Shown piece by piece: positions 1-39,537 of a stretch of DNA of 39,537 nucleotides; within the stretch, counting starts at the first letter, position 1, and each line of letters starts with the position of its first letter. Source of the stretch: a virus (lineage: Duplodnaviria; Caudoviricetes); the IMG/VR virus record IMGVR_UViG_3300048575_000405, positions 1-39,537 of that record; one strand, 5' to 3'. The translations under genes were made by a program, and so were the position numbers. Under the pieces are notes generated by a model. The model saw only the letters and a program-made list of their open reading frames with translations, was not told the origin of the DNA and ran no database searches.

Positions 1-1191
1 TTATTCATTTGAATTCTCGATATCCACAGATGATTTTCTGGATCGCTTACCCGTCTTTTTCCCATGCTTATTTTGAGTAGATGCGTGAAGTAGGCGGTTA
101 TTGAGTGCATCAGAGAGGCCGTCGAACGAGACTGCCTGCTCAAGTCCGCGCACGTCATCGGCATCAAATGTGACATAGCGCTGAGCCTGGATCTTGATCG
201 ACGCACCGACCATTTTCTCGCGCTGCATGTCGGTAAAATCCGAGAGCTTGTTGGCGTAGTGCTCGTATGTCGCGCGCAGGTCATGCGGCCTGATATTAGC
301 GTTTGTGAGACCAGCCCTCTTGAGGGTCGTCCGCCACGCGCTCGCGATGCCGTCAGCTCGCATGTGCTTGCTGGGCTGGCCGCGGCGCGGGTACACGTAA
401 GGCGTAACAAGATCGGCCGCCCGCTGTTCAGCGAGTCGGCGCAGGAGAATCTGAGCAACGAATTCATTGATCGGGACCGGGCGCCCCTTCCTGGTTCTCG
501 TTGTCTCATCTCTGACCTGAAGCGCCCGCGCCACGAAGTCGATATCATCCCACCGCAGGTGCATCTGCTCGCCGCGACGGATCCCCATGAAGAGGTACAT
601 CGCAACGAATGGGAGTGCGGTACCGTGGGCGTTAGTGACGAGGGCGATGATTTGATCTCGAGTCAAGACCTTGAGCTTGCGAGACACGACCTCCGGAATC
701 TCGAATTCCGGCAGGACTCGGATGTACCCCTTGGTGATCTTCACCCAACGGAGGTACCCACCCAGAACCTTGCGGTGGTTCCTGAGATCGCCGACCGTTG
801 CCCGATCGCAATACTTAGCCCAGAGCTGGTCATTGATGTCAGCGAAAAATCGGTTCCCGAAGAACTTGAGCAAATGGTTTTCCCAGATGCTATCGATCTC
901 TTTTAGAGTGCCGCCGGCGATTTTCTTGCGGCCCTTCACGGTTCCCGCGGCTTGGTTCTCGCGAAAGGCGTAGTAGTCATTCCAGACGTGCTTAAGTCGA
1001 AACTTGAACGCGCTCGCGCCAAGCGAGTCGCGCGTCGCCTCATGAAGCTCTTTCGCCTTAATGGCCTTCTCGTCAGAAGTGAAGGCGCCAAGAACCCTCT
1101 CGTCGTCGCCACATCGGTAAACGTACTTGTCACCAATCCTGAACAAACGATCGACGATCTTGATACGCTTTGGTCGCGTTGACTCACCCAT
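1..1191 (-). CDS. int: Tyrosine recombinase (phage integrase)
   Basis: GIRRGE (catalytic R), TRTRKGR (K), PHDLRAT (HxxR), QRYV (Y); 396 aa. Confidence 0.92.
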   Translation of the reverse strand: MGESTRPKRIKIVDRLFRIGDKYVYRCGDDERVLGAFTSDEKAIKAKELHEATRDSLGASAFKFRLKHVWNDYYAFRENQAAGTVKGRKKIAGGTLKEIDSIWENHLLKFFGNRFFADINDQLWAKYCDRATVGDLRNHRKVLGGYLRWVKITKGYIRVLPEFEIPEVVSRKLKVLTRDQIIALVTNAHGTALPFVAMYLFMGIRRGEQMHLRWDDIDFVARALQVRDETTRTRKGRPVPINEFVAQILLRRLAEQRAADLVTPYVYPRRGQPSKHMRADGIASAWRTTLKRAGLTNANIRPHDLRATYEHYANKLSDFTDMQREKMVGASIKIQAQRYVTFDADDVRGLEQAVSFDGLSDALNNRLLHASTQNKHGKKTGKRSRKSSVDIENSNE

Positions 1192-1205
1192 GGCTCACCC
1201 ACCGC

Positions 1206-1436
1206 CTAGCCGCAGCGCTTGCGAAGTTCTTTGTCTCTTACCTCGTTCCAATCGACGAGAGTCATATTTCGAGGGCCGTATCGTTTAATCTCGTTGCGAG
1301 AAATTCTATTCTGAAGAGTGCGCCTGACGTACGGCGGAGCTGGGAGCTGCCATAGCTCCTGAAGTTTAACCAGGCATTCGTCTAGCGTGATTAACTCTTT
1401 ACCCTTCATGTCTTCGATGCTCTTTGGTCTTGCCAT
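1206..1436 (-). CDS. xis: Excisionase-like small basic winged-HTH protein
   Basis: 76 aa from ATG 1436 with GAGGT SD; ITLDE...RRTLQNRISRNEIKRYG..TLVDWNEV; directly upstream of int. Confidence 0.65.
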   Translation of the reverse strand: MARPKSIEDMKGKELITLDECLVKLQELWQLPAPPYVRRTLQNRISRNEIKRYGPRNMTLVDWNEVRDKELRKRCG

Positions 1437-1510
1437 AATCACCTCAATAGAATCTGCGTCTAAGTCGCTCGATCGCACATGTCCATCAATTTTCGCGTCG
1501 CGTTTTGATG

Positions 1511-1550
1511 TTGGACAGCGGCGGACAGTGATGGACTGTGGCGGACAATT
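1511..1550. repeat. Four GGAC-core direct repeats at exact 10-bp period
   Basis: ttggacagcg/gcggacagtg/atggactgtg/gcggacaatt. Confidence 0.75.
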
Positions 1551-1598
1551 ATTGAAAACGATTCTCACAACCCACGTTGCCCCCTCTCATGCTGAAAT

Positions 1599-1671
1599 CA
1601 GGCGAGCGCTCGCCTGCCTTATCACACACACCGACCAGACATGCCAGGCCCATCCCGGCACGAGCGCTCGT
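1599..1671. repeat. Two perfect palindromes sharing the core CGAGCGCTCG
   Basis: CAGGCGAGCGCTCGCCTG (1599-1616) and ACGAGCGCTCGT (1660-1671). Confidence 0.8.
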
Positions 1672-1678
1672 CTCAAAT

Positions 1679-1700
1679 CCCCGTCTTTCCGAGGTGTCAT
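1679..1700 (-). promoter_or_regulatory. ATGAC + stem-GAAAGA-stem hairpin motif, copy 2
   Basis: Minus strand ATGACACCTCGGAAAGACGGGG; same architecture as 2024-2045 with a different stem. Confidence 0.55.
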
Positions 1701-1930
1701 GAAGCGGGCCGGTCGCGACTCCGGCTCCTGCTATGGTCTCTCTTCTAAGCTCCTCCACCCATGAGAGTTGAGAATTCTCATGGGCGCTCATTAAAGAGCC
1801 GTGGCGCGTGATTGTAACCATAGTCGGGAACTTCTGCTTTCGCTTTCCCTGCGTTTCTCTAGCGAAGCTTTGTATGCTCACGCCCTTCGGCAGAACTCTC
1901 ATGCTCCACAGCTTCCAACGCCGCCGCCTC
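1700..1930 (-). ncRNA. tRNA-like expanded-cloverleaf structured RNA (231 nt)
   Basis: Acceptor GAGGCGG/CCGCTTC+A; D-like stem GCGTT/AACGC; stem GGGAA/TTCCC; long arm CTATGGTT/GACCATAG; T-like arm GCCGG-AGTCGCGA-CCGGC, all in canonical order. Confidence 0.65.
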
Positions 1931-2018
1931 AACGAATCACTCAAAGCCCCGCCTTAAACTCCTGCGTGCTTTAACGTAGCGTGCGGACACACCTATCTAC
2001 GCCTTTGAGCAATTCACT
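1931..2018 (-). ncRNA. 16-bp RNA helix abutting the 5' end of the tRNA-like element
   Basis: AGTGAATTGCTCAAAG pairs with CTTTGAGTGATTCGTT; all non-Watson-Crick pairs are G-U on the minus strand. Confidence 0.55.
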
Positions 2019-2023
2019 CAAGC

Positions 2024-2045
2024 CTCGGTCTTTCCCGAGCGTCAT
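2024..2045 (-). promoter_or_regulatory. ATGAC + stem-GAAAGA-stem hairpin motif, copy 1
   Basis: Minus strand ATGACGCTCGGGAAAGACCGAG. Confidence 0.55.
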
Positions 2046-2099
2046 CACCTCGTGGACATTTATAAAGGCCATCTGGAGGTGAGCCCTACATCCAGCCTT

Positions 2100-2184
2100 A
2101 AGTCATCACCTCAGGGAATGCGCCCAGGACTTGGTTTCCTTGGGAGGGACGGTGCCCCAAGCGCATTCCCCGAAGCGACGACTT
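2100..2184 (-). ncRNA. 31-bp uninterrupted RNA hairpin with CCCTCCC-containing loop
   Basis: AAGTCGTCGCTTCGGGGAATGCGCTTGGGGC pairs with GTCCTGGGCGCATTCCCTGAGGTGATGACTT; 8 G-U pairs, no other mismatch. Confidence 0.75.
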
Positions 2185-2194
2185 CGGGAGTTGG

Positions 2195-2524
2195 TTAAAA
2201 GACGCCATCCATATCGTCATCCCCATCGGTCGCTTCTGAAGCGTTCGTCTCGCTCTGTGCAGCTGCAAGCTTCGGCAGCTCCCAGTCATAAACAGGCCTT
2301 GGTTGATGCGACTTCGCCATTGCTCGCGCAGCCTCCTCACTTACTGGTGTAACTCGATAAATGCTTGACCCATTGAAATACTGGGTTGTGAACGTGTCGC
2401 CCTCGCTCGGAATGTCAATTCGGCCCATCACCGCTCCAAAGCGCTCCTCTTCGGTCACACGTCCAGCCATGCGAACATGGCCCATTAGTTCAACAACCGC
2501 CCACTTCTCAAATGCCATCCCCAT
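2195..2524 (-). CDS. Conserved phage hypothetical protein
   Basis: WAVVELMGH..AGRV.E...G...RIDIP motif typical of phage early proteins; SD AGGGG. Confidence 0.8.
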   Translation of the reverse strand: MGMAFEKWAVVELMGHVRMAGRVTEEERFGAVMGRIDIPSEGDTFTTQYFNGSSIYRVTPVSEEAARAMAKSHQPRPVYDWELPKLAAAQSETNASEATDGDDDMDGVF

Positions 2525-2542
2525 GCCCCTTTCTGGATTCGA

Positions 2543-2776
2543 TCAATTGATCATTCTGCTATGCTTGTTTACGATCTCGATGCACTCCTCTCGCGTCAGC
2601 AAACCGCGCGACGTGAGATTGTGAATCAATCCGCTCAGAATGTTCGACGCGACAACGCTCTCGCTCGCCTCTTGGCCGGTCCAGAAAAATGCCGACGCCC
2701 CATGCTTGCTGACTCCCAACAGAAAACCTGTCGGATGCTGATCCATCGCTTTTTTTAAAATTTGCTCGTTCATCAC
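2543..2776 (-). CDS. Hypothetical protein
   Basis: 77 aa; start overlaps upstream stop (GTGA). Confidence 0.65.
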   Translation of the reverse strand: MMNEQILKKAMDQHPTGFLLGVSKHGASAFFWTGQEASESVVASNILSGLIHNLTSRGLLTREECIEIVNKHSRMIN

Positions 2777-2952
2777 TCACCTACCCCTATGCTCATGAAA
2801 ATTGGCGCAACAAGCACGCCGACTACAAATGCCAAAATAATCGCGGTCACGATCCACGGCGCCGGCACGCGCACGATGCGAACAGGCCACGGACGACCGA
2901 CGATTTCGCCGTTTCTAATTTCAATGACTTCAGAAAGTTTCGGCGCGGTCAT
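2773..2952 (-). CDS. Small membrane protein
   Basis: 59 aa from ATGA overlap; C-terminal TM WIVTAIILAFVVGVLVAPIFM. Confidence 0.65.
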   Translation of the reverse strand: MTAPKLSEVIEIRNGEIVGRPWPVRIVRVPAPWIVTAIILAFVVGVLVAPIFMSIGVGE

Positions 2953-3203
2953 GCCGTCACCCCATGCGCAGCAAGCGCCTTGGTCCACTTCTCCTTAACG
3001 TCTTCCGCACAATGAGCCATCGCATCACTCCATATCGGCCATCGACCATGATCGTTATAAAACTTGTACTGGTAGTACATGCTCTGTTGATTATGCGGCA
3101 TCTCGGGCGCGTGATCGACGGCGCACTCCTGACAAACGCCAGGCTTACATGGAAGAAGCTTCCAGCCACCGAGGTGATTTTCTTGCGTGGCCCCCGCGGT
3201 CAT
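2949..3203 (-). CDS. Cys/His-rich phage protein (possible Zn-binding)
   Basis: CQECAVDH...PH...HC; ATGA coupling and GGAG SD. Confidence 0.75.
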   Translation of the reverse strand: MTAGATQENHLGGWKLLPCKPGVCQECAVDHAPEMPHNQQSMYYQYKFYNDHGRWPIWSDAMAHCAEDVKEKWTKALAAHGVTA

Positions 3204-3478
3204 GCCGTCATCTCCCTATCCGTAATCTCATGCACGACGGTCACCCCGATCTCACGCCTAAGTTGCTCCGCCATTTCGTAAGCATAAGTCCTAGCGTCTT
3301 TCGGATATTTTGGCGGTCCATCTTCAGTGACGTAAAGTTCTGCGTCGATCGCCTGGGCCATCTCGACAACACGCCGCCCAGCCTCTTCCCATTCTGCAAG
3401 CCGCTTATCGAGCGTCAGAGCAAGCGCATGGAGTCGCTCGACCCTCATTTGAACTTCTTGTTTCATACTCACTCCCAC
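3200..3478 (-). CDS. Hypothetical protein (start may be 3472 or 3466)
   Basis: Coupled ORF within the early operon. Confidence 0.65.
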   Translation of the reverse strand: MGVSMKQEVQMRVERLHALALTLDKRLAEWEEAGRRVVEMAQAIDAELYVTEDGPPKYPKDARTYAYEMAEQLRREIGVTVVHEITDREMTA

Positions 3479-3609
3479 TCCAAATCGATCTCTTGCAGAG
3501 TCATCAGCGCGTCGAGATCATTTGCGATGCCCTCGCGCTCGATCTCATCGATTGATTCATCGGCGAGTATCACGCTCAGGCGAGCGATTTCGGCTGCGAC
3601 GTCGTTCAT
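3469..3609 (-). CDS. Very acidic 46-aa protein
   Basis: MNDVAAEIARLSVILADESIDEIEREGIANDLDALMTLQEIDLEWE; ATGA overlap, GAGGAG SD. Confidence 0.65.
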   Translation of the reverse strand: MNDVAAEIARLSVILADESIDEIEREGIANDLDALMTLQEIDLEWE

Positions 3610-3878
3610 GGCTTTGGCTCCTCGAACTTCAGCTCCTCGAGTTTGAGCTTGCTGACTTCGTCGAGTACGTTCTTGAAGTGCTCCTCGATCGTGCCCTTGA
3701 AGCCCGCAATCAGCTTCGCTCGACGCAGGTTGTACCACTGCTCATTGACGTTAAATGTCTGACCAATAACTGGCCCGCCATTTCTGTAGAAATCTACTGC
3801 CGAAATGTTGCCGATTTCCGTTTTGCTCATCGTAACGATGTACTCGCTGGTATTGCCTGTCTGGCCTATGATCTTCAT
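3606..3878 (-). CDS. Hypothetical protein
   Basis: 90 aa from ATGA overlap, GGAGG SD. Confidence 0.7.
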   Translation of the reverse strand: MKIIGQTGNTSEYIVTMSKTEIGNISAVDFYRNGGPVIGQTFNVNEQWYNLRRAKLIAGFKGTIEEHFKNVLDEVSKLKLEELKFEEPKP

Positions 3879-5302
3879 AGAGCCGCCTCCGCGCACACGG
3901 GAGCACCAGCATGCATCTTAATGACTCGATCGTCAGATTCAGGCGCGAATGCTTCACCGACTTTCGTTAAGAAGTACTGAAATCCGTCATCTTGAATTTC
4001 ACGCCGAAGAACGGCGAACGTCGTTTCATCAAGAGCTTCGGCGCCATCTAAACAGATGAGCTTTGATGGACCCGCCACGGCACGAGCGATCGCGATTGCC
4101 AAACGCACGGCCGCACTCGATGAAAGATTTTCGATCTTCACGCCATCCAAAAAGAACTCGTCGCCTTCGTAAGAGAGGCCCTGGATCGGCATCTCTGCTT
4201 TTGTAAGTAAGTTTGAACCAAAGACCGCAAGCTTATCGACGATCACATCTAGATCGCTTGCGAACTTTTCAGCTTGAGTAGCTGCAAGCTTAAGAGTCCC
4301 GACTTGATCATGGCGCTGCTCAAGCGCGCGTCGATCAGCTCTGAGTTGAAGTTCTTCCAGGCAATCTTGAATCTGCCCGTTCCAACCTTCGATTGCGGCC
4401 TGATCTGGACCTTGGCTTTCCGGTTCATTCTTAAAACTCTCGAGCTTGCTTCGCATCACTGAATTCAACGACCGGTAGTGATCAATCGCCCTCTTTAGCT
4501 CAACAATGCGGGCTTCGAGTCCGGCGAGCTCACGCTCCTTTGTCTGAATCTCAGCCTCGTTCAATTTGATGTCATTTTCATCCGCTTCGATTCTCTTTGC
4601 GCGTTCGCGCTGCGCGGCCGCCTTGCCTTGCTCGATCGCGATGTTCTGCTTGAGAACCGCAATATGATCACGAATCTCAGATTCTGGCTTTGAAGACGTC
4701 GAATCTGGAAGGGGCGGAAGCTCGGCAAGCTTCACGCGAAATGTTTCGGTCTTGGTCTTCGCATCTTTGTTTGCTTCAGCACGACGCTGATAAAAATAAC
4801 GATGCGTTTGCTGAGCGACCTTAAGACCGTGCTGAGCGTAGTCGACGGGAGGCAAACCAACTGGACTTGCTCCCACAGCCGCGGCTAGATCGGCTTCGGT
4901 AAGCTTGATCGGAATCGCCGAAAGTAAGATTTCAGTGCGGCGCTTCGGATCAAGAAGCTCAAGCGGATTAAATGCGCCGGCGCCAAAAAACTTATCGAGA
5001 AACGTCTGGGGCTGTTGCGCTGTGAGGTCGCCGCGCTTCACAACAAGCGCCTGCTTGCCGTCTGACTTGAGACGACGACGAACGACGGTTTGATCGTCGA
5101 ATTCGACGATGATCTCAGCTTCAGTCTCGCCCTTTTTTACGAGCGAGCCGTCGGTTGAACCGCAGAGCCCAGTCTCGAGCGCCTTCAAAATCGATGTCTT
5201 GCCCTGGTTGTTCGCGCCGACAATCTGGTTAACTGAACCAGGACTGATTTCGGCTTCTGAAATCGTGAGAAAATTTTTGATTTGAAGCTTTGCGACTTTC
5301 AT
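3875..5302 (-). CDS. SMC/Rad50-like ABC-type ATPase with central coiled coil
   Basis: LQIKNF start, Walker A GANNQGKTS, coiled coil, LSSS signature, LICLDGAEALD Walker B/D-loop. Confidence 0.88.
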   Translation of the reverse strand: MKVAKLQIKNFLTISEAEISPGSVNQIVGANNQGKTSILKALETGLCGSTDGSLVKKGETEAEIIVEFDDQTVVRRRLKSDGKQALVVKRGDLTAQQPQTFLDKFFGAGAFNPLELLDPKRRTEILLSAIPIKLTEADLAAAVGASPVGLPPVDYAQHGLKVAQQTHRYFYQRRAEANKDAKTKTETFRVKLAELPPLPDSTSSKPESEIRDHIAVLKQNIAIEQGKAAAQRERAKRIEADENDIKLNEAEIQTKERELAGLEARIVELKRAIDHYRSLNSVMRSKLESFKNEPESQGPDQAAIEGWNGQIQDCLEELQLRADRRALEQRHDQVGTLKLAATQAEKFASDLDVIVDKLAVFGSNLLTKAEMPIQGLSYEGDEFFLDGVKIENLSSSAAVRLAIAIARAVAGPSKLICLDGAEALDETTFAVLRREIQDDGFQYFLTKVGEAFAPESDDRVIKMHAGAPVCAEAAL

Positions 5303-5568
5303 GCGGTCTCCATCATTCGTGTTTCAACTTCGTTTTTCGCTAGCGTCATGCCGTCTGGCTTCACGTTAGCTAGGCGCTCAGCAACGAGCTGCTTGTGCGA
5401 CTCCATCAGTGCGTCTACCAACGACATTGCGCCGCTTTCAGTGTGATCGTGACCATCGACAAAGATCGCCTCGATCTCGCCATCGGACGAAAAATCGACC
5501 TCGAGGTTTGCTCGAGTTGCGATTCCGAAGTGCGAGTCAGACAAAACAAATGAAAGGGTGTGAGTCAT
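5299..5568 (-). CDS. Hypothetical protein
   Basis: 89 aa from ATG 5568, filling the gap between recT and the ATPase. Confidence 0.6.
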   Translation of the reverse strand: MTHTLSFVLSDSHFGIATRANLEVDFSSDGEIEAIFVDGHDHTESGAMSLVDALMESHKQLVAERLANVKPDGMTLAKNEVETRMMETA

Positions 5569-5569
5569 G

Positions 5570-6448
5570 CTACACCCACTGCGTAGGACCTGAGTCCCAC
5601 GGCGGTTCGGAGTTTGGCGCTGGCTCGGTCTCGGGCTTTGCCTCGGCAGCTTTGGCTTGCGTCGGCGGCGCATCAGCTTGCGCCATCGCTTGAGACAAGC
5701 GACTTGGCTTCGGGCCAACGTCGCGCGCAGGCGCCGGGGATTCGTCAGAGCCAGAAAAATCGAACAGCTCATCCTCATTCCGAAATACCGCGTCGAGGTC
5801 AGAAGACATCGGAAGCCGCTTCGAAAGGCGGCGGATCGCAGTCTTCCTGCGCATCTCATCAGAGAATGGACCAGTCCACGGGCCAGAGTCCTTTGCTCGC
5901 GAAACGTTACGCACGTCTTGAACCTGAGTCTCGGTCAGGACTTCGATGTAGACCGCCTCGTCTTTCGTTTTCGCAAGAGCATAGACGCCGATAATCTTCC
6001 CGCGCTCGCCGAACATGAGCGGCTCGTGCTCGAGATGCTCACCGTCGCCATCGACCCAGTATCGAAACTTATCGTGCTCGCGCACGACTTGCGCAGTGAT
6101 CGCCGCGAGTTCGCCAGAATTGCGGACTTTCTTGAGAAGCCCGCCGAACATAGGCATGTATTGAACCATCGGCCCGTTCTTCGTTTTGAAGATCACGAGC
6201 GCGGCTTCGCGGCCGTCCGGAAGAAGGCCGTCTTGTGCAGATTTCATGCATGCGCCGTAGAGCGACCGGCGATCAGCCGCGAGCAAGTCAGGATTTGCTT
6301 GCACCGCAGTCAGAACGACGCGCACGAATTTCTCAGACGGAATCTGAGACGGGAGCGCGAGCTTGAATTGCTCCTCCATTTTTTGGAGGCTCGACCGAAG
6401 CTCGTCAATCGGAGCGAGTGCTTTTGTGGCTGGCGCCTGCGTGCTCAT
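5570..6448 (-). CDS. recT: RecT family single-strand annealing protein
   Basis: ALPSQI..EKFVRVVLTAV..NPDL, SLYGACMKSAQDGLLPDGREAALV, EMRRKTAIRRLSKRLPMS; ATGA overlap. Confidence 0.93.
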   Translation of the reverse strand: MSTQAPATKALAPIDELRSSLQKMEEQFKLALPSQIPSEKFVRVVLTAVQANPDLLAADRRSLYGACMKSAQDGLLPDGREAALVIFKTKNGPMVQYMPMFGGLLKKVRNSGELAAITAQVVREHDKFRYWVDGDGEHLEHEPLMFGERGKIIGVYALAKTKDEAVYIEVLTETQVQDVRNVSRAKDSGPWTGPFSDEMRRKTAIRRLSKRLPMSSDLDAVFRNEDELFDFSGSDESPAPARDVGPKPSRLSQAMAQADAPPTQAKAAEAKPETEPAPNSEPPWDSGPTQWV

Positions 6449-7356
6449 GCCGATTTCTCCTTTTTCCAATTAACTCTGAATCCGCGGTAGGCCTTGCATT
6501 CATATTCGACGTGGCCGCCGGCAACGACGCCGGCAGTGATTGAAAAGCCGTCAGCTATTGCCTTCTCAGCATCGCCAATCGTCATGAGAAGCTGAGCTTT
6601 GATCGCATCGCGAGCCGATTCGATTTGCTTCGCAGAATCACCGAGCTCGCGATACTTGAGAGCGAGGCCCGTGATTTCTTCGTTGCCGCGCGCATCGAAA
6701 ACCTTGCCGGCCATCGCATTACTATAAAGCTGAGCGATAAACCCAGCGTCGCGAGCGAAATCAATCGGCGGCATTTCACCGCGGTTAACGCGGTCCCAAA
6801 ATGCTGCGACTTTCGAACGCAGAGAATCGATGACGTCAGCTTGCGGTTCGCGCTTAAGAAGTACGACGCGGTTCCCGCCAACCAGTGCGCCGATGTAACC
6901 GAATTTTCGGCCAGTCACAGCAAACTGATGCTGGAGCTGGAGCTCGATGTGAAGCGGAGCTTCGACGCCCTCGTCAGAGACAAGCCAGCCGTCGCGAAAT
7001 GCGAGAGCGTCGACGTTCTTGATTTCAAGAAGGCCCTCGTCGCCGATCGCAAAATCGAATGACGAGCCCATGCGGAGCTCTTCGTCGCGCACGTACTCAT
7101 TCATGCGACGAATCTCCCAGCCCTGGTCTTCGGCAATGCCGTGAGCGATTGCGTCTTGAAGCCTGTTTCCCCAGAGCATGCGTTCGTTCGACTCAAGCTC
7201 AACGATGACAGCGTCTTTCTTGCGCGTGAAAAGCTCGAGTTCCGTGCAGTACGGAGAAAGATTAAAGAGAGCCGGGGACTCCGTGCTCGTGACGTCGACA
7301 GCTCTGAGTTCGCGCCAGTGCTGCTCATTTTTTGGTTCAATTGCTACCGCTGCCAT
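6445..7356 (-). CDS. YqaJ-like viral recombinase / lambda-exonuclease family nuclease
   Basis: W..LR...VTSTE, MLWGNRLQ, SSFDF...LLEIK, LQLQHQ; adjacent to recT. Confidence 0.9.
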   Translation of the reverse strand: MAAVAIEPKNEQHWRELRAVDVTSTESPALFNLSPYCTELELFTRKKDAVIVELESNERMLWGNRLQDAIAHGIAEDQGWEIRRMNEYVRDEELRMGSSFDFAIGDEGLLEIKNVDALAFRDGWLVSDEGVEAPLHIELQLQHQFAVTGRKFGYIGALVGGNRVVLLKREPQADVIDSLRSKVAAFWDRVNRGEMPPIDFARDAGFIAQLYSNAMAGKVFDARGNEEITGLALKYRELGDSAKQIESARDAIKAQLLMTIGDAEKAIADGFSITAGVVAGGHVEYECKAYRGFRVNWKKEKSA

Positions 7357-7455
7357 CGCTCACCTCACCGTGAAAAAACTTCATTTAATCTGTTGCACTT
7401 TATAAATGGCTGTCCTGGCGCTATATGAATCCTCAAACAAACAAAAGGAGCTCAC

Positions 7456-7683
7456 GTGAACCAGGACAGCCTGTATCAACTCTATCTTCGCTACTTCGCA
7501 TTCGTTCGCTCCGACGGAACTCTTGTCTCTCTTCTTGACGCTGACCAAAACACCAAGTTCTCAACCGACCACTATGTCGTGATCGCCAACGCCGTTGATG
7601 ATGCCAAGCGTGGCGTCATGCGCGCGCCGGAAAAGATCGCCGAAGCGCCCTCGGGCTCCGACAGCACGCCAGGCATTCGCTAA
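7456..7683 (+). CDS. Small hypothetical protein antisense to the early operon
   Basis: AAGGAG SD before GTG, AT-rich upstream; fills an otherwise empty gap. Confidence 0.7.
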   Translation: MNQDSLYQLYLRYFAFVRSDGTLVSLLDADQNTKFSTDHYVVIANAVDDAKRGVMRAPEKIAEAPSGSDSTPGIR

Positions 7684-7994
7684 CGAAGGCCGCTCACGCC
7701 GCGCTCGAATTCCCTGCGTCTGACTGCGATCAGGCGCAGGCCTTCGACGATCGCAACTTTCGCCATCTGCTCGGCGGTAAGTCCGAAATCTCCGGCTGTG
7801 CGATTGAGCATCCCAAGGGCGTCACTGTTGCGCGCGAATCCGATCTCGACTTTTACACTCTCGGCCGCCTGCGTTTTCGCATCCGCCGCGTTCGCGGTGC
7901 GGCTACAGGCTTCGTCCGCAACCGACACTTTCGCCTCTGCTCCATCCACCGTTTCGCGCACGATCTTCTTCACTTCTTCGATCAGACCCATCAC
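7680..7994 (-). CDS. Hypothetical protein (possible C-terminal ribbon-helix-helix)
   Basis: GGAG SD; VKVEIGF strand followed by two helices. Confidence 0.6.
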   Translation of the reverse strand: MMGLIEEVKKIVRETVDGAEAKVSVADEACSRTANAADAKTQAAESVKVEIGFARNSDALGMLNRTAGDFGLTAEQMAKVAIVEGLRLIAVRRREFERGVSGLR

Positions 7995-8046
7995 TCACTC
8001 CCGCGCCCGAGGCGCACAAATGCTTAAAAACAAATTAGATTTACAA

Positions 8047-8292
8047 TTACGCTCTCTTAAGCTTTGCAGCGGCCCGCGAGCGCACGTCTGCAAAATGGGC
8101 GCGCTCAAATCGGCTAACCGGCACCCCGGTCATCTTTGCAATTGGCTTGATGATCTTTGTGGGAACGGCCGCGATTTCGCGCTCGATGTTCGATATGAAC
8201 TGCGCCGACATGTATCCGAGCGCGCGCGAGATATCGAGCTGCGACAGGCCCGCCGAGAGCCGGGCTTTTTTGATGAGACGGTTGAGTTTCAT
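8047..8292 (-). CDS. Xre/Cro-C1 HTH regulator
   Basis: IKKARLSAGLSQLDISRALGYMSAQFISNIERE; GGAGG SD. Confidence 0.88.
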   Translation of the reverse strand: MKLNRLIKKARLSAGLSQLDISRALGYMSAQFISNIEREIAAVPTKIIKPIAKMTGVPVSRFERAHFADVRSRAAAKLKRA

Positions 8293-8402
8293 ATGTCCTC
8301 CAGCCCGTGGGCTGCGTTTATTTTGGGCAAACACGTACCCAATCGCCTGGACTTTTTCGCCAAGGCGTGTTAATGGCTTATTTACGGTATACTGTCTGGA
8401 GA

Positions 8403-8609
8403 TTAACCGGCTTCGGATAACCCGCTTCTTTTAAGACGATCTCGCAAGGCGACCATGCGACCATACAGCTCGACGCCAGGTTTCTGTTTCCCGGCGCAGA
8501 TATTCCAGAAGTACGGACCAGTGATGCCTAATCGCTTCGCGGCCGACGTTTTGGTCATTCCGCTTTTCTCGAGAAGCAACATGAGTTCCTTGAAGACTGA
8601 TTCATCCAT
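8403..8609 (-). CDS. Cro-like HTH repressor
   Basis: 68 aa, SGMTKTSAAKRLGITGPYFWNICAGKQKP; divergent from the cI-like gene. Confidence 0.82.
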   Translation of the reverse strand: MDESVFKELMLLLEKSGMTKTSAAKRLGITGPYFWNICAGKQKPGVELYGRMVALRDRLKRSGLSEAG

Positions 8610-8630
8610 GACGATATTGATGCCATGGTT

Positions 8631-8669
8631 TTCTAAATTTAGATACTCATTATTTTCTATTTTTAGAAT
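8631..8669. promoter_or_regulatory. Immunity switch: two palindromic operators overlapping a rightward promoter
   Basis: TTCTA-AATT-TAGAT (8631-8644) and TTCTA-TTTT-TAGAA (8655-8668), 24 bp apart; TAGATA-N18-TAGAAT resembles lambda PRM. Confidence 0.7.
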
Positions 8670-8681
8670 ATCGGCGGTTTT

Positions 8682-9509
8682 GTGATGACCACAACCGCCA
8701 TGGCGGCAAAGAGAATTGCTGATAAACTATTGGAATTAGGCAAGAAACAAAATTGGCTTGCCGTCGAGGCTGGCGTCGCCCCGTCGGTCTTGAAAAGATT
8801 TCTCGAGGGTGGCGGATGCACCATTGAGACGCTTGCGGCGCTGGCTAAGCCCCTCGGGATTGAAACCTGGGAGCTACTTAAGCCGATTAATGAGCGGGAT
8901 GAGTCGATAGCTGGCGACGACTCCGAGAGCGATAAAAGCTGGAGCGGCATCCCGGTCAAAGGCGTCGCGGCCGATGATGACGGATGCAGCAAGGCAGCCG
9001 AACAGGATAGCGATGGCGGCCCCGGACAACCACCACAGTACGTGTTGGCCACCCACAATGGCCCTTCGGAAATCAAAGAAACCCGAGGCGGGATCACTTC
9101 CAAGAAAGCGAACGAAGAGATAGGCAGTGGCCCCAGCGGCAGCAAACAAAACGGCAGGCCCGCCGCTATCTTGTCTGATCGCAAATCCAGCACCAAAGCC
9201 AGTCAGAATGTAAAGCAAGATGACAACCCAGCGGCGATGATCCATACCCTCCCATCGGACATCGCCGAACAGATCCTTAGCGAATTAAAGTCAAAAAGCT
9301 TACAGACCATCGCCGAGCAAGAGAAAGAAATCGAGGCGTTCAAGGCAAAGATCACTCGCCTTGATCGGATCTCGGCGGCTTACGAAAATGCAACAGACGA
9401 AATTCGCGCGGCCGTCGATCAGGCGCTTTCCTTTTCTCAGGACGATCTTGACCGCGCCGAAGCTCGAGCGCGTCAATCTCCGCAAGAGCCATCTTTAAAA
9501 AAGTCTTGA
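8682..9509 (+). CDS. cI-like repressor: N-terminal Xre HTH, long disordered linker, helical C-terminus, no S24 peptidase
   Basis: LGKKQNWLAVEAGVAPSVLKRFLEG...TIETLAALAKPLGIETWELL; divergent from cro. Confidence 0.75.
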   Translation: MMTTTAMAAKRIADKLLELGKKQNWLAVEAGVAPSVLKRFLEGGGCTIETLAALAKPLGIETWELLKPINERDESIAGDDSESDKSWSGIPVKGVAADDDGCSKAAEQDSDGGPGQPPQYVLATHNGPSEIKETRGGITSKKANEEIGSGPSGSKQNGRPAAILSDRKSSTKASQNVKQDDNPAAMIHTLPSDIAEQILSELKSKSLQTIAEQEKEIEAFKAKITRLDRISAAYENATDEIRAAVDQALSFSQDDLDRAEARARQSPQEPSLKKS

Positions 9510-9708
9510 GCACTTTAAATTCGGCCACCAGTACCTCGCATCACTGCGATACGTGTCGGCGCGCCCCAACCAAACTAAAGTCAGCGAATTGCAAAAACCC
9601 ACTGGCAACATAAACTTAGTCGATACGTGTTTTAAAATGAGACCTCGACGCCACGGCAGCTTAGGTGCGGTCTTAAGCAAGGCGACTATCATTTCGAGAA
9701 TCGACAAA

Positions 9709-9951
9709 TTATTTTTTGAAGTCGAGTAGCTTACTCAGTGGAACGCCGATGATCTCGGCAATGCGGGCAAGTGTGGTAATTTGCGTGTCTGACGTCCCGG
9801 CCTCAAGCTTACTCACGGTGCCAGTCGACATCCCCGACTCAAGCGACAGCCGGTCAATGCTATAGCCCTTCGATTTACGAACGCGCGCCACGTGCTTCCC
9901 AAGAGCTTTCAAGAATGCTGGCTTATCGAAGTCGAGTTCATCGTGTGTCAT
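9709..9951 (-). CDS. Xre HTH regulator (controller-protein-like)
   Basis: LGKHVARVRKSKGYSIDRLSLESGMSTGTVSKLEAG..TLARIAEIIGVPLSKLL. Confidence 0.88.
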   Translation of the reverse strand: MTHDELDFDKPAFLKALGKHVARVRKSKGYSIDRLSLESGMSTGTVSKLEAGTSDTQITTLARIAEIIGVPLSKLLDFKK

Positions 9952-9983
9952 CTGCGGCCATTATCGCCAGATGCCGACGGGAC

Positions 9984-10003
9984 TCCTTTCGTATAAGAAA
10001 GGA
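9984..10003. promoter_or_regulatory. Palindromic operator between the HTH and lipoprotein genes
   Basis: TCCTTTC-N6-GAAAGGA plus an extra GAAAGG half-site just downstream. Confidence 0.55.
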
Positions 10004-10064
10004 TTAAAAGAAAGGTGAGTGCGCTTCATCTTGAGACGACGTGCTTAAGTTCTCTTAACCGCTC

Positions 10065-10091
10065 TCAGGTGCGGTTGTGAGATGCCGATAG
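10065..10091 (+). promoter_or_regulatory. Sigma28 (FliA)-like promoter
   Basis: TCAG-N15-GCCGATAG versus consensus TAAA-N15-GCCGATAA, 17 nt before the lipoprotein ATG. Confidence 0.55.
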
Positions 10092-10108
10092 AATTCGCGG
10101 AGGTTCTC

Positions 10109-10753
10109 ATGTATTTGACCCGCGCACTACTGATTGCACTCTCCTTAATCGTTACTGGCTGCATGGCATTCCCAAAGTACCCAACTGAGCGGATTGCGAC
10201 CTACTCTTATGGGGGCAAAGCGCCATCTGCCAAAACGGTGAAAATCTCGAATGTTGAGTTGAGCGAAACACAGCTCGCATTCTCGGTTAGGAACGATGGC
10301 AAATCGACACTAAAGATTCTCTGGGATGAGACCGTGCTTGTGATGCCAGACGGCGCGGCTAAGAAGGTCCTTCCGGTTGGAACGAAGTACGCCGATGCAA
10401 CTCGCTCAATCCCGCCAGCGGTTATTCCCGCCGGAACATCGCTCGAAACTGCAGTATCTCGAGTTGACGGCATCAGCTTCGAGCATGGCTACTGGCAGAA
10501 TGAGAGTCTTATTCCGTGCGGATCGAACATGGATCATGCTTTGAACCCATGCGATCCAAAACAGTATGATGGAAAGCAGCTGTCCCTGCTTCTCACGATT
10601 GAGCAAGGCGATAAAAAGTCAGAGCTTCGAATCGATGGCGCACTTGGTATTAAGCCAGAATATGCGACATGGAGAGAGAAGTGGGAGGCCGAGAAGAAAC
10701 CAAAATCTCAGACCCCCGCATCATCTAACACTCCAGCGCCGAGCGGAGCCTAA
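10109..10753 (+). CDS. Lipoprotein moron
   Basis: GGAGG SD; MYLTRALLIALSLIVTG-C lipobox; beta-rich mature domain. Confidence 0.82.
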   Translation: MYLTRALLIALSLIVTGCMAFPKYPTERIATYSYGGKAPSAKTVKISNVELSETQLAFSVRNDGKSTLKILWDETVLVMPDGAAKKVLPVGTKYADATRSIPPAVIPAGTSLETAVSRVDGISFEHGYWQNESLIPCGSNMDHALNPCDPKQYDGKQLSLLLTIEQGDKKSELRIDGALGIKPEYATWREKWEAEKKPKSQTPASSNTPAPSGA

Positions 10754-10815
10754 GTCGTCATACCGCCCCACAACCACCCGCAATCACTACCAAACATGGC
10801 GTGAATTCTTTTGCC

Positions 10816-10853
10816 TTGCGTTATGCACCTGATATATGTATAATAGGTGCATA
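10816..10853 (+). promoter_or_regulatory. Sigma70 promoter with flanking operator palindrome (TA autoregulation)
   Basis: TTGCGT-N17-TATAAT; TATGCACCT/AGGTGCATA inverted repeat; ATG 8 nt after the -10 (probably leaderless). Confidence 0.8.
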
Positions 10854-11107
10854 TGCCGACGATCTTCTTGCTGCTCGGAAATATAAGCGTGACGATCAAC
10901 CCGAAAGACAGGCACCGCTTTCCGCACGTCCACATCTACAAAGGACATCCGAAACGGCCTGACGCCTCGGCCCTGATCGCGATCGGCTCTTGGGAGATCT
11001 TGGAGGCAAGCGGATTCAGCGAGGCCGCCCTGAACGGAATCATTGAGGGACTGAAGGCTCGCCACGAAAAACTCATGCTCAAATGGAGGGAGCTAAACGA
11101 TGACTAA
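10853..11107 (+). CDS. DUF4160-like putative toxin
   Basis: MPTI...I.INPKDRHRFPHVHI...A.I.I...EIL...GFS...W..L pattern. Confidence 0.75.
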   Translation: MPTIFLLLGNISVTINPKDRHRFPHVHIYKGHPKRPDASALIAIGSWEILEASGFSEAALNGIIEGLKARHEKLMLKWRELNDD

Positions 11108-11354
11108 GAAGAAGGCGAAAATCAAATATGGTAACGTTGAGCTTGAGTCGGGCACATTTGAGCCCCGCAACGTGAAGGAGCGGGTCAACACATTTATCGA
11201 CGAAGACGTTGTGGATTGGCTTCGCAATGAAGCCGCAAAGATCGGCGTCGGATATCAAACGCTTCTCAATATTAAGCTGCGCGAAGCGATGCAAAAGCCA
11301 TCGCTTGAAAAACGCATTGAGGCGCTCGAGCGGAAGTTCGATAAGCACGGGTGA
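11100..11354 (+). CDS. BrnA/CopG-like ribbon-helix-helix antitoxin
   Basis: KERVNTFIDEDVVDWLR.EA...GVGYQTLLN..LREAM; overlaps the toxin stop. Confidence 0.8.
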   Translation: MTKKKAKIKYGNVELESGTFEPRNVKERVNTFIDEDVVDWLRNEAAKIGVGYQTLLNIKLREAMQKPSLEKRIEALERKFDKHG

Positions 11355-12872
11355 TCAGCCGGCCTTCTCGACGTCTCGCTTGGTCTTGCGCTTTGCCCTG
11401 ATGCCTTTCATGAGCTTCTTGCGATCGGCCTCGACCGAGTGTTCATCAAGCCACGCGTCAGGGAAGCGCTCTTCAAACAGCACCTGTACTTCGTGTGATT
11501 TCTTTTGATCGAGCAACAGGCTACCGAAAACTTCAGTCGCCCGCATCGGAACGATCTCGACTTTATGTTCGCGCTTCATGTCGGCAATGAAATCCATCGC
11601 GTCTTTTGAGAACTCCCAGGCGACAAAGATGCCCTGCTTCTTTTTCTCGCGCGCGAGGGCACCAAAGAACTTCTGCATGTCGGGGCGGCCTGAAGCCGTC
11701 TTCTGGTTTTTTACTTGGATCGGATGTCCAGCGGCGCTCCATCCATCAATGCCGCCGTCGCCAGACCGGCGCTCATTAACGTCCCAGCCCATCATCTCGC
11801 AAACCGTCTCTGCAAACACATGACCGTTCATTGCGCGCAGCTCGGTGGCGGATTGCGGGAGGTTCTTAAGCTCAAACTTTTCCTTGGGGCATTCGCGATT
11901 GATTCGCTCCGCCATGATCTTGCAGGCCACGGGTGAGACGTCGCCAACGACGAAGCGGCGCCCGGTGGCTGAAGCGACTTTAGCGGTGGTGCCTCCGCCA
12001 GCAAAGCAGTCGAGTACGATGTCGCCGGGACCCGAGGCGCAGTCGAGAATGCGCTTGATGAGAGCCTCGGGCTTTTGCGTGGGGTAGCCCAAATTTTCAT
12101 GGCTTACGAACTGAACATCAGTCCAAAGTGATTGAATGGGCACGCCCTTGCCTTCATCCAAATACTGCTTTCTTTGCGGAGTGGAACCTGGTTTTGACTG
12201 AACAACGATTCCAGCCTCGATCAATTTCTGCATTTTCTCCTTAGAGTAGCGCCAGTGCTTCTTCACCCCCATTACTTCGTAATACGGATTGCCCTTCGCC
12301 GCTCCCCCTGGGCCGAGAAGTGTATTTAACCTATATCTTCGGCCCGTCTCAGGCTCCACATAGCGAAACATTTTATCGATGTACCCGTCGGTGTATGCCG
12401 ACATCACTGGATAGAATTTGGACTCCTGGGACTTAACATAGAAAAAGATCGTATCCGTGTTTGGATCAAATCCTAAGCGTCCTTGATGAACATTGTTTTT
12501 TACCGTCTTTACCCTCTGCCAGATAATCTCGTTTACGAAATTCTTTTCCCCAAAAACATCATCCAGCATACACCGCAACCGATGCGACGCATGCCAATCA
12601 CAATGCAAGAAAATGCTCCCCGACTTCTTGAGCTTCCGATGAATCAGCTCGATTCGCGGTCTCATCCACTCAATATAATGTGAAACTCCGCCAGCGAATC
12701 GATCGCCAAACGAACGAAGCTCATACCCATTGCCCCAAATGACCTCATAGTTACGATTCGAAAAAAACGGCGGATCGATGTAGCAAAGCCCCACGCTTTC
12801 GTCGGGTACGTCTTTGAGCCAGTCGAGATTATCGCCACAGATAATGTGATTTTTGTTTACATCAATTTTCAT
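11355..12872 (-). CDS. Beta-class N6/N4 DNA methyltransferase fused to C-terminal Mrr-like endonuclease domain
   Basis: CGDNL, YIDPPF, YPTQKPEALIKRI, VLDCFAGGGTT; C-terminal SGDGGIDG...IQVK. Confidence 0.9.
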   Translation of the reverse strand: MKIDVNKNHIICGDNLDWLKDVPDESVGLCYIDPPFFSNRNYEVIWGNGYELRSFGDRFAGGVSHYIEWMRPRIELIHRKLKKSGSIFLHCDWHASHRLRCMLDDVFGEKNFVNEIIWQRVKTVKNNVHQGRLGFDPNTDTIFFYVKSQESKFYPVMSAYTDGYIDKMFRYVEPETGRRYRLNTLLGPGGAAKGNPYYEVMGVKKHWRYSKEKMQKLIEAGIVVQSKPGSTPQRKQYLDEGKGVPIQSLWTDVQFVSHENLGYPTQKPEALIKRILDCASGPGDIVLDCFAGGGTTAKVASATGRRFVVGDVSPVACKIMAERINRECPKEKFELKNLPQSATELRAMNGHVFAETVCEMMGWDVNERRSGDGGIDGWSAAGHPIQVKNQKTASGRPDMQKFFGALAREKKKQGIFVAWEFSKDAMDFIADMKREHKVEIVPMRATEVFGSLLLDQKKSHEVQVLFEERFPDAWLDEHSVEADRKKLMKGIRAKRKTKRDVEKAG

Positions 12873-12945
12873 GGCCGAGTTGTCGGCGCCTTCAATTCCA
12901 ACCATGACTTAAGATCTCTTTACCACACCTCTGGCGAGTCTTGAA

Positions 12946-13713
12946 TTACGCAACAACTGGCGCCGACGGTTGACTCTCGAGCTCTTTCAAATGCTCACGA
13001 AACTTCGGCATCGTCATCGAAAGCGACGCGCCAGGATCATCCTTGCGTGACGGCGCAACTTCGTCGTGCCCAAGCACAAAGTCGAAATCGAACACGTCGG
13101 GCTTATTGCTCTTGAGCCAGCGGAGGAGCGCGATCAGTGCCGTCTCTTGCTCCGGCGTGTACATCTCGTAATAGCCAGGCTTCACGTTGTCTTTGCCGGA
13201 TGAATATCGCACGCACGCTTCGTCGTACATGCGACCGAACCACGATTTGAATTTGCCGCCGCCGACTTTTTCAAGGCCGCCCGCGCAATCAATCTCAATG
13301 CCGACAAGCTCGTCACTCACTGAACCAGAGAGCCCAGGCCAAGAGCTTGATCCGGCGTGATAGCCCCATTTGTCGAGATCGAAATTCTGGTACACGGTGC
13401 CGTCTTTTGCGATCAAGAAAAAGCAGTAGCCGCTTTCGATACCCCAGCTCAACGAGCTCTCGGCCGATGAGCCAGAGGTGAAGTGGACGATCGCGCCTTG
13501 CGGGTACCCATTCGCATATCGCCCGATGGTCTTCATGAGACCGCCCACATTGTGAATTGCAGCCGGATAGCGAAGACGACCAAGACCTATCGCATCCGGA
13601 TTCGGACGCTCAGGAAGTTTGGTCGGTGGCGAAACGGGCTGTACCGGCTTCACTTCTGCAACTTTCGTCTCTTTATTTGCAAATCCGCGTTTGATCCAGT
13701 CAATGAGCCCCAT
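12946..13713 (-). CDS. Endolysin, N-acetylmuramoyl-L-alanine amidase (Amidase_2)
   Basis: AIVHFT, YHAG.S.W, VGIEI, LGHDEVAPSRKDDPG. Confidence 0.9.
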   Translation of the reverse strand: MGLIDWIKRGFANKETKVAEVKPVQPVSPPTKLPERPNPDAIGLGRLRYPAAIHNVGGLMKTIGRYANGYPQGAIVHFTSGSSAESSLSWGIESGYCFFLIAKDGTVYQNFDLDKWGYHAGSSSWPGLSGSVSDELVGIEIDCAGGLEKVGGGKFKSWFGRMYDEACVRYSSGKDNVKPGYYEMYTPEQETALIALLRWLKSNKPDVFDFDFVLGHDEVAPSRKDDPGASLSMTMPKFREHLKELESQPSAPVVA

Positions 13714-14143
13714 GGTCTTCCCCCAATTTTTTAGCCGCTGTTTCTCGATGTAAGCGCTTCAAGCGTGCGACGGCCGCGCTGAAGACCTTTTTCATTTCAT
13801 ACGTGCATGACTCACCGAGAAGTCGGCACGCCTGATCAAGTGACGTCTTAAGCGAATTCCAGTCTTCGGCTGACTGACAAATCGCTCCCCCACGCGCGGG
13901 TAGTGTTTTGCGCGGATCAACAGGGTCTGGTCGCTCCGGCTGCGGCTCGAGAAAATCAATGAATTCATCGAGCGTCATTTCTTCGGTGCGATCAGATAGA
14001 GTCCAAGCGCAATCAGCCCCCGCGCGCATGACGCCAGCGACGGCGCAAACGCGGGTATCGCGCACCTTCACTTGCTGACAGCTAGCGAGCAGCGTCGTGG
14101 CGCACAAAATCAGAAAGAGCTTTTTTGCCTTTTGCCCTAGCAT
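13700..14143 (-). CDS. Cys-rich lipoprotein, o-spanin-like
   Basis: KAKKLFLILCATTLLAS-C lipobox; overlaps the 3' end of the upstream membrane gene as in overlapped spanin pairs. Confidence 0.65.
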   Translation of the reverse strand: MLGQKAKKLFLILCATTLLASCQQVKVRDTRVCAVAGVMRAGADCAWTLSDRTEEMTLDEFIDFLEPQPERPDPVDPRKTLPARGGAICQSAEDWNSLKTSLDQACRLLGESCTYEMKKVFSAAVARLKRLHRETAAKKLGEDHGAH

Positions 14144-14435
14144 CTTTGAACTCCTGGGAGTCAATACCTGACGACTCCGCTATCGCCCGCACGCGCACGT
14201 ATTCAACCGTGTACGCGCGCTCAAGGGCTTTATTCTTAAACGCGATCAATTGAAGGTCGAACGACGTGTGCATGTACTCGTAAATCTTATCTGCGAAGCG
14301 CGCTGCGAAGAACGTGATGATGTAGCCGAACGGACCCCACGCGAGCAATGGGACGGCCGCGAGAAGGCTTGCTATTGCCTTCTCAACAAGGATGTCCCAC
14401 ACAAGCGATTTAAAAAGGTCGCTGGCGTCGATCAC
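14082..14435 (-). CDS. Membrane protein, i-spanin-like
   Basis: N-terminal hydrophobic segment then helical region; lysis cassette position. Confidence 0.5.
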   Translation of the reverse strand: MIDASDLFKSLVWDILVEKAIASLLAAVPLLAWGPFGYIITFFAARFADKIYEYMHTSFDLQLIAFKNKALERAYTVEYVRVRAIAESSGIDSQEFKDARAKGKKALSDFVRHDAAR

Positions 14436-14436
14436 G

Positions 14437-14919
14437 TTACGCCGTCTTCACAAAAAATTGTCGATAAATCTGGTTGAGCAAGACCATCACCGCCGAAAGC
14501 GTGCCAGCATTCACAAGAGCCGCAGCGAAAGGCATGCCGCCAGCCATGAGCCCGACGACACCACCCGCGACGGTAAGAACCAAGACAATTAGCAAGCGAT
14601 ATTTACCGGCGAATTCACCTAGCTTCGTTCTGACTAAAAGCATGAGGCCTTGCACGACAAGCGCGACGATGCCGAGCGTGCCCATTCCGGCCACACCTCC
14701 AAGCGCTTTCACGAATGCCGATAGCTCCGCGTCCGACGGTGCGGCAACAGCGTCAACCGCGGGCGGCACAACAACTTCCGGCGCTGGCGAAGCGGATGCC
14801 TCCGGCGCTGGCGTCGAGGCGACTTCTTGCGCGTGCGCAGGCATGGGCGTGAGCGCGATCGGTGCTGCGAGCGGCGTGAGCGCGATTGCAAGTGCGAATG
14901 CTGCGAAATACTTTTTCAT
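14437..14919 (-). CDS. Multi-TM membrane protein (holin-like) with N-terminal signal peptide
   Basis: MKKYFAAFALAIAL...AHA-QE, Pro/Ala linker, about 3 hydrophobic helices. Confidence 0.6.
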   Translation of the reverse strand: MKKYFAAFALAIALTPLAAPIALTPMPAHAQEVASTPAPEASASPAPEVVVPPAVDAVAAPSDAELSAFVKALGGVAGMGTLGIVALVVQGLMLLVRTKLGEFAGKYRLLIVLVLTVAGGVVGLMAGGMPFAAALVNAGTLSAVMVLLNQIYRQFFVKTA

Positions 14920-15129
14920 TTACTTACCTTTCGTTTCGAGCGCGTGAATTCGCGACTCGTGTTTATCCAAATCTCGTTCGTTCCTTGTCGTCTTCTCGAT
15001 GATCACGAGCAGCTTTGCGTTCAGCTCATCGAGCGATGTCCGCATCCCCGTTGCCGTTGAGACTCCAAATCCGATGCCGGCTGCAATCGCTGTTTTGAAT
15101 GCCCAGTCAACGAATTTTGAGAAGTCCAT
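14920..15129 (-). CDS. Small TM + coiled-coil protein of the lysis region
   Basis: N-terminal hydrophobic helix, C-terminal LDKHESRIHALE. Confidence 0.7.
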   Translation of the reverse strand: MDFSKFVDWAFKTAIAAGIGFGVSTATGMRTSLDELNAKLLVIIEKTTRNERDLDKHESRIHALETKGK

Positions 15130-15132
15130 CTC

Positions 15133-15201
15133 TCACCCCACTCCAAACGCACACGCCGCCAAAATCACTACAAGAATCAAGATCCACATTTGTTGAATCA
15201 T
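15133..15201 (-). CDS. 22-aa hydrophobic microprotein
   Basis: AAGGAG SD; MIQQMWILILVVILAACAFGVG; fills the gap before the lysis genes. Confidence 0.55.
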   Translation of the reverse strand: MIQQMWILILVVILAACAFGVG

Positions 15202-15211
15202 GTGTTGCTCC

Positions 15212-17494
15212 TTAGCGTGGTCCGAAGCAAATGACGTCGACAGTGAACGCCGTTGCTGCGCTGATTGTTGAGCTACCAGATGTCATCTCCGGTGAAATAA
15301 TATTGAATCCGTTGACCGTTTGGGATGACACCTTCGGCACCGCAAATGTCGTTCCTGAAGCGCCGATGCTGGCCGGAACGCACTTCGGCTTAACAGACCC
15401 AAACGGCGCGCTAAACGTTACTGCGCATGTTCCGCTTGAAATATTTCCTACTGAAATCCAGCCGGTCGTCGAAAGATCGGATACGCTCGATGATGAGCTG
15501 CATGTGATAGTTGCGTATTCGGTTCTGGTCATACCGCTCGAATTGCTCGTTACATTGCCTGTAAGCACCAGGGCAGGCAGCGGCGAATCAATCGCAAAGA
15601 TTGTCCATTCGACTGCCGAACGAAGGCTCGCCGGATAAATATTTACAGTCGCCGTGCCGGTCGCCTTTGATTGAAGACTTACTGTTTTTGAGGCCGTTGA
15701 CGTTGCGTCTAAAATGCCGCAGAGGCGCATTGGAAATACCGAATCAACAGAGTTAGCAAGCGTCGAGTTGGATGCGCCGGACTCCATCAGCGTTGTCGTT
15801 CCATCCCATAAGCGAACGGAGGCATTGGCTGCCGCTGTGCTTGAGTAGATTTGCGTGCTCGCGCAGACATAGTATCGCCCAGCGCGGGCAGGTGTGAACG
15901 TGATACCGGGGAGTGCGCTTCCGCTTGTTGTGACCGTTCCGAAATTCCTGTTTGTCGATTCAACAAGAGCACATGATGCATCCGCGGCCGGATCGCCATA
16001 TGATGTATTCGTTCGAGCCCACGCGCACGTGCTGTCGTGATAGCCAGACCATGATATCGCTAACAAGGGTGGGCGAAACGCCGTCTCAACCGTGCCATAA
16101 TCTTCTTCGACGATGATGACGCCAGAGCCTCCGGCGCCACCGGCCGAGCCACTTGTTCCTGCGCTTCCTGCGTTACCCGCTGCGCCGACCGCATATGAGT
16201 ACGTCGTCGACGGGTTTGAGATTATGAAATCAAGGTACGCGCCTGCGCCGCCGCCTGACCCAGTCGCAGCCGTTGCGGCCCCGCCGCCCCCGCCTCCTCC
16301 GCCGCCAGTGTTTGCTTTTCCTGCTCCACCCGCTCCGATTGCACCTCTTCCTGCACCACCTAGTGCCGAAGACCCGCCGCTCGAGCCAGACATTTGCGAC
16401 ATTGAGCCGTTGTAAAAGTCGGCAAAGCCCTCGCCGCCATTCACGCCGATTCCAAGCCCTACGCTGAGTGTGGCCGTGCCGCCGCCGCCGGCTGCTCCTG
16501 AGCTTCCGTTATACGCCGTTGCGCCGCCGCCCCCGCCAGCAGTGTTCGTTCCGAAAGTCGTGTCGCCGCCGTTTCCGCCGTTTCCGCCGCTTGCTGATGT
16601 ACCAGAGCCCGCGCCACCACCGCCACCGCCAACCATTCTCACGCGAATCTTACGAACGCCGTTCGGTGTTGTGTACGTGCCGGAGCCAGACAGGAATTTT
16701 TGAACCGTCGTCGCAACGAATTGAATGCCGTTCGTCAAATTCCGATTCAGCCCCAAATACCCGGCATCAATTTTCACAGTCGCAGTAGTGCTTGAAACCG
16801 TCTTCGCATAAACAGATACGGTTTGACCGGACACTGTCACAGACGTCGGAGAGTACGGGAGCCAGATGTTTTTATCGCTCACAGTCAGGCACTGTTGCTC
16901 GACAGAGTTAACAGATGAGCAGACCTGTATTTTGTCTGACGACGTTTTTACCCATAGCGTGTTTTCGAAATTGAGACCGGTCGCAGTCGCCGTTTTCGAT
17001 TGCGAGACGATGACGCCGTTTACTGAGCTGAGCGAGCATGAGAGTGACTGAGCGCCGCCGTCGTCGATGTGGTCGCCAGTGTCAGCGGTGCATGTGCCGT
17101 TTGAGACTGTCCAGCCGTTGGTTGCGGAGGCATCGTCGAATGATCCGTTTGTTAGAAGGTTCGTTGATGAGCCTGCGCCTGAGCCGACTTCAACCCACGA
17201 CGTACCATTATAGACGTTCAATTTATTTGACGTCGTGTTGTAGACCTGAAGGCCCGTCGCCGGCGATGAGATCGCATCTCGCTGAGTCTGCGTCATGCGC
17301 GGCGGGAGCATGCCTTTCGTCGTCGATGTGACATCGAGCACAGCCGAAGCATCGGGCGCGGTTTTCTTTCCGATTGCCACGGGGCCGTTTGAAATTCGTC
17401 CGTCATCGCGCGCGGGCGCTGCGGCTCCGATTGCAATCGAGTTCAAAACGAAAGTAAGAAGAACGAAAAGCGAAATCTGTTTTCTCATAATCAT
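15212..17494 (-). CDS. Mosaic glycine-rich tail fibre / adhesin-like protein
   Basis: SAVLDVTSTTKGMLPPRMT...ATGLQVYNTT module, NLLTNGSFD CBM-like module, SGTYTTP...VGGGGGG Gly-rich domain; signal-like N-terminus; ATGA overlap. Confidence 0.8.
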   Translation of the reverse strand: MIMRKQISLFVLLTFVLNSIAIGAAAPARDDGRISNGPVAIGKKTAPDASAVLDVTSTTKGMLPPRMTQTQRDAISSPATGLQVYNTTSNKLNVYNGTSWVEVGSGAGSSTNLLTNGSFDDASATNGWTVSNGTCTADTGDHIDDGGAQSLSCSLSSVNGVIVSQSKTATATGLNFENTLWVKTSSDKIQVCSSVNSVEQQCLTVSDKNIWLPYSPTSVTVSGQTVSVYAKTVSSTTATVKIDAGYLGLNRNLTNGIQFVATTVQKFLSGSGTYTTPNGVRKIRVRMVGGGGGGAGSGTSASGGNGGNGGDTTFGTNTAGGGGGATAYNGSSGAAGGGGTATLSVGLGIGVNGGEGFADFYNGSMSQMSGSSGGSSALGGAGRGAIGAGGAGKANTGGGGGGGGGAATAATGSGGGAGAYLDFIISNPSTTYSYAVGAAGNAGSAGTSGSAGGAGGSGVIIVEEDYGTVETAFRPPLLAISWSGYHDSTCAWARTNTSYGDPAADASCALVESTNRNFGTVTTSGSALPGITFTPARAGRYYVCASTQIYSSTAAANASVRLWDGTTTLMESGASNSTLANSVDSVFPMRLCGILDATSTASKTVSLQSKATGTATVNIYPASLRSAVEWTIFAIDSPLPALVLTGNVTSNSSGMTRTEYATITCSSSSSVSDLSTTGWISVGNISSGTCAVTFSAPFGSVKPKCVPASIGASGTTFAVPKVSSQTVNGFNIISPEMTSGSSTISAATAFTVDVICFGPR

Positions 17495-17946
17495 CCTTGC
17501 GTCCTGACCATCCATCCCATTTTCGAATTGGTTGTGTCGTATGTTCCGGCCATCGTGTCCGTCGTGTAAATCACTTGGCCCGTGGCTGCGTTGATATCAA
17601 AGTCAATGCCGGCGTTACCTGCGTAGTAAACACGCGAGATTTGCCATGTGGTTCCGTCCCACCACGCGACCAAAGTGCCGACTTCCATCACTGTCGCCGT
17701 TGCGATTCGTTTCACCCAGTAGTCGACGATGTGCTTTTTGTAAGCCGACGATGGCACGAGGCCCGTGATGTTGGCACCGCTTTGAGTGTTGCCAATCGCT
17801 GCGGTTTGTTCCGCTGTGCTTCCGCCGGCGCCGATGAGGGCGGTGAGCTTATTCTCAAGAGCAACGCCCATGGTGCGGATCGTATTAAACCAACCGCATG
17901 GTATTATCTTTCCGTTTGCACGAATTGGTATGTCCGAAAAAGCCAA
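17491..17946 (-). CDS. Tail-tip/fibre-associated protein
   Basis: 151 aa, beta-rich, between two fibre genes. Confidence 0.7.
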   Translation of the reverse strand: MAFSDIPIRANGKIIPCGWFNTIRTMGVALENKLTALIGAGGSTAEQTAAIGNTQSGANITGLVPSSAYKKHIVDYWVKRIATATVMEVGTLVAWWDGTTWQISRVYYAGNAGIDFDINAATGQVIYTTDTMAGTYDTTNSKMGWMVRTQG

Positions 17947-17956
17947 GCGTGCCCCC

Positions 17957-19102
17957 TTACGGCGCTACCCAGTAGACTTCAATGAAACCACCGCCACCGC
18001 TTCCGCCCGCGCCGCCGGAGTTCGTGTTGTCATCACCACCGCCGCCGCCGCCCGCGCCGGCGCAATATATGCCACTCGCGCCGTTTGATCCGCTTGTGCC
18101 GCCGCCGCCAGCGCCACCAAAGCCGCCAACACCAAGGCCCGCTCCACCACCACCGCCGCCGCCTCCGGCAGTTGCGCCGCCGCCAGTCCCGCCCGTGCCT
18201 GCGCCCGAGTAATTTGATGCCGCACCATTGCCGCCGTTGTTTCCGGCAGCGTGATAGTTTCCGCCAGCGCCGCCGCTTGTGAAAAAGCCAATCCCTGTCC
18301 CGGTCGTGCCGCCGCTTCCGCCAGCGCCATTCATCACGCCACCGACGCCGCCATTGCCGCCAAAGAACCGAAGCCCAGACCCAAATGTTGTTGTGCCGCC
18401 AGCGCCACCGCTTCCGCCCGCGCCGCCGCCACCGTACACGCCAGCCGCTCCCGCGCTCCCGCCGGCGCCGATCGTGACCGTGTAGCCACCGCCAGATGTA
18501 ACCGGCAAAGTAACTACAAATGGATTGGCCCCAACACCACCACCGCCGCCACCTCCGGCAGCGCCGTTCGATGCGCCGCCGCCACCGCCACCGCCACCAC
18601 CACCGCAACCTACGATGATGACGTTTGAAACATTCGCGGGTACGGTGAAGGTGCCGCTTGAAGTGAAGACCTGGCTTCGCAGTTGAAAGCGGGCATTGGC
18701 GTTTAGCTTCGAATAAGTGATTACGCCATCAGCAAGCGACGAAAGATCAAGACCTGAGCTTGTGATGGTGGCTCTGGTCACGCCGCCTGTCTTGAAGACA
18801 ATGCTGCCGGCAGAGTCATCGATTGAAATCTGCGACGCCGACGCGCCAAAGTAGAGGGCGTTCCATGGATAAGTCGACGTGCCAAGATTCCCGCCCTCCG
18901 CCGTCGCGATGCCGGATGAATTCCTGGGCACAAGATCGACCTTAAGTGCTCCGGTGATTTTGTTGAAATCCGAGGCGAAGATCTTCGTGCCAGACACTGC
19001 ATCACTGACGCTTCCAGTTCCACCAAGCGCAAAGCTTGCCGCTGCAACAACGGCAGGAACTAGCGAAATCGCCCAGATTTTAAGAAGCTTAAAGCGATTC
19101 AT
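17957..19102 (-). CDS. Glycine-rich fibre-like protein
   Basis: FTSSGTFTVPANV...GCGGGGGG...GGGGFIEVYW domain; signal-like N-terminus. Confidence 0.8.
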   Translation of the reverse strand: MNRFKLLKIWAISLVPAVVAAASFALGGTGSVSDAVSGTKIFASDFNKITGALKVDLVPRNSSGIATAEGGNLGTSTYPWNALYFGASASQISIDDSAGSIVFKTGGVTRATITSSGLDLSSLADGVITYSKLNANARFQLRSQVFTSSGTFTVPANVSNVIIVGCGGGGGGGGGGASNGAAGGGGGGGVGANPFVVTLPVTSGGGYTVTIGAGGSAGAAGVYGGGGAGGSGGAGGTTTFGSGLRFFGGNGGVGGVMNGAGGSGGTTGTGIGFFTSGGAGGNYHAAGNNGGNGAASNYSGAGTGGTGGGATAGGGGGGGGAGLGVGGFGGAGGGGTSGSNGASGIYCAGAGGGGGGDDNTNSGGAGGSGGGGFIEVYWVAP

Positions 19103-20325
19103 CAGCCAACCTCTCTTAAATAGAAAACCATTTCGTGATTTGTGGGATCGATGTCCCGCGAGAGTATCTTGAATCGCGCGCTCGCCTCGATCGCGATCGG
19201 CAAGATTTCATATGGAAACCTCGCCTCATCCCATGTTGCGAGATCCCAGAATGGTATCTCGGCTGTGTCATTGATTGCGACGTTCGGATAGTCGACGGCG
19301 ACCTTGTCGAGTACGTTTAGAGAAATCGTGTCGTAGTCGATTGGTGCTCTGATAACGAGCTCGCGCCGCGGCTCTGCGAATTCAGTTTTGAGTGAATCCA
19401 AAATCGCCTGGCGCATGACATCGTTCGTAATAAGATCAGTCGAAAGCTCTTTCTTCCTAACTCCATGGGCGCCCACAGAGCTAACGTTTTGCGATACGAG
19501 CGATGTATCAGCCCACGTCCAAAAGTTGAATAGGCGATTAAGGCCACTGCGAAAATCAGAGAGGTCATGAATATTCTCAATACCTAAAATGGCTCCCTGT
19601 CCATAGAACGTGTGCTTGAGTTCTGCGCTCTCTGCGCGTGGCGAGACAATGACGCCGTCGCTTAAGATGTAAAGAACGGAGTTCGCGAGAGGGAGTATTT
19701 CAGCCAGGGCCTCGCGCACTGTTTTGTTTTCAAGCGACGACACATCGTCAACGACCGCGTTGACGCCGCAATTAATGTCACTCGGATCGATCGCGAGAAT
19801 GTCCGTGATTTCTGGTTGGTCGAGGACGGCAAGCAGAATGTCTTCAAGCGTGTCGCCGTTTGCGATCGAGCCAAACGGCACAAGCGCCTCGCCAAAGATC
19901 GACTCTTTGCCAAGCACTTTGAACTTAAGATTTTGATCTTCCGCCTCTTGCTTGAGTGCTGCGTCATCCAAAAGGCCCGTGAATGCCTCAACCTCTTCGC
20001 TTAGAGCGACATTGCCGCACACGGCGAAGCCGCAGACCACGTCATAATCCATGATCTCCCAGGTGATTCGCACTAGGGAGTTTGATCGACGGTATTTAAA
20101 AATGGAGCCTGGTTGCCCTACGTCCGAGTATCGTCCGCTGATGTTTGCAAGGGTAATCTGGACGCCGCTGTTTTTAAAAATGCCGATGTTGTACTCGTTG
20201 TTATCGAGCGACTGCTTTGAAACACCCATGCCCGCCATATCGACGTCATTGGACACATCAATCCAATCGTCCTGATGGATTCCCTCGTCGGTGAATGGTT
20301 TGAGATAAACTCTAAACCGACCCAC
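19102..20325 (-). CDS. Tail-tip hub-like protein
   Basis: About 407 aa from GTG overlapping the upstream TAG; second gene after the tape measure. Confidence 0.65.
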   Translation of the reverse strand: MGRFRVYLKPFTDEGIHQDDWIDVSNDVDMAGMGVSKQSLDNNEYNIGIFKNSGVQITLANISGRYSDVGQPGSIFKYRRSNSLVRITWEIMDYDVVCGFAVCGNVALSEEVEAFTGLLDDAALKQEAEDQNLKFKVLGKESIFGEALVPFGSIANGDTLEDILLAVLDQPEITDILAIDPSDINCGVNAVVDDVSSLENKTVREALAEILPLANSVLYILSDGVIVSPRAESAELKHTFYGQGAILGIENIHDLSDFRSGLNRLFNFWTWADTSLVSQNVSSVGAHGVRKKELSTDLITNDVMRQAILDSLKTEFAEPRRELVIRAPIDYDTISLNVLDKVAVDYPNVAINDTAEIPFWDLATWDEARFPYEILPIAIEASARFKILSRDIDPTNHEMVFYLREVG

Positions 20326-21137
20326 TATCGCCTGCTTTCTACGAGTGTAATCTCGCAATCCAGGCCATTCGCGAAGCGACCGCCGGTCCATTCGGTATCA
20401 AGATCGTTTGCGCAAGCCATCAGATAGATGTCTTTTTTTCTGAAGCCCTGAACCGCGGTGAAATGATCAGCCGTGCTACCACCGCAGAGCCAAACAAGAA
20501 AGCCGTCAAATGAATCGAACATTGATTCAATCAACGCCCAATCGTCCACCGACTTTATGCTAGGAAATACAAGCGCGCATGAGAACGCGCCAAGCGAGCG
20601 CGTGACAGTCGACCGACCGGACAGCATTTTTCGAACCTTTCGGCCCCGCTCTTGCTTTGGCTTTTTCACAAATGGCTGCGCCTGAAACTGCCCCTTCCGG
20701 CGTGTGATTATGAGCTGAGCAAGAAGCTTGTCTTGATCCGCAGTCATCGTGCCGGTGATCACGAGCTTCACTTTTGACGTATTGATAGATGCGAAATTGT
20801 GATACGTCGTCGTATCGGTGTTCGCGGCCATATTGATCGGCGTCGGGAATGCTTGAAAGGCCGCGCCATCCCAATAGCTCATCGTGTACGACTTGAAGTT
20901 GTGGTCAACGAGCAGAATGTCGGTAATCTCATGCTCGTCGACCATGTCTATCTCGAGCGTTGTATTGCCTGCGTCCGACGAGCCGCCAGTGCCCCAGCCA
21001 GAATCATTTCGCCTATTTCTCAATTGGTCGACAAAGTTCTGGCCAGCGTCCACGCCGACTGTCGCATCGGTTGCCGATATGACGACATTCTCGTTATCTA
21101 AATCAATCTTGTTTTTTTCGAAAATTAGTGGGCCCAT
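20325..21137 (-). CDS. Distal-tail-like structural protein
   Basis: First gene after the tape measure; beta-rich, discoidin-like N-half. Confidence 0.65.
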   Translation of the reverse strand: MGPLIFEKNKIDLDNENVVISATDATVGVDAGQNFVDQLRNRRNDSGWGTGGSSDAGNTTLEIDMVDEHEITDILLVDHNFKSYTMSYWDGAAFQAFPTPINMAANTDTTTYHNFASINTSKVKLVITGTMTADQDKLLAQLIITRRKGQFQAQPFVKKPKQERGRKVRKMLSGRSTVTRSLGAFSCALVFPSIKSVDDWALIESMFDSFDGFLVWLCGGSTADHFTAVQGFRKKDIYLMACANDLDTEWTGGRFANGLDCEITLVESRR

Positions 21138-23182
21138 TAGGCAGCCCCCAACGACAGGCCAAGCCGGCCACGTTCAATAATTTTCGACTCAACGACTTCG
21201 ATAAACCCGTCAAGGTTGGCGAATTCAAAGACGTGTTTAATCGTCATCTCGCCGCTCTGATCAGAGCTCTGAGATAAAAACCGCTTGAGGTCCCGGTTTG
21301 TCTCGCGCGGCACAACCCTTTCGCCAGGCGCGAGGATGGCCGGGAAGTTATCTTCGAATCCAACGCCAGGAACTTCATCAATACCCCGTCGCAGCCCCTT
21401 AATTCCGGTTGCAACGATGGCCGCCGTATTGATTGCTCCTGCGGTTTCAGCCAGCCCAGCAAGAGCGATATTTGGAGCGGGAGGAACGGCCAATGCCTGA
21501 GCGGCGGCAAGTTTTGTTGCGACAATCGACTGCGCAATTGCGGCCGCCTTTTGAGCTATGAAGGCCGCTCTTGAGCCACTGTCTGTAATGGCAGTGATGA
21601 GGTTGGCTGTGGCTGATGCGATATTCGCCTTTGCTTGTTGTGTTTTTACCTCAAGGTCCAGCTCCTCTTTTCGTCGCTTCTCTGCTTCGGCCTTTGCTTT
21701 ATCATCCCTGGCCTTCTTATCTGCCGCGAACTTCTCATCAAGAGCCTGAATGGCTGTCTTATGCTCCTGCTCCGTAAGAAGTTCGTTCTCACGCGCGGCT
21801 GCGAGCATTTCTAGCTCAGTATCGTACTGCTCCTGAAGCAGTTCGTTCCGCACCTCATTGTCGCCCTCCATGGCGAGGATGAGTTCTTCGGCGTGCTTGC
21901 GGCCCTCCTCAGCGAGCTTCGCTTGTTGCTCGGCAACCATGCCCGCCTTGATCTTGTCATCTTTGGATTGACCATCGGACGACTGGTCGGACGCTTTCGC
22001 GGCGGCCTTACTCTCGGCGGCATCAATCTGAGATCGGATGTCAGCGAATTCTCTCTTGGCCTGCTCAAGGCCTCTAGTCGCGCTTCCGATCGCGAGCATC
22101 AAAGAACCTTTTTCCCATGGAGACGCCCCGTCCATCCTAGATTTTAGGTTCGCCAGCTCGGCGGAAAAGTCAGAGATTCCACCTTGAGCCTTGCGAAGCT
22201 TCACCCGCAAATCGTCAGCGCCTGGCCCGAAATGATCACTGATTGCCAATGCGGCACCCTCGGCCGCTTCGGTCAGGTAATTCAACACTGATGAGAAGAA
22301 TCCTGAGTTGCGAGCCGCATCGGCTACGTTGTCGCCAATATTGCCCATCGCAACGCCAAGGCGATGCAGGGACTCGGTTGCCTCAATTGACTTCTCATCG
22401 ACATTCTTGAGCTTGTCGGCCCCCTGCTCGAGAGCCGCATTCATAAGCGCTTGCTTGCGACCAGCCTCATTCAGTTTCTCTCCGGTCATTCCGATGCTGG
22501 CGGCATATTTTCTTTCGGCCTCTTCTGTATCAATAACAATACCAAACTGCTTAAGTAGCCGAGTGTTGCCCGTCGCGATCGCATCATTGAATGCCTCGAA
22601 GTTGGCTACAAGATCACCCCCGAATAGTGCTGTCGCTTTTCGTGCGAGCTCCATCGTTTGAGGAATAACGCTTGCGTTCTCTCCGAGTTGGACAATCGCT
22701 CGGTTTGCGGACCGAAGAATTTCGTCATCATCGGCCAGTCCACCGGAGGCCTCCATGAGCCCCTCTCTCAGCGCATCGCTCGCAATACCGGCCGAGGCGG
22801 CGAGGGCCTCGAAGGAATTACTAATCTGCTCGTTGCGCTCAGCATTGAGGGTAAGCTCAAGCCAGCCCTTCAGAGCCGCCGCTGCGGCGGCAGCGGCACC
22901 GAATGCCATAACCAATGGACCACTCAGAACATCAGAAAGAACACCAACCGCTGCCGAGCCTCGGCCGCCAAGCTCCGACTCGATTGTTTGTCCAAGTCGA
23001 GAGAACGAGCCGCCAAGACGATCCGTTTCCTTGTCGGCCTTGCCGACCATCTGCGCGAGGGAGTCTGTCGCTCCCTTTGTTGCGCTTTCAGTGGCCTTCG
23101 TTGCCTCGTTCAAAGACGAAATGAGCTTTTTGTTTTCGCCGGATATTGTGACGACGAGTTCTTCAAGCTCAACCTTTGCCAT
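21137..23182 (-). CDS. Tape measure protein
   Basis: ELEELVVTISGE start, Ala-rich helical body, PAILAPGERVVP C-terminal motif. Confidence 0.9.
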   Translation of the reverse strand: MAKVELEELVVTISGENKKLISSLNEATKATESATKGATDSLAQMVGKADKETDRLGGSFSRLGQTIESELGGRGSAAVGVLSDVLSGPLVMAFGAAAAAAAALKGWLELTLNAERNEQISNSFEALAASAGIASDALREGLMEASGGLADDDEILRSANRAIVQLGENASVIPQTMELARKATALFGGDLVANFEAFNDAIATGNTRLLKQFGIVIDTEEAERKYAASIGMTGEKLNEAGRKQALMNAALEQGADKLKNVDEKSIEATESLHRLGVAMGNIGDNVADAARNSGFFSSVLNYLTEAAEGAALAISDHFGPGADDLRVKLRKAQGGISDFSAELANLKSRMDGASPWEKGSLMLAIGSATRGLEQAKREFADIRSQIDAAESKAAAKASDQSSDGQSKDDKIKAGMVAEQQAKLAEEGRKHAEELILAMEGDNEVRNELLQEQYDTELEMLAAARENELLTEQEHKTAIQALDEKFAADKKARDDKAKAEAEKRRKEELDLEVKTQQAKANIASATANLITAITDSGSRAAFIAQKAAAIAQSIVATKLAAAQALAVPPAPNIALAGLAETAGAINTAAIVATGIKGLRRGIDEVPGVGFEDNFPAILAPGERVVPRETNRDLKRFLSQSSDQSGEMTIKHVFEFANLDGFIEVVESKIIERGRLGLSLGAA

Positions 23183-23417
23183 CTTTGAACCTCTCCATTA
23201 GCTCCCTGAGACGAGACTGGGTCATTGGAGCGTTATCGCTTGGGCGCCCAAAGAATCCTTCATAAAGAGCCCAGAACTCACACGGCGTAGCGCTCCAAAA
23301 CTCACACCGATCCTGACGCATACGGCACACCCAAATCTTCAGATAATCGCGATACGGCGTAGACGCGTCCGGATCTACCCATTCAGTTCCAGGTCTACCG
23401 TCGTATTCTTTTTTTTT
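23169..23417 (-). CDS. -1 frameshift extension of the tail assembly chaperone (gpGT-like; full product 23767-23169)
   Basis: A9G slippery run at 23408-23417; -1 frame reads ...EFWSATPCEFWAL...PMTQSRLRELMERFKDGKG*. Confidence 0.85.
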   Translation of the reverse strand, partial: KKKEYDGRPGTEWVDPDASTPYRDYLKIWVCRMRQDRCEFWSATPCEFWALYEGFFGRPSDNAPMTQSRLRELMERFKDGKG

Positions 23418-23767
23418 ACCTCTTTCGGGAGCACGATATCGTCAATCGGGCGACCAGCGTACGCGGCACCGACGTACTTTCCGCACATCATGAACAGCCG
23501 CGGATAACCGTGCGCTACAATCAACTGACCAAGCTCCTCGTAGGTTGGAGGATTTGGGTTGCGCTCCGGAGCTCCTGCTATTCCTCCCCACGTAATCGCC
23601 ACCACATCGTTCAGGCTTTGATCGCCACGAAGGAATTTATTTACAAGACGCGCGAGCGTATGACCCGCCCGCTGCTCCATCTCAACTAGACCCTGGAAGC
23701 TTGGCCGAAGAACGAAAGTTCGATCCCCGATCCTTAGCTCGATCTCGCCAAGAACTCCGTTCACCAT
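23375..23767 (-). CDS. Tail assembly chaperone (gpG / GTA-gp10-like)
   Basis: GEIELRIGDRTFVLRPSFQGLVEMEQ; between the tail tube and tape measure genes. Confidence 0.85.
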   Translation of the reverse strand: MVNGVLGEIELRIGDRTFVLRPSFQGLVEMEQRAGHTLARLVNKFLRGDQSLNDVVAITWGGIAGAPERNPNPPTYEELGQLIVAHGYPRLFMMCGKYVGAAYAGRPIDDIVLPKEVKKKNTTVDLELNG

Positions 23768-23793
23768 GCCGTGATCCCTCCTTCAAATAACTA

Positions 23794-24216
23794 TTAGGGC
23801 TCTGAGCCATCGTCGAACGTAACCTCACCAGACGAAGCCAAGCTCAGCGACCATGTCTGTTCGCCGTTGTACTCGCCGGCAAGTTCACAGCTCGTGATCT
23901 TGAACTTGCCTTCGAAAGTGATGTCAGCATCTGCGTCGATAATCTGGTAGTTGCGCTGCTTTCCAGAGATCACGTCCTTCATCGCTTGCTTCATCGCGGC
24001 ATCATTGGCAAATACGCCACCACCAGAGATTGCCATCGAGCGAATGCCCGCCTCGTCCAGTGATTCCTTCCACTGGTTTGAGCCGTGGTTTGTGATGTCC
24101 ACCTCTTCATTGTTGATGCTCAGTGACTTCGAACGAAGGCCGCCGATTGTGACGAATGTTCCAGGAGTTGATGACTCAACTTTGAGCAACAGGTCTTTTC
24201 CGCCTCTTCCTGACAT
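23794..24216 (-). CDS. Major tail tube protein (TP901-1/GTA-like)
   Basis: GKDLLLKV..FVTIGGLRSKSLSINNEEVDIT...AGEYNGE.TWSLSLASSG. Confidence 0.92.
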   Translation of the reverse strand: MSGRGGKDLLLKVESSTPGTFVTIGGLRSKSLSINNEEVDITNHGSNQWKESLDEAGIRSMAISGGGVFANDAAMKQAMKDVISGKQRNYQIIDADADITFEGKFKITSCELAGEYNGEQTWSLSLASSGEVTFDDGSEP

Positions 24217-24217
24217 C

Positions 24218-24622
24218 TTAATTTCCTCCAACTAAAAGTTTGAACCGTTGAACTCCGTGATACGTTTGGCCGTCGGGATCTTTTATCGTCTCGCCGAACT
24301 CAAAGCGCAGCACGACCAAAGAGAAGCCATCGATCGCAATCGAGCCGTTGTGCAAGATGCGATAAATCTCCCCCATGATCTCCTTGCATTTCTTTCGACC
24401 GCCACCTCGTGCCCATGTGTGAATCGTAACGATGGCGTTTGCACCGTCAAACGTGTGCGATCCCCAGTCACTGAGTGTGTTCTCGCCGATCGTGACATAT
24501 GGAAAGGCTGTCTTCTCCGGGACCTGATCGAAAACCCCAGTCGCCATGGATGTGAGCTGAGCATCGCCAGACAGCGCGTCGAATATTGCCGCTTGAATTG
24601 GAAGGTCTGGACTAATAGCCAT
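24218..24622 (-). CDS. Tail terminator (DUF3168-like)
   Basis: QAAIFDAL..VFDQVP..FPYVTIGE...DPDG.TYHGV.RF. Confidence 0.88.
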   Translation of the reverse strand: MAISPDLPIQAAIFDALSGDAQLTSMATGVFDQVPEKTAFPYVTIGENTLSDWGSHTFDGANAIVTIHTWARGGGRKKCKEIMGEIYRILHNGSIAIDGFSLVVLRFEFGETIKDPDGQTYHGVQRFKLLVGGN

Positions 24623-25065
24623 TAACCAACCTTCTGGCCTTTCTTACGACCGCCTCTGAAAATTGCCTTCAATTGCTTCTTGGTAATCTCAAGCGCAGGT
24701 CCAAGCCATGGTCTTGCTTCCATGAGCTTCGTTCCGAATTCCAGCCACTTGAGATATTTGAGATTGGATCCGACAACTCCGCTGAATCCATCTTCGGTGA
24801 TTTCCCAACCAATATTTTTGATCGCGGTTCCCGTATCAGTATTCGGGGCTTCACCAGGCTTTGCGGCCACGACCTCACGCTTTGGCTTATATCGAGTCTG
24901 GGGTGTTCCAGGGGACTTGTTGCGAATCTGCTTTACCGCTTCGTTATGCAAGACCAGCGTGGCTGTTTTCACGTGCGCCCGATACGCATCCTCGTATTCC
25001 GATTGAACCTTCGAGATTGCCTTTGCGACTTCTTTGCTTCCGATGATTGCGGTCTTTACTCTCAT
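24622..25065 (-). CDS. HK97 gp10-like neck protein
   Basis: PGEAPNTDTG...YLKWLEFGTKLMEARPWLGPA. Confidence 0.88.
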   Translation of the reverse strand: MRVKTAIIGSKEVAKAISKVQSEYEDAYRAHVKTATLVLHNEAVKQIRNKSPGTPQTRYKPKREVVAAKPGEAPNTDTGTAIKNIGWEITEDGFSGVVGSNLKYLKWLEFGTKLMEARPWLGPALEITKKQLKAIFRGGRKKGQKVG

Positions 25066-25385
25066 GACCCCGAGACCTCCTCGCAAGAAAGCTCAAGCCA
25101 TTGATTGCGCTCCTCGACATTCACGATACCGAGAATCTTCAGGGTCCGGCCGCCATGCATGATGCGCATCTCAGGGTCGATGCCAAAGCGAAATCGCAAC
25201 TTCACCAAATGAGTAATGCTCGACTCGATCTTCTCGGCAAAGAACCGCTCACGCGCGCGCAGGGGTTTCACCTCCGCCCATACCGTCGCGAATGTTTGCC
25301 ATGTCTCAGAGAAGCCACCAACGCCGTCTGGCGCCTGAGCCTTCTCTTCGATCGTGATGCGATGGCGAAGCCGACCAGCGCTCAT
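25062..25385 (-). CDS. Head-tail joining (head closure) protein
   Basis: GRLRHRITI...DG.GG..ETW..FATVWAEV.P. Confidence 0.9.
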   Translation of the reverse strand: MSAGRLRHRITIEEKAQAPDGVGGFSETWQTFATVWAEVKPLRARERFFAEKIESSITHLVKLRFRFGIDPEMRIMHGGRTLKILGIVNVEERNQWLELSCEEVSGS

Positions 25386-26029
25386 AGGCGCATCACCTCA
25401 AACGACTGAAGGAGTGCCTTCGCTCCGAATTCGACTTCCTTCGAAATCGTTCCGGTCACGACCGCCTCGCGGTTCTCGAACCAGTGTCCAGCGATCATCT
25501 TGATTGCTTGTTTGATTTGCTCTGGCACCGCCGAGGCATTGCCATACCCGGCAACGAATCGAATGCATATTCCATTTGCTGGCCGAAGCGCCGTACTCGG
25601 CCAGACAGAACCAGAGTTCAGTACCACACGCCCGGGCGTGGATACCGAATCAACAAAGTAGTTTGCGGCATCGAATGTCGATTCGGTGTTACTCGTGTCG
25701 AAAGTCTTAAAGAAAGCCACGCTCTGAAGCGGGGCCTTCGGAATCTCGATGTGTCGGATCGCCTGCGTGAGATCCGTAAGCGGCCCCTCGCGCATGCCAT
25801 CCCACCAATCGGCTCCCGGCCTGCGTTGTGACGGGAACACGTCAAGCCAAAGCTCCCAGGTCTGAGAAATAAACACGCAACCAGTCATTCGCTCAGCCAT
25901 CTGCCTGGCGGCCACAATGAGCGATGAAATCAACGCGTCTTCGGTCGTGCCGTCAACGCGCAGGAAATCTTTCATCTCGTTAAGCGAGACCGGTTCTTCG
26001 CTCGGAGCGGTGACGAGCTTTAGCGACAT
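25382..26029 (-). CDS. Head-tail connector protein
   Basis: EPVSL.E.K.FLRVD..ED.LI..LI.AAR...AGYG...VP..IKQAI....HWFENRE. Confidence 0.92.
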   Translation of the reverse strand: MSLKLVTAPSEEPVSLNEMKDFLRVDGTTEDALISSLIVAARQMAERMTGCVFISQTWELWLDVFPSQRRPGADWWDGMREGPLTDLTQAIRHIEIPKAPLQSVAFFKTFDTSNTESTFDAANYFVDSVSTPGRVVLNSGSVWPSTALRPANGICIRFVAGYGNASAVPEQIKQAIKMIAGHWFENREAVVTGTISKEVEFGAKALLQSFEVMRL

Positions 26030-26041
26030 GGCTTAACTCCA

Positions 26042-26344
26042 TCAGCGAGATTTGTTCTCTGGCGCGGCTCCCGCGTTCTTCCCTTTGCGCTTTTCTTTCT
26101 GAGCCACTTGCTTTCCCTTTCCGTTTTGCGACGCTGCCACTGGTTGCGCGGGCCCTTGATCTTCGCTTTTCGGTTCATGCTTCGGCTCCGTTGCGTCTTT
26201 CGCGACACCCATCGAAATGAAGGCCTGCGCGAGTTCATCGCCCAGAGGATACGTCTTGCCGCCCTCGTACGACCGCACGGGCAATGCGATGCCCTTGTGA
26301 TCGCGATCAGAGCCAGGGGTAGTTGCCAGCATTAAAACCAACAT
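26042..26344 (-). CDS. Small head-associated protein
   Basis: GGAG SD; LAQAFISMGVA motif and APENK tail typical of post-capsid genes. Confidence 0.7.
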   Translation of the reverse strand: MLVLMLATTPGSDRDHKGIALPVRSYEGGKTYPLGDELAQAFISMGVAKDATEPKHEPKSEDQGPAQPVAASQNGKGKQVAQKEKRKGKNAGAAPENKSR

Positions 26345-26413
26345 AATGACTCCAGCATGAAAGGTGCGCCCCAGGATGAGGAGAGAAACCCTAGGGCGCA
26401 AAATGGTGTTTGA

Positions 26414-26824
26414 TTAAGCGACCGGACGAACCGACGCATGGCTCTGCACCGCAACCGCGGAGATGAGAGCCGCGCTCGCGTTGCCCGCGGGCGTGATCGT
26501 AAGGCGCGTGTAGCGCTTCGTTCCGATGTAGCCGAGTTTGCGAACCTTGTTGTCATCGTCAAACTTGAAGCCAGCCAGATCCTCGGTGCCGAGAAGATCA
26601 GCGTCCGCAACCGCGTTTGAATTATCCATGTTTGCCGCGTCACTCTCTTCGAGCAACACCGCGAATGTCGCGTCCGCATCAGCGACCGAGCCGATGGCGA
26701 TCGCATACTCGAGCGAATCGAAGCCCTGGTTGTCGATGATCTCGCCGACTTGAGCGGTGTTATCAGCGACAGAGACAGGGCTCAGCACTCGGCTCACCTT
26801 GATGTTGTTGTGAAGGTCCTTCAT
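26414..26824 (-). CDS. Capsid decoration-like protein
   Basis: DLHNNI...IIDNQGFDS...LGYIG.KRY.RL; follows the major capsid gene. Confidence 0.8.
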   Translation of the reverse strand: MKDLHNNIKVSRVLSPVSVADNTAQVGEIIDNQGFDSLEYAIAIGSVADADATFAVLLEESDAANMDNSNAVADADLLGTEDLAGFKFDDDNKVRKLGYIGTKRYTRLTITPAGNASAALISAVAVQSHASVRPVA

Positions 26825-26858
26825 TGGGGTCTCCTTGAAAAAGTTTTGAATTCAGACT

Positions 26859-26889
26859 TAAGAAAGGAGCTGCCGCTTGGGCAGCCCCT
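26859..26889 (-). terminator. Intrinsic terminator/attenuator after the major capsid gene
   Basis: AGGGGCTGCC-CAAGC-GGCAGCTCCT followed by TTCTT. Confidence 0.65.
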
Positions 26890-26908
26890 CGATTCGAGGA
26901 TCAGGTGA

Positions 26909-28150
26909 TTATGTGCCGACCTTGAGCAGCTTGATCGCTTCGTGGACAACCACATCGCCACCGACGCGCTTCGTGAAATCGAATACGACGAACGGCTTCT
27001 TTGTGTATGGGTCGCGCAGGATGCGCACGCCGATGCGGTCGACGATCAGATAGCCGACTTTGAAGTTGCCGTATGCGATCGGGAGCGAGCCAGCCGCAAT
27101 CTCTTGCATGTCTGCCGCCTCTTCGATCGGCGAGCCGAGGAGAGTTGACGGCTTGTCGGCCTGAAGGCCGGGTTGCCAGAGATAGTTGTTGTCATTGCCC
27201 TTCAGCTTACGTGCTGCCGAGATCGACAGACGCGTTGCGAAGAACACCGAACCTTTGCGGTAGCCGCTCTTCAATGCGCCCACCAGGTCGATGATGCCGT
27301 CAGCGGTGAGCTGCGAGGCATGGCCCGACTTGATCTGTTCGATCTGTCCTGCGCCAGTGCCGGCGGCAAAAGTCAGGAAGCCGCGGGGTTTCTTCACGCC
27401 ATTGCCGTTCGCGAACACGTTCGCCTCGGTACGAGCAAACTTGTCGACCGCCTTCGCGCCAAGCATCGACTCAACGTCGTAGCCGGCATCGTCGAGAAGC
27501 TTCTGCGTTGCCTTCGGGCTTGCAGTGAGTTCGTGAGTTGGAATGCTGAGCATACCAATACCGAACGTTCCGGTCTCGTTGCGCGCGTCAGTTTCACCGG
27601 CCCATTTTGCTTCGATCTCATCGCCATCAGTCGGAGCCTCGAATGCGTCCGAGCTAATCTGAATCGAGCCGAAGTATTGGCGGAACGGCGAAGTCTCGAA
27701 GAGCTTCGTCTGGATCATCTCGCCAACCTCGGGGCGAACGAGATAACCGCCGCTGGGATCAGAGCCAGACGAAAGAGCTTTCTCTTCGCGGCCGCGGCGC
27801 ATGTAGGAATTCATCGCAGCCTTATATTCCTGATCCGCTTCGCGACTGAACTTCTCTTCGCGGAACAAGAACGGAGTGGTCGCCTTGTACTGGGCGAATC
27901 GGCCTGCGTCTTTCTCCTCTTGCTCACCACCAGTCGGTCGGCGATTGAGGGCGGTCTTGAGTTCTTTGAGTTCGGCGTCGAGTTTTCCGACGTCTTCGTT
28001 TGCTTTATTGAGCTTCTGCTCGAGAGTCGGATCAACCGAACCTTTCGACTCGATTTGTTTGAGTCGCTCATCGTTCGCCTTTTTGAATTGGTCGAACGCC
28101 GTGCCGAGTTGATCGATTTTTTCCTGTACCTGAGTTTCAATAGACGGCAT
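26909..28150 (-). CDS. Major capsid protein, HK97 family
   Basis: Coiled-coil delta domain, SGGYLV, NGNGVKKPRGFL, YLWQPGL, ILRDPYT.KPFV.F..TKRVGG. Confidence 0.96.
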   Translation of the reverse strand: MPSIETQVQEKIDQLGTAFDQFKKANDERLKQIESKGSVDPTLEQKLNKANEDVGKLDAELKELKTALNRRPTGGEQEEKDAGRFAQYKATTPFLFREEKFSREADQEYKAAMNSYMRRGREEKALSSGSDPSGGYLVRPEVGEMIQTKLFETSPFRQYFGSIQISSDAFEAPTDGDEIEAKWAGETDARNETGTFGIGMLSIPTHELTASPKATQKLLDDAGYDVESMLGAKAVDKFARTEANVFANGNGVKKPRGFLTFAAGTGAGQIEQIKSGHASQLTADGIIDLVGALKSGYRKGSVFFATRLSISAARKLKGNDNNYLWQPGLQADKPSTLLGSPIEEAADMQEIAAGSLPIAYGNFKVGYLIVDRIGVRILRDPYTKKPFVVFDFTKRVGGDVVVHEAIKLLKVGT

Positions 28151-28195
28151 GAATTCCTCCGAGTGCCTGGTTAAGTTTCGCTTCCTGCTATGGCC

Positions 28196-28852
28196 TCAGC
28201 GCTTGAGCGCCTGGATTGCGCGGTCAAGGGAGTGGACCAACTTGTCCGGCTCACCAGAACCTTTTGCGGCTCCAATGCGTTGGAGTGCGTCCAAAACGTC
28301 TTTATGGCTGTGGCCGATTTCTTCCATGTGTTTAAAAAAAACGTCCGTGAGCTCATCGAGTCCGAGGTCACGACGTTCATTCCACGCCTTCGCGGCAGTG
28401 ATGAGGGCTTGCTGGTTCATCCCAAAAGTCACGTGGGAGTGCTCCCACATCTTCACTTCTTGGAGTCGACGAACGACGGGTCGCTCTTTGTCAGGCACAG
28501 CTTTGGTCGGGCTGTAGCCGATCGAGAGACCAAACGGAACACCCAGACGCAGAGATTGCTTGGCAAACGAATACTCTTCGCGGCCAAGCTGGGTGTCGAC
28601 GTTAAGCTCTTCGGTCACGAGAAGACCGTGGTCATCTTCTTTAGCCTCGGTGTTATAGCCGATCTTTTTCGCCGGTTCGTGCTGATGCAGAATCGGCCAA
28701 CGGCCCTTGGATTCCTTGAGTGTTTTTTTGAACGCGCCCTTCTCAACAACGTCGTCTCCGAGATCGATGTTGCCAAAGACCGAGGCGTAGCCAACGACAA
28801 GCCCGTTTTCGCCGACTTCCTTGACCTCAAACGGACGACTCAGGAATTTCAT
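28196..28852 (-). CDS. HK97-family prohead protease
   Basis: GYASVFGNID..DVV.KGAF, ILHQH, GLSIGY, WEHSHVTF. Confidence 0.93.
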   Translation of the reverse strand: MKFLSRPFEVKEVGENGLVVGYASVFGNIDLGDDVVEKGAFKKTLKESKGRWPILHQHEPAKKIGYNTEAKEDDHGLLVTEELNVDTQLGREEYSFAKQSLRLGVPFGLSIGYSPTKAVPDKERPVVRRLQEVKMWEHSHVTFGMNQQALITAAKAWNERRDLGLDELTDVFFKHMEEIGHSHKDVLDALQRIGAAKGSGEPDKLVHSLDRAIQALKR

Positions 28853-28922
28853 CAGCACTCCATGAGAGAGAAGATTCGTGACCCAACAGATTCACTCTCG
28901 TTCAAGCATTTGCTCAAGCAAG

Positions 28923-31133
28923 TCAGCCCACTTGCTTCAGCACATCACCGCCAAAGTCCTTCATGATCGCAGCGACGTTCGCTCGGAATACTCGCTTAAA
29001 GTCTGATGCTGAATTCTCGAGCGTGACATCGATCACGCGCTCGAGCGACCGTTGGTCGGTCACGCCCGCAAGAGCGCGCACGAGGCCCTCGCCTTCTCGC
29101 TTGAATACTTCTTTGATTTGAGCCGCAAAGCTGCGCTCGAAGGTCGCCCGCTTGCGCGCGATCGTGACGATATGACGGCGCTTGGCTGCTTGGCTTGAGA
29201 GATTGATAGATTTTTCTTCGCCAGCTTCGTAGACCAGAACGCATCGGCAATTGACAACCTGATCCGCCGGCGCGTCCTTGTCGCCAGGGCCATCCATTTC
29301 GTCGGGCCCGTCGACTGATGGCACCATGAATTTCTCGTGCATCGGGATCTTCGTGCCGTTCATCTTCATGTGATTAGTTGCATCATCGGCATCAGCGCCG
29401 CGGGTGCGGCTGTCATCGGCCGACACCCACTCCTTAAGCATGTTTGGGAGCCCGAGCGCGGAGGCCGCCGCCCGAGACCCTTCATTTGACGCTACCGTCG
29501 TCTCTGTGCGTGCGATCGTCCGAGCCCGCCCCTCGGACATCAACTTGTAGACACTCTCAACCTCGGCCTGAATAGACACCGAAAGCTCATTGAGATTCGT
29601 GCCCTCTTCGATGTGATCTTTTATTGCGTCGCGTATAGCTTCAGTGACGCGCTTCTTTGAGGTGCGCTGAATCCCTGTCACTCGGTCGCCAGCGTATCGG
29701 TCGACGAACCGATTCACGAAGTCGCTAAACCGATTCTCCGCCGCTTTGTGTTCGATCGCTCGCGTGCGCGCCGAGTTCGCCGACTTTCCTTCGTCGGCAG
29801 GGTCGGGGTCGTCATCGCCGGGATCGTCAGATTCAGAGTCATCGTTGCCATCGCTATTAGAACCACGGCCGCTCGAAGATTCATTGCTCACTCCCTCGGC
29901 AAGTAGATCAATTGGAATCTTGGTGGCGTCTTTATACAGAGTGTCCCCGCCTGGGAGCGGCTCATAGCCAACGGCCTCGCGCTTTTCATTGTCAGTTAGA
30001 AAGTCAGCATCCTTCACGCGCGCCCACACGGCCTCGCGCTTCACCGCGATCGCATCAATTGAATCGCGGTCATAGTCGAGAACGAGGCCTTCGCCGAACG
30101 CCGGAGCTAGCCAATTGTTTAGCTCGGTCACTAAAAAATCCATGGTTGGTAAAACTGTATCTTCGTACAGGGCGAGTCGCGCTTCTTTCTGGTTGTTGTA
30201 GGTCGAGTCACCTGGAATACCGAGAAGAATCGGCGGATAGCCGAACGCGAGCGCGATCTCGCGCGCGGACATGTTCTTCCCTAGGATGTACTCCATGTCC
30301 TTTGGAGAGAGTCCCATCTCACGCCAATCAAGCCCGCCCTCGAGAAGCATTGGGCGGCCGGCATTGTGCGAACCTACGAACTTCTCCTCCAGTTTTGCTT
30401 GGAGGCGCTTATACTGCTCATCATCGAGCTTCCCGGATGGGTTCTTGTCACTCACTGAAACGACAAGAGCACCGCTCGGAGTTGCCTTGTTCTGCATGAG
30501 TGCCAGATTGTAGAGTCCGGCCTCATTATGGTTATCGACCGACATGACCGCGGCTTCGATCGGGCTCATGCCGTACCAATCGTCAGTGGGGTGGAACGTC
30601 TTCATGTGAAGAACCGGAGAGTGCCCCTTCACCTGGTCAACCTGATAGCGAACCTTGTTTCCGCCGAACTCGTACAGGTACGCCTCGGGCAGTCCCATCG
30701 AGCCAGGTATCACCTTCATGCGATCCGGACGCGGCACCCACAGCTCTTGCGGAGCCGCGCCAGGCGTCGGACCGCTCGCCTCAATGTACGTGTTGCCCGC
30801 GATCATGAAGAACGCGATCAATCGTTCAATGAAAGCCGCGCGTCCCTGCATCGGGTTTGGACGCATGAGGAGATCGAGCATGGGATGCTCCTCGATCTCC
30901 TGCTTCGCAGCCCCTTTTCGCTTCTTGTAGAGCAGAAATGGGATCGCGCCGCATGAACGCGAGATTCCAGTGATCGCGCGATAGGCAACGACGTTTTTCT
31001 CGTAGGCCTCTTTTGAAAACCCCGCGTAGTTCCGCGGCGTCGAGACAGCCTGGCCGACCTTCTGCATTGCGAGCGCGGTTTGACTTGGGCTTTGCTTTAG
31101 GAAGATCCGACGAAACAGATTCTGAATTGGCAT
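28923..31133 (-). CDS. HK97-family portal fused to a MuF-like head morphogenesis domain
   Basis: HP.L.LL.RPNP, YGMSPI.AA, LLEGGLDW, FLTDNEKR; acidic linker; RARTIARTET, KEWVSADDSRTR, VNCRC. Confidence 0.92.
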   Translation of the reverse strand: MPIQNLFRRIFLKQSPSQTALAMQKVGQAVSTPRNYAGFSKEAYEKNVVAYRAITGISRSCGAIPFLLYKKRKGAAKQEIEEHPMLDLLMRPNPMQGRAAFIERLIAFFMIAGNTYIEASGPTPGAAPQELWVPRPDRMKVIPGSMGLPEAYLYEFGGNKVRYQVDQVKGHSPVLHMKTFHPTDDWYGMSPIEAAVMSVDNHNEAGLYNLALMQNKATPSGALVVSVSDKNPSGKLDDEQYKRLQAKLEEKFVGSHNAGRPMLLEGGLDWREMGLSPKDMEYILGKNMSAREIALAFGYPPILLGIPGDSTYNNQKEARLALYEDTVLPTMDFLVTELNNWLAPAFGEGLVLDYDRDSIDAIAVKREAVWARVKDADFLTDNEKREAVGYEPLPGGDTLYKDATKIPIDLLAEGVSNESSSGRGSNSDGNDDSESDDPGDDDPDPADEGKSANSARTRAIEHKAAENRFSDFVNRFVDRYAGDRVTGIQRTSKKRVTEAIRDAIKDHIEEGTNLNELSVSIQAEVESVYKLMSEGRARTIARTETTVASNEGSRAAASALGLPNMLKEWVSADDSRTRGADADDATNHMKMNGTKIPMHEKFMVPSVDGPDEMDGPGDKDAPADQVVNCRCVLVYEAGEEKSINLSSQAAKRRHIVTIARKRATFERSFAAQIKEVFKREGEGLVRALAGVTDQRSLERVIDVTLENSASDFKRVFRANVAAIMKDFGGDVLKQVG

Positions 31134-31255
31134 CAATCCTCCGGGCTACAGAATTGACGCTAGCCGCGTCATTTGCCGGGGCAAGCCTATGGCGGCGCTT
31201 GCCTTTTGGCCTGGGGTGTAACATCAAGAATGCAAACCATTGATGGGGAAAGACC

Positions 31256-31735
31256 ATGACTCCTGAGCAGATGAATGCCGTTCTCGCAGCCCTGGCGACT
31301 AAAGCCGCAGACACGTCAATGAGCCTCACCGATCATATCGCCGCATGGTCCGCTTTTGCCTCCGCGATCATCTCAGCTGCCGCACTATGGGCGACCGTCC
31401 ACTTCTACCGAAAGCTCGTGGCAAATGACATTCTGAGAACTCAGAGAGATGGCGCCCGCGAAGAACGCGAGCGCATCGAGGCCGTAAAGAAGGAGGTCTC
31501 AGAGCGCCTCCAGGCTGCAGGGAATAATCCGGCCGTGATCCACGACCAGTGCATCTCACTCAGGAAGAAGTTTCCGCACGACGCACGACTCATTCTTGAG
31601 GTGTATTCGCAAACATTCGAAGATCCCATTAGCTTCGAAAGCCTGGGGTCGACAGGAACGCTTCTCAATCGACTCAACTTGCTTGACCCAGGGTACTGGC
31701 CGTCCCCCAAGGAGTGGCTGAAAAAGGCTGAGTAA
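31256..31735 (+). CDS. Membrane-anchored moron protein
   Basis: TM IAAWSAFASAIISAAALWATVHFY then charged helix; opposite strand between terL and portal. Confidence 0.75.
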   Translation: MTPEQMNAVLAALATKAADTSMSLTDHIAAWSAFASAIISAAALWATVHFYRKLVANDILRTQRDGAREERERIEAVKKEVSERLQAAGNNPAVIHDQCISLRKKFPHDARLILEVYSQTFEDPISFESLGSTGTLLNRLNLLDPGYWPSPKEWLKKAE

Positions 31736-33094
31736 TCACCTGATATCCGGCTCCGGCACCGGCTGCGCAAGCGCATTGAACGCGCCCGAAAGCGCGTCAA
31801 CCTGGTCGTCGTGATTCCCATCAGGGAAGTTCGTTAGCTCCTCGAAAAACGCCTTGTTCCACTCGGCACGTCTAACAAGAATGTTTCCAGCTTCGGCCTG
31901 CGATGATGCCGGGCCCGCGCGCGTGACCTTATCGCCCGTCGCTGACACTGCGGTAACTCTGAACCCAGCGAGCTTGCCGATGATGTACGAGATCTCGGCC
32001 TTGCCGCTCGCGCCCGGCTCTTGCTCGAGCACGATCTCAACCGCCACGCTGTCGGTGGTCGCGGTGTTCTTGATGATCTGATCGCGCTTAAATGGCGAGT
32101 ACCGAAAGCGTTCAACGTGCTCGACATAAAAGCGACCATCGACAAGCTTTGATAGCTTCACACCAGCGGTATAATCGGGATCAGTCCCTTCTGTTGGCTC
32201 AGTCGCAGCGCGGTCCCAGAAGCGCACAGTCGAAACCACAGCGCATGGTGGGCCATCGACAACCGGGAAGTAGTTCTCTTTGAAGAGAAGCCCCGCGGCT
32301 GCTTTTATCTTCCAGTTGCCATCAAGCAGGCGCGCACGTTGCACCTTGTCCTGGGCCTTCAGGTTCGCGAGATAAGCTGGGTCTTTCTCCATCAGGATTT
32401 TGTTATCGGCGAGCTTTGCTGGGATGAACGTCACCGACTTCGGCATGCACTCTTTGCCGTATCGCGCCTCAAGCTCCTCTTTTGTGTCGGCCCAAATGAT
32501 CTCGTCATTTTCGCGAATGAACCAACGAAGCTTGCCAGCACGCTCCGGAATCGGAAGTCCGGTCTCGGGATCGAGCCACCACGCAATGAACTTTGCTACC
32601 CATGAATCAGGGTCCGGGTTCGTTGTCGCCCTGATTGTGCCAGGTATGCCCGACGTCGAGCGGTTCCGAGAGAGCATGTAGAAGAATTGGTGAGCCGAGA
32701 AGTGCGTGAGCTCGTCAAACCCAATCCATGGAATCTCTGCGCCCTGCCAGTCGTAAACCGTACTGTCGTACTCGAGGTGCGCGAACTTCATCTTCCAATG
32801 AGTGGGCGCGTACCACTCGAGCGTCGTCTCCTTTGGATCACACTGGAGAAGCGGATAGATTCGCCTCGAAGCGTCCCAGAGCCCTCCAGGGTTTCTCACT
32901 TGCGTTGTGTTCCGGCGAAAGATCACGCCCGCGAATTCTTCGTTGTGATAGTGCCTGAGTGGATCAATGAGAAGTGCATAGGTTTTTCCGCCGCCGGCGG
33001 CGCCGCCGTAAATACCGATGTCAGCCGGCGTTCCAAGAAACGTCGCCTGTGGCCCTGGCTGCGGTTTGATCTCAATCTTTTCGTTCTCTGCCAT
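31736..33094 (-). CDS. terL: Terminase large subunit
   Basis: PQPGPQ..FL, YGGAAGGGKT, GFDELTHF, RATTNP, WDRAAT, HDDQVDA. Confidence 0.96.
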   Translation of the reverse strand: MAENEKIEIKPQPGPQATFLGTPADIGIYGGAAGGGKTYALLIDPLRHYHNEEFAGVIFRRNTTQVRNPGGLWDASRRIYPLLQCDPKETTLEWYAPTHWKMKFAHLEYDSTVYDWQGAEIPWIGFDELTHFSAHQFFYMLSRNRSTSGIPGTIRATTNPDPDSWVAKFIAWWLDPETGLPIPERAGKLRWFIRENDEIIWADTKEELEARYGKECMPKSVTFIPAKLADNKILMEKDPAYLANLKAQDKVQRARLLDGNWKIKAAAGLLFKENYFPVVDGPPCAVVSTVRFWDRAATEPTEGTDPDYTAGVKLSKLVDGRFYVEHVERFRYSPFKRDQIIKNTATTDSVAVEIVLEQEPGASGKAEISYIIGKLAGFRVTAVSATGDKVTRAGPASSQAEAGNILVRRAEWNKAFFEELTNFPDGNHDDQVDALSGAFNALAQPVPEPDIR

Positions 33095-33437
33095 TTGATG
33101 GGAGACTCACGATAATTGTTGGGAGCATCTTCCCGTCTTCGCCCTTAAGCTCGACGGCCTTGCGTTGCGGGTAGAGATACTTGCATGCCTGGGCTGCGGC
33201 AGACGCACGTATTGACGGGGTAATGTTGTCTTCGTAGATGCTTGCGTACTGGTTCGACGAAACCAGGCGTTTCTCTTTCGTGTATCCGAGCTTTTTCCAG
33301 TCGCCCGCCGCAAAACGCAGCAACACCTCGAACGGATCAACACCCAGGCGATCAGCGATCTCCTGGGCATTCGTTGTCTTCTTGTTCGGCGTGCCCTTAG
33401 ATCGGCCGCCTGACTTCGATCCATCGCGGTTAGCCAT
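33072..33437 (-). CDS. terS: Terminase small subunit
   Basis: GGRSKGTPNKKT N-terminus, KYLYPQRKAVE; overlaps the terL start. Confidence 0.8.
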   Translation of the reverse strand: MANRDGSKSGGRSKGTPNKKTTNAQEIADRLGVDPFEVLLRFAAGDWKKLGYTKEKRLVSSNQYASIYEDNITPSIRASAAAQACKYLYPQRKAVELKGEDGKMLPTIIVSLPSNGRERKD

Positions 33438-33667
33438 CACTGCCTCTCGGGTACGAGCCGATAGAATTTAGAGCCGTGCCTGATAAACATGTCTGCCGAA
33501 TATTCGTCGCAAACAGTCTGCGGCTGAAGCAGCGTGAATTTGCCCATCGCCATCGGCATCAACTGAACATGATCGCGAATGCAGGACCTATACGGGTATC
33601 CCCACTCGGGCTCATCGCTGCATCCGCTTACCATAGAAAGAACGAAAAGGACGGCGAGACGCTTCAT
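33437..33667 (-). CDS. Small lipoprotein
   Basis: MKRLAVLFVLSMVSG-C lipobox; GGAGGT SD. Confidence 0.7.
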   Translation of the reverse strand: MKRLAVLFVLSMVSGCSDEPEWGYPYRSCIRDHVQLMPMAMGKFTLLQPQTVCDEYSADMFIRHGSKFYRLVPERQ

Positions 33668-33834
33668 TTCACCTCCACACCAACGCGAAGCACTTTGGCT
33701 CCAAGTCTAAACAGAGCGAGTGCTAGCCGCTTCCGCCATCCCATGAATCCGAACATCTCGCGCTCGAGCGCAGTGGTATCGACTCGAATCGTAATGCCTC
33801 TCGCGATCTTGCGAGCGTCTAGCCGGAGTTCCAT
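33664..33834 (-). CDS. Small basic hypothetical protein (56 aa)
   Basis: MELRLDARKIARG...VGVEVK*; GGGGG SD, ATGA coupling to next gene. Confidence 0.55.
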   Translation of the reverse strand: MELRLDARKIARGITIRVDTTALEREMFGFMGWRKRLALALFRLGAKVLRVGVEVK

Positions 33835-33878
33835 CGTCTACCCCCATCTACTTTAGATTGCGGTCTTGGTTTGCTGGC

Positions 33879-34127
33879 TCAACCTGCTGCGTACTTGCGT
33901 TTGAACGACTGAGCACAGAACCGGCAGATGCGCTCGCCCTCGTACCTGTCGGTCTTTGGATTGAATCTCATGGTGATCATTCTCTCGCCGCAGTCGTAAC
34001 AGGGCTTCTCGATCACACTCGGCACACGCCGTCCGAGTGCGCGACAGGTTGACAGCCGAGGCTTTGACTTCCTTAGCTTGAATGCCCGCTCGGTCTTCGG
34101 CCCAGTCATCTGAACACGCCTGGCCAT
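33879..34127 (-). CDS. Zinc-finger-like protein
   Basis: CYDC...CRFC; basic. Confidence 0.6.
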   Translation of the reverse strand: MARRVQMTGPKTERAFKLRKSKPRLSTCRALGRRVPSVIEKPCYDCGERMITMRFNPKTDRYEGERICRFCAQSFKRKYAAG

Positions 34128-34140
34128 GCTCACTCCCGAC

Positions 34141-34392
34141 TCACTTAAGTCGCCCATACCTCGGCATCACGCGCTTAAGAATTTTCCGAACGACGATTTC
34201 ACTCATGCCGTATGCTTGGGCAATTTCAGATGGCTTGAGTCCTGCGCACCAGAGTTCTTTGATGCCGCTCTTAAGGCCCTGGCTGAATCCGTGCGGAGCG
34301 AGAATGAGATTCGGACCCTTGGGCACAACGACCATCGGCTTCGGTTTCGAGAATTTACTCTTGAAGAAAGTCAGTAACCCTGAAGCGTCCAT
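34141..34392 (-). CDS. Small HTH-like protein, first gene of the late arm
   Basis: IKELWCAGLKPSEIAQAYGMSEIVVRKIL. Confidence 0.6.
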   Translation of the reverse strand: MDASGLLTFFKSKFSKPKPMVVVPKGPNLILAPHGFSQGLKSGIKELWCAGLKPSEIAQAYGMSEIVVRKILKRVMPRYGRLK

Positions 34393-34423
34393 GCTTGATC
34401 ACCGCAGCGTGTGTGATGAACTG

Positions 34424-34484
34424 AAAGTTTTCTCTATTGTGCTTCATGAATCGTGAATGCGGAAAGTTTACTTAAAGTTTACTT
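34424..34484. repeat. Direct repeats in the divergent promoter region
   Basis: AAAGTTTACTT x2 in tandem (34463-34484) plus AAAGTTTTCT (34424-34433). Confidence 0.7.
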
Positions 34485-34531
34485 CAGGACCCCTCTTGCG
34501 AATGACCGAGAGTGTGCGATTTAATGTGTGC

Positions 34532-34723
34532 ATGTTTGATGTCGATGATCTTCACGAAAAAGCCGGAAAGAAACGACACACGATCGCTTGCTCTGGCGAC
34601 CTCTCACAGCAAATCGATGAATTCAAAAAAGCTTTCGGCAAACGCAAGACCGCTGAAATCATCAGGCGCGCAATCGCTGCGGGTCTCGCGTTCGCCGACA
34701 AAGAACTTCGCAAAGAAAAATAA
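34532..34723 (+). CDS. Ribbon-helix-helix-like regulator
   Basis: KRHTIAC strand then two helices (TAEIIRRAI); TTGCGA-N18-TTTAAT 6 nt before ATG. Confidence 0.6.
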   Translation: MFDVDDLHEKAGKKRHTIACSGDLSQQIDEFKKAFGKRKTAEIIRRAIAAGLAFADKELRKEK

Positions 34724-34771
34724 CCGGCAGGACGCCGCAACGGCCATGGACGGCCAAATTAAGGAGGATTC

Positions 34772-35008
34772 ATGAAAATCGCACTCATCAACCAAGGTCT
34801 GTCGCGCCGTGAAGCGGACGTTGCCGAGCTTGTCTCGAAAGGCCTTTCCAATAAAGACGTCGCGGAACGACTCTGTGTTTGCGAGAAGACGGTTAAGTTC
34901 CACCTGACCAGCGTCTATAGAAAGATGGGTATCAAGTCGCGTGCGCAGCTCATCGTGAAGTGCATTGGAACTGACAGCCCCGCGAATGAGAGTAAGTTGG
35001 TCGCGTAA
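34772..35008 (+). CDS. Stand-alone LuxR/GerE-type HTH regulator
   Basis: LSRREADVAELVSKGLSNKDVAERL.V.EKTVKFHLTSVYRKMGIKSRAQL; AGGAGG SD. Confidence 0.92.
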   Translation: MKIALINQGLSRREADVAELVSKGLSNKDVAERLCVCEKTVKFHLTSVYRKMGIKSRAQLIVKCIGTDSPANESKLVA

Positions 35009-35025
35009 GCAAAGGAATCGAACCA

Positions 35026-35535
35026 ATGTCAGAACCCGTCCACAAAGAACGAGCTGCGGCCATTTGCGGTGTCGGCGTCCAATCAATTGATAACTGGATT
35101 GAGTCGGGACACCTGGCCCCGACGAGCAATGTCGGTAAACCGATGTTTCGGATGAGCGATCTCGACCGCATTCGAGCGCTCCGAGTGAAGTACGGCAAGG
35201 GCTGGGTCCGACACATCGATGACGACGGAAAGCCCGAATCATCGCCGGCTTCTGTGTCGCCGCCCAACTTCACACATGGCGGGTTTATTCCATCCTCGCA
35301 ACAACCAACGGACCATCTTCGAGAAGTGATCGAAGACATCCATAACAGAGTTCATCACATGACGCCGGCGCCAGACGTGGACGAGCTCTCCCTATCCGAT
35401 CGCACACAAATCGCGATATGCCAAAAGCTCATTCGCCGCGCGCGCGAGCTGGATAAGCAGGGCAAGCGCGATGCCGCTATCGAGCTTCTTTGGACGGTCA
35501 TCGATGAAGTGTTTGAGGAGCGCCCAGCCGCCTAG
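35026..35535 (+). CDS. Protein with N-terminal MerR/Xis-like HTH
   Basis: AAAICGVGVQSIDNWIESGHL...FRMSDLDRI. Confidence 0.75.
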   Translation: MSEPVHKERAAAICGVGVQSIDNWIESGHLAPTSNVGKPMFRMSDLDRIRALRVKYGKGWVRHIDDDGKPESSPASVSPPNFTHGGFIPSSQQPTDHLREVIEDIHNRVHHMTPAPDVDELSLSDRTQIAICQKLIRRARELDKQGKRDAAIELLWTVIDEVFEERPAA

Positions 35536-36107
35536 GCTTGCCCCTTCAATCGCGCGACCTCAGCCTCCAACTTCCGAATCTTCTCCTTCGCCGCGTGCAG
35601 CCCGCCGGCGCACCGATCCGCGATGCGCGCGTGCGTCGCGACGTCATTCGTAAGTTGCCGAATCCGAAATCCCGCCGGATCACAGTGCGGGCAGTTGCCA
35701 TCGGCGTGGACTTTCGTCGCCCCGATGCACGTTGCGCTCTTGTCGAATTTCGGCATTGCGCATTTGCTTAAGTGACGCTTCAGTGCCTCATCCCAGCCCC
35801 ACTCTGCGTATGCCATCAGCTTATTGGCCAGATTCGATCCTCTCTCGAATCCGTTCGCGATGATATAGTCATAACAGTCTTTGTTCGGGAACGGGATCCG
35901 TGTCGATTCATCTTTCGCGTCGGTCATTTCTTCATCCTTCGCCGGCTTATCATCGGTACATGCAAAATGAGCATCGTCGTCGATATCAAGCGCTCCAAGG
36001 GCCGCATAGAAACCCATCACAAAAGCATAGGCCTCGCGCTCGGTTTCGAATTTATTCTCGACGACCACTCCCTCGTCTTCATGGCAAATCTTGGCATAAA
36101 TTTTCAT
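35532..36107 (-). CDS. Hypothetical protein (possibly two fused ORFs)
   Basis: Acidic N-part, internal Met, CPHC and coiled-coil end. Confidence 0.65.
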   Translation of the reverse strand: MKIYAKICHEDEGVVVENKFETEREAYAFVMGFYAALGALDIDDDAHFACTDDKPAKDEEMTDAKDESTRIPFPNKDCYDYIIANGFERGSNLANKLMAYAEWGWDEALKRHLSKCAMPKFDKSATCIGATKVHADGNCPHCDPAGFRIRQLTNDVATHARIADRCAGGLHAAKEKIRKLEAEVARLKGQA

Positions 36108-36649
36108 CCCTCTCCCTCCCGAGTCGCGCGTTTGAGCCAGTCACGATGCAAGGGTGAGATCGACGTCTTGGACGACATTGTGTCTACCGCACGCCTCACC
36201 AACTCCTTCAGCCGTCCGATCTCAGCCTCAAGCTTTGAAACTGCATACCCTTGCTGAAGGTTAGACTCCATTTCCGATGCCAAATCATGCTCTAATCGCT
36301 CGATCTCCTCGTCTTTCGCGATCAAATTAGAAAGCGACTCATTCCAAAGCCTGTGAAAGTGATCGACTGTTTCGCCAGCCTTTTGCCGTTCAGCTTTTAG
36401 CCGCTCGATCTCTTCCTTAGCCTCTGCAATCCAATCTCTGTTCATGTGATAGACCTTTTCTATTTGCTCCAACTCCTCGATTCGAGCGCGGTCCTTTTCG
36501 TGCTGGTATCGAGCGCCATTTCTGAATCCTTGCCAAAACCATGTGCGCTCTTGTTTCTCTTCGTGGCTGACGTGCTTGTCTTCGGGATAACCAATCCCTA
36601 TAGACTTCATGGCTACAACAACCGCCTTCTCATCAAAGTTCGCGCTCAT
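36104..36649 (-). CDS. Coiled-coil hypothetical protein
   Basis: Repeated EEIERL motifs; ATGA coupling. Confidence 0.75.
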   Translation of the reverse strand: MSANFDEKAVVVAMKSIGIGYPEDKHVSHEEKQERTWFWQGFRNGARYQHEKDRARIEELEQIEKVYHMNRDWIAEAKEEIERLKAERQKAGETVDHFHRLWNESLSNLIAKDEEIERLEHDLASEMESNLQQGYAVSKLEAEIGRLKELVRRAVDTMSSKTSISPLHRDWLKRATREGEG

Positions 36650-36855
36650 TTCGCATACCCCCTCAAGAACTGGCAATTCTCCTTGATGCGGGCCAGATAC
36701 ATTTTGATCTCTTTGTCTGTCGGATCTTTATCGATCCTGGACTCAAGCGTTTTGATCATGGTCACAATGCCCATCATTTGTTTGTGGACCTGATCTTTTA
36801 GCGCCCCAAAATCTTCAGCCAGCTTCGTATGTCTACCTAGAATTTCGTCGCTCAT
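36646..36855 (-). CDS. Hypothetical protein
   Basis: Coupled 69-aa ORF. Confidence 0.65.
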   Translation of the reverse strand: MSDEILGRHTKLAEDFGALKDQVHKQMMGIVTMIKTLESRIDKDPTDKEIKMYLARIKENCQFLRGYAK

Positions 36856-37046
36856 TTCTTCACCAACCTTAATCGACGTGTGCCGAATCCTGGTGCATGC
36901 GCAGGAGGGTTATCCTGATCACATGGATTACACTCACACGGCTTTCCAGGGCTACATCTGCATTCAACATCCCATGCCTTGTCCGGATGATTTTCGCACA
37001 CCCAGCGCTCGCCCTTACACTTTACACATTCGTTCGCGTCGCTCAC
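36852..37046 (-). CDS. Cys-rich Zn-binding phage protein
   Basis: CVKC.GERWVCENHP...CRC..G.PCECN. Confidence 0.75.
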   Translation of the reverse strand: MSDANECVKCKGERWVCENHPDKAWDVECRCSPGKPCECNPCDQDNPPAHAPGFGTRRLRLVKK

Positions 37047-37237
37047 GGGGCTTCTCCTTTGGTTAACTGGCTAACGACAATCGGCACAGAGACAGGCCAT
37101 ACAGCCCCCATGGTCGCAGCAATACCAACACACTCGGAATTCGACACACCGTGGGCATTCCAGCACGTGTATCCTACCGCTCCACTCGTAATGCCGAATC
37201 CGCCTAAGTAGATATAGAGAATCAATTCAAGCCCCAT
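37043..37237 (-). CDS. Small two-TM membrane protein
   Basis: Two hydrophobic stretches, WP motif. Confidence 0.6.
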   Translation of the reverse strand: MGLELILYIYLGGFGITSGAVGYTCWNAHGVSNSECVGIAATMGAVWPVSVPIVVSQLTKGEAP

Positions 37238-37240
37238 CGC

Positions 37241-37522
37241 TCACCCCAACTCCGCAAACGTCAGCAGACACAAGACACGGGCGTCAACGATATGCCTCCA
37301 TTCAATTGCCCAAGACTCGAAGGCAACACGGTCAGAACACAGGTGTTCTGACCACGATATGCCAATCGACATTTCATAGAAGTCACCGAAGCGTTCTGGT
37401 AGTAATTCATCGTGATCACCAGCGATACGAAGCGCATCACAGCAATAAACTACCTCACTACTCGCCACTAACTCCGCAGCTCTAAGCACAATTTGTTTTT
37501 CTCGTCGTGTGAGTTTTTTCAT
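37241..37522 (-). CDS. Hypothetical protein
   Basis: GGAG SD, ATGA coupling. Confidence 0.7.
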   Translation of the reverse strand: MKKLTRREKQIVLRAAELVASSEVVYCCDALRIAGDHDELLPERFGDFYEMSIGISWSEHLCSDRVAFESWAIEWRHIVDARVLCLLTFAELG

Positions 37523-37749
37523 TTCATATCTCCAATCAGCCGATACGTCGCCCAGTAGCCAGGGCCAACTGCGATTCGCTCAATCGCTCCGCGCCTGCGA
37601 AGCTTGTCAATCGCTCTTTTCATGAGATTGTGGTTCATGTCGTTAATCTCTTCTCCGACAGTCCCCAATATCTCTTTGATGTTCATGTTGCTCTGAGACA
37701 GAGCTGCGACAACATCGCGCTCCACGTCCGCATTAGTTTTCCATTTCAT
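37519..37749 (-). CDS. Winged-helix DNA-binding-like protein
   Basis: MNIKEI...KRAIDKLRRRGAIER...YRL. Confidence 0.7.
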   Translation of the reverse strand: MKWKTNADVERDVVAALSQSNMNIKEILGTVGEEINDMNHNLMKRAIDKLRRRGAIERIAVGPGYWATYRLIGDMK

Positions 37750-37976
37750 TACGCGAACTCCTTGTGAAGTTTTCCCATCACGCGATCATATTGGCGGAGC
37801 ATGTCTTCCGTCGCGTCACGGCGGTTCTTAAGCCACGGGCCTTCCTTCATCGCGATGTCGTCAGGGCCCTCGATGTGAACTGACATCACCCATCGAAAAC
37901 CCTGCTCAGACTGTTCAATCGCCGCGCATGTCTTGATCGCAATCTTCGGATAGTAATCTTCTCTCGATTCAGTCAT
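37749..37976 (-). CDS. Hypothetical protein
   Basis: AAGGA SD; coupled ORF. Confidence 0.65.
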   Translation of the reverse strand: MTESREDYYPKIAIKTCAAIEQSEQGFRWVMSVHIEGPDDIAMKEGPWLKNRRDATEDMLRQYDRVMGKLHKEFA

Positions 37977-38241
37977 GTTTCCTTCCCTCGTAATTTATTT
38001 CCGCATGCATCAGTTCAAGCTTTCCGATGCAGTTTTTATAAATATCAAGCCAGTACGGCTTGTGCTCAGCGTCCCCGCTCTTGAATCCATTCCACGCGCG
38101 AAGCATGTGACCGAGTGTTCGGTTAAGCTCAGCCGCTCGTGCGATAAACCGCTCCTGGGCCACAGGCGAAAGCGGCAACACGGGCGATACGTTCGACGGC
38201 ATGTCTTCAAGATTGACTCTGGGCTTTCGCTTTTTCGCCAC
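37969..38241 (-). CDS. Hypothetical protein
   Basis: GGAGGA SD, GTG start. Confidence 0.65.
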   Translation of the reverse strand: MAKKRKPRVNLEDMPSNVSPVLPLSPVAQERFIARAAELNRTLGHMLRAWNGFKSGDAEHKPYWLDIYKNCIGKLELMHAEINYEGRKHD

Positions 38242-38242
38242 A

Positions 38243-38485
38243 TCATCCTCCGGCCGCTATCGCTGGCTTCGCCTTCGAAACCTCACCAGCCTTCGGGCAC
38301 ACCGGAAAATGCCTGATGAAAACCTCGCCAGCAAACTCGCCGGGTATTGCTTCAAACTTGCCGCTGAGCTGACTCCACTCGATCGAGTACGGGTATTTGA
38401 TCCGCTCAAACGAAGCCGGGCGTCCGTCTGGCAAAATCGCATACGCGACGTCACGACCGCAGCGGCTGCACTTGCCGTACTTCAT
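38243..38485 (-). CDS. Zn-ribbon-like phage protein
   Basis: CSRCG...HFPVCP; ATGA overlap with the initiator gene. Confidence 0.72.
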   Translation of the reverse strand: MKYGKCSRCGRDVAYAILPDGRPASFERIKYPYSIEWSQLSGKFEAIPGEFAGEVFIRHFPVCPKAGEVSKAKPAIAAGG

Positions 38486-39537
38486 GCGCTCACCGCTTGG
38501 CCTGGTTGCGCACCAAGCGTCGAATGCGCGGTTTTGAGGTCAATCGCCAGCCGCTCACGATTGCGCTCAGTGTCCTGCATCGCGCGCACCGTGCTCATGA
38601 GCCTGGCCCTGGAAATCCATTCCCAATCGTCGCCGATGAACGATTCGATTTCCGGATCGCCCTGCCCGAATTTTTTTATCGCAGCGAAAAGCCGCGCGGC
38701 GAGATCAAGCCAGCGTTCGGGCCCAGCTCCCTTGCTCGGGCCGCCCACTTGGGTCTTCGGCCACGCGTCGTCGAACCAGTGATCAAGCGCAGCAATCCAA
38801 GCGCCGAGGTCTTCGGGGATCTTTTGCTTCGGGCGGTGGTAATAACCCCAGGCGCGAAGCCCGGTTCGATTCTGAAACTCGGCGTCGGGATAGAGCCTGT
38901 TCCAGAGTTCTCGTTGCTCGGCGGGAATGTCGGCCAGGAGTGATTCGAAATCCCTTGGCCGGTAGGCATCAGATTTCTTCTTCGTCTTTCCGGAAGAAGA
39001 AGAAGTTTCGTTAGAAACTTCTGAAGAGAGAGAAAGAGAGGAAGAAAGAGAAAGAGGTTCGGTTTCGTTCGGCTCCGTTCGGTTTTCGTTCGGAGGCGTG
39101 TTCGGCGGTCGTTCGGTTTCGTTCGGCTCCTGTTCGGATTCCGTTCGGTTTTCATCCGATGAGTCGTCGTTCTGCGGAAGGTTTGATGCGTTGCTCGGTA
39201 TCGCGGTGCCGCTGCGAGCTTTTCGCGCTTCGGCTGATTTCTTTCCAGCCTCGCTTTTTTGCGCCTTGCCGGCCGCAAACCACGCGAATTCGTCCTGGCT
39301 GCCTTTGACGTACACCCCATCGTCGCGTCGCTCGGCGAGCCCGACGGCGATGAATTGAGCGCTATGAGGTACGATATCAAAGAGATGCGTCGGCACAAGT
39401 CCAGCGCCGTCCTTGTAGTAAACGAAAGCAAGCCGCCAAAGTCGCATCGCGACGGCATCGCCAATCATTCCAACTTGCTCGAGAAGAAGTGATCGACGCG
39501 GGTCTTCAAACCATTTATCTGTAATGTTGATACTCAT
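38482..39537 (-). CDS. Phage replication initiator (lambda O-like organisation)
   Basis: N-terminal helical domain, KSEAGKKSAEARK motif, low-complexity iteron-coded linker, Ser-rich tract, C-terminal domain. Confidence 0.75.
   Translation of the reverse strand: MSINITDKWFEDPRRSLLLEQVGMIGDAVAMRLWRLAFVYYKDGAGLVPTHLFDIVPHSAQFIAVGLAERRDDGVYVKGSQDEFAWFAAGKAQKSEAGKKSAEARKARSGTAIPSNASNLPQNDDSSDENRTESEQEPNETERPPNTPPNENRTEPNETEPLSLSSSLSLSSEVSNETSSSSGKTKKKSDAYRPRDFESLLADIPAEQRELWNRLYPDAEFQNRTGLRAWGYYHRPKQKIPEDLGAWIAALDHWFDDAWPKTQVGGPSKGAGPERWLDLAARLFAAIKKFGQGDPEIESFIGDDWEWISRARLMSTVRAMQDTERNRERLAIDLKTAHSTLGAQPGQAVSA
38995..39148. other. Putative origin of replication within the initiator gene
   Basis: Nine GTTCGG repeats at 10-12 bp spacing (39057-39148) next to a purine-rich tract and the AGAAGTTTC/GAAACTTCT inverted repeat. 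Confidence 0.72.

What the first reader, a model, noticed from the sequence alone, without database searches (positions are those of the whole stretch)
1594..2190. About 600-nt cluster of contiguous structured RNA inside the early operon, upstream of xis-int
No credible CDS lies between 1437 and 2194, yet the minus strand is tiled by helices: a 31-bp hairpin (2100-2184) whose 8 non-WC pairs are all G-U, a 16-bp helix (1931-2018, again only G-U), the cloverleaf, two GAAAGA hairpins and a palindrome hairpin. The strand-specific G-U bias argues for selection at RNA level. Mutually exclusive folds exist (CCCGAAGT-CGTC-GCTTCGGG versus the long hairpin; GAGGTGATGAC repeated at 2041 and 2102 with a complementary TCACCTC between them). 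Candidate undescribed large phage ncRNA or RNA switch controlling read-through into xis/int.
Basis: partly seen in the sequence, partly recalled or inferred. Interest (0 to 1): 0.8.

Follow-up and report, generated by a model that had tools for sequence, protein, structure and literature searches.

The report
Mosaic RNA island before phage excisionase
The gap in front of this temperate phage's integrase and its likely excisionase gene holds a chain of predicted RNA folds, two of them kept in a related phage and one a small hairpin shared by many unrelated phages, and it is likely cut out of the early message as separate small RNAs rather than being one large RNA or an on/off switch.

Summary
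The helices are real: 31 bp (23 Watson-Crick, 8 G-U) and 16 bp (12+4), minus strand; z -4.2 against -1.6; no Rfam or tRNA hit. The tiling is patchy: 4 of 10 windows fold significantly.

One related phage (G001/L008) has the same island before a different xis-int pair. It keeps the 5' long hairpin and the 3' block (GAAAGA hairpin, three-way junction with compensatory changes, 14-mer), but its middle is unrelated and about 130 nt instead of 390. A phage with this xis-int has no island.

The two GAAAGA hairpins belong to a pan-phage motif: 33 of 71 distinct instances are fully paired, against 2.4 shuffled. This scan found that hairpin before on other DNA (three notes); the long hairpin and junction were not found elsewhere.

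Best reading (0.5): a mosaic of RNA units processed out of the early transcript, DicF-like. Rivals: one large ncRNA 0.2, cis switch 0.15, decay 0.08, coding 0.07. The SD/anti-SD switch is not conserved. Two homologues only; no expression data.

The parts
2100..2188 (-). Module A: 31-bp rod hairpin with a C-rich apical loop; a 7-bp 5' hairpin (2188-2169) is predicted to form first and be displaced. Likely RNase III substrate (inferred).
   Evidence: z -8.1; L008 copy z -4.1; 52 of 54 cells paired, no compensatory substitution, one whole pair deleted in L008; 49 of 56 paired columns identical
2064..2099 (-). Module B: weak hairpin holding the anti-SD-like tract; absent from L008
   Evidence: (z -1.45)
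2024..2045 (-). GAAAGA hairpin, copy 1 (AUGAC, 5-bp stem, GAAAGA loop), 5 nt before module C
1931..2018 (-). Module C: 88-nt unit closed by a 16-bp helix; no homologue found
   Evidence: pair probability 0.93
1790..1930 (-). Module D: weakly folded; 1942-1896 resembles a stretch of L009 (79% over 48 nt)
   Evidence: z -0.18
1758..1784 (-). Module E: palindromic hairpin; no homologue found
1679..1711 (-). Conserved 5' flank plus GAAAGA hairpin, copy 2 (1700-1679), 5 nt before module Y; stem has one compensatory and one consistent change in L008
1600..1673 (-). Module Y: 74-nt three-way junction (13-bp closing stem, two arms), conserved in L008 with 3 compensatory pairs in stem and first arm
1571..1584 (-). 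14-mer identical in L008; holds a 10-nt motif that also occurs in module A of both phages
1549..1944 (-). 131-codon open frame over the 3' half; probably not a gene
1206..1436 (-). Likely excisionase: 76 aa, HTH_17-like predicted fold, no profile hit
1..1191 (-). Tyrosine integrase at the provirus end
2195..2524 (-). Upstream early gene (phrog_29525, unknown function); its stop lies 6 nt before module A

Best explanation
The stretch is an untranslated island of separate predicted RNA folds that is likely transcribed with the leftward early operon and likely cut into separate small RNAs, with the 31-bp hairpin predicted to be an RNase III site and each GAAAGA hairpin likely marking or protecting the start of the unit behind it.

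Shown: the helices; minus-strand polarity; conservation of module A and of the 3' block in a second phage at the same position; an unrelated middle; the pan-phage covarying hairpin 5 nt before modules C and Y.

Inferred: transcription from the early promoter; cleavage of module A; release of the 74-nt and 88-nt units and perhaps of the C-rich loop of A as trans-acting RNAs. Cleavage would also separate the xis-int message from the upstream recombination genes and so could change its stability, as a side effect rather than a switch.
For: (1) Same position in G001/L008, before a different xis-int pair: module A 81% over 91 nt, 3' block 76% over 76 nt, middle unalignable. (2) L002 has the window's xis (56%) and integrase (60%) with no island, so the island is not part of the integration module. 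(3) Module A: 49 of 56 paired columns identical, against 34 of 74 and 54 of 106 fourfold-degenerate sites in RecE and the ATPase; one base pair is lost on both strands; it is the longest helix in both genomes. (4) 3' block: 47 of 50 cells paired, 4 pairs changed on both sides. (5) GAAAGA hairpin: 72 of 121 matches and 33 of 71 distinct 22-mers fully paired, against a shuffle mean of 2.4 (max 9 in 5000). In 67 distinct contexts, 11 have further copies on the same strand and 0 on the other; 6 have a tRNA starting 3-5 nt downstream. The 100 nt downstream fold better than in unpaired controls (median z -1.38, n=64, against -0.19, n=30; p 0.005). In both phages a closing helix starts 5 nt after the hairpin. 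[quoted passage not shown]
Against: Only two homologues: models R1 and R2 found full-length matches in 1 of 49 records. With two sequences the covariation is not significant (30 of 500 shuffles reach it), and module A has no compensatory substitution. The L008 island as a whole folds no better than shuffles (z -1.29; 3' block z +0.75), and its junction stem has pair probability 0.33. tRNA neighbours are not more frequent beside fully paired hairpins (14 of 67) than beside poorly paired matches (6 of 35). The test for a helix starting within 8 nt of the hairpin was not significant (14 of 64 against 3 of 30; p 0.12), and the control set is partly coding. No cis target beyond chance was found in the window (4 complements of 11 nt or more against 4.3 shuffled). 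Modules B-E have no homologue apart from one 48-nt resemblance. Both phages keep an open frame over the 3' block.
Confidence: 0.5

Rival explanations
1. One large ncRNA of a new family, about 370-620 nt, with conserved ends and an expandable middle, working as a single folded unit in the manner of ROOL or GOLLD.
For: Both ends are conserved in order. A 10-nt motif occurs once at each end in both phages and nowhere else on their sense strands. The C-rich loop of module A can pair with the 3' 14-mer region (-11.9 and -15.0 kcal/mol). [quoted passage not shown]
Against: That duplex is matched by 22% and 3% of other 35-nt windows and was noticed after the fact. No promoter-like site and no minus-strand terminator. 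No Rfam match. The GAAAGA hairpin occurs in unrelated phages beside unrelated RNAs. The middle folds only moderately.
Confidence: 0.2
2. A cis-acting switch or attenuator that controls read-through or translation of xis and int, through the short-versus-long hairpin choice in module A.
For: The short 5' hairpin is identical in its stem in both phages and is the predicted fold of the first 30-80 nt. The island lies before xis-int in both phages.
Against: The long hairpin wins by 15.8 and 11.3 kcal/mol, with pair probabilities 1.0 against 0.0 in the window. No terminator. The freed SD-like tract is followed by a two-codon frame in the window and by no start codon in L008. The second repeat and the anti-SD tract are missing in L008. 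L002 runs the same xis-int without an island.
Confidence: 0.15
3. A decaying relic, for example of a tRNA-like cluster, with no present function; the middle hairpins are chance or remnants.
For: Modules B, D and E fold weakly; no homologue of the middle; 8 of 9 RecE relatives lack both conserved modules.
Against: Module A is better conserved than synonymous sites; compensatory changes in the 3' block; both GAAAGA hairpins are intact.
Confidence: 0.08
4. The 3' half encodes a small protein (131 aa here, 172 aa in L008) and the structure is secondary.
For: The same frame is open across the conserved block in both phages (21 of 52 residues identical). The longest open frames have P 0.087 and 0.007 under dinucleotide shuffles. 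A gene caller called both.
Against: Synonymous to non-synonymous changes are 3:7, against 18:12 and 124:65 in neighbouring genes. Indels of 2 and 7 nt put homologous bases in different frames. Codon score -0.11 and -0.02 against 0.05-0.63 for 14 presumed genes. Starts and lengths differ. Only self-hits among 19 and 25 candidates; no PHROG hit for the window ORF and no Pfam hit above cut-off for either.
Confidence: 0.07

Closest known systems
dicBF operon of the E. coli Qin prophage and its sRNA DicF (10.1101/2023.04.14.536235; passages read)
   Same: [quoted passage not shown] This is what the island most likely works like.
   Different: No sequence match in Rfam; several units rather than one; no terminator-like 3' end found; processing untested here.
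RNase III processing hairpins of phages lambda, T7 and T3 (PMC5371410, passages; PMC1540722, passages)
   Same: A long, almost continuous helix just after a stop codon in an early phage transcript.
   Different: Proximal and distal box sequence rules were not tested; the host is unknown; the apical loop is partly conserved, which a pure cleavage stalk would not need.
ROOL and GOLLD RNAs (PMC12286853; passages)
   Same: Prophage-encoded, several hundred nucleotides, hairpin-rich, variable inner parts.
   Different: No Rfam match; no tRNA island here; no conserved pseudoknots shown; only about 230 nt is conserved.
Pan-phage GAAAGA-loop hairpin
   Same: Both copies fit the motif; placed 5 nt before a folded unit on the transcribed strand.
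   Different: Here the units behind it are not tRNAs; copy 1 has G rather than A before the stem.
Lambda nut boxB hairpin, and P1 C4 / P4 CI processed antisense RNAs (recalled; no call)
   Same: A short purine-loop hairpin in an early operon; cloverleaf-like RNAs of about 75 nt processed from early transcripts.
   Different: No boxA or N-like partner was looked for; no Rfam match; no complementary target in the window.

Membership tests
ROOL / GOLLD / OLE large ornate RNAs | Match to the Rfam covariance model | tested here: not met
   none at gathering score; the only hit to E 10 is Ms_IGR-2 at E 8.8
ROOL / GOLLD / OLE large ornate RNAs | Often beside tRNA islands | tested here: not met
   no tRNA in the window or in L008
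ROOL / GOLLD / OLE large ornate RNAs | Conserved covarying structure over the whole length | tested here: inconclusive
   two sequences; ends conserved, middle unrelated
ROOL / GOLLD / OLE large ornate RNAs | One stable transcript that forms multimers | not testable with these tools
   needs expression and structure data
tRNA / tmRNA / tRNA mimic | Cloverleaf with T-arm and acceptor stem | tested here: not met
   ARAGORN none at default, 90% and 80%; only noise-level calls at 70%; Rfam none
RNase III processing hairpin | Helix of about two turns or more | tested here: met
   31 bp here, 22 bp uninterrupted in G001; criterion from PMC1540722
RNase III processing hairpin | Permissive proximal and distal boxes | not tested
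   cleavage site and host enzyme unknown
RNase III processing hairpin | Cleavage in vitro or in vivo | not testable with these tools
   bench test
DicF-type processed prophage sRNA | Untranslated position inside a polycistronic prophage operon | tested here: met
DicF-type processed prophage sRNA | Sequence match to a known sRNA family | tested here: not met
DicF-type processed prophage sRNA | Base-pairing to a host mRNA target | not testable with these tools
   host genome not held; own-genome targets at chance level
Pan-phage GAAAGA hairpin | UGAC, one base, 4 variable pairs, G-C pair, GAAAGA loop | tested here: met
   both window copies and the L008 copy are 4 of 4 paired; family covariation
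Attenuator / riboswitch | Terminator or SD-sequestering platform next to the regulated gene | tested here: not met
   no minus-strand terminator; alternative folds lie 600 nt or more from xis
Attenuator / riboswitch | Alternative folds of similar stability, conserved | tested here: not met
   gap of 11-16 kcal/mol; second proposed switch absent in L008

The most novel reading that the evidence does not exclude
A new family of large phage RNAs whose conserved ends pair across a freely exchanged middle: the C-rich loop of the 31-bp rod docks on the invariant 3' 14-mer, and GAAAGA hairpins punctuate swappable cargo domains, making a modular RNA scaffold at the lysis-lysogeny end of the early operon.
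Probability: 0.2. Interest if true: 0.8.

Novelty: new variant of a known kind. Interest (0 to 1): 0.5.

Why it matters
Temperate phages seem to keep islands of uncatalogued RNA units in their early operons, not only tRNAs. This island gives a tRNA-free test case for the GAAAGA hairpin, which may be one of the commonest phage RNA motifs missing from Rfam: about 1800 IMG/VR stretches are estimated to match one variant of the pattern, and 72 of 121 read were fully paired. A processing assay on this island would test what the hairpin does and could yield two new small RNA classes, the rod and the 74-nt junction. The weight is limited by two homologues, an unknown host and no expression data.

Tried and rejected
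Expression: no RNA holder listed; none was listed at all for 1200-2600. This is no evidence either way.

Sequence searches for the whole island: cultured phages gave 8 records with chance-level 25-33 nt matches; plasmids none; module A alone none; module D 16 chance-level records.

Pattern scans: repeat pair in viral contigs, 5 loci, all unrelated tandem repeats. Module A core, 8 loci, only the G001 record real. 3' core in metagenomes, 21 loci, no whole-element homologue; L067 has the hairpin alone. 5' hairpin in genomes, 25 loci, none continues into the long helix.

Protein-led searches: upstream ORF no relative; RecE in genomes none; ATPase alignment gave only G001 as a close hit among 13. 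The host was not identified.

Models: R1 and R2 on 12 held sources and on 49 records gave only the training pair at high score. Three further R2 records scored 14.5-22.8 bits; they were chosen for carrying the hairpin and their alignments were not inspected. L180 was not searched. The 50 handles were a subset of the loci held.

Hairpin in bacterial chromosomes: 1 match in 21 genomes, not inspected; 5 of 5426 E. coli genomes for one variant.

Rejected by inspection against recalled consensus: hammerhead, group I/II intron pieces, RNase P RNA, k-turn; Rfam agrees.

Dropped rows: one L008 control ORF was read out of frame; helices B, G1 and the L008 long-range row, and B, C-inner and F, were indexed out of register (G1 was redone).

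Literature: no description of the hairpin or island in searches, or in 6 supplementary files of PMC10690425. Three files of that paper were not searched, and the supplement of PMC5737381 could not be read; either could list the motif.

Full report
SETTING. The window is an IMG/VR provirus record. Nearly all genes lie on the minus strand. The left end reads, in transcription order: repressor-like genes, RecE, RecT, an ATPase-like gene, small ORFs, a 757-nt gap (2194-1437), a 76-aa gene and a tyrosine integrase. The 76-aa gene has no profile hit, but its predicted structure matches HTH_17 excisionase-like clusters at TM 0.67, so 'xis' is likely. The host is unknown.

OBSERVATION. The signal is uneven. 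Module A alone has z -8.1. Without it the island has z -2.7, and the middle -2.3, which 2 of 12 control windows approach. Four of 10 windows of 120 nt reach z -2.5. The 31-bp rod is the longest helix in the genome; the 16-bp helix is one of 4 of that length or more among 20. Rfam and ARAGORN find nothing.

A HOMOLOGUE. Nine viral contigs encode RecE relatives. One, L008 (record G001, RecE 79%), has the same island between its last small early gene and its own, different xis-int pair. It keeps module A (window 2188-2098, 81%) and the 3' block (1711-1571), but has about 130 unrelated nt where the window has about 390. L002 has the window's xis and integrase and no island. So the island follows the early operon, not the integration module, and its content is mosaic.

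MODULE A. In the two phages 52 of 54 cells pair. Two pairs change on one side, none on both, and one G-C pair is deleted on both strands. Paired columns are 49 of 56 identical, against about half of the fourfold-degenerate sites in two neighbouring genes; this points to purifying selection, or to recent exchange. The short 5' hairpin is predicted to form first and to be displaced by the rod, which is 15.8 and 11.3 kcal/mol more stable. The apical loop keeps a C-rich tract in both.

3' BLOCK. The GAAAGA hairpin, a 13-bp closing stem and a 7-bp arm give 47 of 50 cells paired and 4 pairs changed on both sides. With two sequences this is suggestive only: 30 of 500 shuffles reach it. In L008 the block does not stand out by energy (z +0.75). 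A 14-mer after the junction is identical in both phages.

THE GAAAGA HAIRPIN. A scan for one variant read 121 matches in 120 viral loci, from 5 of 64 parts of the collection, with about 1800 estimated in all. Seventy-two have all four variable pairs; among 71 distinct 22-mers 33 do, against 2.4 expected. It occurs in cultured phages of several groups, between annotated genes in 6 of 6 records opened. In 67 distinct contexts extra copies are always on the same strand (11 against 0), and 6 have a tRNA starting 3-5 nt downstream. tRNAs were about as frequent near poorly paired matches (6 of 35), some of which may be register variants. Downstream sequence folds better than in controls (p 0.005), upstream does not (p 0.13), and a stricter helix-start test was not significant (p 0.12). 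In the window the two copies, the only ones in the genome, each stand 5 nt before a tRNA-sized closed unit. It is not in Rfam and was not found in the paper searches. Three earlier notes of this scan describe it on other DNA; I had found and counted it before reading them, and I reuse their wording that it marks the starts of RNA units.

The last five bases of the second 11-nt repeat are the hairpin's own AUGAC. L008 has neither the second copy nor the anti-SD tract, and a scan for the pair found 5 unrelated tandem repeats. There is no minus-strand terminator and no sigma-70-like promoter in 1100-2800.

CODING RIVAL. Both phages have a long open frame over the 3' block, in the same register, and for L008 this is unlikely by chance (P 0.007). 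Against coding: 3 synonymous to 7 non-synonymous changes, frame-shifting indels inside the block, non-gene codon scores, different starts, and no homologue. I leave it at 0.07 and regard the open frame as unexplained.

MECHANISM. Most likely the early transcript runs through the island (inferred from gene order and hairpin polarity). RNase III would cut the rod; helix length fits (PMC1540722, passages) and phage precedents exist (PMC5371410, passages). The GAAAGA hairpins would mark or shield the 5' ends of units C and Y, which would persist as small RNAs, as DicF does from the Qin dicBF message (10.1101/2023.04.14.536235, passages). Their targets are unknown; none beyond chance was found in the phage's own transcripts. 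Any effect on xis-int would be through message stability. None of these steps was observed.

COMPARISON AND NOVELTY. It works like a processed-sRNA stretch of a prophage operon. It is not a member of ROOL, GOLLD or any Rfam family (PMC12286853, passages). Papers seen: passages for the five named above and for PMC10690425 (6 supplementary files searched, 3 not); search listing and start of abstract only for PMC12887398 and PMC5737381, whose supplement was unreadable. Lambda boxB, C4 and CI are recalled.

VERDICT. A real, selected RNA island; a new variant of a known kind; interest 0.5. The single large RNA remains open at 0.2.

Noticed in passing
window 2035-2028 and 1690-1683 (-): The invariant 8 nt of the hairpin loop are identical to part of the 23S rRNA 2054-2068 stretch quoted in the abstract of PMC12887398. 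Coincidence or mimicry; untested.
   Followed up: no
window 2158-2149 and 1583-1574 (-); G001 33766 and 34077: A 10-nt motif (GGGGCANCGU) occurs once at each end of the island in both phages and nowhere else on their sense strands.
   Followed up: partly
L088-L112: The short 5' hairpin of module A recurs as an isolated palindrome in 25 loci of unrelated bacterial genomes, 4 of them in one Phenylobacterium MAG; REP-like.
   Followed up: partly
L009 12340-12570 (-): A second gene-free, hairpin-containing stretch in a RecE relative; 48 nt resemble window 1942-1896; whole fold z -0.22; no match in cultured phages.
   Followed up: partly
L023, L024, L032, L034: Three GAAAGA hairpins in tandem directly upstream of a gene that looks like a head scaffold gene (label recalled).
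   Followed up: no
L072 1500-1724 (Cronobacter phage ESP2949-1): GAAAGA hairpin, then a long helix, then a weak beta_tmRNA match (19 bits, E 0.026) upstream of the terminase genes.
   Followed up: no
L027: Three perfect copies of the hairpin and one loop variant in a tRNA cluster; two lie a few bases before ARAGORN-called tRNAs.
   Followed up: partly
window 1481-1548: A 16-nt inverted repeat and a 20-nt tandem repeat between the island and xis, not conserved in L008; possible operator or protein-binding sites.
   Followed up: no
L008 12398-12916: A 172-codon open frame spans the whole L008 island (P 0.007 by shuffle) without coding signatures; unexplained.
   Followed up: yes
window 11355-12905 (-): A 516-aa DNA methyltransferase with an extra C-terminal region lies between the lysis and immunity regions.
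   Followed up: no
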